NCBI GenBank assembly: GCA_050015395.1
Contig: JBEKBM010000001.1
Location: 1 to 64,000 of the forward strand
Origin: Candidatus Bathyarchaeia archaeon
GTDB lineage: Archaea > Thermoproteota > Bathyarchaeia > Bathyarchaeales > Bathycorpusculaceae
Direction of reading: 5' to 3'
DNA length: 64,000 nt
A program made the position numbers and the translations under genes. Within the stretch, counting starts at the first letter, position 1, and every line of letters begins with the position of its first letter. The notes below the pieces were generated by a model that worked only from the letters and a program-made list of their open reading frames with translations, searched no databases and was not told where the DNA came from. Positions 1 to 64,000 of the stretch are shown one piece after another.

Positions 1-126
1 TTCCTCAATGGCTCAACGGGCAAATAGGCGATTACAGAGACTGGTTTAACCATTCACGCTTTCACAGAGGCGTAAAAGCATACCCAGCAGACCTCTTGAG
101 TGTAACGTTGGAAAGTTGACATGACA
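1..126 (+). mobile_element. 3' end of a DDE/integrase-core transposase (IS481-like) and probable right end
   Basis: Reading from base 3 gives PQWLNGQIGDYRDWFNHSRFHRGVKAYPADL, the YxxW(F/Y)NxxRxH..P motif of rve integrase-core C-termini. The segment ends in ...GTTGACATGACA, matching IS481-type TGT...ACA ends. Truncated by the window edge. Confidence 0.5.
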
Positions 127-186
127 GCTTGAAAAGCTTTATAGCCAGACCGTAATAATTAAATGGAGTGGAGCAAGTATTGAGGC

Positions 187-906
187 TTGGTAACAATTAG
201 TCGCAGTAAAGTCTCAGCTGGAATTGCCGTAATTGTTATTCTCGTTATTGTGTTTATTTTTTCTTGTACTTGCCCTAATTTGCAAGCGCAAACAGACGTA
301 TTCTTTAGTCCTGCAGATAAATTTAGCATTCCAGCATATAATGGCACTATCAGTTTTGCCGTAAATGGCGCCTATTCCGAGGCAATATTTGAAAATGGCA
401 GTTGGACTTTTATGAACTTGCGCCTTAATGGATCGCTGCCGATTGAGAATCTTGAATTTTCAGCCCAAAACTGTAACGTTACGATTTTCTCTTACCAATC
501 ATTATTTAACACAACAGCTTTTAACATCCTACTGTTAAGCTATGTTGTTGAAGGGCAGGGTAAGCAGATTTTAAACCTTGGTCTTGGCTCTCAAGAAGGA
601 GGATTGAGCACAAGTGCTGAATGGAATGTTATTTTTGGCAATCGTGCTCTCACAGATGAAGGCGATGGGTGGAACCTTTTGCCTGATGGAACGTTGATTG
701 TAACCGGTGCATCTGAGAATGAGAATGTAACTATCTTGCACTATGTTTTTTCGGATTCTTTTGAAAACAATTCAAACCTGCCCTTCTATCAACAGCATTC
801 GGTAGCCATTATAGCAGCAATTGCAGTTGCTGTAACAGTTGCTATCGCTGTCGTAATTAAAGTGAGAACCAGAGAGCATTCAGGTGAGTTGATGAAAAGT
901 ACTTAG
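187..906 (+). CDS. Secreted/membrane-anchored hypothetical protein
   Basis: N-terminal hydrophobic helix, N/S/T-rich body with several NxS/T sequons, C-terminal TM helix followed by basic residues. Confidence 0.7.
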   Translation: MVTISRSKVSAGIAVIVILVIVFIFSCTCPNLQAQTDVFFSPADKFSIPAYNGTISFAVNGAYSEAIFENGSWTFMNLRLNGSLPIENLEFSAQNCNVTIFSYQSLFNTTAFNILLLSYVVEGQGKQILNLGLGSQEGGLSTSAEWNVIFGNRALTDEGDGWNLLPDGTLIVTGASENENVTILHYVFSDSFENNSNLPFYQQHSVAIIAAIAVAVTVAIAVVIKVRTREHSGELMKST

Positions 907-957
907 GCTAATTAGCAAAGGCTCAGACATTAAGCAAATAATAGGAAGAACGCAAAG

Positions 958-2175
958 ATGTCGTATGAAAATCCCAGTAACATTATATTACCTGTATACG
1001 CCTTAATAATAGTGGTTGGAATCTACCTTATCTTTAGGCTGGCTAAAGATAAAACCAGTAAAGTCAGCTCATTGAGACTTTTCGTTCAAATATCCGCCGT
1101 CTTTGCTGTTTTTATGGGGCTTATATTAGGTCCTTTCGATATACCACTATTTCAGCCCTTGGGGCCTTCGCCGCGCAGCCTGTTAGTTGGGGGTAATCTT
1201 TTGGGGAACCAGTTTCCAGATGGTTTCTCTGTTCCTGTTTTAGCATGTTACTACCCTAATGGGCGAACAGTTACCTGTCCACTTTGGCAACTTCAAGCTT
1301 ACATTTTCCCGTTTTGGAACTATCCAAGAGGTTACGAGGTTTTCTACTCTACCTCCGGTTTGGAAAAGATAGGTATAGTTATAGGCTTGGTAGCTATCGC
1401 GTCTATAGTTTTGGGAAGGTTTTTCTGCGGTTGGCTATGTCCTTTCGGCCTTTACATGGATGTGTTAACACGAATTCGCAAAGCGTCAAGGTTGCGGCAT
1501 TTGCATTTTTCCGAAAAAACAAATACGGCGCTTGCGCAATCACGGTATATCATTATTGCGGTTTTTTTGATTCTTAGCGTTATCTTTGCGTCATACGCCA
1601 TTTTTGGCGCTCAACTGATTCCGGGCACTAGAACGGGAGGGCCTGAGGGAACTGAAGCGGGCAATGTGGGCTTCCTCAACGAGCCTTTTTGTTTGGTTTG
1701 CCCAATGAGGCCTCTTTGCGTGTTAATAGAGTGCGCTTTGGGCTCAATGAAGTGGTCGTACGTTTCTAAAATAACCTATGGACCATTTTGGATATTAGGC
1801 AGTTATGTTACATCGCTAAACTTAACTGTCTTAATTGCAGTCACAATTTTAGCTTTAGCCTATAGGCGATTCTGGTGCAGAATCTGCCCACTAGGCGCGT
1901 TAACCGCATTATTCAGCACTTACACACCTTTCAAACAAATCGCCATGACACGCTTGCAGAAGAACGAACAAAAATGCACCAAGTGCGGAGTCTGCAAACG
2001 CGTTTGCCCAACTCAAACAACACAAGTATACGAGAAGAAAGGAGGAAACGTAACCGAATCCAGATGCATACTTTGCGCGCGATGCGTTGAAACATGCCCC
2101 TATGAAGACGCATTGGAATTAAAGTTTGCAGGAAAAACAATGATGAAATCAAGAAACTGGTTAGAACAACAATAA
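958..2175 (+). CDS. NapH/MauN-family membrane polyferredoxin (4Fe-4S binding protein)
   Basis: GRFFCGWLCPFG and RRFWCRICP motifs, multiple TM helices, two C-terminal CxxCxxCxxxC motifs. Confidence 0.9.
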   Translation: MSYENPSNIILPVYALIIVVGIYLIFRLAKDKTSKVSSLRLFVQISAVFAVFMGLILGPFDIPLFQPLGPSPRSLLVGGNLLGNQFPDGFSVPVLACYYPNGRTVTCPLWQLQAYIFPFWNYPRGYEVFYSTSGLEKIGIVIGLVAIASIVLGRFFCGWLCPFGLYMDVLTRIRKASRLRHLHFSEKTNTALAQSRYIIIAVFLILSVIFASYAIFGAQLIPGTRTGGPEGTEAGNVGFLNEPFCLVCPMRPLCVLIECALGSMKWSYVSKITYGPFWILGSYVTSLNLTVLIAVTILALAYRRFWCRICPLGALTALFSTYTPFKQIAMTRLQKNEQKCTKCGVCKRVCPTQTTQVYEKKGGNVTESRCILCARCVETCPYEDALELKFAGKTMMKSRNWLEQQ

Positions 2176-2233
2176 AACTAGATTGGCCAAAGGACATACT
2201 GCATGTTGCTGCTGAGGCGCTATTTAAAAAAAT

Positions 2234-2521
2234 TTAGTGCGTATTCCATGTGCACTTTATCGCTTTAGACTCGCAAGCTAATATGCAGGGCGCATTATTG
2301 CTTTCAGGCTTGCAAGAAGAGCAAGTGTACTTTATTTTTTTCCGATGCTCCTCCCTAACTGATGCAACAGTCTTATCCTCAAGGTCTATGAGAATGGTCT
2401 CTAGCTGAAGCGTTGATTGGGGACAATGCTTAACGCATTTGCCACAGCCATTGCATTTGTATGTGTCGATAGTTATGTAGTACTCGCCTGACCCATCGCT
2501 GTACCCATAATGCGTAATAAT
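2234..2521 (-). CDS. BzdM-like ferredoxin (absent from ORF track; apparent ATT start)
   Basis: Manual translation IITHYGYSDGSGEYYITIDTYKCNGCGKCVKHCPQ...CSSCKP...PCILACESKAIKCTWNTH*. GAGGAGG RBS at 2532-2538, in-frame stop at 2528-2530, directly downstream of the bzdQ-like gene. Confidence 0.85.
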   Translation of the reverse strand: MITHYGYSDGSGEYYITIDTYKCNGCGKCVKHCPQSTLQLETILIDLEDKTVASVREEHRKKIKYTCSSCKPESNNAPCILACESKAIKCTWNTH

Positions 2522-2540
2522 AAGCTTTTAGCCTCCTCGT

Positions 2541-3452
2541 CTAAGTTTTTTGAGACTTCTCATATAATGCTTTAGCAAAAAGCGCTGCGCCCAATGCACC
2601 CGCCACCATTGGGTCTAAACCGTTTTCTCGCCAATTAGGCATTGGCAAACATTTGACGTCAAGAACATCTTCTATTCTGGTGACGATTCCGATGTTTTTC
2701 GATTGCCCGCCTGTAATTACCAGTTCTTTTTCCAAGCCTATTCTGTTAATTAAGTTGGCCATGCGAACTGCCATAGCTCGCGTGTAAGCAGCCAAAACCT
2801 TTTCTTTAGACCAGCCCTTACGCAAGAGCCCAATGGCTTCAGTTTTTGCAAAAGCCACACATGTGCAGCTTACTGGCGGCGGCTCCTCATCCACTTTTAA
2901 TGAGATTTCACCTATCTCTTCAATGGGAATCTTTAGTAAATCAGCGAAAACTTCCATGCCTCTGCCGGTTCCAGCCGCACATTTATCATTCATCAAAAAA
3001 GAAACCACTCTTCCCGTTTCGTCACTGCGGATAGCCTTTATATCTTGTCCTCCAACATCCAGCACGGTTCGGACGCTTGGTCCCCAAATGTAATTTGCGC
3101 CTTTAGCGTGACAAGCAATTTCCGTTATGGCTTTGTTTGCCATGGGAACGTTAACTCTTCCATAACCCGTGCCAACAATGTATTTGAAGTCACTTACTTG
3201 AAGCCCAGTTCCCTCAAGAGCCCAATCTAAAGCTTTCTTGGCGCTCTCAGGACTGTTAGAGCCGGTTCTTGTTATCCCCCAAGAATAAGCTTCACCATTA
3301 ATCATTATAGCTGCTTTTGAACTGACTGATCCAACGTCGACTCCTGCGGTGATTATGTCCTTGTTTGTCCATTTCTTGCCCGGCATTACACGATAGTACT
3401 CGCGCCAACGCCAGAACTCAACGTCGTCTTTAATTGTGCTTAATTCTTTCAT
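2541..3452 (-). CDS. BzdQ/BcrA-type ATP-dependent activase (BcrAD/BadFG family)
   Basis: N-terminal EFWRWRE, GVDVGSVSSK, GTGYGR, DVGGQD, NDKCAAGTGR, TGG motifs. Confidence 0.9.
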   Translation of the reverse strand: MKELSTIKDDVEFWRWREYYRVMPGKKWTNKDIITAGVDVGSVSSKAAIMINGEAYSWGITRTGSNSPESAKKALDWALEGTGLQVSDFKYIVGTGYGRVNVPMANKAITEIACHAKGANYIWGPSVRTVLDVGGQDIKAIRSDETGRVVSFLMNDKCAAGTGRGMEVFADLLKIPIEEIGEISLKVDEEPPPVSCTCVAFAKTEAIGLLRKGWSKEKVLAAYTRAMAVRMANLINRIGLEKELVITGGQSKNIGIVTRIEDVLDVKCLPMPNWRENGLDPMVAGALGAALFAKALYEKSQKT

Positions 3453-4234
3453 TTTTGGTCGTCCTTGCCTCGGCTTGTAGCTATTAGAGCTGCGCCTAAG
3501 GCGCCTGCAAAATCGGGATAGTCAGGTATCAATACGTTAACACTTAACTTTCGATTTAGTGATGCAACAAAACCAACGTCTTTAGCTACGCCGCCCATGA
3601 GAACTACATCAGGGTTTACACCTAACCTGTTAACCATCGATGAAATCCGGTCAGCAATAGCGTCAAAAACTGCCCTTGCAATTTCAGGCTCAGACTCCTG
3701 CCGATGGATAAGCGAAACAACATCGGATTCACCGAAAATCACGCACGTAGCGTTTATAGGACTTGCCCTTTCAGCCTTAAGAGACAGCGGACCCATCTCC
3801 TCCAATTTAACCTCTAACGCTCTTGCCATAGCCTCAATAAATGCTCCCGCACCGGCAGCGCATCGTTCGTTAACGATAAAATCAACCATAACGCCTTTCT
3901 CGTCGCATTTGACGGCTCTTGCTTCTTCGGCGCCAACATCAATTATCGTTCTAGCTTTCGGAAAAAGGTAGACTCCTGCTTTAGCATCAGCGCCCATCAT
4001 GCTTACGGTGCTGTTGGCGTAAGGCGCCATTTCCATAGCTGAACCAGTAGCGACAAAATAAGCTACATCAGATATTTTCAGGTTTGCTTGTTTTAGCGCT
4101 TCCTCTATTGCTTGTTCGGCGGCTTTGGTTGGATCGAACCCTGAGAATGCTTTTCCTCTTGATAAAACAGCATTGTCCTTTAGGATTACCGCTTTTACTC
4201 TCTGGGTGCCTAAATCCATTCCGACGGTAATCAT
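3449..4234 (-). CDS. BzdP/BcrD-type activase subunit
   Basis: GMDLGT, IDVGAEE, NERCAAGAG, ATCVIFGES; overlaps the next gene by 4 bp. Confidence 0.9.
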   Translation of the reverse strand: MITVGMDLGTQRVKAVILKDNAVLSRGKAFSGFDPTKAAEQAIEEALKQANLKISDVAYFVATGSAMEMAPYANSTVSMMGADAKAGVYLFPKARTIIDVGAEEARAVKCDEKGVMVDFIVNERCAAGAGAFIEAMARALEVKLEEMGPLSLKAERASPINATCVIFGESDVVSLIHRQESEPEIARAVFDAIADRISSMVNRLGVNPDVVLMGGVAKDVGFVASLNRKLSVNVLIPDYPDFAGALGAALIATSRGKDDQK

Positions 4235-4244
4235 GAAGTCACCT

Positions 4245-5576
4245 TTAGAAATTCACTCTTGCCGTTAACATTTCAAGGAACGCTTCAACACGCGTCTTCA
4301 TTTGCCCAACGTCTTCCCTAGTATACTCAGTGTCAAGATAATACACGGGGATATTTATTTTGTCAAGAGCTTTCTTAATTCTGGTGTACTCCATTGCGTA
4401 GAGCATGCAGCCGCGCACCACATAGTAAATAACGCCTTGAACATTCCATTCCTTAACCTTATTTATCAACCAGTTAATCCTATCTTCATTTCCGTCGCTA
4501 GACGTGAAGCAGGGGCAAGTGGAAGCCATTAGGTACCGTTCTCCAATAGCGCTAAGCATATCATCCATATTCCATTCATCTACGCCAACTGGGTCGATGA
4601 GGATTTTTTCGCCTGAACAAAGCTCATCTGCAACGATAACGCCTCTAGGATTAGCTTCCTCAACCAAAGTTGGCAGCTTCCAGTTATCAGGCCAAAACAT
4701 TGGTGTACCCGTTACTAGTACCCGCGGAGTATCAGGAGAACAAACCCAATCTTTCCTCTGCACTCTCTTTTCCAGCTCATCACACAATGCTTCCGTTTTC
4801 TCCGTCCAACGCACTTTATCATCCCACAAGTACGCTTGATTAACCAGCATAGCGTCTCTACCCATAATTACTGGTTGACCTTTACGCAAATCCTGTAGGC
4901 GGCGAAAAGTTTTCGTTGCCTTCTGCGTCTGCTCAATAGCCACCTTCAAGCTTTTCCTAGTAATTTTGTTGCCCGTAAATTCCTCAATTTGCGCTTTCAT
5001 AAGTTTTATTTCATCCTTCCAAAAACGAAGTGAATTAGCAGAATCTTTAACCCTTGGAATATTCATTTCCCAAACAGTCTTGTAATCACTTAAAATTTCG
5101 CTCAGTTTAGTCATTCCGTCACATGTTAAAACACTAATCAAAGCATCGCTCAACTCAAGAAAAGGCGAAAGCTCAATCATTTTCGCGCCTATAGTTGAAC
5201 GAATAACAGGACAAACCTCCACCGGCACAACTCTGTCGCCAACTTTAGAAGCATCATACCAACCTGAATTTACCCTGACTGGAATGGCGTCAGCTGCTAA
5301 AATTAACTCTATCGGAGCAAACAAGCACATGTAACCAATAACTTTCTTACCCGTCTCCTTCTCAGCCAGAATCTCGGTTGGACGTTTGCCAAACAAGTTT
5401 GCGATTTCATCAAAATACTTCATGGCTTCAGGTCTGTTAGGGTCAGTTTTTTTCATGTGCTCAATATTCTCAGCCATTACCTTCTGAGACACCGTTTTGA
5501 TAGAGTTTCTAAGTTCTTCTATTTCTTTTGTGGGAATTTCAGGCATATACTTTTTTTCAATTTTTTCGCTTTTCAT
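4245..5576 (-). CDS. 2-hydroxyacyl-CoA dehydratase family / double-cubane cluster protein
   Basis: GYMCLFAPIELI, VCPVIRS, TCDG, DELCSG, TCPCF, RGC, QMKTRVEAFLEM. The Cys pattern fits the DCCP subfamily. Confidence 0.85.
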   Translation of the reverse strand: MKSEKIEKKYMPEIPTKEIEELRNSIKTVSQKVMAENIEHMKKTDPNRPEAMKYFDEIANLFGKRPTEILAEKETGKKVIGYMCLFAPIELILAADAIPVRVNSGWYDASKVGDRVVPVEVCPVIRSTIGAKMIELSPFLELSDALISVLTCDGMTKLSEILSDYKTVWEMNIPRVKDSANSLRFWKDEIKLMKAQIEEFTGNKITRKSLKVAIEQTQKATKTFRRLQDLRKGQPVIMGRDAMLVNQAYLWDDKVRWTEKTEALCDELEKRVQRKDWVCSPDTPRVLVTGTPMFWPDNWKLPTLVEEANPRGVIVADELCSGEKILIDPVGVDEWNMDDMLSAIGERYLMASTCPCFTSSDGNEDRINWLINKVKEWNVQGVIYYVVRGCMLYAMEYTRIKKALDKINIPVYYLDTEYTREDVGQMKTRVEAFLEMLTARVNF

Positions 5577-5584
5577 TCTTTTCT

Positions 5585-6565
5585 TCACTCACTTGTTGAT
5601 TGTTCTAACCAGTTTCTCGATTTGAATACTGTTTTATTCCCAAGCTTCACTTTCAAGGCATCTTCGTAGGGGCACATTTCAGCGCATCGCAAGCATAACA
5701 TGCACATTGAAGTATTTATTTTTCCTCCCTTCTGCTCATACACATCGGTAACTTGCGATTGACAAACCCTCTTGCAAACGCCGCACTTTGTACATTTTTC
5801 CTCATCTTTTTCAATATGAAGCAGAGGCGCCCACTTGAAACCCTTAAACCTATTCACAACCGCTAATGAGGCGCCGGTTGGGCAGAAGCGACACCAAACT
5901 CGTCTTATAAAGAATGAACCTGCCAGCGTCAAACCGACAAAAGTAATGGCGATTATTTGACCGATATTTTGGCTAGCATAATTGATGATGTCTTGAGCAT
6001 AGGGGTAACTAAGGTTAATCTGATTAACAACTAATGGGCCCTTCCATGGAACAACTAGTGGAATCATGGGATCAAGCAGAACACTGTATATTCGGAAGGG
6101 ACCAGCCAGTAGTTGCACCATAACAACGGCAAAGTTAAAATTTGGAGGCGGTTGAATCCGCCATAAGATAGCAGGCAAAAACAAGAAAAACAACAGTAAT
6201 ACGTATCTTGATTGATGCAGGCTCTTGTTAAGTTTTTCAGGAATATTTCGGTAGCGAATGCTGAACGCTTTTCTTAGTGGAATCAATAGATCCATGACTA
6301 AGCCGAATGGGCAAAGCCACCCACAATATAGCCGACCTAAAACAATAGTCATTGTAAAAACAACAATCAACACATAGAGAAGCGGAATAGAATAAGTGAA
6401 CACATAAAATATGGCTGCAAAAGCGACCGCCTGAATGACTAGCCTAATGTAAGTTATTCTTACCGATAAGTTCTTTTTCCATATCAAAATGGCAAGTATC
6501 CCTGCTACCCCAAGTCCTGCAAGCACTGCAATTCTCAGTACGTCACCTATGATTTCCCAAATCAT
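5585..6565 (-). CDS. Second NapH/MauN-family membrane polyferredoxin
   Basis: GRLYCGWLCPFG, RRVWCRFCP, 2x CxxCxxCxxxC. C-terminus closely similar to 958..2175 (CPYEDAL...KSRNWLEQ). Confidence 0.9.
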   Translation of the reverse strand: MIWEIIGDVLRIAVLAGLGVAGILAILIWKKNLSVRITYIRLVIQAVAFAAIFYVFTYSIPLLYVLIVVFTMTIVLGRLYCGWLCPFGLVMDLLIPLRKAFSIRYRNIPEKLNKSLHQSRYVLLLFFLFLPAILWRIQPPPNFNFAVVMVQLLAGPFRIYSVLLDPMIPLVVPWKGPLVVNQINLSYPYAQDIINYASQNIGQIIAITFVGLTLAGSFFIRRVWCRFCPTGASLAVVNRFKGFKWAPLLHIEKDEEKCTKCGVCKRVCQSQVTDVYEQKGGKINTSMCMLCLRCAEMCPYEDALKVKLGNKTVFKSRNWLEQSTSE

Positions 6566-6813
6566 TTCTTTCTCGCCATTTAATTATTACATTTGAATTT
6601 GATTTCAATGTGCTAATCCAAGCACTATTAGGATTCCGCACCTGACGTTGCTATGAGAAGCACTTACACAATGCGTTTCAGAGGCTTCAGATATAAACGA
6701 CATGCGGAGGTCTCAACGAATTTTTAATACTCAAAATATGAAAAGAACCTTTTAAATCTTCCATGTCTTTGCAGCCTCATCGTTTCTTTTGCGTTTTGGC
6801 AAGAAAACTTGGG

Positions 6814-9072
6814 TCATGAAGGAGGAGGTATTACCCGTGTATTGTACTGTTTCAGATATGCCAAGTGCGCTGCATTATAGGGGTAGCTTTCAGCTGTCGT
6901 GTACGGGAACCCGCTCATGCCCATGAAAGGCAACGGGTTAACGGTAAAGCTGAATCCATAGCCCCAGCCTCCAGGCGGATCTTTAAACCAGCAAGCTACG
7001 AAGAAAAAGTAGTCTCTCACCATGCCCTTGGCAGGTGCCGTGAGATTGCTGACTGGAAAGTCCAGAGTAACTTGGTCGCCTTGTCGTCCGATTACATACA
7101 TGTTGTCTGCATTTTGAAGTAGCGCTGTTACATCACCATATCTTGTGAAGTTTCCGGAAGACGTCGAGTTGGTATCCCACACTTGGCTTAGAGTTGCGAT
7201 GGGGCTGATTTTTTGAACTGTTATGTTCTGTTGAGTAGTAAGGTCAACTCCAATGTAGTCGTAGGTTACATTCCACCAATTGACAATTCTAATCTGGTAA
7301 TCGCTTAAGCCTGCGGGAAATAATCCTGTTAAGTCCACCACGAAAGTTCTAGGGTTAGAATCTGAAGGGATTGGCATCTGCCTGTCCTGTGGAACAGGAA
7401 TCCACGTACCGTTTGGATATTTAACTTCCATGTATGAGGGCGGAGTAATTTGCGTGCCATTTGGTACAAGTCCTTGGGCAGCTGCCGCTTTAAAGCTGTT
7501 TACCCAATTGTCATAAGCGCCAGGTGATCCCCAATCAACTATTCCGTTGATTACAAGTTTGATTTGTTTTGCAGAGGATAAGTTACCTAAGTCTAGCGTT
7601 AACTGGTTTAAGTAGATATTGTCCCATGACGGACTAAGAACCCCATTGTTGCCAGGCGTGAAGACACCGTCAAGCTTTGAAATTTGAGGTAATACATTTT
7701 CCCCTTTCGCGTTAGTGCCACTTGGTCCCCAAACATAAGTTGCACTGACTGGTGATGTTACGCTATTTTGGTTAACTGTGTAGATTTGATCGTTTAAGCC
7801 TTGGTTTAGATAATTAGTTACACTTGAGTAAACGTCGGTACCTACTGGGTGGTCAACAACTAGCAGGTACGCTACATCTAAGTAGAAGATTTCATCTGCT
7901 TGTTGGAAAAGAGTCATGCCATAGTAATTGTTGCCATCAATGTTTTTTACTGCTAGCAGATTTTTGTCAAGCTTTACGTTGTCCCACGGGTTTCCTCCGA
8001 TATACACGATGTTGCCGTTACTAGTCATGTAGCCCATGTATCCTAACCAGCCAGCGTTTGAAACGTCAGTAACATAAGAGTAGCCTGTTCCATTCCATGT
8101 GTACAGCGACGGACAAGATGCATATCCACTGATTACGGTATAGGTTGCAACGAGAACTAGGAAATTGTTTAACGTGAAAGTTCTCGATGCACTGGTTACG
8201 CCATCGCTCCAAGATGAAAATGCTAGTACGCCAGTTTCAACGCTGAAAGGATTTGGTACGGATACGGAATATTGTCCATCTGGCATAAGTTCACTGAAAG
8301 GCATATAATAGGTGACTCCGTTTAGGGTAAAGGGTAATGCCGTGGAGCCACCGCCAGACCTGGTAATTATGAGTGTGTGGTAACCAGTCTGTACGATTGA
8401 GAATTCCCCGCCTAAAGTGTTCAGTTTGAGGGCGTGCATTCCTATTGTTGTTGCATTAACCGTGAATTCCACAGTTTCGGTTGTACTTGCGTTCAATTGA
8501 ATAAGTCTGCCTTGTACCAAGGCACCATCAACTGTTACCATAACATAAAGGCTACTCGACTGTGTGGTTGGGTTTTCTGCAGTGGCGGTCACGTTAACCG
8601 GTTGATTTGGCCAAGCTTCATATGGATTAAAAAGCAGGTTGGATAAAATTATTTTGCTTGATCCTGGAGGAGCAGGGTTAATTACGAACATTCCTGTCAA
8701 ATCGCCGACTTTGACAGTATAATTGTCCGGTGTAGTTTCGATGTCGGTGAACTGGACAAGTTGAGACGCACCGCCTTCAAGCGTTACGTTTTCTGTGTCT
8801 TTTGTTGCATTGTTGATTTCAAGATTTAGGGTTTGGTTGCCTTCTAAAGCGCCGACGTTTGTTACGTTAACTGAAATTTCTACGGCATCGGTCACGTTTG
8901 CTTCAGGTGGATTGATGGTAAGGTTTGTTAGGATAAACTTAGCGGGCTTAGGCGCCGTTGCTATCACGCCTTGATTTTGAAGATAAAGGTAGGCTCCTGC
9001 AGCTGAACCGATAATGATAAGGTCAATAATCAGTATCGCTTTCAATTTAACTTTGGCTGAAGTAGATAGCAT
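6814..9072 (-). CDS. Large membrane-anchored surface protein with CARDB/Ig-like repeats and an SCP-motif C-terminal domain
   Basis: N-terminal TM, two Ig-like repeats (NLTINP...VNVTNVG; NLLFNP...ATAENP), SCPSLYTWNG and PLPFMGMSGFPY...YNTR motifs, many NxS/T sequons. Confidence 0.75.
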   Translation of the reverse strand: MLSTSAKVKLKAILIIDLIIIGSAAGAYLYLQNQGVIATAPKPAKFILTNLTINPPEANVTDAVEISVNVTNVGALEGNQTLNLEINNATKDTENVTLEGGASQLVQFTDIETTPDNYTVKVGDLTGMFVINPAPPGSSKIILSNLLFNPYEAWPNQPVNVTATAENPTTQSSSLYVMVTVDGALVQGRLIQLNASTTETVEFTVNATTIGMHALKLNTLGGEFSIVQTGYHTLIITRSGGGSTALPFTLNGVTYYMPFSELMPDGQYSVSVPNPFSVETGVLAFSSWSDGVTSASRTFTLNNFLVLVATYTVISGYASCPSLYTWNGTGYSYVTDVSNAGWLGYMGYMTSNGNIVYIGGNPWDNVKLDKNLLAVKNIDGNNYYGMTLFQQADEIFYLDVAYLLVVDHPVGTDVYSSVTNYLNQGLNDQIYTVNQNSVTSPVSATYVWGPSGTNAKGENVLPQISKLDGVFTPGNNGVLSPSWDNIYLNQLTLDLGNLSSAKQIKLVINGIVDWGSPGAYDNWVNSFKAAAAQGLVPNGTQITPPSYMEVKYPNGTWIPVPQDRQMPIPSDSNPRTFVVDLTGLFPAGLSDYQIRIVNWWNVTYDYIGVDLTTQQNITVQKISPIATLSQVWDTNSTSSGNFTRYGDVTALLQNADNMYVIGRQGDQVTLDFPVSNLTAPAKGMVRDYFFFVACWFKDPPGGWGYGFSFTVNPLPFMGMSGFPYTTAESYPYNAAHLAYLKQYNTRVIPPPS

Positions 9073-9236
9073 TCACACAGCCCTCTACACATTTATTCAA
9101 GTCAGCAGATAATGCTAACCACCATTAAAGTGTTTTTGTTTCTGAAAAATCTGTTCTATCCTGATTTGCTTTTTGCTGTTGTTTTGATATTGCAATCACA
9201 TGGTTAAGCGATTTTTAGAATTTTATGAGCATTCTT

Positions 9237-9683
9237 TTATGGACATTCTGGTTCAATGTGAACTGTGACAACCGCGTTTGCAAAGCGCTCTTTTGTTTCT
9301 TTCTCAACCTGTGAGGCAATCCTGTGAGCTTCTTTTATATGAATTTGCTTGGTGAAGCAGCAGTCGATGTTAATGTAACGTTTACCCTCAGCAGCGTAAG
9401 TATCTATTCGTTTTATGCGCAGGTTACCACCGATGCCATTGGCAACTTCGTAAATGACTTTTCTAAGCTGCGTCTCATTTACCTCGGCGGCAGGAACCGC
9501 CATACCTGAAGGCTCTATATGTACAGTAACGTTTTCAAGCGGCTTAATTTCAGTTTTCTTTATGCGCTCGATATTTTCAGCCATTATCTTTTGAGACGCG
9601 GTTTTAACGGAGTTTCTAAGCTCATCGATTTCTTTTCTGGGAATTTCAGGCATGAACTTTTTTTCGTTTTTTTCGCTTTTCAT
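9237..9683 (-). CDS. Chimeric ORF: DCCP N-terminal copy fused to a cation-efflux (CDF) C-terminal dimerization domain; possibly a pseudogene
   Basis: First ~45 aa match the N-terminus of 4245..5576. The remainder has VTVHIEP twice and EAHRIASQVE, typical of ZT_dimer. Confidence 0.6.
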   Translation of the reverse strand: MKSEKNEKKFMPEIPRKEIDELRNSVKTASQKIMAENIERIKKTEIKPLENVTVHIEPSGMAVPAAEVNETQLRKVIYEVANGIGGNLRIKRIDTYAAEGKRYINIDCCFTKQIHIKEAHRIASQVEKETKERFANAVVTVHIEPECP

Positions 9684-9760
9684 TTTTCCTCACTTACGTT
9701 TTGATGTTCCGATCAGTTTTCTAATTTCGCCGTCGATTTTCAAATCCGTTCTTTTCGTTA

Positions 9761-10459
9761 TTATAAGTGAATTATTGCATTTATCAATTCGGCAATTCCA
9801 AGCACTATTAGTATTCCTGCCCCTCCTATTGAAATCCATTTCCGCAATAAGGGTGCCTTGTTAAGAAGCCAACCAGTAGCTCCTCCCAGCAGTAGCATCG
9901 GAGACAAGGCGGTTCCTAAACCAAACAAGACAGCTAAACCCACACTGCCAATTGGAGTTGAGAAAGGCAACGAATAAATTAAGAGCGCCACCAACGGTGG
10001 ACATAGGATTAATCCTCTGCTTAAACCAAGCGAAAAAGCGCTAAAATCAAACCCAAACCTGCCTGTCTTTCCCTGCGCAACCGAGGTTTTGCTATTTGGT
10101 AGATTGCACTCGCATGGTGACCTTAACTTTAGAAGAATGCTAGCGCCAATAATCATAGTCACAATGCTGAAGGTAATTGAAGAATAAATTTGAAACGGCG
10201 AAATTGCGGTATTAGACACAGCCAACCTGAACAAACCGCTAAATAAACCGACTAAACATCCAATTAAGGCGTAAGCTGCTATCCGTCCAGAATTAAAAAT
10301 TAACGTTACAACAATGCCTTTGCGGAAACCAGCACCGATGCCTGCAATGTAACTTGCGATGTAAGGTACACACGCTGCGGTGCAAACAGCTAATCCATAT
10401 AATAATCCGCCAGCAAACGCTCCAAGATACGGATTAGAGATTTCGGGTATTAACGACAT
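9761..10459 (-). CDS. DsbD_2/TauE-like membrane protein (cytochrome c biogenesis-like TM domain)
   Basis: GLAVCTAACVP, FNSGRIAAY, GLILCPP, FGLGT motifs; about 6 TM helices. Confidence 0.8.
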   Translation of the reverse strand: MSLIPEISNPYLGAFAGGLLYGLAVCTAACVPYIASYIAGIGAGFRKGIVVTLIFNSGRIAAYALIGCLVGLFSGLFRLAVSNTAISPFQIYSSITFSIVTMIIGASILLKLRSPCECNLPNSKTSVAQGKTGRFGFDFSAFSLGLSRGLILCPPLVALLIYSLPFSTPIGSVGLAVLFGLGTALSPMLLLGGATGWLLNKAPLLRKWISIGGAGILIVLGIAELINAIIHL

Positions 10460-10549
10460 ACAAGAGTTCTCACATAATATTAAGATTTAAATGAACCGTT
10501 TTTCAATCGATAAAATGATACTTAGATCCTTTCAATTGATAATTAGATC

Positions 10550-10587
10550 TTACTGAGTACATCCTAACCTTAGAATGTACTCGGTAA
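10550..10587. repeat. 38-bp near-perfect palindrome
   Basis: TTACTGAGTACATCCTAA-CC-TTAGAATGTACTCGGTAA, 16/18 arm match. Confidence 0.85.
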
Positions 10588-10678
10588 AACTTTCTTAGGT
10601 CAAAAAACAAAAAGGGTAGGGGTTCTTTATAATGCCAATTTTGAGATTCTTAAGTATCAATAGCCAATGTCTTAACAT

Positions 10679-11388
10679 TTAGACTAATTGTTTCCAGACT
10701 TTTCGGATGAGACACAAAGCAAGTTTATTATACCAAGGCGAAGCGTTATTTTCAAAATCATTTCGGATTTTTTCTCCTATGGCATATGCAATTATAGCTG
10801 TGTTAGGAGCTCTGCAGGAATAACGTTTTTCTTTGTCATTGAATTTGTTGAAATAATTAAGTGCCTCATCAATTGGGATAATTATGGCATTACTTGCATA
10901 AATTGTCCAATAATATATCCTTACGACATTGCCTACCATGAGTATAGACATAATTACGATTCCAGTTATCAAGCTGTAAAAAACGACTTGACTACTTTTA
11001 GGTAAAGCCTCCAGAGTCCTCCAGAGTGGAAAACACCGCTGCCAACCCTAATATTAAACCGACAATGTGGCCTGCATGAGTTTGAACGTAAGAATGATAT
11101 GAATTTAATAGGCATCTTCTTGATTCTTCAAAATCTTTTGCATCGACTTCTGTTTTCGTTGCATACCATTTTGTTGCAATCCAACTTTTTTCTTGTTTTT
11201 CTTTATCTGTTTCCACTTTTGACGAACAAAATGTAGCCGAAGAGAACCGCAATGAAGGCAACGATTAAAGTTAAGATTGAAGCGTCAGTAACTCCTATAT
11301 TCGCGTACAGACCGAAAAATATGGCAACACATACGACAAGAACCAATAAGAAATATACTATTTCAAGTCGGCTCCAATCCAATATCAT
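10679..11388 (-). pseudogene. Fragmented AT-rich membrane protein gene (three pieces)
   Basis: Three consecutive hydrophobic ORF pieces (11203..11388, 10998..11261, 10679..10972) that read as one protein across frameshifts. Confidence 0.5.
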
Positions 11389-11496
11389 TCACCTTTTTCC
11401 CTTTAGGCTATTCTACGCTATGCAGATTTAAGATTTATCATCCATGAAAACTTGGCTAAACATTCTTCGCTTTTTTCAATTCTTAAGCTAAAGAGG

Positions 11497-11835
11497 CTAA
11501 GACTTTTCCTTCAAGGTTTCTTCAATCTCTTCTCTTAATTTGGCATCTTCAATCTCCGGCAAAAGCTCTAGAAGACGACCCCTTGTGCTCGTTTCACCTT
11601 TGCCGCCGAGATTAACCCAGTACTTGTCTTTCTTCAGCCAAACCAGCAATACACGAGCTTCAGCGTCCACATGTTCAGCTTTAACGGCTGACGGAAAAAC
11701 AAGCCCAAACTCGACAGCGCCCGCCATGAACTTCTCAAAAGCACCGGTCACAGTGTAACCGTTTTTTGCGGCTAACTCCTTAAAAGCATTGTAAAGTTGA
11801 GGATTAAGCCTGAAACCCTTTCTACTTTTAGGCAT
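11497..11835 (-). CDS. Small putative ribbon-helix-helix DNA-binding protein
   Basis: MPKSRKGFRLNPQLYNAFKELAAKNGYTVTGAFEKFM has an RHH pattern; GGAGTGG RBS; TATA and direct repeats upstream. Confidence 0.55.
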   Translation of the reverse strand: MPKSRKGFRLNPQLYNAFKELAAKNGYTVTGAFEKFMAGAVEFGLVFPSAVKAEHVDAEARVLLVWLKKDKYWVNLGGKGETSTRGRLLELLPEIEDAKLREEIEETLKEKS

Positions 11836-11844
11836 AACCACTCC

Positions 11845-11913
11845 CTGTACCGTCAAAATGTACCGTCAAACCGTATATAACTCTACCTACCAGGTAGGCT
11901 AGTAGAGCACACA
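11845..11913 (-). repeat. Dispersed ~69-bp promoter-like repeat, copy A
   Basis: Reverse complement of 61790..61858. Contains the CCTACC(A/T)GGTAGG palindrome, GTTATATAC and TTTGACGGTACA twice. Confidence 0.85.
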
Positions 11914-12050
11914 ACAAAGTATCAACGCCAAATTAAACAATGAAAACTTTAGAACAAGATTATTCCAACCCCGCTCACGAATACACGGCACAAGGGGATT
12001 ACTTTTAAATATTCGTGCGGTATGGTTTAGGTGCAGTTTAAGGTGTAAAG

Positions 12051-12491
12051 ATGCCAAAGCAGGAAAAAGGAAAATCCCATTCAATACGCCCAGTCAGCCG
12101 AAGGCCTCCAAGCTGGTGCAAGTATCAGCCTGAAGAAGTAGAATCATTCATAATAAAATTAGCCAAGGAAGGCCACTCACTCAGCAGCATAGGCACTATC
12201 CTTAGGGATCAATACGCGATTCCTCTTGTGAAACCTATAGTTGGCAAAAGCATAAGCGACGTTCTCCAAGGCGCAGGATTAGCCCCATCGTTGCCAGAAG
12301 ACCTGTCAAACCTTATGAAGAAGGCGCAGAGCCTTGCGGTTCACATGGATAAAAACAAGAAGGACCTGCACAACAAACGCAGCATGCAAATTATCGAAGC
12401 AAGAATCCACAAGCTTTCAAGATACTATAAGCGTGAAGGCGTTTTGGCAAAGAACTGGAAGTACGAAGCTAAAATCGCTTCCGTAACCTAA
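12051..12491 (+). CDS. rps15: 30S ribosomal protein S15 (uS15, archaeal S15P/S13e)
   Basis: GKSHSIRP..PPSW, IGTILRDQYAIP, PEDL, KDLHNKR, IHKLSRYYK. Confidence 0.97.
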   Translation: MPKQEKGKSHSIRPVSRRPPSWCKYQPEEVESFIIKLAKEGHSLSSIGTILRDQYAIPLVKPIVGKSISDVLQGAGLAPSLPEDLSNLMKKAQSLAVHMDKNKKDLHNKRSMQIIEARIHKLSRYYKREGVLAKNWKYEAKIASVT

Positions 12492-12586
12492 ACACTTCTT
12501 TCCTTTAATTTTACCGTTTGCTATTTGTTTTTGATGCGCCAGCTTTAAATCTAATCAGAGCCTTTAAGCCAAAGAGTGACCTAAGC

Positions 12587-14053
12587 ATGGCTGCACAGCA
12601 AACATCCATTGAACGCTTTCTAGCAGCAGCAGAAGAAGCATCAAAAGTAATTCTGGAAACGGTCCAAAAAGACGGCTTCATCCATGCTTTTTCACATTTG
12701 GATGCTGACGGGGTTGCAGCTGCAGGCGTGATTGGAAAAACGCTTTATCGGCTTGATGCCAAGTTTCGGATAAGAGTTACTCAATGGGTTGACGAGAAAA
12801 TCATCGGTGAAATCGTTGCTGATAAGCCGCAGCTGGTGATTTTGACGGATTTTGGAAGCGGCTACCTTGACCTGTTAAACGAGAAAATTCCAAACGTTAA
12901 AGTTCTAATTCTTGACCATCACCAGATAACGGGCACTTTGGCGAATGAGAATTTTGTTCAGGTGAACCCTCACATGTTCGGCATCGACGGGGCAACGGAT
13001 GTTAGCGGTTCAGGCGTAGCTTACTTTGTAGCTAAAGCAGTAAACCCATCGAACGTGGATTTGGCGCCTGTCGCGTTGGTTGGCGCTCTAGGCGACATGC
13101 AGGACAAGTATGAACAGAGAAGCCTATGCTGCCTAAACGAGATAATAGTTAACGATGCAGTGGCTGCAGGCTTGCTAAAAGTTGAGAAGGACTTAACGTT
13201 CTTCGGCAGAGAAACCCGACCAATCCATAGGACATTGGCTACTACGACTAACCCGTTTATTCCAGGCTTAAGCGGAGAAGAAGACAAAGCCTTAGCCTTC
13301 CTTGCAAGCCTAGACATCCCCATCAAACAAGGCGAAAAATGGCGGGCACTCCGCGACCTAACCGAAGACGAAAAAAGACGGCTGTGCTCGGCTTTAGCAG
13401 ACCACTTATTGTCTAAAGGGTTACATTTGGAAGTTGAGAACCTCATTGGGTACATTTACGTTTTAACCAAAGAAGAACCAAACACAGCGCTGCGGGATGC
13501 AAGAGAATTTGCTGTTGTATTGAACTCGACGGGTCGCATGGACAGGCCAAGCCTCGGCATCGCCATCTGCATGGGAGACCGTGGAGCAGCACTTGAGGAA
13601 TCTAGCAGGATACTGGAAGATTACCGTAAGAACATAAACAAGTATCTGGGCTGGGTAATGGAGAAACCTGAACGGATGCGAGAACTCCAAAACATCTACG
13701 TCATCTACGGCGAGAACTTTATCAACGAAAAAATCATCGGCACCGTCTCCTCAATAATCGTCTCAGGACTCGCGAACCCAGAAAAACCGCTCATAGCATT
13801 CGCGAACGTTGAAAAAGAAAAAGCAGCTAAATTTTCGGCAAGAACAACCGAAGCAGCAATCCGCAAAGGCGTAAACTTAGGCAACGTTATGCGGTTAGCT
13901 TCCGAAGCGCACGGCGGCAAAGGCGGAGGACACAACATAGCGGCAGGCGCACAGGTGCCATTGGACAAGATTGAAGAGTTTGTTAAAACCGTGGATGAGT
14001 TGGTCGGCAAACAGTTGAGGGGCGAAAAGGTTGGAAGCGACAGTAACGCTTGA
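12587..14053 (+). CDS. RecJ-like DHH phosphoesterase (GAN/Cdc45-like)
   Basis: HLDADG, DFGSG, LDHH, GALGD, GGGHNIAAGA; conserved position after rps15. Confidence 0.92.
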   Translation: MAAQQTSIERFLAAAEEASKVILETVQKDGFIHAFSHLDADGVAAAGVIGKTLYRLDAKFRIRVTQWVDEKIIGEIVADKPQLVILTDFGSGYLDLLNEKIPNVKVLILDHHQITGTLANENFVQVNPHMFGIDGATDVSGSGVAYFVAKAVNPSNVDLAPVALVGALGDMQDKYEQRSLCCLNEIIVNDAVAAGLLKVEKDLTFFGRETRPIHRTLATTTNPFIPGLSGEEDKALAFLASLDIPIKQGEKWRALRDLTEDEKRRLCSALADHLLSKGLHLEVENLIGYIYVLTKEEPNTALRDAREFAVVLNSTGRMDRPSLGIAICMGDRGAALEESSRILEDYRKNINKYLGWVMEKPERMRELQNIYVIYGENFINEKIIGTVSSIIVSGLANPEKPLIAFANVEKEKAAKFSARTTEAAIRKGVNLGNVMRLASEAHGGKGGGHNIAAGAQVPLDKIEEFVKTVDELVGKQLRGEKVGSDSNA

Positions 14054-14303
14054 GTACGCTGACGCAAAGACTGCGGAGGCAGTTGCCAACGCGGTTTCTC
14101 CAGACAACTTCAAAACGCCAATCGGACTCCAAGTTAAAACAGTGAGGGAACAAAGGAAAGTGGTAACCCAGATTCAATGTGAATGTAAACTCGCCACTTT
14201 CACCGCCACCATTGACGACCTACTATTCAGCGCATCAACCGCGGAAAAAACACTTAAAACCATCAACAAAATTCAGAAAACATTTAGCAATCAACCGCAT
14301 TAA
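14031..14303 (+). CDS. pcc1: KEOPS complex Pcc1-like subunit
   Basis: AVSPDN and TIDDLL motifs; rps15-recJ-pcc1 synteny. Confidence 0.85.
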   Translation: MEATVTLEYADAKTAEAVANAVSPDNFKTPIGLQVKTVREQRKVVTQIQCECKLATFTATIDDLLFSASTAEKTLKTINKIQKTFSNQPH

Positions 14304-14526
14304 TGCCTAGCTATATTTAGCTCCTCGTTCTTCCTGCTCAGGCTTATTCGTATTTCACAAGTTCATAACATCAGCCCTCCCTCCCTACTATTAACTTAAA
14401 CCCCTTCAATGTAAATAGCACTATGTTCTAACAGCGCACGTTTTATTCTGCTTCTTAACTTAAGCTCTAAATACACCGTGGTTTACTGTAAAGTAAATAA
14501 ATAAGCGAACACAACATTAATGAAAC

Positions 14527-16353
14527 TTGGACTTGGTGAATTCAGTGAAACGAACCCATGCAGTATTCATGATTGCGGTTTCCTTGTTACTAGTTTTCCT
14601 ACCGATTGTTTTACCTTCCGGAGGGGTTTTTGCTCAAACCACTGGTTACAGCATCACCCAGGTTGATCATCAAGTTACCGTGATGTATTCTGGACAAGTA
14701 GTTATTCAAGATACAATTCTTGTTTCTGGGCAAGTAACTGATGGCTTTTTGATTGGGATGCCCTTTACGTACAGCACAGACATCCTCAAAGCTGTAGCTT
14801 ACGACTCAAATAACGTCTACCCAGTAAACTTAGGAGTCCCATTAGGTAACCAAAGCGGATTTTACGGCGCAGAAGTAAATTTCAACGGCACATCACCAAG
14901 CGTTTTCACAGTAGCATTTGTTCTATCCAATAGTCTCATTACCCAACTAGACGCCAACGATTACACGCTTGATTTTCCAGCTTACCCAAGCCTCACACAA
15001 AATGTCGCTAACTGCAACGTAACCATAACTCTTCCAAGCACGCCCGCAAGCATAACCATCACCAAAAGCGACGGAGTAGTAAACTCAGAAAACTATGCCG
15101 TCCAAAACTTGCCAGCATACACTTATTCGCCTGCGTCGGCAGCTATTCAAATATATAACGGAACCATGCAGTTAACCGATATAAGCCAGCTAAACCGCCA
15201 AATAACAATTGACCCAACTGGTAAAGTAACCGCTTCAGATAGTTACAACATCATAAACAACTCGACATTAACAATGCCGGCTTTTATTTTGGATTTACCC
15301 GACACTGCCTCGAACATTGTAGTAAAGGATGAAACTGGGACAGCATTAACAACCAGCATTAGCTCCACAAGCACAGGCATTTTGCTGGCCAATGCCACTT
15401 TGATGACAGCAATAGCAAGTGGTCAATCCACCATTATCACAGCTAGCTACAATTTACCAAGCGTAACCATCCAAGGCTCCCAATACACCCTAAGTAACTT
15501 CAAACTTTTCCCAGATTTCAATTATTACGTTGACCATGCAACCTTCACTTTTAACCTGCCTGAAGGAGCAACGATTATAACGCCGCAGTTATCATCCCTT
15601 AATCCCTCCAGTTCTTTAACAAGGGATACCTTCCAAGACACTCTTACAATAACGAGAGACGGCATAAGCTACGTTGATTACAGCCTTCCAGAAAGCAACA
15701 CTGTGCAATTATCGTACAATTACAATCCAGTTTGGGTCTCTTTTAGACCAACTTTGTGGGTTTCACTCGCAGCAGTGATTGGATGTGTAGGTGCTGTGGT
15801 CTATAAGAAACGCAAACCAAGCGAAAAAGAACCAATTAAAACTAGAAGAGAAAAGTTATCAACTCCAAAACCGACCACAGCAACACTGCCCGAACAAGTA
15901 AAAAGTAGTGAGCCTATGACTAGTCAACGTATTACTCCAGAAAACCTCAGGGAATTTACTGAGGCTTATGACGACAAGAAACGGTTAAATGCAGAAATAA
16001 GATCGTTGGATACAAGAGCGCAAAAAGGAAAGATGCCCAGACGCCAATACAAAGTTCAACGCAGAGCCATAGAGATCCGTTTAGAAACACTTACAAGAAA
16101 TACAAGCAGATTAAAAGATGCATTCCGAAGCTCAGGCAGTGCTTACGCAGATTTAATTAAACAACTTGATTCTGCTGAAGCAGACTTAACCGAGGCTGAG
16201 AATAACATCAAAAACCTTGAATCCCAACAAAATAAAGGCGAAATTTCAATAGAAACTTACAAGAAAAACATTGCAGACTACCAGAAACGCAAAGACAAAA
16301 CGGAATCAACAATAAACGGAATACTGCTAAGACTACGTGAAAAAGCGCACTAA
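14527..16353 (+). CDS. Ribophorin-I-like membrane glycoprotein with cytoplasmic coiled coil
   Basis: Signal peptide, two beta-rich repeats (VDHQVTV..G; LNRQITI..G), FNLPEGA, YNYNP before a TM helix, helical K/E-rich tail. Confidence 0.6.
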   Translation: MDLVNSVKRTHAVFMIAVSLLLVFLPIVLPSGGVFAQTTGYSITQVDHQVTVMYSGQVVIQDTILVSGQVTDGFLIGMPFTYSTDILKAVAYDSNNVYPVNLGVPLGNQSGFYGAEVNFNGTSPSVFTVAFVLSNSLITQLDANDYTLDFPAYPSLTQNVANCNVTITLPSTPASITITKSDGVVNSENYAVQNLPAYTYSPASAAIQIYNGTMQLTDISQLNRQITIDPTGKVTASDSYNIINNSTLTMPAFILDLPDTASNIVVKDETGTALTTSISSTSTGILLANATLMTAIASGQSTIITASYNLPSVTIQGSQYTLSNFKLFPDFNYYVDHATFTFNLPEGATIITPQLSSLNPSSSLTRDTFQDTLTITRDGISYVDYSLPESNTVQLSYNYNPVWVSFRPTLWVSLAAVIGCVGAVVYKKRKPSEKEPIKTRREKLSTPKPTTATLPEQVKSSEPMTSQRITPENLREFTEAYDDKKRLNAEIRSLDTRAQKGKMPRRQYKVQRRAIEIRLETLTRNTSRLKDAFRSSGSAYADLIKQLDSAEADLTEAENNIKNLESQQNKGEISIETYKKNIADYQKRKDKTESTINGILLRLREKAH

Positions 16354-16416
16354 AAAACCTAAACCCTTTTATTTTACACCATAGCTTCTCAAATAAAATT
16401 GCAGAGGTAAACAAAT

Positions 16417-16596
16417 ATGGTAAAAATAGTTGTTGATCCCAAATGCACCGGATGCGAAACATGCGTAAACACTTGCCCTGTAGGCGTTTATGAAATCAAA
16501 GACGGCAAATCTACACCAACCAAAGTAAGCGAGTGCTTAGTCTGCAGAGCATGTGAAGCCCAATGTCCTGAAGGTGCAATTCAGGTAATCGAGTAA
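16417..16596 (+). CDS. 2[4Fe-4S] ferredoxin (59 aa, absent from ORF track)
   Basis: MVKIVVDPKCTGCETCVNTCPVGVYEIKDGKSTPTKVSECLVCRACEAQCPEGAIQVIE; GAGGT RBS. Confidence 0.92.
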   Translation: MVKIVVDPKCTGCETCVNTCPVGVYEIKDGKSTPTKVSECLVCRACEAQCPEGAIQVIE

Positions 16597-16622
16597 ATTT
16601 AAGCTTATTGAATTGCGCGTGT

Positions 16623-16647
16623 ATCTCTCAATCGATAGCTGAGAGAT
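16623..16647. terminator. Stem-loop between convergent genes
   Basis: ATCTCTCA-N9-TGAGAGAT followed by a T-rich tract. Confidence 0.4.
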
Positions 16648-16780
16648 TATTCCCTTCTTTATTAACTAACTATTTTCTTCTCATGTCAATTGCTGTTGTG
16701 AACCTCGATCTTGTTTGCGTTACTACGGCAAAAAACGCAGTATCAAGTCATAAAATTTTAATTAGGTAAACTCTTGCTGT

Positions 16781-17620
16781 TCAATCCTTGGCCGATTTGA
16801 ATATTCTTTGTACATTAACTATTTTTTCGCCTAACACCTGTGCTTCCATGCTGCCTAAGCCTTTTTCGCTGGCTTTACAAATATGCTTTACTTTCCTTGG
16901 CTCAATGCCCATAACATGGCAAGCAGTAGCGTCAGTTGCAACAACGTTAGTTCCAGCAATAATCAGGTTCATTTTAACCGGTGTGCCATCCACTGGACCT
17001 TTACCCTCCATGCCCACAAAACCGTCGATAACCGTTAACGCTGGCTTAATAACCGTGTTAATATCAACTACAACATCGCTTATGCCTTTTGCATGGTACT
17101 TTGCTTTGAATTTATCAGGAAGTAAACCGAACATGTTCTTCATACCTAAAGTCACGGTTGTAGAAGAATGAGTTTTGAGTTTAGCTGCACTTATAATAGC
17201 TGATTCCGTGACTATGCGAGGCACTGTGATATCATTTAATGTCTCGCAGCCTGGAACTTTCAGTTTTACCTTATCCTTAATATGCCTAAGATTTAACCAT
17301 TCAACGTCATTGCGGAGGCACATATCTTTCATGCCTGTAGCCACAAAAGCTTTGTCTGCATTAGTCATGGTGGCGTCTGATTCAACAACGTAAACCTTCA
17401 CAGGCAACTCCTTCAACTTCAAAATAATCGCTTCAACAACGATGGGATCAGTAGTAGCGCCTGACTCCCAAGTTTTCTCACAAATAAAGTTAACTTTAAT
17501 GATAACTTTATCATAACCCACTAAGGCTTTCTTATAATCAATCATATCGAGCGCTTTGAAAACGGGCTCGTGACCTCGCTCACCTTTAACAATAGCCACA
17601 AGTGGCAATGCCGATTGCAT
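16781..17620 (-). CDS. DUF362 Fe-S protein
   Basis: IKVNF, ATTDP, VVES, KLKTH, LGMKNMFG, IDGFVGMEGKGP, VATD. Confidence 0.9.
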   Translation of the reverse strand: MQSALPLVAIVKGERGHEPVFKALDMIDYKKALVGYDKVIIKVNFICEKTWESGATTDPIVVEAIILKLKELPVKVYVVESDATMTNADKAFVATGMKDMCLRNDVEWLNLRHIKDKVKLKVPGCETLNDITVPRIVTESAIISAAKLKTHSSTTVTLGMKNMFGLLPDKFKAKYHAKGISDVVVDINTVIKPALTVIDGFVGMEGKGPVDGTPVKMNLIIAGTNVVATDATACHVMGIEPRKVKHICKASEKGLGSMEAQVLGEKIVNVQRIFKSAKD

Positions 17621-17663
17621 ACAAAATACCAAACGATGACTTAGCTTATAAAGAATTCACGAA

Positions 17664-17894
17664 GTGTATGTATTTAGCTCTCGTTTTTTGTCTTAGGGTA
17701 TTTGTGTGTGCTCAGCCTACCTACCCGGTCTACTAGATGCTTCTAATAGGCTTCAAATATGATTCAACATGGATGTGCATAGAGCGAAGACCGCGCACTT
17801 TGCATGCAGAACGGTGCTTTTCAACATAGAAAAGTCTGTTTTTTAATGTAGAAAAAAAGCGCTAAAGAAGAAAAAACAAGAGCTAAATATACAC
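17664..17894 (+). mobile_element. MITE-like element, copy 1
   Basis: Terminal inverted repeats TATTTAGCTCTCGTTTTTT / AAAAAACAAGAGCTAAATA; flanking direct repeat CACGAA (17658-17663, 17895-17900); homologous copies at ~41295-41470 and ~53134-53359. Confidence 0.8.
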
Positions 17895-18416
17895 CACGAA
17901 GTAATTAGGCGCAAATCTTACTTTACCCAGTCGAAATAGCGTCAACGTGCTAAAAAACGGTCAGATTAAGGTCATAAAGGCTTTAACGGGTGTAATGAGC
18001 GCCTATTTGTTTAGCGTTGCTCCGTTTCTCATGTCAGTTGGGAAGCTTCCTTAATCTTCAATATTTCTTAAAAATCTCATAATTTTTGCAATTTGCTCTA
18101 CCGTAGCATAGTCGACTTTTTGTTCTTGTTCTATATTTTTGAGCGGAATAGCGTTTGCCATATACAAAGTATTGGTTGCTTTTGTAATAACAATTATGTT
18201 GGCAGATACTTCGAACTTCGAAGTAGCGGGAAAGCCGCGGCTGAGCATTTTAACGCTTTTATGTGTTTTTGGGCATGTTGACAAAGCGAAATTGCCTTTT
18301 ATTTCATTTTTTCTTATTTTTTGTTAGCCTGTTGAAGGGATAAGACATTTTCTGATGGAAAATGCTTCGATTTTGCAAGTAAAAGTTATATGCTTAAGAT
18401 GATGTTAACTTTGTTT

Positions 18417-18692
18417 ATGGCAGATAAAATTCACTGCGCGCACATACTTGTCAAGAAAGAAACAGAAGCCAAAAACATTAAAGCTCGGCTTGATAAGGGT
18501 GAAAAGTTCGGCTCCATCGCCAAAAATGTTTCTCTATGTCCATCCGCTAAGAACAGCGGAGACCTTGGCACTTTTACAAGGGGCAAGATGGTTAAGGAGT
18601 TTGAGAAAGCTGCTTTCGCGCTTGAGAAAGGTCAAACTTCTGATCCTGTAAAGACACAGTTTGGGTACCACATAATTAAACGGTTAGAATAA
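18417..18692 (+). CDS. Parvulin-type peptidyl-prolyl isomerase
   Basis: [31 protein letters not shown]. Confidence 0.95.
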
Positions 18693-18790
18693 CCCATTGC
18701 ACAATAACCTAAGTTCACGCTTAATAGCGCCTCCGTTATACCGCAGACTTAATCCATAACACTGGCTCTAAAAATACAGGCCAACCAATA

Positions 18791-19519
18791 TTGAACAACC
18801 CAAAACTATCCCGAAACGAACAGCTACTAATTCTTGTTTGCATAGTGTTTCTTGCAGGTTTTTTGCTTGTCACACTTTTTAGAGCAAGCTTTCACTCATT
18901 TGACGTTGGAGTTAACGTTTGGATTCCATCGATTCAATCACACTCATTCACTGTTATAGCCGAAGGAATTGCGGTTGTTTTTGATACTACCATTCTAGTG
19001 CTATTTTCTTTGGTGCTTGCGGCTTATCTTTTCATAAAGAACCACAGAGCCGAAGGCTTATTGCTGCTGGGCGCAATGGGTGGAGATGCATTAATCGTTT
19101 CGTTTGTTAAAGGTTTGGTTCAATCTCCCAGGCCTTTGAACGGATTAGTTGTTGATTCTGGGTTTTCTTTTCCAAGCGGTCATACAGCTGGAAGTATAGT
19201 ATTTTGTGGTACCCTTGCTTTTTTTGCTTGGCAGCACTGGAAAAGTACAAGAGCGCGAGCCTCGATTGGCACAGGATTTGTTGCGGTAACGTCTGTGGTG
19301 GGTTTCAGTCGAATATACTTGAACGTTCACTGGTTTAGCGATGTTCTTGGCGCAGTTATGCTCGGGGTTTTCTGGCTGGCTTTTGCCATTTTAGTGTTCC
19401 AGTTCTTGCAGGACAGGGGTAAGTTTCAATCAGAAAGTTTCCGCTCGATTGCTATGTTTCTCTTTGTTGTAGTTATTGCTGTTGGAGTTTTTGTTGTGGT
19501 GGAGAGTTTGTTTGGTTAA
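18791..19519 (+). CDS. PAP2-family membrane phosphatase
   Basis: K...PRP, SFPSGH, SRIYLNVHWFSDV. Confidence 0.93.
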   Translation: MNNPKLSRNEQLLILVCIVFLAGFLLVTLFRASFHSFDVGVNVWIPSIQSHSFTVIAEGIAVVFDTTILVLFSLVLAAYLFIKNHRAEGLLLLGAMGGDALIVSFVKGLVQSPRPLNGLVVDSGFSFPSGHTAGSIVFCGTLAFFAWQHWKSTRARASIGTGFVAVTSVVGFSRIYLNVHWFSDVLGAVMLGVFWLAFAILVFQFLQDRGKFQSESFRSIAMFLFVVVIAVGVFVVVESLFG

Positions 19520-19621
19520 TTATTTTTTTGCTTATGATTGATTAAAAGATATATCTTTTTCAGACACATTTATATGGACAAAAACCCAAATACCCATATC
19601 CCAACATAAAGAGAGAAAGTT

Positions 19622-21733
19622 ATGACGAAAGTACGAGACCCAGTATGTGGCATGGACGTTGACACGGAAACAGCCATAAGCCGCAAAATAGGCGACCGAA
19701 CCTACTATTTCTGCAGCCAACAATGCGCCGACGTCTACACGGCACCCGAACGTGAACTGAAAGCTATGCAGCGCAGAGTGGCAGTCACTTTAATCGGCGT
19801 GGTAGCAGCCCTTGGATTAAAGGTAGTTACGCTTTTCGGTCTCTTGGCGGCAGTAATGTATTTTGAGGTAAGCGGCGGGCTACAAGTCGTTAACCTTGCC
19901 GTATTCGCGGTATCGACACCTGTCGTGTGGATAGCAGGCTTCCGCATATACAAGGGTGCATACCTGTCGCTGAAGAACCGCAACGTAAACATGGATGTAC
20001 TAGTCACTGTCGGTGTCCTAGCAGGCTGGACATACGGAGCCCTAAGCCTATTCGTTTTACCAAGGGCTAGCACAGGAGTAAACTATCTTGATGTAGCCAT
20101 TGGCATACTTGCATTTGTTCTGCTGGGCAAATACATCGAAGAATTAATTCGACGCCGTTCCGCGGCATCAATACGAAAACTGCTCGAACTTCAACCAACC
20201 ATGGCCAGAGTCGTCAGAGACGGAAAAGAAACCGACATGCCAATAGAGGAAGTGCAAGTAGGCGACACAATCATCGTTAAACCAGGCGAAAAAATCCCAA
20301 TCGACGGCACCGTAACCGCAGGCTACTCATCAGTAGACGAAAAACTCCTCACTGGCGAAAGCATCCCTGTCGAGAAAACTGTCGGAAGCGAAGTCATCGG
20401 CGCCACAATCAACAAAACTGGGCTCTTAACCATAAAAGCCACACGAATCGGCGACGAAACCGCTCTATCACAAATAGTTCACCTTGTTGAAGAGGCCCAA
20501 GCTTCAAGTGCTCCAGTGCAAAGGTTCGCCGACCGTGTCATCAGATGGTTTGTTCCCATGATATTTACTGTTGCCGCCATCTCATTTGGCTACTGGTACA
20601 TAACAAGCGGCTTCAATTTTGCAAAGGCATTCTTAGTCCTGCTGGCTGTGCTGTTAATCTCTTGCCCATGCGCTTTAGGCATAGCCACTCCGACAGCCAT
20701 CCTCGCAGGTGTCGGAAAAGGAGCCGAGTACGGCGTACTCCTACGGAGCGGAGAATACGTTGAAAAAGCAAGAAAACTCACAACCGTCGTATTCGACAAA
20801 ACCGGCACCTTGACAAAGGGAGAACCAAGCGTAACCGACATCAAAACCTACAACGCCTACACTCAACAAAGCGTGCTACGATATGCAGGTACCGCTGAGA
20901 AAGGTTCAGAACATCCCTTGGCAGAAGCAATACTTGGCAAAGCCGAAGCCGCTAAAGTAGACATTCTTCAATCCGACAGTTTTGAAGCCTTACCCGGCAG
21001 AGGTGTCCAATGCATTGTCGGCGGCAAAAAGGTGCTACTTGGGAACCGCAAGTTAATGCAGGAACAAAACGTTTCCATCAGCGAGTTAGAAGCTGATCTT
21101 ACAGCGCTGGAAGCGCAAGGAAAAACCGTCATGATACTAGCCGTCGATGGCAGTGCTGCTGGGTTAATTGCGGCAATGGATACTCCGAAAGAGAGCGCCG
21201 CCGAAGCCATAGAGCAGCTCAAGGGCATGAATCTGGAAGTTGCAATGCTGACAGGAGATAACGAACGAACCGCCAAGGCTATAGCCCAACAGTTAGGCAT
21301 AACTCAGGTTATTGCGAATGTTCTGCCATGGCAAAAGGTAGACGCCATCAAAAAGTTGCAGAAAGAAGGAAAAGTTGTAGCTATGGTTGGTGACGGAATC
21401 AACGACGCGCCAGCACTGGCACAGGCAGATATTGGTATTGCGATTGGAAGCGGAACTGACATTGCCAAAGAAACAGGCGGCATAGTGCTCATAAGAGATG
21501 ACTTGCGAGACGTAGCCTTAGGTGTTGAGCTAAGCAAGAAAACCATGCGCAAAATTGACACTAACCTGTTTTGGGCTTTCGGTTACAATGCAGTTATGAT
21601 TCCAATTGCAGCCGCAGGCTTGCTGAACCCCATGTATGCGGCTGGGGCAATGGCGATAAGTAGTTTAACCGTAGTCAGTAACTCGGCACTTCTGAAGCTG
21701 GCTAAGTTTAAATCAAGCAAAGTAAATCAATAA
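19622..21733 (+). CDS. copA: P1B-type Cu(I)-translocating ATPase with N-terminal YHS domain
   Basis: [38 protein letters not shown] and MAISS motifs. Confidence 0.95.
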
Positions 21734-21748
21734 AATGTCTAACGTGAG

Positions 21749-21946
21749 GTGAAAATGATTATGGCTAAAGATCCAGTTTGCGGCATGATGGTTGACGAGA
21801 AAAAAGCAAAATTTAAATCTGATTACAACGGCAAAACTTTCTATTTCTGTGCCTCCTCCTGCAAAACCACTTTCGACAAAGACCCAGCAAAATACGCTGG
21901 CGTCTCTGGGAAGCCAGGACATAGTTGCAGTTACGGAGGACACTAA
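21749..21946 (+). CDS. YHS-domain copper chaperone
   Basis: KDPVCGMMVD...FYFCASSCK..F..DP.KY. Confidence 0.9.
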   Translation: MKMIMAKDPVCGMMVDEKKAKFKSDYNGKTFYFCASSCKTTFDKDPAKYAGVSGKPGHSCSYGGH

Positions 21947-22030
21947 ACCTTTAGTGTTAAGTTTCTAACTGCCATTTAAGCTAAAGTTTCACTGTTGCCT
22001 TTTTGATTCACTCGTTAACTGCTCCCTTTT

Positions 22031-22675
22031 CTAGAACGCGCCCAACAGCACATGCTCCGCAAACAGGTCCTCATTGAATGCTCCAACAAATTCTACTTTC
22101 TCATTAATAACTATCTTCGGTACACCAATTACATTGTACTTCAGGGCTAAATCTGGAAACTCGCTGGTTTCTATCACGTCCGCTTTCACCAAGTCGCTTT
22201 CGATAGCCAATTTATGTGCAACCGCCGCCGCAACAGGACAATGGGGGCAGGTTAGTGTAACGAAGACTTGAATGTGAACCGGAGATTTGACCTCTTTTAG
22301 AATTGACTTAGTGTTGTCTGAAAGGTCAGTTTTGCCTCTTGAAACATTAATGATTGCTTCAATTAAAGTTTGAAGTTCATACCCGTATGGTATCCCGTAA
22401 ATTCGCACGCCATAATCTTTTTTGCCTATTATTGCTAAGGCTGGAATTTTGTCGATGCCGTATTCTTTGGCTTTAGCGCCATCAGCTACAAAATCGTAAA
22501 TCTCCGTCGTTATCTTGTCATTGAGAGTGGCTAAGTCTTGTACTAGTTTTCTTGTGTCAGAGCAGAAATGGCACTCAAACTCTTGGGTAAACATGACAAT
22601 TTTAACTGGGTCGACCAGTTTCTCCTTAAAATCGTTTTTAAGTAGTTCTTTCTTGTCATCAGGAATCAAACTCAT
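22031..22675 (-). CDS. Protein disulfide oxidoreductase (two thioredoxin folds)
   Basis: CHFC and CPHC motifs, GIPYGYE. Confidence 0.92.
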   Translation of the reverse strand: MSLIPDDKKELLKNDFKEKLVDPVKIVMFTQEFECHFCSDTRKLVQDLATLNDKITTEIYDFVADGAKAKEYGIDKIPALAIIGKKDYGVRIYGIPYGYELQTLIEAIINVSRGKTDLSDNTKSILKEVKSPVHIQVFVTLTCPHCPVAAAVAHKLAIESDLVKADVIETSEFPDLALKYNVIGVPKIVINEKVEFVGAFNEDLFAEHVLLGAF

Positions 22676-23153
22676 AAAAACCTACCTTCATATTCGCCTT
22701 GCCAATTTTTGCACTTGGCAAATATAAAGTAAGCTGACAGAGGCATATATTGATTTTTTATTTTTACGCATATACGATAACATACAAAGAAGCCGGGCTT
22801 ACCCCAAGACATACCACTTTTAACTAGTCGGGCAACCGAGCAAATAGTATACCTCTAAGCCTTCTTGAGCCAATTTCCATAGCAAATGACTTACTTACCA
22901 ATACCCTAATTTTGATAAGGCAGTTCACAAACAAAAAATGGCCCGACCCCTATCTTTTTTGGCGCAGTTTTACCAGCTAAAAAGTACCCCCCTCCCTCCT
23001 ACCCGATTTTGCTAGGAGGCCAACAGCAAAATTGACCGCTCTTCCTTCCATCTATGGCAAACTTGATACGCCCTGAGGTTTTTCAAAAATTCGTAAAACG
23101 CAATCCATATAAACGCTTGAAAACATTCAAAACTTGATTTTTGCAACCTTAAA

Positions 23154-23587
23154 TTGGAGCGCGAAAACTTGACCGCAAAAATCTATGCAAACGCCAAGTT
23201 AATTGAAGGCTTCCAAATAGCCCTTGACGATAACGAAGCACACAGTTACATAGTGGACCTTGCACCTGACCTGGGAACAGGACTTGGAGCTACATCCCTT
23301 GAACTTTGCGTCATGAGCCACGTAGGCTGTTATGCCACAATTTGCGTCTTGACAGCTAAGAAAATGCGTTTAGAACCCAAAGGGTTAAAAGTTAAGGTTA
23401 AAGCCGTAAAATCGGATGAAACAGGAACCATAGCTGAGGAGACCTTTGATATACAAATTAAAACTGATGCGCCGCAGGATAGAATTGAAAGGCTGCATAA
23501 GTTAACGCTTGAAAATTGCCTGTAGGAATCCTTTTTGAGAAGGTAGGCGTTAAAATAAGTTATAGAGTAAACGTGACAAAGGAGTGA
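23154..23587 (+). pseudogene. OsmC-family protein, frameshifted near the C-terminus
   Basis: Restoring one base at ~23520 changes ENCL* to ENCPVGILFEKVGVKISYRVNVTKE*, ending at 23587 where it overlaps the upstream GTG (23584) of the fprA frame. Confidence 0.75.
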
Positions 23588-23595
23588 AAGATATT

Positions 23596-24783
23596 ATGGT
23601 TAATGTTGTTTTGAAGGAAGGAGTAAACTGGGTTGGAGTTGTCGATTGGAACTTACGAGATTTTCACGGCTTCATTACCCGCCGAGGAAGCACCTATAAC
23701 GCATACTTGATTTCAGATGAAAAGATAGCGCTCGTAGATACCGTGAAAAGCAATTTCTCAAATGAGCTTATCGAGCACATCTCGGAGTTAACGAGTCTTG
23801 AAAAAATTGATTACATAATAGTTAATCATGTGGAGATGGACCATTCAAGCAGCTTGCCAGTGATTGCGAAGCTTGCGAAAAACGCCAAGATACTTGCTTC
23901 TCAAAGAGGAAAAGATGCCTTAATCGAGCATTACGGGGCAGACTTCAACGTGGTTGAAACCGTTAAAAGTGGCGATGAACTGAAGCTCGGAAAGCGTACT
24001 TTGCGGTTTATTGAGGCGCCTATGCTGCATTGGCCAGACAGCATGTTCACCTACATAGTTGAAGACAAAATCCTTATGCCAAACGATGCTTTCGGGCAGC
24101 ATCTTGCCAGTTCAGGGCGCTTTGATGACGAGGTTGATGAGTGCGCGCTTATGGAAGAAGCCATAACGTATTATGCTAATATTTTGATGCCTTTTGCACC
24201 GCTGATAACAAGGAAGATTCAGGAAGTTGTTCAGATGGGGATTCCTATCGAGATGATTGCGCCAAGCCACGGCATAATTTGGCGAAAAGACCCGTCGAAG
24301 ATAATTAATGCTTACTTGAACTGGAGCTCCGGCGCGGCTAAACAGAAGGCGGTTGTGGTTTTTGATACCATGTGGGGAAGCACAGACAAAATGGCAAGAG
24401 CCATAGCAGACGGCATAACCAGCGGAGGCGTCGAAGTTAAACTTCTCAAGCTTCGAGCAACAGACAACACCGACGTAGTAACCGAAATTCTCGACGCAAA
24501 GGCGGTGATTGTGGGTTCGCCAACGCTAAACAATCAGATGTTTCCCAGTTTAGGCTCGTTTTTAACGTACATAACTGGATTGAAACCTAAAGGTAAACTT
24601 TGGGGTTTCTTTGGCTCTTACGGCTGGGGAGGAGGAGCAGTTAAAGGCATGGTTGATATGGCGAAAAAGGCTGGCTTTGAAGTGCATGAACCAAGCGTTG
24701 AAGTAAAATATGTTCCAGACGAGGAAGATTTGAAAAAATGTTTTGATTTTGGGCAGCAAATAGCCCAAAAAATCAAATCTTAA
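23596..24783 (+). CDS. fprA: Flavodiiron protein (A-type flavoprotein)
   Basis: GSTYNAYL, NHVEMDHS, HWPDSM, DAFGQH, PSHG, TMWGST, GSYGWGG. Confidence 0.95.
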   Translation: MVNVVLKEGVNWVGVVDWNLRDFHGFITRRGSTYNAYLISDEKIALVDTVKSNFSNELIEHISELTSLEKIDYIIVNHVEMDHSSSLPVIAKLAKNAKILASQRGKDALIEHYGADFNVVETVKSGDELKLGKRTLRFIEAPMLHWPDSMFTYIVEDKILMPNDAFGQHLASSGRFDDEVDECALMEEAITYYANILMPFAPLITRKIQEVVQMGIPIEMIAPSHGIIWRKDPSKIINAYLNWSSGAAKQKAVVVFDTMWGSTDKMARAIADGITSGGVEVKLLKLRATDNTDVVTEILDAKAVIVGSPTLNNQMFPSLGSFLTYITGLKPKGKLWGFFGSYGWGGGAVKGMVDMAKKAGFEVHEPSVEVKYVPDEEDLKKCFDFGQQIAQKIKS

Positions 24784-24788
24784 CTTTT

Positions 24789-25292
24789 TTATGTTATTTT
24801 CATGAATTTCTCTTTAGGCGTTGCGCAGATTGGGCACTTGTCGGGCGCTGAGCCTTCAAACGTGTTTCCGCAGACGGGGCACACGTAATAGTCTACCTTG
24901 GCAGGTTCTTTTTTGTTTTTCAATGCATCAAGTGCTTTCTGGTATAAGCCTGCGTGGATTTGCTCAACCTTGTTTGCGAAATCAAAGCTAATTTCAGCGT
25001 GTTTATTTCCTTCCTTCTTGGCGTCAGCGATGAATTCGGGATACATTTTTTTGAACTCGTATGTTTCTCCAGTAATCGCAGTGCCTAAGTTTTCAGCGGT
25101 TGATTTTACTTGTCCAGTTACCTGCAAATGGTTTAGAGCGTGGACTGTTTCTGCTTCAGCCGCCGCTTTAAATAGTTTAGCAATCTGTGTTAAGCCTTCT
25201 TCCTCCGCCTTCTTAGCGAAAGCCAAATACAATCTGTTCGCTTGGGATTCGCCTGCAAAAGCAGCTTTCAGGTTCTCATCAGTTTTAGTCAT
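24789..25292 (-). CDS. rbr: Rubrerythrin
   Basis: AFAGESQAN, AETVHA, GETYE, VEQIH, CPVCG..CPIC. Confidence 0.95.
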   Translation of the reverse strand: MTKTDENLKAAFAGESQANRLYLAFAKKAEEEGLTQIAKLFKAAAEAETVHALNHLQVTGQVKSTAENLGTAITGETYEFKKMYPEFIADAKKEGNKHAEISFDFANKVEQIHAGLYQKALDALKNKKEPAKVDYYVCPVCGNTFEGSAPDKCPICATPKEKFMKIT

Positions 25293-25452
25293 AAAACTCA
25301 CCAGAAAATAGTTAATCAAAAGCAGGTAATAAGCTATACTCACGCTCTAAGTGTCTAACCTTGTTTTTTAAAGAATTGAGCCTCTCATTTTGCTTATGGT
25401 AAAGTATATTAGTTGTTTTTTCCTTTGGTTTGTTTGATTTTTGGTGAATTTT

Positions 25453-26064
25453 ATGGAGAAAGTAAAATCGTTTAGTCTACCAAAACTGCCCTATGACTAT
25501 AATGCTCTAGCACCATACATTTCAGAGCAACAACTAAAACTCCACCACGACAAGCACCATCAAGCCTACGTGAACGGTGCAAACGCGGCTTTTGAAAAAC
25601 TTGACAAGGCACGCAGCGAAAACGCTGACGTCGATATGAAAGCCATGCTGAAAGAGTTATCCTTCAACGTCGGAGGACATATCTTGCACACTGCATTCTG
25701 GGAAAACATGGCGCCAGCAGGCAAAGGCGGAGGAAAACCAGGCGGAGCCGTAGCCGACATGATTGATATGGGCTTTGGAAGCTTCGAGCGGTTCAAAAAG
25801 GAATTCACGATGGCTGCTACAAGCGTTGAAGGTTCAGGATGGGCTGCCTTAGCCGTGCACCCATGCATCGGAAGACCACTGATAATGCAAATCGAAAAAC
25901 ACAACATGAACGTTTACCCAACATTCAACATCTTGATGGTTTTGGATGTTTGGGAACACGCTTACTACTTGGACTACAAGAACGAGCGGCCAAAGTTCGT
26001 TGAAGCCTTCTGGAACATCGTCAACTGGGATAAAGTTAACAAAAACCTTAGCCTCGTAAAGTAA
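25453..26064 (+). CDS. sod: Fe/Mn superoxide dismutase
   Basis: [29 protein letters not shown]. Confidence 0.97.
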
Positions 26065-26278
26065 GCTTACGGCTTACCTTTTTCTTATTTTTTGTGTGCA
26101 GATAAGCAACTAAAATGACCGCTCCGACTCATTTTTCTGAAAAGCGTTTTTCAAGCTCCTTTTATTGTTCAGGGCTTGTATTTGGTTTAGGCTGGGGCTA
26201 GAAAAGGTAAAATTTGGTTAAAAAAGGTTAAAAAAGGTGCAAAAAGGCAAAAAAGGCTACAGCAAATCAGCGCTTGTT

Positions 26279-26596
26279 TTATGGTGGCGGGGTGATTTTT
26301 ATCGCTTGCGCTGGACACTGCATTTCGCATGCTAAGCATTGTATGCAGTCGTTTTCGCGGGCAGGGTCAGATTTCCTCTCAGAAAGCGGGTGCCCAGGAG
26401 ATTCAGCCCAATCATACAATGAAACGGGGCAAACGTCTATGCATACTCCGTCTCCAATGCAGGAATCCCAGTCTACAGCACTGGATGTCCCATGAATACC
26501 CAGTTTCAGCGGGGCTTCAACTGGTCCCCAAACTTTATGTCCGTTATGTTCGCCGACAACTTGGCGTTTTGTTTGAAAATCAGGGTCTATTGGCAT
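26279..26596 (-). CDS. zfx: Zinc-containing ferredoxin (Sulfolobus/Thermoplasma Zfx type)
   Basis: N-terminal VVGEHNGHKVWGPVE..LGIHGT extension, CIGDGVCIDVCP, CIQCLACEMQCP. Confidence 0.85.
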   Translation of the reverse strand: MPIDPDFQTKRQVVGEHNGHKVWGPVEAPLKLGIHGTSSAVDWDSCIGDGVCIDVCPVSLYDWAESPGHPLSERKSDPARENDCIQCLACEMQCPAQAIKITPPP

Positions 26597-26678
26597 AAAA
26601 ATTCACCATATTAATATTAAATTCAGAAAAACCTGAATATTAGGTTTTCTACTCAGAGATACTGTTAAGTTATTTGAC

Positions 26679-27206
26679 CTAAATGGATGAGCCACAGATT
26701 TGGTCGAGTTGATGCAACAGTTCTTTTGAGAGATAGAACCTACAGTTTTTGATTGCGCTGCGTATGTTTCTTAAATCTTGTCGGGTTAAAAAATCGTTGT
26801 CTTTCATTTCTTTGATTATGCCGATTGTTCCGATTACCTTCACTTTCAGAAGGTTGCAGACATTTCGAGCAAACATTTCATCAATTACACAAATAAACTC
26901 GGTATGTTGGCGAGCGTAAGAAACAACCCAAATTTCGCCAGAAGTTGACTCATAGTAGAAGTAAGGAAGCAACTCAACATCTAGCTTCACATCAGTTGGG
27001 CTAAAAACTTCTCTGAATGCATCAGCATTCGGTTTAGGGTTTTCACTATCCCCCATACAATATTCTTCCATGACGCGAGTAGGTGCTGTTATGGTAAATT
27101 TGTTAGAGAATGCCAACAACTGCGCTTTTAGTTGGCACTTTTCAAGAAGCATTATCGACGGTGAAGTATCAAAAACATACTTCTTTTTACTTGCAGAGAG
27201 AGCCAA
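26679..27206 (-). CDS. PIN-domain nuclease (DUF3368-like)
   Basis: VFDTS, V.EE, GE, IDE..AR, GTIGII motifs. Confidence 0.8.
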   Translation of the reverse strand: MALSASKKKYVFDTSPSIMLLEKCQLKAQLLAFSNKFTITAPTRVMEEYCMGDSENPKPNADAFREVFSPTDVKLDVELLPYFYYESTSGEIWVVSYARQHTEFICVIDEMFARNVCNLLKVKVIGTIGIIKEMKDNDFLTRQDLRNIRSAIKNCRFYLSKELLHQLDQICGSSI

Positions 27207-27750
27207 GGAAATCTTTCTCGCTCATGTCAAGCCACTTAGCGGCTGTAGTTGAATTTATGCGACCCTTCAGGAAAAGACTCTGAACAAGAGGTACTCTCTT
27301 TTTTTCTAACCTTGAAAACTCGGTAGAATTAACAACTGATTCAGGAATGAGACGATACATAAAGTACATCAGCTCATCAGGGGTCAAGTCATTTAGTTGT
27401 TGTTTGGCGAAAATCAATTTTTCAAGGTCTTTCCTGTCTAGACCAGACAGCAACTTTTCGGCTATTTCTTGCCCTTCTTCTGTAAGAACATAGTTCTTAT
27501 CGTCTTTTTCTACTAAGCCAGAGTCTTGGAGTGTCTCAAGGTTCTTTTCTAACTCGTATGAGACAACTCCTAGTTTAAAGTTCGAGAACCTGATTTCTGT
27601 TGTGTTTCTTAGGTACTCAAAATAACGGATTATCTTGTGCAAGTGAATGATGTCCATTTCTTTGCGGTCGCATCGGTCTTTTAACTGCAAAACCATAAGT
27701 GAATATTTCCTTGAAGGCGCGTTAAGACCGTAATCCTCGATATAGCACAT
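27187..27750 (-). CDS. Winged-helix protein with C-terminal UPF0175-like HTH (putative antitoxin)
   Basis: LHKI..F, G..S.EL...LE.L...GLV...YVLTEEG wHTH (Panacea/YwgA-like); LFLKGRINSTTAAKWLDMSEKDFL; overlaps the PIN gene by 20 bp. Confidence 0.65.
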   Translation of the reverse strand: MCYIEDYGLNAPSRKYSLMVLQLKDRCDRKEMDIIHLHKIIRYFEYLRNTTEIRFSNFKLGVVSYELEKNLETLQDSGLVEKDDKNYVLTEEGQEIAEKLLSGLDRKDLEKLIFAKQQLNDLTPDELMYFMYRLIPESVVNSTEFSRLEKKRVPLVQSLFLKGRINSTTAAKWLDMSEKDFLGSLCK

Positions 27751-27784
27751 AGTTTTAAATGTTGAACAACTTGATTAAATATTT

Positions 27785-28864
27785 ATGGGACAAATATTTA
27801 AAATCCAAGAAAAGGGTCGAGATGAAGAACTAGGGCTAATCAAGAAGCAAATAACATCCGACAATAGCAACTTTTGCTTTGATAGTCCCGTTGTTTCGCA
27901 AAGAGCCAACAAATTTGACCCTGACATAAAGATTCAGGAAATTATTCGACATATTGACGAAAAAGTAGTTGACTCTTTGGTAACTAGACACATAAAGCCC
28001 TTTGCCGATGCTGTTAAAGAAGAATTTGCAACTGATAAGCTAAACGCTACACTTTTTGACTTTAAGTATAATGATTTTCCGAGCGACGATAACCTTAGGG
28101 TAATTGCTCATGCCTTGCATGGGGCAAGTGACAAAGTGGTGTTTCTACCTACAGTAAAGAAAGCATTACTTATGGGCGATAGGCCTGGGCTTAAAACGCC
28201 TAGCCTTAGCTTGGATAGAATAGAATCTTACAAAAAAATGATGAAGCTAATAATAGACGAGATAAGGATGCCTAAGAACGGCAAAGAAATTGTCGGCATG
28301 GTTCCATTTCTGCCATCCAAGTTTGCTAGACCAATAATTGATTTTTATGCTTCTGAGGGCATTCGAGCTTTTGCAATTGATTGCGGTTTCAATGATATAA
28401 TGGATTACGAAGATGACTTTGCGTATCTTCTTTCCACAATAAAGAAGTCGGTTATTCCTCTGGAACAGACTGTAATTTTTGCGTTTAACGCTGGCATAGG
28501 ACCATCCTATGAAGCGACCGAGATTGTGTCAGATGATTTCTTAGGCGTTTTTGCGTATGTTGATGTTTTAGGTTCTACTTTCAAACAGAGAGGTGGTGGC
28601 GACAGCGAACCTAGAGCAAAAGTCTTTTCAAGAGACAAATATGCGTATGACATTCGGCGTTATCCAGATTTGCGACCGCAATTTGGGAAATATGTGAACC
28701 CTGCTACTATACGAAACTTCAACAAATCTGAGCAACGGAAAGAGACAGCGAAAATTCGTGATTTAGTTGGGGTAGAGAAGATGAAAAAATATTTAGCTAC
28801 TAAACCTGCGGTAAATCAGGATTCGATGAAGCACTTGGAATCCATTGCTCGGAAGATAGGTTAG
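27785..28864 (+). CDS. Hypothetical alpha/beta-barrel protein, possibly a divergent TGT-like fold
   Basis: 359-aa ORF with alternating strand/helix pattern (VVFLP, IVGMVP, AFAID, IFAFN, VDVLG). N-terminal F.I...DSP start recalls TGT. No DSGG or Zn-site motif. Confidence 0.55.
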   Translation: MGQIFKIQEKGRDEELGLIKKQITSDNSNFCFDSPVVSQRANKFDPDIKIQEIIRHIDEKVVDSLVTRHIKPFADAVKEEFATDKLNATLFDFKYNDFPSDDNLRVIAHALHGASDKVVFLPTVKKALLMGDRPGLKTPSLSLDRIESYKKMMKLIIDEIRMPKNGKEIVGMVPFLPSKFARPIIDFYASEGIRAFAIDCGFNDIMDYEDDFAYLLSTIKKSVIPLEQTVIFAFNAGIGPSYEATEIVSDDFLGVFAYVDVLGSTFKQRGGGDSEPRAKVFSRDKYAYDIRRYPDLRPQFGKYVNPATIRNFNKSEQRKETAKIRDLVGVEKMKKYLATKPAVNQDSMKHLESIARKIG

Positions 28865-28981
28865 GCAACTCCTACGTTTTTTTTGATTTTTTTCTCCCAT
28901 TCAACATGAGTTAGTATGCCCTTGTGTTCCAGAACGCTTAAAATAGGCACTTATATAATAAAAGGTGAGAAGAAAAATAGT

Positions 28982-29061
28982 GCGGGCATAACATAGCTCG
29001 GTTAAGTGTGATGGCTCCTCCGAAGCTGGAAACGTGGGTTCAAATCCCACTACCCGCACCA
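28982..29061 (+). tRNA. Atypical tRNA-Gly(TCC)-like gene
   Basis: Cloverleaf: GCGGGCA/TACCCGC acceptor (one C-A mismatch), ACAT/GTGT D stem, TGGCT-CCTCCGA-AGCTG anticodon arm, GTGGG-TTCAAAT-CCCAC, A73 and encoded CCA; TTATATAA about 25-30 nt upstream. Confidence 0.7.
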
Positions 29062-29263
29062 TTATAGTTATTTTATGATGAGGTTATAGATTTGTTTTGT
29101 GGTTCAAGCGGATTTTGTTATCACTTCTCCACCATACGAAGATGTACTCAGTAACCCCTTTGATGCCAGCAACTATTGGGTCAAATAACTTAACAGTATC
29201 CTACTCAGGGTTCTTCCACAAAACATTTTTGGGATAACTATCCTATTATTTTAGGTGGTTTGA

Positions 29264-30043
29264 ATGGTTCAGTACTATTTGCCCATTGGGATGAGATACT
29301 CCACTCTTGAAGAAAGAAAACAATTCTACAGTTCTGAATTTAATCTTCAAAAAGTTGCCCAATGGTTCGGCAGTCAAAGCGACAAAGTAAAGTTTGCGGT
29401 AATCATAGGCAGGCACACAAAAATTTACCCCGAAAAATACAAAGAAGACGCTTCAACAACCATAATAATCGATGAGTATTCAGGCTTAGAGGACGTGAAA
29501 GGGCAGATAATTGAGTTTTTGCCTGAAGCAGTATACTACGACCGAAACGTCTATGATGAAAACGACCACAAGATTGGTCAAGAGCTCGCTTTCGACCTTG
29601 ACCCAGAAAACATAACCTGCCCAATCCACGGTACCTTAGCAGATAAAATGAAGCGACACCAAGGGTTTAGTTTCTGCGAATTAGAACTGGAAATGGTTAA
29701 GCAGGAAGCACTACGCCTCTACGAGTTTCTTGCAAATCGTTTTTCTGAGGTCAGGGTTGTTTATTCTGGCAGAGGCTTCCACCTGCATGTTTTAGACCAA
29801 CAAGCCTACCTGTTGAATACCAAAGAGAGGCTTGACCTTGCACAGCAAGTAAAAAGCGCTGGGTTTCACATTGACGAATGGGTCACTTCTGGCGAAATGC
29901 GCTTAATACGGCTTCCATACAGCTTAAACGGTTTAGTGTCAAGAATTGTGTTGCCACTAACAAAAGGTGAACTGGAAAGCTTCGACGCTATCCACGATGA
30001 AAGGTGCTTGCCAAAATTCCTGAGCAAAAAGCTTACTTTTTAA
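29264..30043 (+). CDS. Archaeo-eukaryotic primase small-subunit-like protein (PriS-like paralog)
   Basis: ELAFDLD, VYSGRGFHLHV, IDEWVT, RLIRLPYSLN. Confidence 0.85.
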   Translation: MVQYYLPIGMRYSTLEERKQFYSSEFNLQKVAQWFGSQSDKVKFAVIIGRHTKIYPEKYKEDASTTIIIDEYSGLEDVKGQIIEFLPEAVYYDRNVYDENDHKIGQELAFDLDPENITCPIHGTLADKMKRHQGFSFCELELEMVKQEALRLYEFLANRFSEVRVVYSGRGFHLHVLDQQAYLLNTKERLDLAQQVKSAGFHIDEWVTSGEMRLIRLPYSLNGLVSRIVLPLTKGELESFDAIHDERCLPKFLSKKLTF

Positions 30044-30131
30044 CCTGTTTGGCTTTTTTCTCGGTTTTGGCATAGTAGGCTTTCTTTTTCTTTTCTTCTT
30101 CTGCTTTTGTTGGTTTGGTTGGTTTTGCCAT
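30033..30131 (-). CDS. 32-aa lysine-rich microprotein
   Basis: MAKPTKPTKAEEEKKKKAYYAKTEKKAKQVKK*; GAGGA RBS and CTTTTATG TATA-like box upstream. Confidence 0.5.
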   Translation of the reverse strand: MAKPTKPTKAEEEKKKKAYYAKTEKKAKQVKK

Positions 30132-30248
30132 GAAAATCCTCAAATTATATTATCTCTAACTCGCATAAAAGATTTTCCAACCACAAAAATAATAGTTGAA
30201 AAGTTTATTTGTCATTCAACATTTCACTTAACTGTGTGAGGCTTTGTT

Positions 30249-31619
30249 ATGGAGCGATTCGATGTAATCGTTATTGGTTCAGGCTCTGGAATGCTTGTTG
30301 CTTCAGCAGCAGTTGAGCAAGGTTTCAGAACAGCACTAGTTGAGCACGGAAAAATGGGTGGCACATGCATAAATGTTGGTTGTGTTCCCTCCAAAATGCT
30401 GATATACCCAACCGATGTTATCGCCGCCATTAAAGAGGCAAGGAAACTGGGCGTCCACGCAACCGTGGAATCGGTTGATTTCAACAATATGATGACTAGG
30501 ATGCATACGCTGGTTAACCATGACTCAGGGCATCAGGCACAAACGGTTGAAGCCACTCTTAACCTTACATGGTTTAAGGAAAAAGGCGAGTTCATCTCAG
30601 ATTACACCATGCAGGTCGGCGCACACACAATTACGGCAGAAATGATTTTTATTGTTTCAGGCGCACGTCCCGGGATACCGCCAATCAAAGGTATAGAAAA
30701 CATAGGTTACCTGACAAGTGACACGGTCTTAGAATTACAAACGCCGCCCAAAAGCATACTAATTATTGGCGGAGGCTACGTTGGCATGGAGTACGGGCAC
30801 TTCTTCTCAGGCATCGGCACAAAAACCACCATACTCCAAAGGCCCTACCGAGTGGTGCCTGAAGAGGAACCAGAAATCTCTGAATTATTAAAGAAGGAAA
30901 TGCAACAGCGAATGGAAATATACACCGGCTTTGAGGTTACCGAAGCAAAACAAGAAGGCCAACTAAAAAAGCTCATTGCAAAAAACCGCCAAGACGACAG
31001 CCAACATGAGTTCTCCGCTGAGTCAGTGATGGTTGCCACAGGCAGAGTATCCAAAGCTGACATTTTAAAACCAGAAAAAACAGGAGTAGAACTAGACGAG
31101 CGTGGATTCATAAAAGTTGACGAGTACCTTGAAACCAGCAAAAAGAACATTTGGGCTTTCGGCGACGCTATTGGCATTCAAATGTTCAAGCATGTGGCCA
31201 ATTATGAGGCAGGTGTAGTTTGGCATAACGCCGTTCATGATCATAAGGTTAAAATGGATTTCTCAGCGGCGCCTCACGCAGTTTTTAGTCATCCGCAAGT
31301 TGCCTCCGTCGGCTTAACAGAGGAACAAGCTAAAGAGCAATATCACAACATTCTCGTGGGACAAGCCCCTTACGGTGAAACAGCCATGGGCGCAGCTATG
31401 GGATTTCCTGAAGGCTTCGTGAAAGTGGTGGTTGAAAGAGAAACAGGCAAAATCCTTGGCGCCCACATAATAGGTCCTGAAGCTTCAATACTCATTCAAG
31501 AAATCATAAATGCAATGGTTTCTGAAACGGGTTTTGCGCCCATCGTGCAAGCAATGCATATTCATCCTGCCATGTCAGAGGTGGTACAGAACGCTTTTGG
31601 CAACCTTACACCAGCATAG
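30249..31619 (+). CDS. Class I pyridine nucleotide-disulfide oxidoreductase (dihydrolipoamide dehydrogenase/mycothione reductase-like)
   Basis: GSGSG, GGTCINVGCVPSK, GGGYVG, AFGD, HIHPAMSE. Confidence 0.9.
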   Translation: MERFDVIVIGSGSGMLVASAAVEQGFRTALVEHGKMGGTCINVGCVPSKMLIYPTDVIAAIKEARKLGVHATVESVDFNNMMTRMHTLVNHDSGHQAQTVEATLNLTWFKEKGEFISDYTMQVGAHTITAEMIFIVSGARPGIPPIKGIENIGYLTSDTVLELQTPPKSILIIGGGYVGMEYGHFFSGIGTKTTILQRPYRVVPEEEPEISELLKKEMQQRMEIYTGFEVTEAKQEGQLKKLIAKNRQDDSQHEFSAESVMVATGRVSKADILKPEKTGVELDERGFIKVDEYLETSKKNIWAFGDAIGIQMFKHVANYEAGVVWHNAVHDHKVKMDFSAAPHAVFSHPQVASVGLTEEQAKEQYHNILVGQAPYGETAMGAAMGFPEGFVKVVVERETGKILGAHIIGPEASILIQEIINAMVSETGFAPIVQAMHIHPAMSEVVQNAFGNLTPA

Positions 31620-31705
31620 CTTTATGCTAAACCGCCTAAAGTTCAAGTTTTTTGGTCAATGTAAACAGTTATATTCGGCTTAAACCAAAGTTTAGGTGTG
31701 AGAAT

Positions 31706-31990
31706 ATGCAGTTCTCAAAGGTTTCTGGTAAAAAAAACAACCATAAGGTTACTTTGTACGCTTTAAGCACTTGCGTTTGGTGCAAGTTGACCAAGGAGTT
31801 TCTAAACGAGAACAATGTCGAATACGAATACATCTATGTTGATTTGTGTGACGAAGACGATAAGCAGAAAATTCGCGACGTAATCCAGAGCAAAGTTGGA
31901 AGTCTTATTTATCCCACCACAATTGTAGATGATAAAGTTGTGATTACTGGTTTTCGGAAAGACAAGCTCAAAGAGGTACTTGAAATTTGA
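31706..31990 (+). CDS. Glutaredoxin (NrdH/methanoredoxin-like)
   Basis: YALSTCVWC, YPT, ITGF. Confidence 0.9.
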   Translation: MQFSKVSGKKNNHKVTLYALSTCVWCKLTKEFLNENNVEYEYIYVDLCDEDDKQKIRDVIQSKVGSLIYPTTIVDDKVVITGFRKDKLKEVLEI

Positions 31991-32547
31991 CCACGATAGA
32001 GCAAGTTCGCAGAAGAGCTGAAGCTGACGCTAAAACATACGGGTACTATCTAACGCCTCAGCCTGAACTTCTACAGGGCTTCCTTGAAGGATTAAAAACA
32101 AACGAAGACCGCTACGGTTACCCTTTATGCCCCTGCAGGCTTACCTCAGGCATATTCGAATATGACCGAGACATTATTTGTCCCTGTGACTATCGAGATC
32201 CAGACGTCGCCCAGTACGGCTCATGCTATTGCAGACTCTATGTTAACAAACAAGTTTACGAAAGCAAAAACTTACCTGAGGTTCCCGAGCGAAGACCACT
32301 CGAGAAACAAGCAAGAGCCTATGGAACGCAAGCAGCCGCCTCTAAACAAGCACCCGCGCAAGGAGGGCAAGAAAAACCGCCAGCCAAAGCGGAAAAAGCG
32401 CAATCGGGAGTTAAAAAGAAGTTATGGTATTGCAAACAATGCGGATACGTAGTGTTTAGGGAAGACCCCCCATACATTTGCCCAATATGCAAGGCTAAAA
32501 GAGAAATGTTTGCTGAAATTGAGAGCACTGTTGAATTTAATGGTTAA
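31987..32547 (+). CDS. Ferredoxin:thioredoxin/disulfide reductase catalytic subunit fused to rubredoxin
   Basis: CPCRL, CPCDY, CYCRLY, PERR; C-terminal CKQCG..CPIC. Confidence 0.92.
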   Translation: MTTIEQVRRRAEADAKTYGYYLTPQPELLQGFLEGLKTNEDRYGYPLCPCRLTSGIFEYDRDIICPCDYRDPDVAQYGSCYCRLYVNKQVYESKNLPEVPERRPLEKQARAYGTQAAASKQAPAQGGQEKPPAKAEKAQSGVKKKLWYCKQCGYVVFREDPPYICPICKAKREMFAEIESTVEFNG

Positions 32548-32549
32548 AT

Positions 32550-32762
32550 TTATTGTTGGATTTCAACCTCGATTTTTTTCCAGTCCTCTTTTATTCCTCG
32601 AAGGGAAGTTACGGCGCCTGTTATGGTTCCGCTTAAGATTTTCTCAACAAATTCGTTTAGTAGTATTTCTTTTCCATCAACTTTTAGTTTCAAGCTCAAA
32701 CTTGGGTCACCTAGAATATTGGTTAGTGTGATACGAGGGGTAAAAAGTTTTGTGCAGACCAC
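32550..32762 (-). CDS. Small hypothetical protein (MobB C-terminal-like; start uncertain)
   Basis: LKVDGKEILLNEFVEKIL...V.SLRGI pattern. Confidence 0.6.
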   Translation of the reverse strand: MVCTKLFTPRITLTNILGDPSLSLKLKVDGKEILLNEFVEKILSGTITGAVTSLRGIKEDWKKIEVEIQQ

Positions 32763-32797
32763 AGAGGCTTAGAAGTTGAAAAAATCATGGAGCCTGT

Positions 32798-33355
32798 TTA
32801 CATTCTTGGTGTGCCGGGTTTTACTGTTACTCTGAGCTTAGTTAAGTTCTCTTTTATCTCTGCCTTAACACCCATGGCCGCAAAGTATTCTTCAAGGAAT
32901 ATTCTGATGAAATCTTTTGAAGTCTCCGAGACTAAAACCAATGTGTAGTCGTTCGGAGCGTTTTTTGTTAAACGGTAAAAGTTGCAGATCTCAAGCCTGA
33001 CCAGCATTTCTTCTGCTGAACGCACCTTTGTTTTCAGCTGTTCCCAATGGGCTCGAGCTACTTCTTTATGCTCACTCCAAAACTTTTCCTGCTCAGGAGA
33101 TGAAGCGATTAACCGCAAGAACATAAGCCAGTGGTCAACATCTAAGATGATGTGTTCTCCGCTAAGAAGCATATCCATGTAGGCGAGAATTTTTTTCTTG
33201 GTTGCCGGGTCTTCGAGAGCCTTGTTTTCGTTGTAGAATTTTAGGGCACGGCGCATGACTTCGCTTTGTGATACTTGTGCTTCGGTGCTTATTTTTTCTA
33301 GTAAGTCAGCTGTTGTTTTGTCAAATGCAACGGTTATTCTTGTTGGGTTAACCAT
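32798..33355 (-). CDS. CopG/RHH transcriptional regulator
   Basis: RITVAFD...SQSEVMRRAL; GEHIILDVDHW. Confidence 0.85.
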   Translation of the reverse strand: MVNPTRITVAFDKTTADLLEKISTEAQVSQSEVMRRALKFYNENKALEDPATKKKILAYMDMLLSGEHIILDVDHWLMFLRLIASSPEQEKFWSEHKEVARAHWEQLKTKVRSAEEMLVRLEICNFYRLTKNAPNDYTLVLVSETSKDFIRIFLEEYFAAMGVKAEIKENLTKLRVTVKPGTPRM

Positions 33356-33565
33356 AACTGCCCACTTCACTAAATTAACATATTTTCAGATTATTGGAAA
33401 TTATATAAACATTACGCAATAACAATCAGATAAATGTTTGCAAATTTGAAGCCTACAACTATATTATTAAACAAATGTTAAAACGATTATCCATCGAAGC
33501 AAACTTTTATTTCCCCACCAGTCCACTACATTAACGGTCATGCATACTTCTAAGGAGAACGCTAA

Positions 33566-34225
33566 ATGAAAAGACCAGAAATATACCTTGAACCCAAACA
33601 GAGAGTAGCAAAAATAATCGAACTGCTTGAAAAACAGTACCCTAACGCAAAAACAGCCCTAAACTACTCCAACCCATTGGAAATACTCGTAGCAACCATG
33701 CTCTCGGCTCAAACAACTGACGAAAGAGTAAACATAGTAACCCAAAAACTGTTCAAAAAATACCGCACACCTGAAGACTATGCTAATGTTGACATAAAAG
33801 AGTTAGAACAAGATATTCGTTCAACAGGCTTCTACCATAACAAAGCCAGAAACCTAAAAAAGTGCTGCCGACTCCTAATCGAAAAATACAATTCCCAAGC
33901 ACCTAAGACAATGGAGGAAATGCTGGAACTGCCTGGAGTGGCAAGAAAAACCGCTAACATAGTGTTATACAATGCTTACGGCATAATCTCCGGCATAGCA
34001 GTGGACACCCATGTCCGCAGAGTTTCACAGCGGCTTGGGCTTACAGAGCACGATGAACCTGCTAAAATAGAACAGGACCTAATGCAAATTACTCCAAAAG
34101 ACAAGTGGATGAAACTTACTGACCTGCTGATTTTCCACGGCAGACAAGTATGCATTGCAAGAAAACCCAAATGCGAAATATGCGTTCTCAACAAGATTTG
34201 CCCATGTGCTTTTACTTTTGGCTAA
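33566..34225 (+). CDS. nth: Endonuclease III
   Basis: LSAQTTD, LPGVARKTA, AVDTHV, CIARKPKCEICVLNKIC. Confidence 0.97.
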   Translation: MKRPEIYLEPKQRVAKIIELLEKQYPNAKTALNYSNPLEILVATMLSAQTTDERVNIVTQKLFKKYRTPEDYANVDIKELEQDIRSTGFYHNKARNLKKCCRLLIEKYNSQAPKTMEEMLELPGVARKTANIVLYNAYGIISGIAVDTHVRRVSQRLGLTEHDEPAKIEQDLMQITPKDKWMKLTDLLIFHGRQVCIARKPKCEICVLNKICPCAFTFG

Positions 34226-34282
34226 AAAGCGTCATCCATTTATACCCGCTTATCTTTTTTCTAGAATTAAGGATTGATCTTT

Positions 34283-34762
34283 ATGGTAAGCAAAATTAAT
34301 GTCGGAGACAAGGCACCCGATTTCACTTTGCCAGATGTTGACTTGAAACCCAGAAGCTTAAAGGAGTTTTTGGGGCAAAAAATCGTTTTAGCCTTTTTCG
34401 TTAGCGCTTTCACTTCAACATGCACAAAGGAAATGTGTGAGTTCCGTGATTCCATGGCTCGACTTATCGATTTGAATGCTCAAGTTATCGGATTAAGCGT
34501 AAACGACCCCTTCTCAAACAAAGGTTTCACAGAAAAAAACAGGCTGCCCTTTCCAATACTAAGTGACTACAAGCGTGAAGTTATCAGAACCTATGGATTG
34601 GAGTTACCAAATTTTGCTGGGCTCAACGGTTACACGGTCGCTAACCGCTCAATTTTCGTCATCGACTCGAAAGGTATAGTACGGTATGTTTGGGTTTCAG
34701 ACAATCCAGCAGTTGAACCAAACTATCAGGAAATACAGAACGTTCTTGAACAAATCAAATAG
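34283..34762 (+). CDS. Peroxiredoxin (BCP/AhpE-like)
   Basis: [28 protein letters not shown]. Confidence 0.9.
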
Positions 34763-34813
34763 ACCCAGGGCTTCTTCTTCATTAGCGCCGTATAGAAGAA
34801 CCGATATAGCCTG

Positions 34814-35239
34814 CTAAGCTAAGCGGTGATGCTCAACCATTAAGCACTTATCCATAACCACGATCAAACCAGCACGCCTAGCTGCCTCAGCAGCCTTTTC
34901 ATTGACTATTCCAAGCTGCATCCAAACCACAAAAGGCTTACCATAAATCTGTTTTAGCTTGATGGCTTGCTCTACTATCGGCGGCACATCTTTCGCTGGC
35001 CGGAAAATGTCAACTATTTCTATGGTTTTCTGGATTTCGGGCGGAATATCAAGCAGGCTCTTGTAGCTTTTTTCGCCAAGAACCTCGTCCGCGAATGGGT
35101 TTACTGGTATGATAAGGTAGCCATGTTGTTTTAGGTAAGCGCTAACTCTATGGCTGTCTTTCTCCGGCTCTTTGGATAACCCGACAACCGCAATAACTTT
35201 GTATTTTTTTAAGATTTCTTTAATTTGATTTTGACCCAA
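34814..35239 (-). CDS. CoA-binding protein (YccU-like)
   Basis: IAVVGLS, PVNP, VDIFRP, WMQLGI, MDKC. Confidence 0.92.
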   Translation of the reverse strand: MGQNQIKEILKKYKVIAVVGLSKEPEKDSHRVSAYLKQHGYLIIPVNPFADEVLGEKSYKSLLDIPPEIQKTIEIVDIFRPAKDVPPIVEQAIKLKQIYGKPFVVWMQLGIVNEKAAEAARRAGLIVVMDKCLMVEHHRLA

Positions 35240-35273
35240 CCGAAACCTCCCATCGTCGTCTAAAAAAATGCGT

Positions 35274-36212
35274 TTATGGCGCTTCGCTTAGTTTTAACTC
35301 AAAAAAGTGTTCCCTACCATTGCGCAATGCAAGGATTCTAACTACGTCACCGATCTTTCTCCTCTGAATCTCGTTGACCAAGTCCTCGATTTTATTGGTT
35401 TCTACGTTGCTTATTTCTAGAATGATATCTCCTTCAGCCATTCCAGCGGCTTCTGCTGGGCTGCCGTCAGCAATTCTGGTTACTAATACTCCGCGGTTCA
35501 CTGGTAAACCATAGTAGCGCGCGATTTCCCGTGTTAAAGTTAATCCTACTATGCCGAGCCATGGTCTTTTGGCTCCTCCTTCAGTGACAATTTCATTGGT
35601 GCAGCTTTTCGCCGAGTTTATGGGAATTGCAAAGCCTATGCCTTGCGCAAACGGTATAATGGCAGCGTTTATTGCTATAACTTTGCCTGTCACGTCTACA
35701 AGTGGGCCGCCACTGTTTCCTGGATTAATAGAGGCATCGGTTTGAACAAGGTTCTCTATCAAGCCTCTGTCAGAGTCTATTGTCCTATTAATAGCGCTGA
35801 TTACTCCGGATGTTACGCTTGGTCCACCTGCTAAGCCGAAGGGGTTACCAATAGCATAGACCCTTTGTCCCACCCGTATCTTATCTGAGTCGCCAAGTTG
35901 GGCTGCTTGAAGATTTCTTTTATTGCCATTAATTTTAACCACGGCTATGTCGTGAATGGCGCATGACCCAACAATTGTGCCTTCAAGTACTTCGTTGTTG
36001 CCTAGAGTGACGTTGATTTTTTGTGCGCCACCGACCACGTGGTTATTTGTTAAAATTAACCCTTTTGGATCGATTATGGTGCCTGAACCTATGCCGCTAA
36101 CTGGCACCGCTTGGTAGAAGATGTTGTGGACAAGTTTTATGGCGCTTATGTTAACTACGCTTTTGGTCACTTTTTCAATAGTATCTAAAACAGCGTTCTC
36201 ATCGTAAGACAT
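35274..36212 (-). CDS. HtrA/DegP-like serine protease with PDZ domain (no signal peptide)
   Basis: TNNHVV, DIAV, GNPFGL, QTDASINPGNSGGPL, C-terminal PDZ. Confidence 0.95.
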   Translation of the reverse strand: MSYDENAVLDTIEKVTKSVVNISAIKLVHNIFYQAVPVSGIGSGTIIDPKGLILTNNHVVGGAQKINVTLGNNEVLEGTIVGSCAIHDIAVVKINGNKRNLQAAQLGDSDKIRVGQRVYAIGNPFGLAGGPSVTSGVISAINRTIDSDRGLIENLVQTDASINPGNSGGPLVDVTGKVIAINAAIIPFAQGIGFAIPINSAKSCTNEIVTEGGAKRPWLGIVGLTLTREIARYYGLPVNRGVLVTRIADGSPAEAAGMAEGDIILEISNVETNKIEDLVNEIQRRKIGDVVRILALRNGREHFFELKLSEAP

Positions 36213-36271
36213 TGATTTTCCTCAAAAAAACAGTAAAACTTCGTTTTTAATAAATCTTAATTGCTCTTAAT

Positions 36272-36658
36272 TTAGCGGCAGAAGAGACAGTTTTCCGCCC
36301 AGTGTGGAGGCATTTCTTTTTGGCAATATGGGCACATTAAGCCTTTTTCTCTGATGGCTGTGCATGTTTGGCAGAATAGATTGAGTATTTCTGCTTTGTT
36401 GTTTGGCTCTTTTATGAGGAAAGTTACCATTTGATCTATAAGTGCTAAAACTTCAGTCGAGTTTTCTATCGGGAGTAGGTTTCCTCTTTCTCTCCCAACA
36501 TATCTGCTTACTGCAGACTGTGATAGTCCAAGGAGTTCTGCGGTTTGTTTTTCGTTCAATCCATGTTTTTCAACGATTGACCTTGCCATGATAGCTTTTA
36601 CTGCAGGCAAAACGGTTTTTACCCCCACTTCGCACGGTAGTATCAAGTTTAACACCAA
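36272..36658 (-). CDS. HTH transcriptional regulator with Cys-rich C-terminus (COG2522-like)
   Basis: PCE..V..VLP, LGLSQSAVSRY...RG, CxxC motifs. Confidence 0.85.
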   Translation of the reverse strand: MVLNLILPCEVGVKTVLPAVKAIMARSIVEKHGLNEKQTAELLGLSQSAVSRYVGRERGNLLPIENSTEVLALIDQMVTFLIKEPNNKAEILNLFCQTCTAIREKGLMCPYCQKEMPPHWAENCLFCR

Positions 36659-36699
36659 TTAATCTTATTTCTGGGGAAAAGTTATTTAAATATGCCGCC

Positions 36700-36728
36700 T
36701 GTCATAGTTTATGACACGTGTCATGACG
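36700..36728. promoter_or_regulatory. Overlapping TGTCAT/ATGACA palindromic operator between divergent regulators
   Basis: TGTCATAGTTTATGACACGTGTCATGAC, directly after TTATTTAAATA. Confidence 0.6.
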
Positions 36729-36815
36729 GGCTACCAATCGCAAAAAAAGCAGTTTTACACCCAATCTCTCACTCCTTCCCCGTCAAGACACACGCCAAGA
36801 CAGGAGAAAAAACAA

Positions 36816-37763
36816 ATGGGCAATGTCTTATCGCCAACCAGAAAAAGTGAAAATAACCGCGACCTAGTTGGAATGCTTAAGTCACTTGACGCAGAATGCA
36901 GAAACTGCGCTCCAATAACACCCTTAGAATGCATAAACCGATGCCAAGTATACAAACTAAAAAACGAGCTGAGAAAACTCTGGGAAACCATGGATAACCC
37001 GAACTACATAAAAGAGCTCTTCAACGTTCTAAAAAACGAGACAAGACTCCATATTCTACAAACAATCGTAAACGGTAGATACTCAGTAAGCCAATTACAG
37101 CAAGAACTCAAAAAAACAGGACACAGCCACAGCCAAGACACCATAAACGAAGAATATTTGCAGCCTTTAATGGCAGTAGGTCTAGCCACCGAAGCACGAG
37201 ATGAATACTACGCAACCATGTTCGGTGGTCGCCTAACCGAGCTACTAGGATGCTTCCCAGAATTTGCCGAAACGCTTCCAGCTCACTCAGAATGCTATGA
37301 AGAAATTCTTTTACAATCTTTACTATCAGGACCAAAAACGTTTGAAGATATTCAAGCCCTTATCTCGCCAAAAATCGCTTCGCGAATACTAAAACGTTTA
37401 CGCTCCGCAGGTTTGATAGAAACCCCCATTGAAAGGGATTACATATTTTTCTTCAAATCAAAACGAGACCCAAACAGAGAAACCTTCACAATTTCCGAAC
37501 GAAAAGTTTACGGTATGATCCCTAATGAAGGAATTTCAGCTGGAAGGCTTGCCAAAGAAACAGAGCTTTCCATGAGAAGAACCTACAAGTATCTAAGAGG
37601 CTTGAAAGGCAAAAAACTAGTTTTTATAAGGAAAACTCCGAAAGCTTATGGTTTGACCTGCAAAGGTGAAATGTTAGCGTCAGTACTAAAGGAGCTTCAG
37701 CAAATAGTCGAAGACACATGGAGCTCTTCTGAACAAGTCATGCATAACAACGCTAACTCTTAG
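36816..37763 (+). CDS. Multi-winged-helix protein with N-terminal Cys motif
   Basis: CxxC..C...C followed by three wHTH-like segments; AGGAG RBS. Confidence 0.75.
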   Translation: MGNVLSPTRKSENNRDLVGMLKSLDAECRNCAPITPLECINRCQVYKLKNELRKLWETMDNPNYIKELFNVLKNETRLHILQTIVNGRYSVSQLQQELKKTGHSHSQDTINEEYLQPLMAVGLATEARDEYYATMFGGRLTELLGCFPEFAETLPAHSECYEEILLQSLLSGPKTFEDIQALISPKIASRILKRLRSAGLIETPIERDYIFFFKSKRDPNRETFTISERKVYGMIPNEGISAGRLAKETELSMRRTYKYLRGLKGKKLVFIRKTPKAYGLTCKGEMLASVLKELQQIVEDTWSSSEQVMHNNANS

Positions 37764-37793
37764 CAAACAATCCTTCATGGCTTTCTTTTTTGG

Positions 37794-38279
37794 TTATCCT
37801 CCGCCAGGAGCTCCGTGAAACGGCGCGTTTTCCCACAGCAGTTTCCACCAATCTTCCTCTGTTATGGTTTCTCCGTGAACAATTATCTCTAAAACCATCT
37901 TTAGCATAGCGTGGTGTCTACATTCATCAGCTAATATGGAGTTTAAGAGAAACACAACCTTCTTGTTTTCAACATTAGGTATCATGGCTTCAAGGCGCTT
38001 AATTAGCTTAGATTCTATCTCAATGTGTTTTTCTACGAGTGCTCTTTGCTGATCAAGATGCTCCTGCGTTAATGCTGTAGGAGTACCAGTCAGTAGGGTA
38101 ACGGCTGCCGAGTAAAGTTCAGCGTGCTTCACAGAATCCAGCGAGACACCCTTCAGGACGCCTTTAACAGCCGGGTTCTTCATGCCAACTAGCGCTTTTT
38201 CAAGGGAAGCAACTATTTCGTTTTCAATCACTATTTGATTTTTCAAAAATTCAATAAGATTATTCTTTGGTTTTTCCAT
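37794..38279 (-). CDS. Ferritin/rubrerythrin-like four-helix protein
   Basis: QIVIE..DSVKH, HIEIE..DECRHH. Confidence 0.8.
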   Translation of the reverse strand: MEKPKNNLIEFLKNQIVIENEIVASLEKALVGMKNPAVKGVLKGVSLDSVKHAELYSAAVTLLTGTPTALTQEHLDQQRALVEKHIEIESKLIKRLEAMIPNVENKKVVFLLNSILADECRHHAMLKMVLEIIVHGETITEEDWWKLLWENAPFHGAPGGG

Positions 38280-38300
38280 TCTTTTCTCCCTCTACTTATG

Positions 38301-38744
38301 TTAAGTCCTGTTCATCAAGTTTTCGGAAATTCTTTTTCCTAAATCCTTACAGGCGCTAAGCATTTTTTCGTCAGGAATATACTTCACTAGTAAAGGCGGT
38401 TCAACAACTTGCATCTCAAACTTATTTTTCATAATTTCCAAAATAAGTCTAGGTGCTTCACCGCTCCAACCATATGAACCGAATGTGGCGCCGACTTTAC
38501 CCTTCAAACTTATGCCCTTCACCGCAACTTCCTCGAAAAGCTTTTTGAAATCAATAGGCATCTCATGATGATAAGTAGGTGCCCCAACAACTAAAGCATC
38601 AAAGCTACTTAGTTCTTCAGGTTCAATGTGAAAATTTAATTCTACCCTAATCTTATCGTTGATTTGTGCTCCCTCAGCTACTGCTCTCGCCATTTTTTCA
38701 GTATTTCCTGTCCTGCTATAATATAAAACAAGAATTTCCTTCAT
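38301..38744 (-). CDS. Flavodoxin
   Basis: YYSRTGNTEKMA, GAPTY, FGSYGWSGEA. Confidence 0.93.
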   Translation of the reverse strand: MKEILVLYYSRTGNTEKMARAVAEGAQINDKIRVELNFHIEPEELSSFDALVVGAPTYHHEMPIDFKKLFEEVAVKGISLKGKVGATFGSYGWSGEAPRLILEIMKNKFEMQVVEPPLLVKYIPDEKMLSACKDLGKRISENLMNRT

Positions 38745-38828
38745 AAAACCAAATAAAAAATAACCTTATTTCAATATTTGCCTTTCGGTCATTAAAACAA
38801 GAAAATAAAACTATAAGAAAAAAGAGCT

Positions 38829-39038
38829 TTATTCACGCCTTTTTCCTCTGCTCTCTCCGCCTTTCCTTCCTATTTCCCTGTAGAATTCGGAACCGCGCTC
38901 CTCAGCTACTTTTTCTCCACCTTTCCTACCGATCTCTCTGTAAAATTGCGGACCCCTTTCTCGAGCCACTTTTTCGCCGCCTTTTCTTCCAGCTTCTTCA
39001 CGTGTCATCTTCCTTTTTTCTTCGCTTTTAACTACCAA
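38829..39038 (-). CDS. KGG-repeat general stress protein (GsiB/Em-like)
   Basis: EEAGRKGG, FYREIGRKGG twice; GGAGGTGA RBS. Confidence 0.9.
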   Translation of the reverse strand: MVVKSEEKRKMTREEAGRKGGEKVARERGPQFYREIGRKGGEKVAEERGSEFYREIGRKGGESRGKRRE

Positions 39039-39236
39039 AATTATTCACCTCCCTTTATTTCCTCGAAAAAGGCTGTCTTGTTATCTACTCAAGGACAGCC
39101 TTTAAGCGTGTGTGGTTATCAAAAAACAATCACAAACCTACCCGGGCGAGCGTAGGTAACCACAGTAATCTCTATTTTTCAAAATAGGAAACTAACGCCA
39201 AGAAATTAAATTAAAGAAAACGGAATGTTTAGTTAG

Positions 39237-39521
39237 TTATTCTATTTTTCCTATTTCTTTTGTTATATCTATTGGCGATTTATAGGTTTTATCCGGCAAC
39301 TTGTTTAATAAATCCATTACATCGTCTGGGGCATCCTTATCTTGTGCTTTGTCGACCAAGTTCTTTTTTTCTGCTGGGTAATGCATGCCAGCAAGATATT
39401 TTTCCACTATAGCTGGGCTAACGTGACCAGATTTTCCGCTTCTATTTGTATATTGTCGTCGTGCCCCTCTACCTTGACCTATGCCTACGCGCCTACTTGT
39501 TTGAGCTTCTTCTCTACTCGT
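39237..39521 (-). CDS. DUF2795-like protein (apparent ACG start; absent from ORF track)
   Basis: (M)SREEAQ...VSPAIVEKYLAGMHYPAEKKNLVDKAQDKDAPDDVMDLLNKLPDKTYKSPIDITKEIGKIE*; GGAGGTGA 6 nt upstream of ACG. Confidence 0.8.
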   Translation of the reverse strand, partial: TSREEAQTSRRVGIGQGRGARRQYTNRSGKSGHVSPAIVEKYLAGMHYPAEKKNLVDKAQDKDAPDDVMDLLNKLPDKTYKSPIDITKEIGKIE

Positions 39522-39583
39522 TGTCCTTCACCTCCATACTCTTAAACGAGTTAACTGGAAAAAATAAAAAACATGCTTACCGT

Positions 39584-39760
39584 TTATTCTTCTTCGTGCT
39601 CTTTTCCTTCCTCAATAAGTTTTCGAACTTTTTGTCCACCTTTGCTACCTATCTCACTGTAAAATTCAGATCCATGAGTCTCCAACGTCTTCAGTCCACC
39701 CATCCGACCAGCCTCCTCAACAGTCATCTTTCCCTTCTTTTTCGCTTCACTCAAACACAT
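39584..39760 (-). CDS. KGG-repeat stress protein
   Basis: MTVEEAGRMGG..THGSEFYSEIGSKGGQKVRKLI. Confidence 0.88.
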   Translation of the reverse strand: MCLSEAKKKGKMTVEEAGRMGGLKTLETHGSEFYSEIGSKGGQKVRKLIEEGKEHEEE

Positions 39761-39819
39761 CACCTCCAAAATATAAGCCAACTAAAAATTTAGAAAAATT
39801 CTTCAAAATTAACCTGTAG

Positions 39820-39994
39820 TTACTCCATCTCTTGCCCTATTCCTTCCTAATTAAGCTCGCGACAACCCTATACCTGCTGTACTGCCATACATATTCATAG
39901 AAACCTCGCCTATGTGCCCCTCAGATCTTTCGCCGCTTTTCTGCTTGCCTTTCCTTCCAGCTTCTTCAACACTCACTGGGTTTCTTTCCGTCAA
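39820..39994 (-). pseudogene. Degenerate KGG gene
   Basis: LTERNPVSVEEAGRKG, then frameshifted RGFYE...LIRK. Confidence 0.55.
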
Positions 39995-40063
39995 TGCATT
40001 TCACGTTCCTAAGGAAAACAAGATACGTTTGGAATGCAAAATGCTTAAAATTCAGTAAAATTT

Positions 40064-40321
40064 CTATTCCTCTTCATATTCTTTTCCGGCTTGAATAAGC
40101 CTGCGAACTTTTTGCCCGCCTCTATGGCCTGCTTCTTCAAGGCTTGTTTTCCCTCTTGCTTCCATTGTACCTTCGTGCTGCTTTGCTCGCTTAGAACCAC
40201 CTTTGCTACCTATCTCACTGTAAAATTCAGGTCCATGAGTCTCAGACGTCTTTTCTCCGCCCATCCGACCAGCCTCCTCAACAGTCATCTTTCCCTTCTT
40301 TTTCGCTTCACTCAAACACAT
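40064..40321 (-). CDS. KGG-repeat stress protein
   Basis: 5' part nearly identical at DNA level to 39584..39760; extra EEAGHRGG repeat. Confidence 0.88.
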   Translation of the reverse strand: MCLSEAKKKGKMTVEEAGRMGGEKTSETHGPEFYSEIGSKGGSKRAKQHEGTMEARGKTSLEEAGHRGGQKVRRLIQAGKEYEEE

Positions 40322-40556
40322 CACCTCCAAAACATAACAACTGCTTTTTTTCTCAACTTCTTAATCGCTTTCTCAATTTTCTAGCCTGAAACAAAACTTT
40401 TAAACATATGTGGCTGTCTTAGCACAGTAACAACGGAAAGGAGCTTTTTTTATGTCAAAAATAGAATTTAGACTATAAATTAGGTCCAAAACTAGAAACG
40501 ATAGAAAGTCTTGGATCAGTTATTCAGATTAAAACTAAGGATAAGCGCAGTTTTTT

Positions 40557-40751
40557 CTATTCTTCTTCGTGCTCTTTTCCTGCTTGAATAAGCTTACGGA
40601 CTCTTTGCCCACCTTTCGGTCCGCCTATCTTTCCACCCTTGCGACCTATTTCACTATAGAATTCTTCTCCATGGGTTTCAGATGTTTTTAGTCCGCCTTT
40701 CCTTCCAGCTTCTTCAACCGTCATTTTACCTTTTTTCTCCTCTCTCGACAA
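40557..40751 (-). CDS. KGG-repeat stress protein
   Basis: EEAGRKGG, FYSEIGRKGG; GGAGGTGA RBS. Confidence 0.88.
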   Translation of the reverse strand: MSREEKKGKMTVEEAGRKGGLKTSETHGEEFYSEIGRKGGKIGGPKGGQRVRKLIQAGKEHEEE

Positions 40752-40836
40752 TACCCTTCACCTCCATTAAAAACAAACAAAGTGTTTGATATCTAAAGAA
40801 CTGGAAATTAACAAGTAGTTACAAAAATAAGCTTTT

Positions 40837-41151
40837 TTATTCTTCATGTTCTTTGCCCACTTGAATTAGTTTTCGGACTCTTTGCCCACCTCTATGGCCT
40901 GCTTCTTCGAGGCTTGTTTTTCCCATAGCTTCACTTGTTCCTTCATGCTGCTTGGCCCTCTCAGAACCACCTTTGCTGCCTATCTCACTGTAAAATTCTG
41001 GGCCACGTTCCTGAGAAACTTTCTCGCCGCCTTTACGACCGATTTCTTCATAAAATTCTCGCCCATGGGTTTGAGCGGTTTTTTCTCCACCTTTCCTTCC
41101 TGCCTCAGCAACAGTCATCTTGCCTTTTCTGTGCTCTTCACGCATACTCAA
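40837..41151 (-). CDS. KGG-repeat stress protein
   Basis: Four KGG/RGG repeats; GGAGGTGA RBS. Confidence 0.88.
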   Translation of the reverse strand: MSMREEHRKGKMTVAEAGRKGGEKTAQTHGREFYEEIGRKGGEKVSQERGPEFYSEIGSKGGSERAKQHEGTSEAMGKTSLEEAGHRGGQRVRKLIQVGKEHEE

Positions 41152-41294
41152 AAAAATTCACCTCCTATTAAACAACGGAAAACTTATCAATATTAGAGCC
41201 GAATAACCGCTCATAAACTTATGTGGTTGTGGCATAACAGTAACATGCCAACTAAGCAAAATGGAAGATTATTTCATATGGACAAATTACACAA

Positions 41295-41470
41295 AAAAAC
41301 AGCTTTTTTTATGTTGAAAAGCACCGTTCTGCATGCAAAGTGCGCGGTCTTCGTTCTATGCACATCTATGTTGAATCATATTTGAAGCCTATTAGGATCA
41401 TCTAGTAGACCGGGTAGGTAGGCTGAGCACACACAAATTACCCTAAGACAAAAAACGAGAGCTAAATACA
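41295..41470 (-). mobile_element. MITE-like element, copy 2 (one end missing)
   Basis: Reverse complement of roughly 17669-17845 with few differences. Confidence 0.8.
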
Positions 41471-41531
41471 GATTCATAAGTTAATTTAAATATCTCGGAC
41501 AGGTCAACTTTATAATCATTGGGTAACCTGA

Positions 41532-43013
41532 ATGAAAGTGCTTCTCATCAATCCGCCGCAAGTATTTTATCCAGGTTCTGAACAACCAGCAGGCAATCTG
41601 CCTCTTGGTTTAATGTACATCGCTGCGATGCTTGACAAAGCAGGTTACAAAACTGAAATTTTAGATGCTTTTATGAGTGATAGCTCATTCCTGAAAAACG
41701 GCGAAACCATAAACGTTGGCATGCCATTTGAGCGGATAAAGCAGGAAATTTACAGTCGGAAGCCAGACATTGTTGGTATAGCAGGACCATTCACTTGCCA
41801 AATAGAAAACTCAGTTAAAATAAGTAACTTAGCCAAGCAAGTTGACTCAGGCATTTTAACAGTTGTAGGCGGTCCACACGTAACCACGGTGCCAAAAGAG
41901 TTTCTTGAAGAGGCAAAAAACGTTGACATTGCGGTGACAGGCGAAGGCGAATACACAATGCCTGAATTAGCTCAGTATTTTGAAGGCAAAAAACAGTTAA
42001 GCGAAATTCTCGGCGTCGCCTACCGTAAAGATGGAGAAATCATAATAAATTCACCGAGGCCTTTCATTAAAAACTTGGATGAGCTTCCCTACCCAGCCTA
42101 CGACCTAGTGAATATGGAGCAGTACCTAAGCCCCAAAAGGATAGGTTACCGCAGCTTCAGAAACAGGGCAATATCAATGATTACCAGCAGGGGTTGCCCC
42201 TTTAACTGCTGTTTCTGCTCGGTCCATTTGCACATGGGCAAGCAGTTTAGGGCACACTCCGCAAATTACGTGCTCAACCATATCCAGTTTGTTGTGGAAA
42301 AATTTAATGTTAAGAACATTTTTTTTGAAGATGATAACCTAACTTTTGATCTTGCAAGGTTCGAAGCTGTCTGCGACGGCTTAATTGAGAAAAAAATCAA
42401 GATCGGTTGGGAAACGCCAAACGGAGTCCGAGCAGACTGCTTAAACTTGAATCTGCTGGAAAAAATGAAAAAGTCAGGTTGCCAAAGCGTCTTTTTCGGC
42501 GTTGAGTCAGGCGACCAGCAAATCTTAAACAATGTAATCTGCAAAAGCCTAGACTTGAACCGCGTAGTTGAAGTTGCGAAAATCTGCAAAGACATCGGTC
42601 TGAAAACAGGCGCATTCTACATTATTGGCTTTCCAGGCGAAAAGAAAGAGAACATGCAGAAAACCGTTGATTTTGCCCTAAAGCTCAAACGCGATTTTGA
42701 TGTCGGCATGCACCTTTTCTTTGCGACGCCATCTTATGGGACAAGGCTATATGATGAATGTAAGGCTAAAGGGTATATTCAGGGAGATTTGACTTGGAAC
42801 TCCTTTGCTGAGGCTCGTCAGCCAAAAGGCATGCCGTTGATTTCAACTGAGGATTTTACCTCTCAAGAAGTGAAAGAGATAGCGGCTAAGGCGCTTGAGG
42901 AGTATAAGAAATTATCTTTACTGAATCACATTAAAAATCCACGGAAAGCGTTGAAGACAGCATTTGATCAGCCGCAACTCATTTTGAAATATATTAGAAA
43001 CCTGTTTGGCTAA
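41532..43013 (+). CDS. B12-binding-domain radical SAM protein
   Basis: PLGLMYIA, GGPH, GEGE, TSRGCPFNCCFC, FGVESG, IIGFPGE. Confidence 0.93.
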   Translation: MKVLLINPPQVFYPGSEQPAGNLPLGLMYIAAMLDKAGYKTEILDAFMSDSSFLKNGETINVGMPFERIKQEIYSRKPDIVGIAGPFTCQIENSVKISNLAKQVDSGILTVVGGPHVTTVPKEFLEEAKNVDIAVTGEGEYTMPELAQYFEGKKQLSEILGVAYRKDGEIIINSPRPFIKNLDELPYPAYDLVNMEQYLSPKRIGYRSFRNRAISMITSRGCPFNCCFCSVHLHMGKQFRAHSANYVLNHIQFVVEKFNVKNIFFEDDNLTFDLARFEAVCDGLIEKKIKIGWETPNGVRADCLNLNLLEKMKKSGCQSVFFGVESGDQQILNNVICKSLDLNRVVEVAKICKDIGLKTGAFYIIGFPGEKKENMQKTVDFALKLKRDFDVGMHLFFATPSYGTRLYDECKAKGYIQGDLTWNSFAEARQPKGMPLISTEDFTSQEVKEIAAKALEEYKKLSLLNHIKNPRKALKTAFDQPQLILKYIRNLFG

Positions 43014-43112
43014 AATAGCGTTAACAACAAAAATGGAACCATGCTGTATATATTAACGTGCATATTGAGGCAAAATGCCAAAGCTTATATTGATACATGA
43101 GACACAATATAC

Positions 43113-43388
43113 TTGGTGATTTGCAGGATGAAGAGGCATGAAGCAGTCGCTTTTTTAAAAGAAATTACCAATACTTGCGAAAACATGTCGCCTGATTCTG
43201 TTATCTTATTTCATTCAAAAATGGATGAGCAAAACTCAACAGGATATCAAGTGCATATTAAAACAGTCCTTGATAGTGAAACTAAACAGCAGATACGAAA
43301 TATTGCTGAAAAACACAGCTTAGCATTAAAAGAAGAAAAAGGAAAACTGGTTATCTACAAACCTAAAGTAGTCACTAAAACAACTTAA
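43113..43388 (+). CDS. Small conserved hypothetical protein
   Basis: Compact ORF with upstream TATA-like box; MKRHEAVAFLKEI...LVIYKP. Confidence 0.6.
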   Translation: MVICRMKRHEAVAFLKEITNTCENMSPDSVILFHSKMDEQNSTGYQVHIKTVLDSETKQQIRNIAEKHSLALKEEKGKLVIYKPKVVTKTT

Positions 43389-43510
43389 TATGCTATCTTG
43401 AAGCTGGTACCACACTTGTCACAAGTGTAAACTGCTACACAAAACAAGTCGTTTTCCAGCTTCCTATCTGGCTTGGTGAGGTTTTTTCCACAGTTTTGAC
43501 AGGTAACCAT
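43385..43510 (-). CDS. Cren7-like/zinc-ribbon small protein (41 aa, absent from ORF track)
   Basis: MVTCQNCGKNLTKPDRKLENDLFCVAVYTCDKCGTSFKIAY*. Confidence 0.65.
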   Translation of the reverse strand: MVTCQNCGKNLTKPDRKLENDLFCVAVYTCDKCGTSFKIAY

Positions 43511-43623
43511 GCAGGCACACTTGCGAGAGTTTCATTTTACATTAGCAAAAGCACTATAAGAAAACTTGTTGTCTCACCCACACTACCACAACCACATCAC
43601 CGCTATATTGTAAAGCAAAGAAG

Positions 43624-43720
43624 CGGGCCCGCTGGGATTTGAACCCAGGATTTTCGGCTAACCCCCGCTTTGAGAAGCGTCCGGAGGCCGACGCCTTAAT
43701 CCGTACTAGACTACGGGCCC
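43624..43720 (-). tRNA. tRNA-Arg(CCG) with 21-nt intron at 37/38 (43660-43680)
   Basis: GGGCCCG/CGGGCCC acceptor, TCGGC-CTCCGG[intron]A-GCCGA, CTGGG-TTCAAAT-CCCAG. Confidence 0.93.
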
Positions 43721-43766
43721 ACAGTTTACAAACCAAACATGCCCAATTAATTTAAAGCTAACCTTG

Positions 43767-44267
43767 TTATTCTTGGATTAACTCTTCGTCTATCCACCAA
43801 GCCTTCTTCTTCCCAGACCTTTCGCCCGCATAATACTCGATTACTGGTTTTCCAACTTGTTTTTTGGAGGTTTTCTGGATTTTTCTAAGCCTGTTAAGTA
43901 TGAGCCACCTGTTGGTTTTAACGTAAGCAGCCAACTCAGGCGTAGTTGCGCTCTTGTAATGAAGCAGGTACTCCATTATTTTATGATCCACCTCATCGAT
44001 GCAAAAAGAGTGCGGGTTAATCTTTCCATGCTGAAACGTGAGCAGTTCCAAATCGGCTAGGTATTTTCTGATTTGCCCGAACTCCTGCTCTATTTTGCCC
44101 ATTCTCTCTTCTAGGGCTAAAAGTTTGTCTGCTTTAGGCGTTTTCTGAAGTTTCTCACTTATGGCTTCCCTGATAAAGTTGCTTCTGTCACCTTCAGGAA
44201 TACGCAGCGCCATTTCGAGGTAGACTTCTTCAGGTATTTTGACTGAAACTATTCTAACTTCGCTCAA
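43767..44267 (-). CDS. RHH + coiled coil + wHTH regulator
   Basis: IVSVKIPE...RSNFIREAI; ATTPELA..V.TNRWLILNRL. Confidence 0.75.
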   Translation of the reverse strand: MSEVRIVSVKIPEEVYLEMALRIPEGDRSNFIREAISEKLQKTPKADKLLALEERMGKIEQEFGQIRKYLADLELLTFQHGKINPHSFCIDEVDHKIMEYLLHYKSATTPELAAYVKTNRWLILNRLRKIQKTSKKQVGKPVIEYYAGERSGKKKAWWIDEELIQE

Positions 44268-44715
44268 TAGAGGCTCTCCTCAGCCACGTAATATTCGCCT
44301 TTGTGTATTTCATTTTTTCTATAACCTAACGCTCGAATTTGTGAAAAACTTATGCGCACAGCTATTTTGTTCAGGGTTGGATGCGTGGAAGCCATTGGGG
44401 TCCACTTATGCCGGTTGGATTAAAAGCGTCTAAATGTACTGCTTTTGATGGTACACCTTGGATTGTTGCTTTAGGGTTCCAGCTTGCGAACGGTAAAATC
44501 TCAAGTGACCATGAATGCAAACCGCTTATCGCTGACTTATTTGATGATCCTGCCTCTATTGCTAGACATGAAGCAATAAACAACGGTACCATGTTAAGAC
44601 GGATGGGTGAGTTTTGAACCAGCACGGTTAAGCGCTGAAGACATGGAGTATACGGCAATACAGCACGTTCTGCAGAAAATGACAAACGATTTATGCCATT
44701 AAATCAAAGCTAAAT

Positions 44716-45285
44716 TTACTCAGTGTAAACTGGTTGGTCTGCCAATTTAGCTAATGCTATATATCGTTGCTTAACGATTTCATGCAATTGCCTGCGCAGG
44801 TCCTCTCCAACCACATTTCTTTGTTTTAATAATGCAACCTTTTTTGCTAATTCTACGTCTCCGAGTCCGTTGAACCAGGCTTCAAAGTCTCCACGTTTTG
44901 TATGGAATTCTATTGATGCAATGTCTGCTTTTTCAACTTTATTGGCAAAATCACGAAGGTTGTGAGCGTGCAAGTTTAGTGGTTTTCCAATGTCAGCGTA
45001 GAAGTTGAATGCTATATCATGTGGCGAATAAGCCAATATGGCAGTGGCTTTTTCTTTGTTGGTTTCCGGTAAACCGAGGGCTTCTTTTCCTTTCTCAGTT
45101 ATAACGTATTGTCCTTTTTCAGGTGAGCTTACATATCCCATGCGAGCTAGCCCTAAAAGATGCATCATTACAGGAGGAAACTCTTTTTTGGTTTCTTTCG
45201 CGATTTCCATGGCTCTCATGGGTTTTTCATATAGCAACATGGTTTCAAGTATCTCTTGTTTAACGGGTGATAAACTCATTTGCAA
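44716..45285 (-). CDS. wHTH + DUF5752 protein
   Basis: HLLGL...GYV...YVITEKGK; FNFY..IG..., SIEFH..RGDFEAW. Confidence 0.8.
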   Translation of the reverse strand: MQMSLSPVKQEILETMLLYEKPMRAMEIAKETKKEFPPVMMHLLGLARMGYVSSPEKGQYVITEKGKEALGLPETNKEKATAILAYSPHDIAFNFYADIGKPLNLHAHNLRDFANKVEKADIASIEFHTKRGDFEAWFNGLGDVELAKKVALLKQRNVVGEDLRRQLHEIVKQRYIALAKLADQPVYTE

Positions 45286-45428
45286 GCACCTTGCCTGCTA
45301 GTGCTATGCAGAACCGTCTAATCAAACTTTTCCTTAACTCTTTTGAGCTTTCTTCGATTTCAAGTTTGCTTCGGCAGATAAGCAAAGCTTTAGTATAGTG
45401 ATTGTCAATGCTAATGGTACATTGGTGA

Positions 45429-46688
45429 ATGGTTAGGATGAAACTTGCTGTTTTCGTTTACGAGTACCCGCCTAAAATAGTTGGTGGATTAGGCACCTAT
45501 GCAGCGGAGATAACACGAAAGTTCGTTTTGGACGATCACGATGTAACGGTTTTTACTATGAATGATGATGCAGGTTCTTTGCCGACTAGAGAAATTTGGC
45601 GTGGAATAGAGATTCATCGTCCATTGCACATTGACATTTCAGACTCGCTTCCAGACGTGATTGCTGAAGACATTAAAAAATGGGGCAGAGGATTACATTT
45701 TTTCGGCAAACTAATGGTTTATAATTATTTGTCAGCGGCTAAACTCATCAACGAGTTAATAAAGAAAGAAGGCATGAAATACGACATTGTTGTTGCGCAT
45801 GATTGGCTTTCCGCTATGGGCGGGATTACAGTTAAAAGAGAAACTGGTTTGCCTTTAGCTTTCCATGTTCACTCAACTGAGAAAGGTCGAACCTTAGGAA
45901 ATGGCTCAGGCGTAGTTAGCAACATAGAATTGCGCGCGGGCAAAATGGCTGATATGGTTGTAACAGTATCGTACGCCATGAAAGATGAGCTTATACAGCT
46001 TGGTTTTCCAAGAGAAAAGATTCAAGTAAGCTACAACGGTGTTGACCCACAAAAATATAATCCTGAAAACGTTTCTTCCGAGAACATCAAGCGAATCCGA
46101 AGCAAATATGGCATAAAAGATAATGAACTAATGATTCTTTTCCTTGGCAGGCTCGTAGGCGTCAAAGGCGTTGATAAACTCATAATGGCGATACCGCATA
46201 TTCTAACCAAGATTCCTAATGCAAGACTGGTAATTGTAGGTGTAGGCGACCTTCAAGAATACTTAACAAACCTCACTAGAACCATGCGGCTTGACGAGTA
46301 TATTAAATTCTGTTTCGACTTTATCCCAGAGGAAGAACGAATACTACATTATGCTGCATGCGACATAGCAGTTTTCCCCAGCCACTACGAACCATTTGGT
46401 ATTGTAGCTCTTGAAGCGATGAGCATGGAGAAGCCAGTTGTCGTTGGCGCCGCTGGCGTCAGCGGAATGCGTGAAATCGTAATTTGCTGCGGTGAAGAAC
46501 AATGCGGTTACCACGTAGATCCAAATAACCCGTCTGATATTGCATGGGGAGTAATCAGCGCTTTAGAAAGCCCTGAAAGGCGCAAGGTGCTTGGCAAAAA
46601 TGGCAGGAAACGTGTTCTAGCCGAGTTCACTTGGAGCAAAATTGCCGAGAAAACCTTGGAACTTTACGAAACAATAGTGAAAAGCTGA
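45429..46688 (+). CDS. GT4 glycosyltransferase (glycogen-synthase-like)
   Basis: EYPP..VGGLG, AHDW, HSTE, NGVD, GRL..KG, EPFGIVALEAM. Confidence 0.92.
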   Translation: MVRMKLAVFVYEYPPKIVGGLGTYAAEITRKFVLDDHDVTVFTMNDDAGSLPTREIWRGIEIHRPLHIDISDSLPDVIAEDIKKWGRGLHFFGKLMVYNYLSAAKLINELIKKEGMKYDIVVAHDWLSAMGGITVKRETGLPLAFHVHSTEKGRTLGNGSGVVSNIELRAGKMADMVVTVSYAMKDELIQLGFPREKIQVSYNGVDPQKYNPENVSSENIKRIRSKYGIKDNELMILFLGRLVGVKGVDKLIMAIPHILTKIPNARLVIVGVGDLQEYLTNLTRTMRLDEYIKFCFDFIPEEERILHYAACDIAVFPSHYEPFGIVALEAMSMEKPVVVGAAGVSGMREIVICCGEEQCGYHVDPNNPSDIAWGVISALESPERRKVLGKNGRKRVLAEFTWSKIAEKTLELYETIVKS

Positions 46689-46697
46689 TAACAGCGC

Positions 46698-47321
46698 TTG
46701 GTAACAATGACTGCTGACTTTGACTTAAAGTGCAGAGTCGCAAGAGAAGCTGCCACTTTACTTTATTTTGGCGCTGAAAAAGAATACAAACAAGCTAAAG
46801 AAAAAGCTGCAAAAACTTTGGGCGCGCACTTTTTGCCTTCTAACCTTGAAGTTGCTCTTGAACTGGACAAAATAGCTGAAGAAAACGAAGGCGCAAAAAG
46901 AAAAGAGCGCCTGATTCAAATGCGAAAGGAAGCCCTAAAGATAATGAAGCTTCTTGATGCTTATTGTCCTGTTTTAATTGGGAGCGTTTGGCGGGGAACG
47001 ATAAGGCAGGGAAGCGACATTGACATTGCCGTTTATACGGACGTGCCAGAAGAAATCGTAAAAATCCTCAAAGCTGAGAGGATTAAAATTTCAAAAACGG
47101 CTTGGACAACTGTAAACAAGCGTGGAATAACTTTGGCGTCATTTCATATATACGCTGAGACTTCAGCTGAACATGGACTTGAGATTGTTGCTCGAAGCTC
47201 TGAGGAAGCAGGGAAAAAGAGAAAGTGCGAGGTTTTCGGTGATGAAATGAAGGGTTTAAAGGTTCAGGAACTCGAAAAAGTTCTTAAAACTAACCCAACC
47301 CAACGATTCCTTCCATTATAA
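46698..47321 (+). CDS. Nucleotidyltransferase-domain protein
   Basis: AREAA.LLY...KEYKQAK, GSVWRG..SDID. Confidence 0.88.
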   Translation: MVTMTADFDLKCRVAREAATLLYFGAEKEYKQAKEKAAKTLGAHFLPSNLEVALELDKIAEENEGAKRKERLIQMRKEALKIMKLLDAYCPVLIGSVWRGTIRQGSDIDIAVYTDVPEEIVKILKAERIKISKTAWTTVNKRGITLASFHIYAETSAEHGLEIVARSSEEAGKKRKCEVFGDEMKGLKVQELEKVLKTNPTQRFLPL

Positions 47322-47400
47322 TTCTCGCTGAATCTTGTTTTCCATCAAAAAAGCACATAAAGAACATATTTGATATTTATTTTTGAATAACTGATGAAAA

Positions 47401-47796
47401 ATGGCAACGGATAAAAAATCGCTCAAGAAAATGTTTCCACACCTCTACAAGGAACTTGAAACAGGAGACGCCAAGGTACCAATTAACGCCGTACGAAAAA
47501 ACCCACAAGAAGCCGAGGACGCTGTCGAGTGTGAAGAGTGCGAGGAAGAGGAGTTTGCCTCCTGCACTGAGACGCCTGATAAGCTGCGTCATTTTAATCC
47601 TTCCGCCGTAGATTTTATCCGCCGATGTGACACAGAAGCGCAAGCGGAAGAAATAATTGCTTACCTGCAGAAGAAAGGTGAAATAACCAAAGAGTATGCT
47701 GAAGAACTGCGGTGTCAGCTTAAACGTGAAGGCGTAAGAAGCTTTGGTCCCAAAAAAGAAGAGAACTATTACTTTAGAGAAGGCGGAATTTACTAA
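47401..47796 (+). CDS. DUF2095-like protein
   Basis: FPHL.KEL, P..VDFIRRC.T..A.EII.YL...GEI, GVRSFG.KK..YY. Confidence 0.85.
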   Translation: MATDKKSLKKMFPHLYKELETGDAKVPINAVRKNPQEAEDAVECEECEEEEFASCTETPDKLRHFNPSAVDFIRRCDTEAQAEEIIAYLQKKGEITKEYAEELRCQLKREGVRSFGPKKEENYYFREGGIY

Positions 47797-48004
47797 ACGT
47801 TTAAGCTTGGAAACCAAAAGATCGTGGGCAATTCAAGCAATTGATGCTAAAGCTATGCAACATTAATTGCTTTAAGACAATAATGCTATAACTTTTTTCA
47901 AGCGCTAGATTTGCTGCTTGTTTATTGGTTTGCTTGTATTTTTGTCGGAAAATTAATTAAGTTAGAGTCTGTACAAGTGACTCACAAAAAATAGGTGATA
48001 GTTA

Positions 48005-49024
48005 ATGGCTATAAAAGTAGGAATTAACGGATTCGGAAGAATCGGAAGGCTTCTTTACCGCGCAGCACTCGAACGCAACGCAAAAATTGATTTCGTAGCA
48101 ATCAACGATCTCGCAGACGCCAAAACAAATGCTCATCTTCTCAAATATGACTCAATCCACGGGCGCTTCCCCGGCACAGTCGAAGTCAACGGCAACGACA
48201 TGGTCGTCAACGGAAAAACCCTCAAATGTCTCAGCGTAAAAGACCCAGCAGCACTGCCATGGAAAGACCTTGGAGTTTACTTAGCAGTAGAATCCACTGG
48301 CTTGTTTACCAACCGTGAAGGTGCAAGTAAACATTTTCAAGCAGGAGCAAAGAAGGTTCTCATCAGCGCGCCAGCAGAAGACCCAGATGCAACCTTTGTG
48401 TTAGGCGTAAATGATAAGTCGTATGACCCCGAAAAACACAATATCTTAAGCAACGCTTCATGCACAACAAACTGTCTAGCACCAATCAGCAAGGTATTAG
48501 TCGACAACTTTGGCTTAGAAAAAGGCTTAATGACAACATGCCACAGCTACACAAACGACCAAAAAGTCCAAGACCTTGTCCACAAAGACCCACGCAGAGC
48601 AAGAGCAGCAGCAATCAACATCATCCCAACAAGCACTGGTGCAGCAAAAGCAATCGGCTTAGTTTTGCCAAGTTGCGCTGGAAAAATGAATGGCTATTCC
48701 CTGCGTGTGCCTACAGCAGACGTATCCATTGTTGACTTAACCGCTATATTAGGCAAAGAAGTCACCAAAGACGAAATTAACGCAGCCATGAAGAAAGCCG
48801 CAGCAGGCCCACTTAAAGGCATCTTACAGTACACTGAAGACCCAATCGTTTCAACCGACGTACTACACAGCACTTACTCAGCAGTCCTAGATGCACAATT
48901 AACCATGGTTTTAGGCGAAAAGAGCAACTTCGTTAAAGTCTTCGCATGGTACGATAACGAATGGGGCTTTAGCAACCGCATGGTTGAATTCATCGAAATG
49001 ATCGGCGAAAAAGCAGGCTTTTAA
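48005..49024 (+). CDS. gap: Type I (bacterial-like) glyceraldehyde-3-phosphate dehydrogenase
   Basis: [42 protein letters not shown]. Confidence 0.97.
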
Positions 49025-49108
49025 GCAAGCAAACAAGCTTAAATCCTTCCTATCTTTTTCTTTTCTAACTGAAAAATAATAAAAAATAACCTAAAAGAAG
49101 TGAAAAGC

Positions 49109-50341
49109 ATGGCTAAATACAAAACCCTAGATGATTTTGACGTAAAGAACAAAGTAGTCCTAGTCAGAGTTGACTTTAACTCAGAAATCGACCCTCAAAC
49201 CAAGAAAGTCACAAGCGACGTGCGCATAAGACCATACGCTGAAACAACACTTAAAGAGCTCGCTGAAAAAGGCGCCAAAACCGTTGTCCTAGCACATCAA
49301 GGACGCAAAGGAGACCCAGACTACACACCACTAAAACAACACGCGGAAATACTGCAGAAAATCCTTAAATGTCCAGTAAAATACGTCGACGACGTCTTCG
49401 GCGAAAAAGCAAAAAACGCCATCAAAAACCTGCAAGCCGGAGAAATCCTAGTTCTTGAAAACGTACGCTCCTGGGATGGAGAAACCAAAAACGGCACACC
49501 AGAACAACAAAGCAAAACTGAACTCGTCCAAAACCTCGCACCACTCGCGGATTTGTTCGTTAACGATGCTTTTGCCGCTGCACACCGTGCGCACGTTTCA
49601 ATGGTTGGCTTCACTGCAGTGTTGCCAAGTGCTGCCGGGCGCATTATGGAGCGAGAACTGAAAAGTTTAAGCAAAGCATTGGAAAAGCCTGAGAAGCCGT
49701 CGGTTTACGTTATGGGTGGAGCAAAAGCCGATGACAGCCTTGAAATCAGCAAGTACGTTCTCGGCAACGGCATAGCAGATTACGTACTTGTAGGCGGCGT
49801 AACCTCTCAATTGTTCCTTGCGGCAAAAGGCGTTGATTTGGGCAAGAAGACAATGGATTTTCTCGCAAAAAAAGAGTTAACAGGCTTAATTCCAGGAATT
49901 AAAGCGTTAATGGAGCAGTACGGCGATAAGGTTGTCGTACCAGTTGATGTTGCTTTAGACGTGAATGGTAAACGCAAAGAAATCCCCGTAAGCAAACTGC
50001 CAACTGAGTACTCAATCTTTGACATAGGCGCAAAAACCGTCGAGAACTATTCAAAAATCATCTCGAACGCTAAATCCATCGTTGTCAGCGGACCAATGGG
50101 AGTTTACGAAAACAAAGAATTCAACTATGGCACCAAAAAAGTCTTCGAAGCCATCGCAAACAGCAAAGCCTTCAGCCTAGCAGGCGGCGGAAACACCATC
50201 GCGGCCATACAAGAATACGGCTTAAGCAAAAAAATCGGCTACATAAGCACAGCAGGCGGAGCACTAATCGAATTCTTAATGGGCAAAAAACTGCCAGGCG
50301 TTGCAGCTCTAGAAACAGCTACTAAGACTAAGAAAATCTAA
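49109..50341 (+). CDS. pgk: Phosphoglycerate kinase
   Basis: RVDFNS, AHQGR, LENVR, NDAFAAAHR, GGAK, GPMG, STAGGA. Confidence 0.97.
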   Translation: MAKYKTLDDFDVKNKVVLVRVDFNSEIDPQTKKVTSDVRIRPYAETTLKELAEKGAKTVVLAHQGRKGDPDYTPLKQHAEILQKILKCPVKYVDDVFGEKAKNAIKNLQAGEILVLENVRSWDGETKNGTPEQQSKTELVQNLAPLADLFVNDAFAAAHRAHVSMVGFTAVLPSAAGRIMERELKSLSKALEKPEKPSVYVMGGAKADDSLEISKYVLGNGIADYVLVGGVTSQLFLAAKGVDLGKKTMDFLAKKELTGLIPGIKALMEQYGDKVVVPVDVALDVNGKRKEIPVSKLPTEYSIFDIGAKTVENYSKIISNAKSIVVSGPMGVYENKEFNYGTKKVFEAIANSKAFSLAGGGNTIAAIQEYGLSKKIGYISTAGGALIEFLMGKKLPGVAALETATKTKKI

Positions 50342-50368
50342 CTTTATTTTTCTTTATTTTTTATTGCT

Positions 50369-51112
50369 TTATTTGCTTATTGAAATAATTTCGGTAAGAT
50401 TTTCGCTGATTGACTGGAGATCTTTTGCAATGAAGTCTGGTTTTTGCTGACTATCAAACAGGTCTTTTAAAGTGTTAAATTGTGAGGGGACAAATACTGT
50501 TTTTAGGCCTGCTTGTTTAGCGCCTTTAATGTCTTCGATTGGGCTGTCGCCAATGTAAACTGCTTGGTTCGCTTGGATTTGCAACCTTTTTAGGGCGTCT
50601 TGGAATATGTGGCTGCTTGGTTTCCGCCAGCCGTTTTCTTCTGAAACCACAACTACGTTAAAGAACGTGTTTATTCCTGTTTTTCTTAGGCTTGAGTAGA
50701 TGACTGGTGCATGGGTGAAGTTTGAGATTAAAGCTACTTTACATTGTTCTGCGGCTTGTTTGATTAGTTTTTTTGCGCCTGCCCGTAGCTCAAGCGTGTC
50801 TATGTAGTCTTTGAAGAAAACGTTCAAAGCAGCTTTAATTCGGTAATCACCCGCCGTCACCTTAAAACCGAGGTTGCAGAGTGCTTCTGCCACCCAAACA
50901 GCGTTCGTCACTTCTCTTAGCTGTTCATAGCGTATCTTGCGGTATTTCTCGTGCGCCAAAATGTAAGCTTCCAAAAACCTGTCTTTGGCAACATCAAAGC
51001 CTTCATTTACCAGTGCTGTGTACAGTTTTTCTCTTGAGGCTTCCATCATGTAGTTTTTGCAGTTGACCAGTGTGCCAACGTAATCAAACATTATTGCTTT
51101 AACGCATGCCAT
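50369..51112 (-). CDS. HAD-superfamily hydrolase
   Basis: FDYVGTL, ISN, RKP, IGDS..DI.GA. Confidence 0.9.
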   Translation of the reverse strand: MACVKAIMFDYVGTLVNCKNYMMEASREKLYTALVNEGFDVAKDRFLEAYILAHEKYRKIRYEQLREVTNAVWVAEALCNLGFKVTAGDYRIKAALNVFFKDYIDTLELRAGAKKLIKQAAEQCKVALISNFTHAPVIYSSLRKTGINTFFNVVVVSEENGWRKPSSHIFQDALKRLQIQANQAVYIGDSPIEDIKGAKQAGLKTVFVPSQFNTLKDLFDSQQKPDFIAKDLQSISENLTEIISISK

Positions 51113-51114
51113 TT

Positions 51115-51861
51115 TTAGGGTTCTCTCTTTTTCGCTAAGATGTTGTTGTCGGCTACTTGTTGGATTTTTTTGCCAACAGCGGTGTTAAGCAACTTCTCTA
51201 CGTTACCGATAGCGGCTTCAACCTGTAGGTCAAAGGGAATTTCTCCCAGAAACTTTAACCCTAACTTTCCTGTTTCCTCTGCGATGCCTTTTGCCTTTTC
51301 CATTTTCATGTTTTCGATGACGCCGATAATTGGCATTTTTAACTCGCATAGAAGAATTACTTGTTTTTTTACGGTTTCAAAAGCCAAAAGTGAAGGCGTT
51401 GTAACGATTAGAAATTCTATTCGTTTAATCAGCCTTACCAAATCAAGAACTGCGTCGCCGATGCCTGGCGGCATGTCAATTACTAGAAAATCAAGCGTCC
51501 CCCACTGCGTAACTGATAAAAGCTCAATCAAAGCGTTTGAAACGTCCGCTCCGCGCAGTGGCGCTGGGTTGTCGCCGACAAAGTAAACAAGCGACATGTA
51601 TTCTAAGCCGTGAACTATTGGCGGAATTAAGCCTTTTTCCTCTTTCGGCTGAGTGTTTTGGGCGCCGAGGATTATGTGGGTTGATGGGCTGGTGAAGTCT
51701 AAGTCGAATAAACCGACTTTGCAACCATTATGCGCAAGGGTTAATGCGAGCGTGGTTGCAACCATGCTTTTTCCAACCCCGCCTTTGCCGCTTGAAACGG
51801 CGATAATTCTGCTTATTCGCTTTAAACGCTCGTTAATTATGCTTGTTCTGGGGTCAACCAC
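51115..51861 (-). CDS. Mrp/NBP35 P-loop ATPase
   Basis: SGKGGVGKS, DMPPGIGD, VTTP, IENM. Confidence 0.92.
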   Translation of the reverse strand: MVDPRTSIINERLKRISRIIAVSSGKGGVGKSMVATTLALTLAHNGCKVGLFDLDFTSPSTHIILGAQNTQPKEEKGLIPPIVHGLEYMSLVYFVGDNPAPLRGADVSNALIELLSVTQWGTLDFLVIDMPPGIGDAVLDLVRLIKRIEFLIVTTPSLLAFETVKKQVILLCELKMPIIGVIENMKMEKAKGIAEETGKLGLKFLGEIPFDLQVEAAIGNVEKLLNTAVGKKIQQVADNNILAKKREP

Positions 51862-51863
51862 GA

Positions 51864-52262
51864 TTATCTGGCTCCTTTTATGTTCTCAAGCCAAACCCCA
51901 CGCCCACTGACGATTTCAAAGTCAGGACTGCCACATTTAGGGCACTTAATATAAGTGTGCGCTACCTCAGGAACAAAATGGATAGCTTCAGCAGTGTTTT
52001 TATCAATTTTTTTAATATTAAACTGCCAAGAGGTTCCACAAACCCTGCACTTAAGCGTTGACTTAGCTTTCAAAATGTGAAATTTAGCGTTCTTAAAAAT
52101 TTCTGTTTTCATTTGCGAGAGGGCAAAGCGCAGAATATCAGGCTCAACTTGCTGAAGCTCCCCCACCTTGATGGTGACTTCCGTAATTTCCTTCAACTTT
52201 TCCTTCTCAGCAATCTCCTTCGCCGACGCGAGGATTGCTTCAGCTAAAGCCCATTCATGCAT
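51864..52262 (-). CDS. hypA: Hydrogenase nickel incorporation protein HypA
   Basis: MHE start, CRVCG and CPKCGS, archaeal IHFVPE insertion. Confidence 0.95.
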   Translation of the reverse strand: MHEWALAEAILASAKEIAEKEKLKEITEVTIKVGELQQVEPDILRFALSQMKTEIFKNAKFHILKAKSTLKCRVCGTSWQFNIKKIDKNTAEAIHFVPEVAHTYIKCPKCGSPDFEIVSGRGVWLENIKGAR

Positions 52263-52554
52263 AAACTAACCTAACTTTATGCAACTTTAAAAGAATATGG
52301 TAATAAATCTCGGTTTTAAAGAGAAAATCGCGTGTTCTATTTATATTTGCTACCGTAAGCTTTTCAAAATTAAGACACCGAACACAGGCAAAAATGTATC
52401 TACAAAACGTATTGACGTTTACCCTCCCGGTAGGTACCTGTGCGCACACACATTAAAGCTAACCCACTTGCGAATCTACTGAGGTAACGGCTAGCTTTAA
52501 ATCAGCTTTATTGCTTATTTTTAGCTATCCTTTGCGTAGAAACTGGTGATTTAT

Positions 52555-53109
52555 ATGGAAAAACAAATCAAAATTCTCGCCTTCGCTGGAAGCCTAAGAA
52601 AAGGCTCATACAACAAAGCCTTAGTCCGTGCGGCTGTGGAGCTTGCACCTGAAAATGTAGCAATGGAAGTTTTCGATTTAGAAGGGATTCCACCCTACAA
52701 TCAAGACCTTGAAAATACCCTACCAGAAAAGGTAACTGAGTTCAAAGAAAAAATCAGAACTGCAGACGCGCTTTTGATTGCCACTCCAGAATATAACTAT
52801 TCAATTCCAGGAGTTTTAAAGAACGCGATTGATTGGGCTTCGAGGCCTAAACAAGGAAATCCGTTTGAAGGCAAACCCGTCGCAATCATGAGCGCATCAA
52901 TCGGAAAGCTTGGCGGAGCCAGAGCACAATACCACCTACGCCAATCTTTTGTTTTTCTTAACATGCACCCAGTTAACCAGCCTGAAGTCATGCTGGCCTC
53001 TGCCGCTGAAAACGTGGATGCCAATGGAAGGTTAACTAACGAACAAACACGAACGCTCATCAGGCAACTCCTTGAAGCGCTGGTAACATGGACTAATAGA
53101 CTAAAATGA
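52555..53109 (+). CDS. NADPH-dependent FMN reductase (ChrR-like)
   Basis: GSLRKGSYN, TPEYNYSIPGVLKNAIDW, GGARAQYHLRQ. Confidence 0.95.
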   Translation: MEKQIKILAFAGSLRKGSYNKALVRAAVELAPENVAMEVFDLEGIPPYNQDLENTLPEKVTEFKEKIRTADALLIATPEYNYSIPGVLKNAIDWASRPKQGNPFEGKPVAIMSASIGKLGGARAQYHLRQSFVFLNMHPVNQPEVMLASAAENVDANGRLTNEQTRTLIRQLLEALVTWTNRLK

Positions 53110-53133
53110 AGCCATAGTAAAATTTGATTAACG

Positions 53134-53359
53134 GTATGTATTTAGCTCTTGGCTTTTGTCTTTAGGGTATTTGTGTGTGCGCAACAGCCTACCCCCGGTC
53201 TACTAGATGCACCTAATATGCCCCAAATATGATTCAACATAGTTCAACATAGAGCGAAGACCGCGCACTTTGCATGCAGAACGGTGCTTTTCAACATAGA
53301 AAAGTCTGTTTTTTAATGTAGAAAAAAAGCACTAAAAAAGAAAAAACAAGAGCTAAATA
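53134..53359 (+). mobile_element. MITE-like element, copy 3
   Basis: Same TIRs as 17664-17894 and an identical core (AGAGCGAAGACCGCGCACTTTGCATGCAGAACGGTGCTTTTCAACATAGAAAAGTCTG). Confidence 0.8.
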
Positions 53360-53448
53360 AACGCTATATGCGAATTTAATGTTTTTAGCGCTGATTTTGC
53401 GAAGCCTTAAAATGGTTAGAGACCACGTTAGGGATTAGGCGCTAAGCT

Positions 53449-54741
53449 TTGAAAGTCATAGCTGACCTGCACATTCATGGCCGTTACAGTCGGGCAACAA
53501 GCGAGCAAATGAGCATTCCCGAAATCGCTCGCTACTCAAAAATTAAAGGGTTAAACCTTGTAGGAACAGGCGACTTTACGCATCCGCAGTGGCTCAAAGA
53601 AATCAATGAAACCCTAACGCCCGAAGCGGATACAGGCCTCTTCAAGTTAACCAAGAATGTGGATTCTCCGGTTCGTTTTATGCTTACAACCGAAGTGTGC
53701 ACTATCTTCGATTATAAGGGCGAATCCAAGAAAGTACACCACGTCATTCTAACTCCGAGCAAGGAGACAGCTGTCCAAATTAATGAGGCGCTTAAACACT
53801 TTGGCGATTTAGCCTCAGACGGCAGACCGATCCTAAACATGACCGCTCCACAGCTCGTTGAACAAGTAATGGCTGTCTCAAGCGAAAACATGATTTTCCC
53901 AGCACACGCTTGGACACCATGGTTTAGCATTTTCGGCGCCTTCAGCGGCTTCGACACCATCGAAGATTGCTATCAGGATATGACAAAACATATTCACGCC
54001 TTGGAAACGGGTTTAAGCAGCGACCCACCTATGAACTGGCGCCTCAGCAACCTGGACAAGTTCGCTTTGGTTTCGAATAGCGACTGCCACAGTTTTTGGC
54101 CATGGCGCATCGGCAGGGAAGCCAACGTTTTTGAGCTAGAAAAATTCAGCTACCAGCAAGTTACAGGTGCCATAATAAGCAATGACCCTGCACAGTTCAA
54201 GTTTACCATTGAGGTTGACCCTGCTTACGGGAAATATCATTGGACTGGCCACCGAAACTGCAAAGTGTCCTTATCCCCGCAAGAAGCCATGAAATTCAAC
54301 AATGTTTGCCCAGTTTGCCGCAGAAGACTAACCAAAGGCGTAGAGCAACGCGTTGAAGAACTTGCAGACAGACCCATAAACTTCAAACGTGAAGGTGCAC
54401 CGGGGTTTTTGCGGTTGCTTCCACTCTCCGAAATAATCGCGGCAGTGCTGGGCACTGATTCGCCTTCGACACAGGCGGTTTGGAAAAACTATAATTTGCT
54501 TGTTGAGAAATTTGGGGATGAGTACTCTGTGCTGATTGACACGCCAATGGAAGCTCTGGTTAAAGTGGTGGATGCGCCGATTGCCGAAGCCGTCGTTAAA
54601 GTTAGAAATGGCACAGCTAAGGTTACACCAGGATACGATGGAGTTTACGGGCAGCTTGTTTTAGGCGTTGATGCTCCAGCAGTTAAACCTAAGATCGCAC
54701 ATGGAACCGTTAAGCAGTTAAATATTGCCGATTTCTGGTAA
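53449..54741 (+). CDS. Endonuclease Q / TIGR00375 PHP-family protein
   Basis: DLHIH.RYSRATS, GTGDFTHP, PAHAWTPW, ETGLSSD, SNSDCHS, GKYH.TGHR.C, CPVC, PGYDGVYG. Confidence 0.92.
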   Translation: MKVIADLHIHGRYSRATSEQMSIPEIARYSKIKGLNLVGTGDFTHPQWLKEINETLTPEADTGLFKLTKNVDSPVRFMLTTEVCTIFDYKGESKKVHHVILTPSKETAVQINEALKHFGDLASDGRPILNMTAPQLVEQVMAVSSENMIFPAHAWTPWFSIFGAFSGFDTIEDCYQDMTKHIHALETGLSSDPPMNWRLSNLDKFALVSNSDCHSFWPWRIGREANVFELEKFSYQQVTGAIISNDPAQFKFTIEVDPAYGKYHWTGHRNCKVSLSPQEAMKFNNVCPVCRRRLTKGVEQRVEELADRPINFKREGAPGFLRLLPLSEIIAAVLGTDSPSTQAVWKNYNLLVEKFGDEYSVLIDTPMEALVKVVDAPIAEAVVKVRNGTAKVTPGYDGVYGQLVLGVDAPAVKPKIAHGTVKQLNIADFW

Positions 54742-54848
54742 TGGAAAATTCCAAGTAAGCGTTATCCAGCCATTACGAAAACGAAATGATTTAATTCCCT
54801 CAAATAATTCTAGTTAAAACGTTTAGCTATACAAAGGATAGATTACTC

Positions 54849-56234
54849 TTGAAAGACCTTCTAACCAAAATCAACAACACAGCCACCCAAAAATATGGAG
54901 CCCAGTACGCTGAAGCCCGAGCACAAAAACTGTTCAAAACAATGCTCACCCTCAAAGAGGAGCGCGTTGAAGCAGCGAAACAGGGCATTGAAAATGGCGT
55001 TGCCTTGCGTGTGCTTGTGAATGGCGCGTGGGGCTTCGCTTCTGTCGGCTCATTTGACGGCGAAATTTTGGAGAGCGCTGTTTCTGATGCTTGTAGGATG
55101 GCTAAAATGGCTAGTTCACGGTTGAAAACGCCGATTAAGCTTGCCGAAGCTAAAGTGGTTAATGACCGCGTCGAGGCAAAACCGAAAAAGAACCCGGCAG
55201 ATATTTTGATGGAGGATAAAATTAAAACTGCTTTGGCTGTAAACAAGGCAAGTTTGGGCTTTGATAAGCGAGTGAAAAGTTGCACTATAGATTACTTTGA
55301 TTTGACAGGAACTAGCTATTTTGTGAACAGCGATGGCACAAGCATAGAGCAGGATAAAATGTATGTTTGGGCAAGAATAACTGCTTCAGCCTTAAACGAG
55401 GGTGTTTTCACTTTTAGTCGTGAAGAAATAGGCTCTACAGCAGGCTACGAAGTATTCGACGAGCAAGCTCCCGACGAGTTGGGCGGAAAAGTTGCGAAAC
55501 GCGCGATTGAACAGTTAAGTGCTAAATCGCTTAAAGGCGGAACATTCCCAGTTGTTTTAGGTCCAAACGTTGTGGGCGTTTTTGTTCATGAAGCGTTTGG
55601 GCATTTAGCTGAAGCTGACTTGGCTCTTTCGGGCGGTGTTTTAGCAAGTAACATGGACAAAAAAATCGGTTCAGACTTGGTAACGTTTTATGATGATGGC
55701 ACAATCGAGGGAGCTTTTGGCGCTTTCAAGTATGACGATGAAGGAGTTCCAACCCAGAAAACGCTTCTCATAAAAGACGGAGTAGTCGCTGGTTTGATGC
55801 ATAACCGGGAAACAGCGCAAAAATTCAATGCTGAACCGACGGGTAATGCGAGGGCTGAAGATTTCCGTGTGGAACCAATCATCCGTATGCGTTGCACTTA
55901 CATGGCGCCAAGAGACCGTTCTTTTGAAGAATTAATCGAAAAAGTAAAGCAAGGATACTACTTTAAGAGTTTTAGGGGTGGGCAAGCTAACCTTGACGGC
56001 ACCTTCCAAGTTGGCATCCAAGAAGGCTACGAAATAGTCAACGGAGAAATAGGTGCACCAGTACGCGATGCGTCAATAAGCGGCAATACGCTTGAAACCT
56101 TGCATAAGATTGATGCTGTGGGAAAAGATTTCATGTTAGACCCGGGAAGGTGCGGGAAAGGCCAAACAGCCTTCATTTGCGATGGTGGACCGCACATTAG
56201 AGTTAAAGAGGTGGTTGTTGGTGGCAGTGCTTAA
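54849..56234 (+). CDS. tldD: TldD-family metalloprotease
   Basis: HEAFGH.AEAD, DDEG, TGNAR, CGK.Q, GGPH. Confidence 0.93.
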
Positions 56235-56244
56235 AAAAGATACA

Positions 56245-57585
56245 ATGGTAAGTTTAGCGGAAAACGCGGTAAATGAAGCCTTGAAAAGTGGAGCCTCTGA
56301 AGCTGAAGCGTACGTTTACGAGGGGCAAGCAACAAACATCGGCATTGAACTGGGACAAATCAGCAAAACCAACAGGATAATTGACCGAGGCGTAGGCATC
56401 CGCGTGGCCACAAACAAAGCAGTAGGTTTTGCTTACACAAACATCATTGATGACCAAAAAGCAGTTGAAAGCGTGATTCTTAGGGCTTTAAATGCTGCAA
56501 AAGCAAGCAAACCTGACGCAGACTGGAAGGGACTTCCGCAAAAGAAACCTTACGCTTCATTGGAAAAAACTTTTGATGATAAAGTTGTTGAGCTTGGGTC
56601 AGAGGAGCTAGTTAATCTAGCTTCAACCATGTTGGACTCTGCTGGGCAAGTTGATAAACGCGTTTTCCCGATTGAGGGTGGAATAGGCAGCGCTTACATC
56701 TCTAACGCCATCGCTAACTCGAACGGAATCTCAGGTTTTGATAAGGGAACGGTAATTGAATGCAGTTTAGCGACGTTGGCTAAGGAAGGCAGTGCAGTCA
56801 CGCCGGTTTGTTTTGAATTTAACGCTTCAAGAAACTATGATATTGATCCAGTTTGGGTTGGAAAAGAAGCAGCGAAACTGGCGGTTTCAGCGTTAAAAAC
56901 TAAGTCAGTTGAAACCAAATCCACTAAGCTTATAATGACGCAGTTTGCATTGCAGGACCTCTTCGCTTACACGCTAGTTAACGCGGTTAGAGCCGATAGT
57001 GTCCAGAGAAATCAATCTCCGTTTAAAGGAAAAATCGGAGAAAAAGTCGCTTCGGAAAACCTTACAATTTACGACGACGGCTTATTCCCCGGCGGTCTCC
57101 GCACGATGGCTTTTGACGGCGAAGGAGTGCCTCATCAGAAGACAGCGGTCATAGAAAAAGGCGTTTTGCAAAATTTCCTGTATGATAACTATTCGGCAAA
57201 AAAAGATGGAAAAGAGAGCAGTGGGAACGCTGCCAGAGCAGGTTACCTGTCAACACCCAGTATCGACACCACAAACTTCCACGTTATGCCAGGAAACAAA
57301 ACATCCGACGAAATGCTAAGCGAAGTGGATGACGGCTTAATAATCTATTACCTACAAGGCGCTCACAGCAGCAATCCTGTCAGCGGCGAATTCTCAGTCG
57401 TTGCAACCCCAGCTTGGAAAATAAGGAAAGGCGAAATAGTCCACTGCAGCCGAGGCGTAATGTTGGCAGGCAACATTTTTGAGGTGCTGAAAAACGTGAG
57501 TTTGGTCGGTAGTAATGAGCGGCAGATGGGCCAGTTGATTTCTCCGTGGATTCAAGTTGAAAATGTGCGAGTGATTGGAAAATAG
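56245..57585 (+). CDS. pmbA: PmbA/TldE-family protein (start may be 56221)
   Basis: [19 protein letters not shown]; follows tldD. Confidence 0.9.
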
Positions 57586-57647
57586 CGTTGATGTCAAGTT
57601 TTTTGATTGCATAGTGAAAGAGAGGTACAGCCTTGCTTATAGGGCAA

Positions 57648-58853
57648 TTAAGCCCAAAAACTCTTTGAATACTCACCTAAAACGCCCTCGTATATAAGCT
57701 TGGTTTGCTGAGCGATTTTTTCCCAATTGTATTTTTCTAGGACTCTCTTGTAGGCGTTTTCTCTGATGCGTGTTCGGTAATTGTCATCAAGCAAAACCTT
57801 TGTTATTCCCCACGCTAAGGAATCAGGGTTATTTGGGTAAACTTTAACCCCTGTCACGTCATGCTCGATGATTTCGGATAAACCGCCAGTGTCAGATGCA
57901 ACCACTGGGCTTTTCGCTGCCATAGCTTCCAATGCGACGATTCCGAACGGTTCAAAAAGCGACGGCACAACGGACACGTCAGCGCATTTCTGAAGTTTAA
58001 GCAAAGTTTGTTCATCGAGAAAGCCTTCAAAAAGCACTTTATGCTCAAGTCCCATGCTGCGGACAATGTTTAACAGTTGCTCTTTCATGTAGCCGCTACC
58101 TACAATTATGAATTTAGCGTCAACTTTCTCCAAAATTTTGGGAGCAGCGTTAACTAATACGTGGATGCCTTTTTCATAAACTAAGCGTCCTACAAAGAGC
58201 ACTATTTTTTCTTCAGGCAAAGCAAACTTGCTTCGGAAATCCTTTAAATCGCCGTCAATATCGTTATAACAAAGCGTGTTTACGCCATTAGGAACCATAA
58301 CTAACTTATTGCTTGGAAGCCCGAAAGCCCATTTAACGTGTGAAATCATGTATTCACTGCAACAGATTACTCTCCAGGCTTCGTATGTGATCCATGCTTC
58401 AGTTTCATGAATCATTTTTTCAGTGCTAGTATGTAATCCATCTCTTCTACCTATTTCAGTTGAATGCATGGTTACTAAAAGGGGCTTTCGGAAAACATGT
58501 TTAAGTCCTATTCCGGCGTTTGCCACAAGCCAGTCATGAGCGTGAAAAACATCTATTTTGTCTCCGATTTTTCTTGTTAATGCAGCTGTTTCCTTTTGCA
58601 TGTTCAAGTTCATTAGGTAAACCCATGTGGCGAAATCCGGCGCTGGATTCTTGTAAGAGTCAATGCGGTAAACTTCTACGTCATCAATTACTTCATGTGA
58701 GGGTGCATCTGGAAAATCGCAGGTTACCACATAAACCTTTACACCTTGCTTTGCTAAACTTTTTGATAAAAAGTAAACGTGCGGTGAAATTCCTCCGATT
58801 ACTCTAGGCGGGAACTCCCAGCTGAGCATCATAACAGCTAAATCGTCTTTCAT
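57648..58853 (-). CDS. GT4 glycosyltransferase (glycogen-synthase-like)
   Basis: WEFPP..GG, HAHDW, HSTE.GR, GRLVYEKG, EPFGIVALEAM. Confidence 0.92.
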   Translation of the reverse strand: MKDDLAVMMLSWEFPPRVIGGISPHVYFLSKSLAKQGVKVYVVTCDFPDAPSHEVIDDVEVYRIDSYKNPAPDFATWVYLMNLNMQKETAALTRKIGDKIDVFHAHDWLVANAGIGLKHVFRKPLLVTMHSTEIGRRDGLHTSTEKMIHETEAWITYEAWRVICCSEYMISHVKWAFGLPSNKLVMVPNGVNTLCYNDIDGDLKDFRSKFALPEEKIVLFVGRLVYEKGIHVLVNAAPKILEKVDAKFIIVGSGYMKEQLLNIVRSMGLEHKVLFEGFLDEQTLLKLQKCADVSVVPSLFEPFGIVALEAMAAKSPVVASDTGGLSEIIEHDVTGVKVYPNNPDSLAWGITKVLLDDNYRTRIRENAYKRVLEKYNWEKIAQQTKLIYEGVLGEYSKSFWA

Positions 58854-59476
58854 TTACCCTTTAAGCCTCCAGCCACGTTATTGTATAGTTTGAGGATTTC
58901 TTTTATCCAAGAATTTGAGGTTGTGGAGATAACTACTATTTTTTCTTTGGGCACCTTGTAAATTCTAATGACCTCGTCACGCATCCACTCTGATTTAACG
59001 CTGATTTTTTCTGCCTCATAAAAACCCAGCCACTCGATACTTTTAATCGCCATGTTATACGGCGTATTCACAGCTTGAGACCGATGATCCTCCAAACTTT
59101 CAACAGAATAAACAAAAGGTATGCCAAGCCCATTTTTTAAAGTGACTGCTGCTGGAATAAAATGCCAGTCATAAACATCTAAGAGGTTTATTTGCTTGTT
59201 AGCTTGATAGTAAATGTTGGCTGCTGCTCTTTCAACTTCTTGGTTTAGCGTTAAAACCCACGTTAAAACTCCAATATGGGTTCGAACAGGGTTTGATACC
59301 CGAACGGTTTGTACTCCTGTCGGTTCTTGGGCTGAACCAGTTATAGAATCGTCATAAGTTACAACGTTGACTTCCACGTTATTAGCGGCGAGTTGAGTGG
59401 ATAAGGCTTTTACGTATTCTGAGAATTTGCCTACCACTCTTGGTGGATACTCCCATGAAAAAATAATGATTCGCAT
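58850..59476 (-). CDS. Stand-alone GT4 N-terminal domain, degenerate
   Basis: WEYPP retained, HAHDW replaced by DVYDW, no C-terminal domain. Confidence 0.75.
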   Translation of the reverse strand: MRIIIFSWEYPPRVVGKFSEYVKALSTQLAANNVEVNVVTYDDSITGSAQEPTGVQTVRVSNPVRTHIGVLTWVLTLNQEVERAAANIYYQANKQINLLDVYDWHFIPAAVTLKNGLGIPFVYSVESLEDHRSQAVNTPYNMAIKSIEWLGFYEAEKISVKSEWMRDEVIRIYKVPKEKIVVISTTSNSWIKEILKLYNNVAGGLKGK

Positions 59477-59483
59477 GGTTCCA

Positions 59484-59747
59484 CTACGTGAAAAGCGAGC
59501 AGACCTTAATTATTCCTCTTCCAGTAAGATAGTACCATTTTTTTCCTTCATTATCAACGAAGCTTTCAGCGAAGCCTTCTGACTTGTACCTATCCAAAAT
59601 GCTCTCAATCTCGGTTGGGTCTTTCTGCATAAGACTAGCTACGTCGTCGCCTCTTCTTGCCAAATCAGCGGCTGTAGCGCATAAGTTATGCAGTGTTTGC
59701 AAAACTTTGTCTGGAAATGGAAGTTCTTCTCTCATTTTTAATAGCAC
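59484..59747 (-). CDS. Small winged-helix protein
   Basis: ...EGFAESF...KWYYLTGRG. Confidence 0.6.
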   Translation of the reverse strand: MLLKMREELPFPDKVLQTLHNLCATAADLARRGDDVASLMQKDPTEIESILDRYKSEGFAESFVDNEGKKWYYLTGRGIIKVCSLFT

Positions 59748-59800
59748 CCTACCGTCAATAAATAAGACGGCATTTCTTATAAACGCATGCGACGATGGTT

Positions 59801-61348
59801 TTAGAAAAGCTGGGTTGCATCCTGCATTTGCTTAATTAGGGCAGTATAGCGTTTTTTTGCAAAATTAACTATTGTTTCTCTTAATTTTTCCCCGTTTTCT
59901 TTTGAATTCCTTATTTCTTTGAGTTTGGATGCTAATTTTTGGTCTCTAAGCGAGTTTTGTGCCCAGCTTTCAAAGTCTCCATTGCAAACGTGGAACTCTA
60001 TGGCTTTGGCGTTAACTTCTTTGAGTGCTTTAATGAATCCTTTCAAGCTCCAAGCCATGGTTCCCGTGTAATATTCCCTTCCAACGCCCGTGTAGAACAG
60101 GAAAGGTTCATTCGCCGTTAAAATCGCCATCCTAAGCCTAGCTTCAAAATCGTTTAGCAACGTTTGCGCTGCCACGAAAGCATCCATGGGCGATTCGAAT
60201 GGGCTGAAGTAAGAGTGTACTTCTCCTGGTCCACCGCCTGCAGTGAACATGTAGTATAAGTGGTCGCTTATTTGGAAGTCACGCCACAGTTTGAGAAATT
60301 CGCTGTCGTCTGCCTCTTTTATGAATGGCTCCAATCGCCGCAATGTAGTATAGTATGCCCATTGCATAACGTTGCCAAGCCACCCAGTTTGGTCCCTTTG
60401 GATATCTGCCCAGGAAACGGTGCCTCCTGCTTCCGGCACATCAATTTCGCCTGCTGACCTATGTCTATCTACCACTTCGGAAGGCGTAGCCATCTGCAAA
60501 TGCTCAAACTTCAATATCTCTTCGGGAAGGTGCTGAAGGAAGCTGTGGATGCCTGTTTCTGGCCAATGGTGTTCGCCGAAGGTTTCGTAATCAGGGAAAA
60601 CATTGATGCATTCACCTGGTGTGCCTGCTAACCAACCTGCATATTTATCCGCTGTTAGAGGCCATTCGGGCCACCACCTTGCTGAAAACCGAAAGCCGAT
60701 GTCGTCTGTTAGTTTATAGTTGCGGAGTAATACGCGAATTTTTTTAGCGCCTTTCGGAGTGTAAATGTAGTTTGGGGATTTTTCGCCAAGGATTTTCTCG
60801 ACGCCTTCAGTGTAGATGCCCTTGTAGCCTATGGATTCAACCGTTTTAGCTATGGTGTTGTTGTAGAGAAGTTCGGTGTTCTCAAAAATGTTCGGTGTAT
60901 AGCCTAGTAAGTCTTTTACGGTTTGCCTGTGCATTTTTGCCTGCTCAATGAACTCTTCTTTGTCAGGATAAAGGCTGGAAATTGAGTGATAGTAGGTTTG
61001 GTTTAAAAATTCCACGCGCCCAGTGGCGGCAAGTTGCTTGAAAGTTTCTAGGAGGTCTTGGTCAAACATTTCACATTGCTCAAGGAACACTCCTGAAATA
61101 CTGAATGAGACTTTAACCTGCTTGCGCTCATGCTTGTGCTTATCTATTGAGTCGAGCAGTATCTGGTTTGAAGGAAAATAGCATTTGCGCGCAGCACGCT
61201 TGAAAATTTCCCTGTCAACCTCATTATCAAAATAGTAATTGAACAGTTCTTCTTTCTTCAAGCGCCTGAAAACTTTGCCTTCCCAAAACAAGCTTCGCCT
61301 TAGCCTGTGCGGCTGATGAACCTCGAAAGTGAAAACAACATCCGTCAT
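59801..61348 (-). CDS. GH57 alpha-amylase with C-terminal DUF5752
   Basis: FEVHQPHRL, QTYYHS, NTELLY, DYETFGEH, SWAD, SDHLYYM; IEFH..NGDF..W. Confidence 0.92.
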   Translation of the reverse strand: MTDVVFTFEVHQPHRLRRSLFWEGKVFRRLKKEELFNYYFDNEVDREIFKRAARKCYFPSNQILLDSIDKHKHERKQVKVSFSISGVFLEQCEMFDQDLLETFKQLAATGRVEFLNQTYYHSISSLYPDKEEFIEQAKMHRQTVKDLLGYTPNIFENTELLYNNTIAKTVESIGYKGIYTEGVEKILGEKSPNYIYTPKGAKKIRVLLRNYKLTDDIGFRFSARWWPEWPLTADKYAGWLAGTPGECINVFPDYETFGEHHWPETGIHSFLQHLPEEILKFEHLQMATPSEVVDRHRSAGEIDVPEAGGTVSWADIQRDQTGWLGNVMQWAYYTTLRRLEPFIKEADDSEFLKLWRDFQISDHLYYMFTAGGGPGEVHSYFSPFESPMDAFVAAQTLLNDFEARLRMAILTANEPFLFYTGVGREYYTGTMAWSLKGFIKALKEVNAKAIEFHVCNGDFESWAQNSLRDQKLASKLKEIRNSKENGEKLRETIVNFAKKRYTALIKQMQDATQLF

Positions 61349-61443
61349 AACTCTTACCCTTAAGCACATAATATCATAAGGTACATTTATTTTTAATCTG
61401 CCATTTCTTTGACGGCGAAACGGTTGCATGCCCGGCGCCAGCA

Positions 61444-61754
61444 ATGAGACTATTACTTGACGAGATAGGAAACAACAACTGCAATTTACCCTATACAATT
61501 GCGATGGCCAAAACCAGCGAACCTAACTCTGCAACAAGCCAATTCTTCATAAATCTAGTAGACAACGGTAACAACATTGTAGATAGCTCTGGCAGGAAAT
61601 TTGATTCTGCCTACAAAGTTTTCGGAACCGTTATCTCAGGACAAAGCGTTGTTGAAGCAATAGCTAATGCTCAGTGACCACAAATCCTTATACAGGCGAA
61701 GATAGTCAGCCAGTGAACTTAGTCACCGTAATTAAAGCATCAATTATATCATAA
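61444..61754 (+). pseudogene. Cyclophilin-type PPIase remnant
   Basis: TIAMA...NSATSQFFIN..DN...Y.VFG.V..G..VV. N-terminal half absent; frameshift at ~61674 continues VTTNPYTGEDSQPVNLVTVIKASIIS*. Confidence 0.8.
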
Positions 61755-61789
61755 TCCAGATAATCAGTGAATCCGTAAGTGGGTTAGGT

Positions 61790-61858
61790 TTGTGTGCTCT
61801 ACTGCCTACCAGGTAGGTGTAGTTATATACGTTTTGACGGTACATTTTGACGGTACAG
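61790..61858 (+). repeat. Dispersed ~69-bp promoter-like repeat, copy B
   Basis: Inverted copy of 11845..11913 with no cognate ORF downstream. Confidence 0.85.
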
Positions 61859-62060
61859 TTGGGCTGGCGGTAAAGTTTGAGTGGTTTCTTGGCGTGGATT
61901 GCTCAGGCTTCTGCAGGTAAAACGCTCTTAGGCGTCGTTGAAGGCTTTCAAGCAGCCTTAAGCTGGCTTGCAACTATGCTTAGCAAGTAAAAGCGTTATA
62001 CCCAAGCAGGTGCCAGACACTTTCGGAACTAATGGATAAAAGAAAAAAATTAAAGAATGG

Positions 62061-62264
62061 CTATTTTTTCTTCTCTTCTTTCTCTTTCGGCTTCGAACCG
62101 ATTTCAACGCATAAAATATTTACCTGATAGTTTTTGTCGCCAACCTGCATTTTTCCTTGAGCATGATAGCCTCTGCTTCCAGTCTTGAAATTCTTCTCAC
62201 CGCTCAAGATGAAAGTCTGTTTTGCACCTTTAAGTTGAATTGTTGCCATATCTACGTCGCTCAT
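62061..62264 (-). CDS. Small conserved hypothetical beta-rich protein
   Basis: KNFKTGSRGYHAQGK...YQVN...IGSK; GGTGA RBS. Confidence 0.7.
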   Translation of the reverse strand: MSDVDMATIQLKGAKQTFILSGEKNFKTGSRGYHAQGKMQVGDKNYQVNILCVEIGSKPKEKEEKKK

Positions 62265-62320
62265 TTCAAAGTCACCAATGAAAATTAGACAGTGCTTTGT
62301 GCCTTTTCACCTTTTCGCTT

Positions 62321-62797
62321 TCACTCTCTTCTTGAGCGGTGAAAATCTATAGCTAACATGAAAATAAAGGGCAAAGAAAGATAGAAAAACGCAAAAAACG
62401 CGTTACCAAACAGTTGAGAATATGCGTGCGGGAGGTTCGGGTCTGATAAGTTTAGACCAAAGTTTTTCACTACCCCTAAGAGGACGGAACTTATCGCGGT
62501 TAATCCTAAACTGACTAAGAATTGTATGAAAATCCTTTTGTCTCTTCCAACAATGAAGTTTGTGATGACAGAGGATAAAACAAACATCCAAGCAAAGGAA
62601 AAAAGAAAGATGCCCACGGCAATGTTAGAATTTAACCATGAAGCGATAAGCGGAGCAGAAACTTGGAAAAAAGAGATTATTGTGGTTAGGGCTGTTTTAG
62701 TAAAAATTTGGTAACTTACTATTAAAACCCAAGCTACAGCCAAGCAGACGGAAGTTACCACAATTCCCCTCGCCAAACAAGCCACCGAACCATTCAA
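62321..62797 (-). CDS. Four-TM hypothetical membrane protein
   Basis: Four hydrophobic helices. Confidence 0.65.
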   Translation of the reverse strand: MNGSVACLARGIVVTSVCLAVAWVLIVSYQIFTKTALTTIISFFQVSAPLIASWLNSNIAVGIFLFSFAWMFVLSSVITNFIVGRDKRIFIQFLVSLGLTAISSVLLGVVKNFGLNLSDPNLPHAYSQLFGNAFFAFFYLSLPFIFMLAIDFHRSRRE

Positions 62798-63045
62798 TCA
62801 CATAGCCGTTTTATAACATTTACCATTCAAATTAACCATTCAACCCAAGCTCTCTCCAGTTAACCCTCTTTATGCTACTTAAACTACCAAACAAAAAGCA
62901 GACCATATCTACACTATTGATGTAATTTTCAAGCAATAGTGCGCCTACCCTACCCTCTTTTTAATCCTAATTTTCATACCTAAAAAGCGTCTACTCCACC
63001 TCCCGCATATCTTTTAAAAACACTAAAACATATTCAAAGCAAAAA

Positions 63046-63059
63046 TTGGTGCGGTCGCC
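63046..63059 (-). repeat. Duplicated tRNA-Gly 3' end (att-like site)
   Basis: TTGGTGCGGTCGCC identical to 63824-63837, followed by a degenerate T-arm (AGATTCAAGCAGG). Confidence 0.8.
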
Positions 63060-63172
63060 AAGATTCAAGCAGGAGTTACCACTAGCCAATTTTCGCTGGT
63101 CTGCTTTATCACAAAAGACATCTTGATAGTTACTGGAAATGCTTTTTAGTATGACTGCATCTAAGTACGACT

Positions 63173-63403
63173 ATGAATAAGTCGTCTCACATTCGAGTCA
63201 AACGGAAAGGGCAGGTTACTATTCCACTGGAGTTCAGGTCAAAGCTTGGCATAGAGGAGGGAGCCCTTCTGGAAATTAAAGAAGAAGAAGGCACAATTGT
63301 ACTCAAACCTACCCCTCGATTGAAGGCAGGCAAAGTTGTGGGTGAAGAAGAGTATAAAAAAATTATCCGTGAACTTGATGAAGGCCGGAGAAACTGGCGT
63401 TGA
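63173..63403 (+). CDS. vapB: AbrB/MazE-type antitoxin
   Basis: KGQVTIP.EFR.KLGI.EG...IVLKP. Confidence 0.92.
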   Translation: MNKSSHIRVKRKGQVTIPLEFRSKLGIEEGALLEIKEEEGTIVLKPTPRLKAGKVVGEEEYKKIIRELDEGRRNWR

Positions 63404-63801
63404 CAAGCGTAGCTGATACACGTCTTCTGCTTACCCTAGAGTTTCCGCCAAACGAGGATCTTGCGGCAAAGGCAGAGGATTTTGTTGAAAAAGAAACCGC
63501 AAGGCAGCTACTTGCGCCCTCCATTGTTATAACTGAATTCATTAAATATGCCGGAGCAAGAATTGGTGAAGATGCAGCTAGGACAAGGATAAGGCTACTC
63601 AAAGAGAAGGGATTAAGAATAATACCCATAGATGAAAAAGACGCACTAACTGCAGGAAGCCTGCTTCTTGCACACCGAAACGTGCCCATTGCCGACGCCT
63701 TAATCGCTTCCTTTGTAAAAAACGGAGCAGCAGAATACGTGATTACAGATGACTTGCACTTTAAGACATTAGGTGTTAAAACTAAATGGATATACGAGTA
63801 A
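63400..63801 (+). CDS. vapC: VapC PIN-domain toxin
   Basis: ADT, VITE, IADALIA, ITDDLHF; overlaps the antitoxin by 4 bp. Confidence 0.92.
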   Translation: MTSVADTRLLLTLEFPPNEDLAAKAEDFVEKETARQLLAPSIVITEFIKYAGARIGEDAARTRIRLLKEKGLRIIPIDEKDALTAGSLLLAHRNVPIADALIASFVKNGAAEYVITDDLHFKTLGVKTKWIYE

Positions 63802-63824
63802 GCGGCAAACTGCACAAGAGGAGT

Positions 63825-63903
63825 TGGTGCGGTCGCCGGGATTTGAACCCGGGATCATTAGCTTGGAAGGCTAATGTCCTAAACCAGACTAGACGACGAC
63901 CGC
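63825..63903 (-). tRNA. tRNA-Gly(TCC), canonical
   Basis: GCGGTCG/CGACCGC acceptor, TTAGC-CTTCCAA-GCTAA, CCGGG-TTCAAAT-CCCGG, ACCA end. Confidence 0.96.
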
Positions 63904-64000
63904 GCAAGATAAGTCCATATCCTTCAGCGTAATTTAAATTTATCTGGGTTAAGGATAATTTGGTTAAAGCACACGAGTTGTTTTCAACGCCTGCTATTTT

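Follow-up and report, generated by a model that had tools for sequence, protein, structure and literature searches.

Closest described systems

Mobile elements are little described in Bathyarchaeia. The text of the IS6 family review dealing with element structure (PMC7986276) gives a length of about 800 bp, an 8-bp target-site duplication (TSD) and terminal inverted repeats (TIRs) holding a GG tip and the motifs cTGTt and caaa; it mentions one passenger-carrying member and two MITEs, and describes a transposase form with an N-terminal CxxC zinc ribbon for the longer members. On the side of toxin-antitoxin (TA) systems, the text on COG2405 in PMC5499597 describes UPF0175 as occurring with COG2405 and nowhere else, and places COG2405 in new three-component systems, the form named there being a PIN, HTH and DUF955 protease combination. 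Within the part of PMC12988326 that covers it, PDC-S70 is a PIN-domain, archaea-enriched, unvalidated candidate.

We analysed a 64-kb stretch of DNA from an uncultured member of Bathyarchaeia (the window). Between a 2x[4Fe-4S] ferredoxin gene (26279-26596, minus strand) and a gene for a DNA_primase_S-like (PriS-like) protein (29264-30043, plus strand; both by Pfam), it holds a 2.5-kb insertion bounded by TIRs and a TSD. With a probability of roughly 0.7, we read this insertion as a transposase-less derivative of an IS6-type transposon, which inserted between the two genes and carries a conserved three-gene TA-like module, the tRNA-like gene inside it being accidental. The features are the following.

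26649..26657, no strand: left TSD copy, 9 bp (CTACTCAGA)
26658..26682, plus strand: left TIR of an IS6-like transposon family, perfect over 26658-26679
26679..27206, minus strand: PIN-like nuclease of the COG2405/DUF3368 type, predicted toxin, 175 aa (PADLOC candidate PDC-S70)
27187..27750, minus strand: wHTH protein, 187 aa, helical in its middle part and UPF0175-like in its C-terminal tail; predicted to be antitoxin and regulator (Pfam, PADLOC)
27751..27784, no strand: divergent intergenic region, 34 bp, with two A/T boxes (TTTTAAAT, TTAAATAT; sequence comparison)
27785..28864, plus strand: 359-aa protein of an uncharacterised family, putative remote relative of the TGT fold (TIM barrel; Atlas, hhalign)
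28864..28947, minus strand: remnant, the last ~28 codons of a 53-aa ORF (orf53) standing last in the transposase operon of intact relatives; deletion breakpoint
28951..28958, plus strand: TATA-like box (TTATATAA), ~27 nt upstream of the tRNA-like gene (read from the sequence)
28982..29061, plus strand: tRNA-Gly(UCC)-like gene, 77 nt plus encoded CCA (ARAGORN, Rfam)
29176..29200, minus strand: right TIR, the perfect 22 nt being 29179-29200
29201..29209, no strand: right TSD copy (CTACTCAGG)

The cassette is an insertion

A preliminary description of this DNA, made from the letters alone, had reported perfect 22-bp TIRs with a direct repeat on both flanks, three ORFs and a tRNA-like gene between them, no transposase, and a PIN stop codon overlapping the last base of the left repeat, and had proposed a mobile cassette. 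All of these points were borne out. The two TIR arms, of 25 nt each, are 96% complementary and perfectly so over their first 22 nt, and the TIR 22-mer (<=3 mismatches) occurs twice in the window, against 0 expected from 100 shuffles. The flanking direct repeat is 9 bp long with one mismatch (8/9 identical). The ORF list and ARAGORN gave three ORFs (175, 187 and 359 aa) and one tRNA call, Pfam detected no transposase domain in the three proteins, and the 175-aa ORF closes with a stop codon (26679-26681) whose base 26679 also belongs to the perfect left repeat. The insertion is seen directly, since in genomes of the same genus the flanks adjoin with a single target copy (e.g., G019, ...TTTCTACTTAACGAATTCTTCCAC, and G004, ...TTTCTACATATAGAGTTCTTCCAC).

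An IS6-type transposon family with 9-bp duplications

The family ends read GATACTGTTAAGTTA..., and the genome that contains the window carries seven of them by pattern search and 11 at E<=0.02 by nhmmer; two paired elements there (C4:6300-7992 and C21:9324-13105) have perfect 9-bp TSDs. Across the genus, a 21-mer of the TIR (<=2 mismatches) is present in 15/61 genomes, with one hit for the reversed control, and five further pairs of 0.67-5.4 kb all show a perfect 9-bp TSD. A TSD is present in eight of the ten pairs examined (it is absent from the relatives L031 and L051), and its length is 9 bp in seven perfect pairs, plus the window pair at 8/9. An 8-bp TSD with GG-tipped ends was also considered and rejected: G does not consistently precede the repeat, and seven pairs give exact 9-mers. 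The family TIR also adjoins the PIN gene in the related loci L025, L027, L028, L029, L031 and L051.

The family transposase is of the IS6 type, with a DDE_Tnp_IS240 domain and an N-terminal CxxC zinc ribbon. The 306-aa protein of L051 matches PF13610 (DDE_Tnp_IS240) at 2.4e-18, and the transposases of L107, L106 and L031, intact or split, are 73-74% identical to it. The cognate transposase of related intact copies supports the IS6-type ends that had been suspected. TIR positions 5-9 are CTGTT, the cTGTt motif described as conserved in IS6 in the corresponding text of PMC7986276. In contrast to IS6/IS26, the Bathyarchaeia family has a TSD of 9 bp and not 8 (eight pairs), a GA tip instead of GG, no caaa motif, and elements of 0.67-6.2 kb with several passenger genes, and the window copy is entirely without transposase. 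For IS6, duplications of 9 bp, GA tips and cargo measured in kilobases are unusual.

The cargo of the family is variable and mostly of the defence type, and in the sibling elements it includes N6_N4 methylases, an AlwI-like REase, GmrSD, NYN, and PAPS-reductase with ParB_N. The result is the definition of an IS6-related family whose smallest forms, of ~0.7 kb, are MITE-like and whose elements of ~6 kb are loaded with genes for restriction-modification, GmrSD, NYN and TA systems, a range of size and cargo that bears on defence-gene movement in Bathyarchaeia.

The window copy as a deletion derivative

A close relative, L051, has 81% nucleotide identity to window positions 26660-28935 and presents, between the same TIRs, the genes for the PIN, wHTH and 359-aa proteins, then orf53, orf56, the 306-aa transposase, ParB_N/DUF488 and further genes. 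Nucleotide homology to the window ends at 28935, inside orf53, where the tRNA segment starts, and the remnant in the window matches residues 26-53 of L051 orf53 at 68% (tblastn and frame translations). A 243-bp foreign segment with the tRNA-like gene occupies the deletion point. Judged from the orf53 remnant and from L051, in which the descent can be followed, the window copy is a deletion derivative of a transposase-bearing parent. In the course of this descent the transposase operon was lost, with a promoter-bearing tRNA segment now standing in its place.

The window copy, with IS-family ends, a TSD and passenger genes and without a transposase, is a mobile insertion cassette (MIC), and as in MICs, MITEs and tIS, as far as the text of PMC3129680 on such elements goes, it could in principle move in trans via a cognate transposase. 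It differs from these elements in being archaeal (Bathyarchaeia) and of the IS6 type, and in coming visibly from a tIS-like parent (L051) by deletion of the transposase operon. A further difference is that no intact cognate transposase was found in its own genome (98.9% complete, 42 contigs; an unassembled copy may exist). The sibling elements anticipated by the preliminary description are there, with the same ends, but of the donor transposase there is only a 62-residue fragment (C13:28175-28360), lying inside a solo-TIR element and 81% identical to transposase residues 126-187. The genome also carries one intact IS6-type gene (C23), whose element was rejected as donor: it has other ends (GGTTCTTTCAAGTCTTCGG...) and a different transposase, 32% identical to the cognate one.

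The PIN and wHTH pair

The PIN protein matches PDC-S70 in PADLOC (E 4.5e-16 over residues 8-171) and scores 14.8 bits against Pfam DUF3368, below the cut-off of 27.3; four acidic residues, D13, E48, D109 and E110, do not vary among 12 homologues. The wHTH ORF lies upstream and overlaps the PIN ORF by 20 nt. Its product matches Pfam HTH_45 (1.2e-6) and PADLOC PDC-M19A (3.2e-10), and over residues 135-185 it reaches 19.1 bits for Pfam UPF0175 (cut-off 27.9). Its nearest Atlas clusters are archaeal UPF0175 clusters, with UPF0175 in 34-80% of members. The wHTH protein had no match in the plasmid collection, and the name "PDC-M19" was not found in a literature search. Taken together, Pfam, PADLOC, the invariant acidic residues and the Atlas clusters uphold the original reading of a PIN protein with a probable UPF0175-type partner.

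The likeness to COG2405-UPF0175 pairs lies in the PIN-like protein with invariant acidic residues and in the upstream, overlapping partner with a UPF0175-like tail. However, the predicted antitoxin carries an extension of ~165 residues (wHTH plus helical part), a third, divergent TGT-fold gene is constant, and ParE can take over the place of the PIN toxin. The trio is also a different three-component form from the PIN, HTH and DUF955 protease one named in the COG2405 text of PMC5499597.

We propose that the PIN nuclease would act as the toxin and that the UPF0175-like tail of the wHTH protein would neutralise it, while the N-terminal part would bind the 34-bp bidirectional promoter. Among 11 other loci compared, the nine closer ones have an intergenic length of 33-36 bp and retain both A/T boxes, and the boxes have drifted in L032, L035 and L067. 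We infer that this region holds back-to-back archaeal promoters for leaderless transcripts and is likely an operator.

The 359-aa protein probably resembles the TGT fold

In TGT enzymes, the aspartate motifs of the TDSGAYQ type are catalytic and CxCxxC...H is the zinc site. The 359-aa protein has no hit in Pfam (E<=0.1), NCBIfam or PADLOC, and a six-frame search of its own genome with PF01702 at E<=1 retrieved only the host arcTGT. The family comprises 54 close homologues and 235 clusters at 50% identity; ten distant members gave no Pfam domains, and no relatives were found in viral contigs. Its distribution is patchy (5/401 genomes of the phylum), and a more distant relative on a Haloarcula plasmid stands without a wHTH or PIN neighbour.

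The structural neighbours of the protein in the ESM Atlas are TGTs (TM 0.68-0.70, other barrels 0.46-0.50). Alignment of the family to 30 archaeal TGTs with hhalign scored 36.5 (local) and 33.6 (global), against 13-21 and 1.7-3.3 for the controls, with weak probabilities of 26.5% and 76.5%, respectively. The alignment is collinear over 330 columns, and the shared motifs are a TP start and the strand motifs G..IP, ..LG..H and xF...Y.Y. Comparison of the family alignment with the single host TGT sequence by hhalign gave nothing, and family profiles gave nothing significant against PDB sequences. The predicted Atlas model and the weak profile alignment suggest a TGT-like protein, a remote relative of that fold.

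In the low-confidence global alignment, the 359-aa family has a gap opposite the TDSGAYQ motif, L-P122-T opposite LD.PT and R/K-x-F281 opposite CDLFDS; no Cys is conserved in the family alignment. The protein therefore appears to have neither the catalytic Asp residues nor the zinc site of TGTs, a statement that is as uncertain as the alignment from which it comes. Compared with TGT (PF01702) and DpdA, whose TIM barrel the Atlas model resembles, the protein has no Pfam TGT hit, apparently no counterpart of the aspartate motifs and of the zinc site, no PUA or C-terminal domains, and a gene context consisting of a TA pair on a transposon. Of the TGT-like sensor or modifying enzyme first suggested, the fold is retained as probable, on the Atlas TM values and the controlled profile-profile alignment, but "modifying enzyme" is unproven, because the residues for base exchange are apparently missing.

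These data bear on a further possibility, namely that the 359-aa protein, like DpdA and TGT, is enzymatically active on DNA or RNA, in base exchange or at the glycosidic bond, and marks self nucleic acid while the toxin pair enforces, in a restriction-modification-like or Dpd-like manner. The modelled fold is compatible with this, and the near-invariant polar residues of 86 diverse members (E52, K167, Y188, D199, N235, D251, D260, Y286, Y288, N313, E320 and K340) suggest a conserved active or binding site. However, the positions opposite the TGT aspartate motifs and zinc ligands differ or are deleted, PF01702 misses the protein even at E<=1, and the elements showed neither preQ0/7-deazaguanine synthesis genes nor a DpdB-like ATPase. 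We consider such an enzyme quite unlikely. In the account that we prefer, the TGT-fold protein would bind a nucleobase, nucleotide or nucleic acid and would have a sensing or modulating role rather than that of a canonical transglycosylase.

A constant pair with an exchangeable toxin

DNA upstream of the 359-aa gene was available in 14 other loci, referred to as informative. The wHTH gene is present in 14/14 and the PIN gene in 12/14, syntenic with the 359-aa gene; in the remaining two (L067 and L069) a ParE-type toxin takes the place of PIN (ParE_toxin at 1.4e-11 and 5.4e-10) and the wHTH protein has a different C-terminal tail. Residues 1-165 of the wHTH protein are conserved even beside the ParE-type toxin. 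Since the distant versions have ParE where the others have PIN, but keep both the wHTH core and the TGT-fold protein, these comparisons identify the wHTH and TGT-fold pair as the constant core, with an interchangeable toxin as its output, and the divergently transcribed TGT-fold protein as the constant partner of the wHTH protein. Such an arrangement is the signature of a modular sensor-effector system, and makes the locus a concrete, testable three-gene system from uncultured archaea.

As a set, the trio has no match in Pfam, NCBIfam or PADLOC. The initial impression of a system not yet described is therefore right for the 359-aa protein and for the trio, but not for the other two proteins taken singly, which correspond to PDC-S70 and PDC-M19A. 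The trio is best read as a mobile tripartite TA or candidate defence module, which most likely would stabilise the transposon and/or abort virus infection.

These two roles are not mutually exclusive. A narrower view gives the module no antiviral role and sees in it purely a means of post-segregational or anti-loss addiction, to the benefit of the transposon or of its plasmid or virus carriers; the TGT-fold protein would then serve the element, e.g., in DNA handling during transposition. The TA-like architecture agrees with this, and so does the tight linkage of the module to IS6-like ends or transposases in most loci (family TIR in L025-L029, L031 and L051; IS6 transposase in L031, L032, L051, L067, as a fragment, and L069). 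Siblings with the same ends move without the module, however, so that it is unnecessary for transposition; the cargo across the family is defence-type, and the PIN family is itself a catalogued defence candidate (PADLOC and the corresponding entry of PMC12988326). We regard addiction as the sole function as unlikely.

A bolder version of the module reading, unlikely in our estimate, makes the wHTH and TGT-fold proteins a new archaeal sensor-regulator pair, in which the re-tooled barrel would recognise an unusual nucleobase or nucleic acid and release PIN or ParE; the resulting abortive-infection unit would spread on IS6-like transposons acting as defence-gene shuttles of Bathyarchaeia. Modifications of the 7-deazaguanine type in invading DNA or RNA are one example of a ligand for such a sensor.

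The tRNA-like gene lies outside the module

tRNA is a target of some PIN toxins, which cleave it, and a substrate of TGT enzymes. On this basis a tRNA-centred defence or addiction system had been proposed, in which PIN targets tRNA, the TGT-like enzyme modifies or senses it, and the cassette tRNA is a decoy or backup. The gene does lie within the TIRs, behind the TATA-like box, its acceptor end (G1-C72, C2-G71, G3-C70, A73) is as in the host tRNA-Gly genes, its anticodon loop is unusual, and a second sibling element has an extra copy of rpS17e, a translation gene, by its right end. However, the co-occurrence expected for such a system holds for the three proteins, across Bathyarchaeia and one Nitrososphaerales genome, and not for the tRNA: beside the trio or its ParE variant a tRNA is found in 0/14 other informative loci, the 81%-identical L051 included, and the proposal fails for this reason. 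Moreover, the tRNA segment occupies the very position of the deleted transposase operon, the toxin may be of the ParE type rather than PIN, the TGT-fold protein apparently has no TGT catalytic and zinc residues, and the tRNA scores low in Rfam (40.3 bits, where the gathering score is 29 and the host tRNA-Gly(UCC) at 63828-63903 reaches 68.1 bits). We hold the tRNA-centred system to be very improbable, an attractive idea that the comparison corrects by placing the tRNA outside the system.

The tRNA is best read, from these comparisons, as a lineage-specific later addition and accidental cargo. It may nevertheless be functional and locally relevant, since its TATA box is plausible, its T-arm is intact and its acceptor has glycine-like features. 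The box can be taken as the tRNA promoter from the usual archaeal TATA position. The T-loop, G18G19, U8 and A14 are present, one extra base lies between the D and anticodon stems (after position 26), and the MFE fold is not a clean cloverleaf. The anticodon loop, CCUCCGA, has C33 and G37, U being near-universal at tRNA position 33. The host already has tRNA-Gly with UCC, CCC and GCC.

As with the tRNAs of viruses and mobile elements, this one is a redundant isoacceptor with a divergent body inside a mobile element; unlike them, it occurs in one element only, is atypical (C33) and stands at a deletion scar. Its exact anticodon arm was not found in viral contigs. It is at most 70% identical to any of the 38 other tRNA genes of the genome (ARAGORN), and the DNA closest to it in 40 related genomes belongs to a tRNA-Arg(UCG), at 80%.

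Structure of the element and evidence of its insertion

The 2.5-kb element lies between terminal inverted repeats at 26658-26682 and 29176-29200 (25 nt, 96% complementary, the first 22 nt perfect), and is flanked by CTACTCAGA and CTACTCAGG. With up to three mismatches allowed, the 22-mer occurred at two sites in the window, both of them ends of the element, and never in 100 shuffles. The element and its neighbours comprise the following features:

26279-26596, minus strand: ferredoxin gene, neighbour of the element
26679-27206, minus strand: PIN ORF, 175 aa, between the repeats
27187-27750, minus strand: wHTH ORF, 187 aa, between the repeats
27785-28864, plus strand: BIG ORF, 359 aa, between the repeats
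28982-29061, plus strand: tRNA-Gly UCC call (ARAGORN; Rfam tRNA, 40.3 bits)
29264-30043, plus strand: DNA_primase_S-like protein gene, neighbour of the element

A domain search found no transposase domain in the three proteins of the element. Everything that the preliminary description had read from the sequence (the repeats, the flanking direct repeat, the three ORFs, the tRNA call and the missing transposase) was thus borne out.

Its claim of a mobile cassette was supported by empty sites. We compared positions 25900-30100 of the window with 60 further genomes of the genus, and in many of them the two flanks adjoined each other, for example in genome G019 (contig C3, 27615-27999 and 28007-28895, 92-94% identity); the same pattern was found in G004, G016, G062, G013, G052 and G021. 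Among the matches listed, none fell in the interior of the element. A single copy of the target was present at the four junctions inspected (G004, G019, G071 and G003), reading TTTCTACTTAACGAATTCTTCCAC in G019. Moreover, metagenome contigs spanned the whole element without a difference in four of four runs, and contigs of 90-95% identical relatives from the same runs skipped it, joining the flanks directly (window 26595-29392). Filled and empty sites therefore coexist in one habitat (peat/wetland runs), in different lineages.

A transposon family defined by its ends

The preliminary description had suggested searching for sibling elements, and the genome of the window (42 contigs, 98.9% complete) holds them: the 22-mer (≤3 mismatches) occurred at seven places, and a profile of the ends recovered 11 ends at E≤0.02. 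These include two further complete pairs, C4:6300-7992 (both flanks CTTTGTTAG) and C21:9324-13105 (L009 1025-4806; both flanks CTAAAATTA, a perfect 9-bp target-site duplication), as well as solo ends at C13:30027, C24:48897, C30:3256, C40:8763 and C19:40090. Across the genus, the 21-mer (≤2 mismatches) was present in 15 of 61 genomes, with one hit for the reversed control, and five more pairs (674, 745, 2431, 3791 and 5391 bp) all had exact 9-bp duplications. Overall, the duplication was found in 8 of the 10 pairs examined, seven exact and the window element at 8/9 positions; the pairs in loci L031 and L051 had none.

The cargo of the family varies between elements and is largely of defence type: N6_N4 DNA methylases, a PD-(D/E)XK-like protein, an AlwI-like endonuclease, GmrSD, a NYN nuclease, ParB_N with a PAPS-reductase-like protein, and a C39-like peptidase. 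The element with a solo end at C40:8763, followed to the contig end (L014 3764-7875) without a right end being found, carries ParB_N, a 189-aa unknown protein, the AlwI-like endonuclease and the PAPS-reductase-like protein, and resembles a restriction or DNA-modification island. Another sibling, of 2.4 kb (L105, G076:C13:464376-466806), encodes a 440-aa unknown protein and a fragment resembling BIG residues 165-340 (38% identity).

The transposase and its loss

A transposase between these same ends was found outside the genome of the window, in L051, a metagenome contig that carries a closely related element. Its DNA is 81% identical to window 26660-28935 and to no other part of the element. 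The L051 element has the same ends, spans 3858-10076 and encodes, in order, the same three genes, ORFs of 53 and 56 aa on the opposite strand (the latter with a ribbon-helix-helix appearance), an intact 306-aa transposase, ParB_N/DUF488 and three more ORFs. The transposase matches DDE_Tnp_IS240 (PF13610, 2.4e-18), in agreement with the earlier comparison of the ends to those of IS6-type elements, and a CxxC...CxxC motif is present at its N-terminus. L031, L106 and L107 hold relatives that share 73-74% identity with it. The genome of the window retains no more of it than a fragment within the C13 solo-end element (C13:28175-28360), which matches residues 126-187 with 81% identity; an intact cognate gene was not found there. 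This genome has one intact IS6-type transposase gene, on C23 (382 aa, with a SWIM zinc finger), which shares 32% identity with the L051 type. It belongs to an element (C23:47050-49674; L015 647-3271) with distinct 28-nt ends (GGTTCTTTCAAGTCTTCGG...) and a Methyltransf_24 passenger, and C-terminal fragments of this transposase type were seen on C26, C37, C14 and C21.

At window 28864-28947 the last ~28 codons of the L051-type 53-aa ORF are retained, and 243 bp including the tRNA replace everything upstream of this remnant as far as the right end. It follows that deletion from a passenger-carrying IS6-like transposon gave rise to the non-autonomous window element, a type known in the IS literature as a "mobile insertion cassette" (PMC3129680).

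According to PMC7986276, the IS6 family has 8-bp repeats, a size of ~800 bp and GG tips; its ends carry the motifs cTGTt and caaa, and a passenger gene is described for one member. Compared with this account, the family described here shares the transposase domain and the cTGTt end motif, but differs in its 9-bp duplication, GA tip, sizes reaching 6 kb and several passenger genes.

In intact elements, the transposase is directly followed by the conserved pair of small ORFs of 56 and 53 aa (in L051 at 6077-6386 on the minus strand, and likewise in L026, L027, L031, L106 and L107). The 53-aa ORF carries the motif ...EEVDLLDTMLSSL...EWEK, and neither ORF has a Pfam family. The pair could regulate the transposase or constitute another small toxin-antitoxin (TA) pair.

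Conservation and synteny of the three-gene module

BIG has 54 close homologues, all unnamed, and a full profile search gave 235 clusters at 50% identity; it was present in 5 of 401 genomes sampled across the phylum. We compared the 14 loci in which the DNA upstream of the BIG homologue was readable (L025-L033, L035, L051 and L067-L069, including one Nitrososphaerales genome at 37% identity), leaving out L034, L036, L052 and L053, which are cut off upstream. The wHTH gene was present in all 14, with the divergent arrangement unchanged, and the PIN gene in 12. In L067 and L069, from another family of the phylum, a ParE_toxin member follows the wHTH gene (1.4e-11 and 5.4e-10), and the wHTH protein retains residues 1-165, whereas its C-terminal tail is longer and of another kind. 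What stays constant is thus the pair of BIG and wHTH (1-165), the tail and the toxin being exchanged together.

The spacer between the BIG and wHTH genes measures 33-36 bp in 12 of 12 loci compared. It is accompanied in the window and nine closer loci by two A/T boxes, each ~25-30 bp from the opposite start codon, which have drifted in L032, L035 and L067. We interpret these boxes as putative back-to-back promoters for leaderless transcripts.

Ends of the family adjoin the PIN stop codon in L025, L027, L028, L029, L031 and L051 and lie downstream of BIG in L026 and L031, and IS6-type transposase genes or fragments occur in L031, L032, L051, L067 and L069. Therefore, the module moves with two or more lineages of IS6-like elements.

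The PIN, wHTH and BIG proteins

The proposed PIN/UPF0175 pair was supported, with Pfam matches to DUF3368 and UPF0175 below cut-off. The PIN protein matches the PADLOC candidate PDC-S70 (4.5e-16) and, under the cut-off, DUF3368; its residues D13, E48, D109 and E110 are invariant in 12 of 12 sequences. The wHTH protein matches HTH_45 (1.2e-6) and PADLOC PDC-M19A (3.2e-10), and residues 135-185 match UPF0175 under the cut-off; its nearest Atlas clusters are archaeal UPF0175 proteins of 183-205 aa. COG2405/DUF3368 proteins are classed as potential toxins, with UPF0175 reported exclusively alongside them (PMC5499597), and PDC-S70 is described as a PIN-domain, archaea-enriched, unvalidated candidate (PMC12988326).

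PADLOC left BIG unmatched, no family was found for it in Pfam or NCBIfam, and a profile search of PDB returned no sequence relative. The ESM Atlas model of the exact sequence (pTM 0.86) has as named neighbours TGT-family clusters at TM 0.68-0.70, versus 0.46-0.50 for other TIM barrels. We also aligned profiles of 86 diverse family members (A3) and 30 archaeal TGT sequences from genomes of the phylum: hhalign gave a weak local alignment (score 36.5, probability 26.5%) and a collinear global one over 330 columns (score 33.6, probability 76.5%), whereas the corresponding scores were 13-21 and 1.7-3.3 for the controls, one reversed TGT alignment and five block-shuffled ones. Both results agree with the TGT fold proposed earlier. 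In the weak hhalign alignment, nothing in the BIG family corresponds to the TGT motifs that bear both catalytic aspartates, the substrate aspartate and the Cys3His zinc site; the family instead has its own near-invariant set (E52, K167, Y188, D199, N235, D251, D260, Y286, Y288, N313, E320 and K340). So, on this alignment and the Atlas model, BIG would have a TGT-like fold and would not belong to the TGT enzyme family.

A distant BIG-family member (404 aa, annotated hypothetical) is encoded on the Haloarcula sp. JP-L23 plasmid (L108, CP050016.1, 206331-207545), next to an 832-aa N6-methylase-like protein; tblastn found no wHTH or PIN neighbour.

Proposed mechanism

The most likely reading, suggested at every step by architecture, conservation and family knowledge, is a tripartite TA-type module carried on a transposon. 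The wHTH protein would repress the bidirectional promoter and hold the toxin via its tail, and BIG, with its TGT-like fold, would serve as a sensor or modulator together with the conserved wHTH region. Once released, the PIN (or ParE) toxin would stop growth, thereby stabilising the element, aborting infection or both. Measured against known kinds, the element is a cassette from an IS6-related family of cargo transposons, and its module resembles TA systems but has a new third component.

The cassette tRNA

The preliminary description had placed a tRNA at the centre of a defence or addiction system, a reading that our comparison does not support. The three proteins do recur together, but the tRNA does not accompany them: the other loci examined had no tRNA close to the module, the sole find being a tRNA-Ala 5.3 kb away in L026, and the tRNA segment of the window element sits at the deletion point. 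We conclude that the cassette tRNA, though possibly functional, is foreign DNA acquired at the deletion and not a component of the module.

The gene (77 nt plus an encoded CCA) has a good T-arm, U8, A14 and G18G19, an acceptor end resembling host glycine tRNAs and a TATA-like box 27 nt upstream; its oddities are C33, G37 and an extra base. It scores 40.3 bits versus 68.1 for the host tRNA-Gly(UCC) (Rfam), and shares no more than 70% identity with any of the 38 other ARAGORN tRNA genes of its genome. Among 40 related genomes, the closest DNA match was a tRNA-Arg(UCG), with 80% identity.

Besides an N6_N4 methylase, a PD-(D/E)XK-like protein and a 309-aa unknown protein, the C21 sibling (C21:9324-13105) has a second rpS17e gene (C21:12703-12933), 88% identical to the chromosomal copy (C23:17278-17499). 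Like the tRNA of the window element, this extra gene lies beside the right end, and because of this parallel the capture of host-like genes near the right end may be recurrent in the family.

Elsewhere in the window (43623-43720, minus strand), ARAGORN made a 98-nt tRNA call without being able to name it (4-base 'anticodon' ccgg; 51.8 bits in Rfam). This call probably represents a tRNA with an intron, and others like it, also of 98 nt, occur on C2 and C36.
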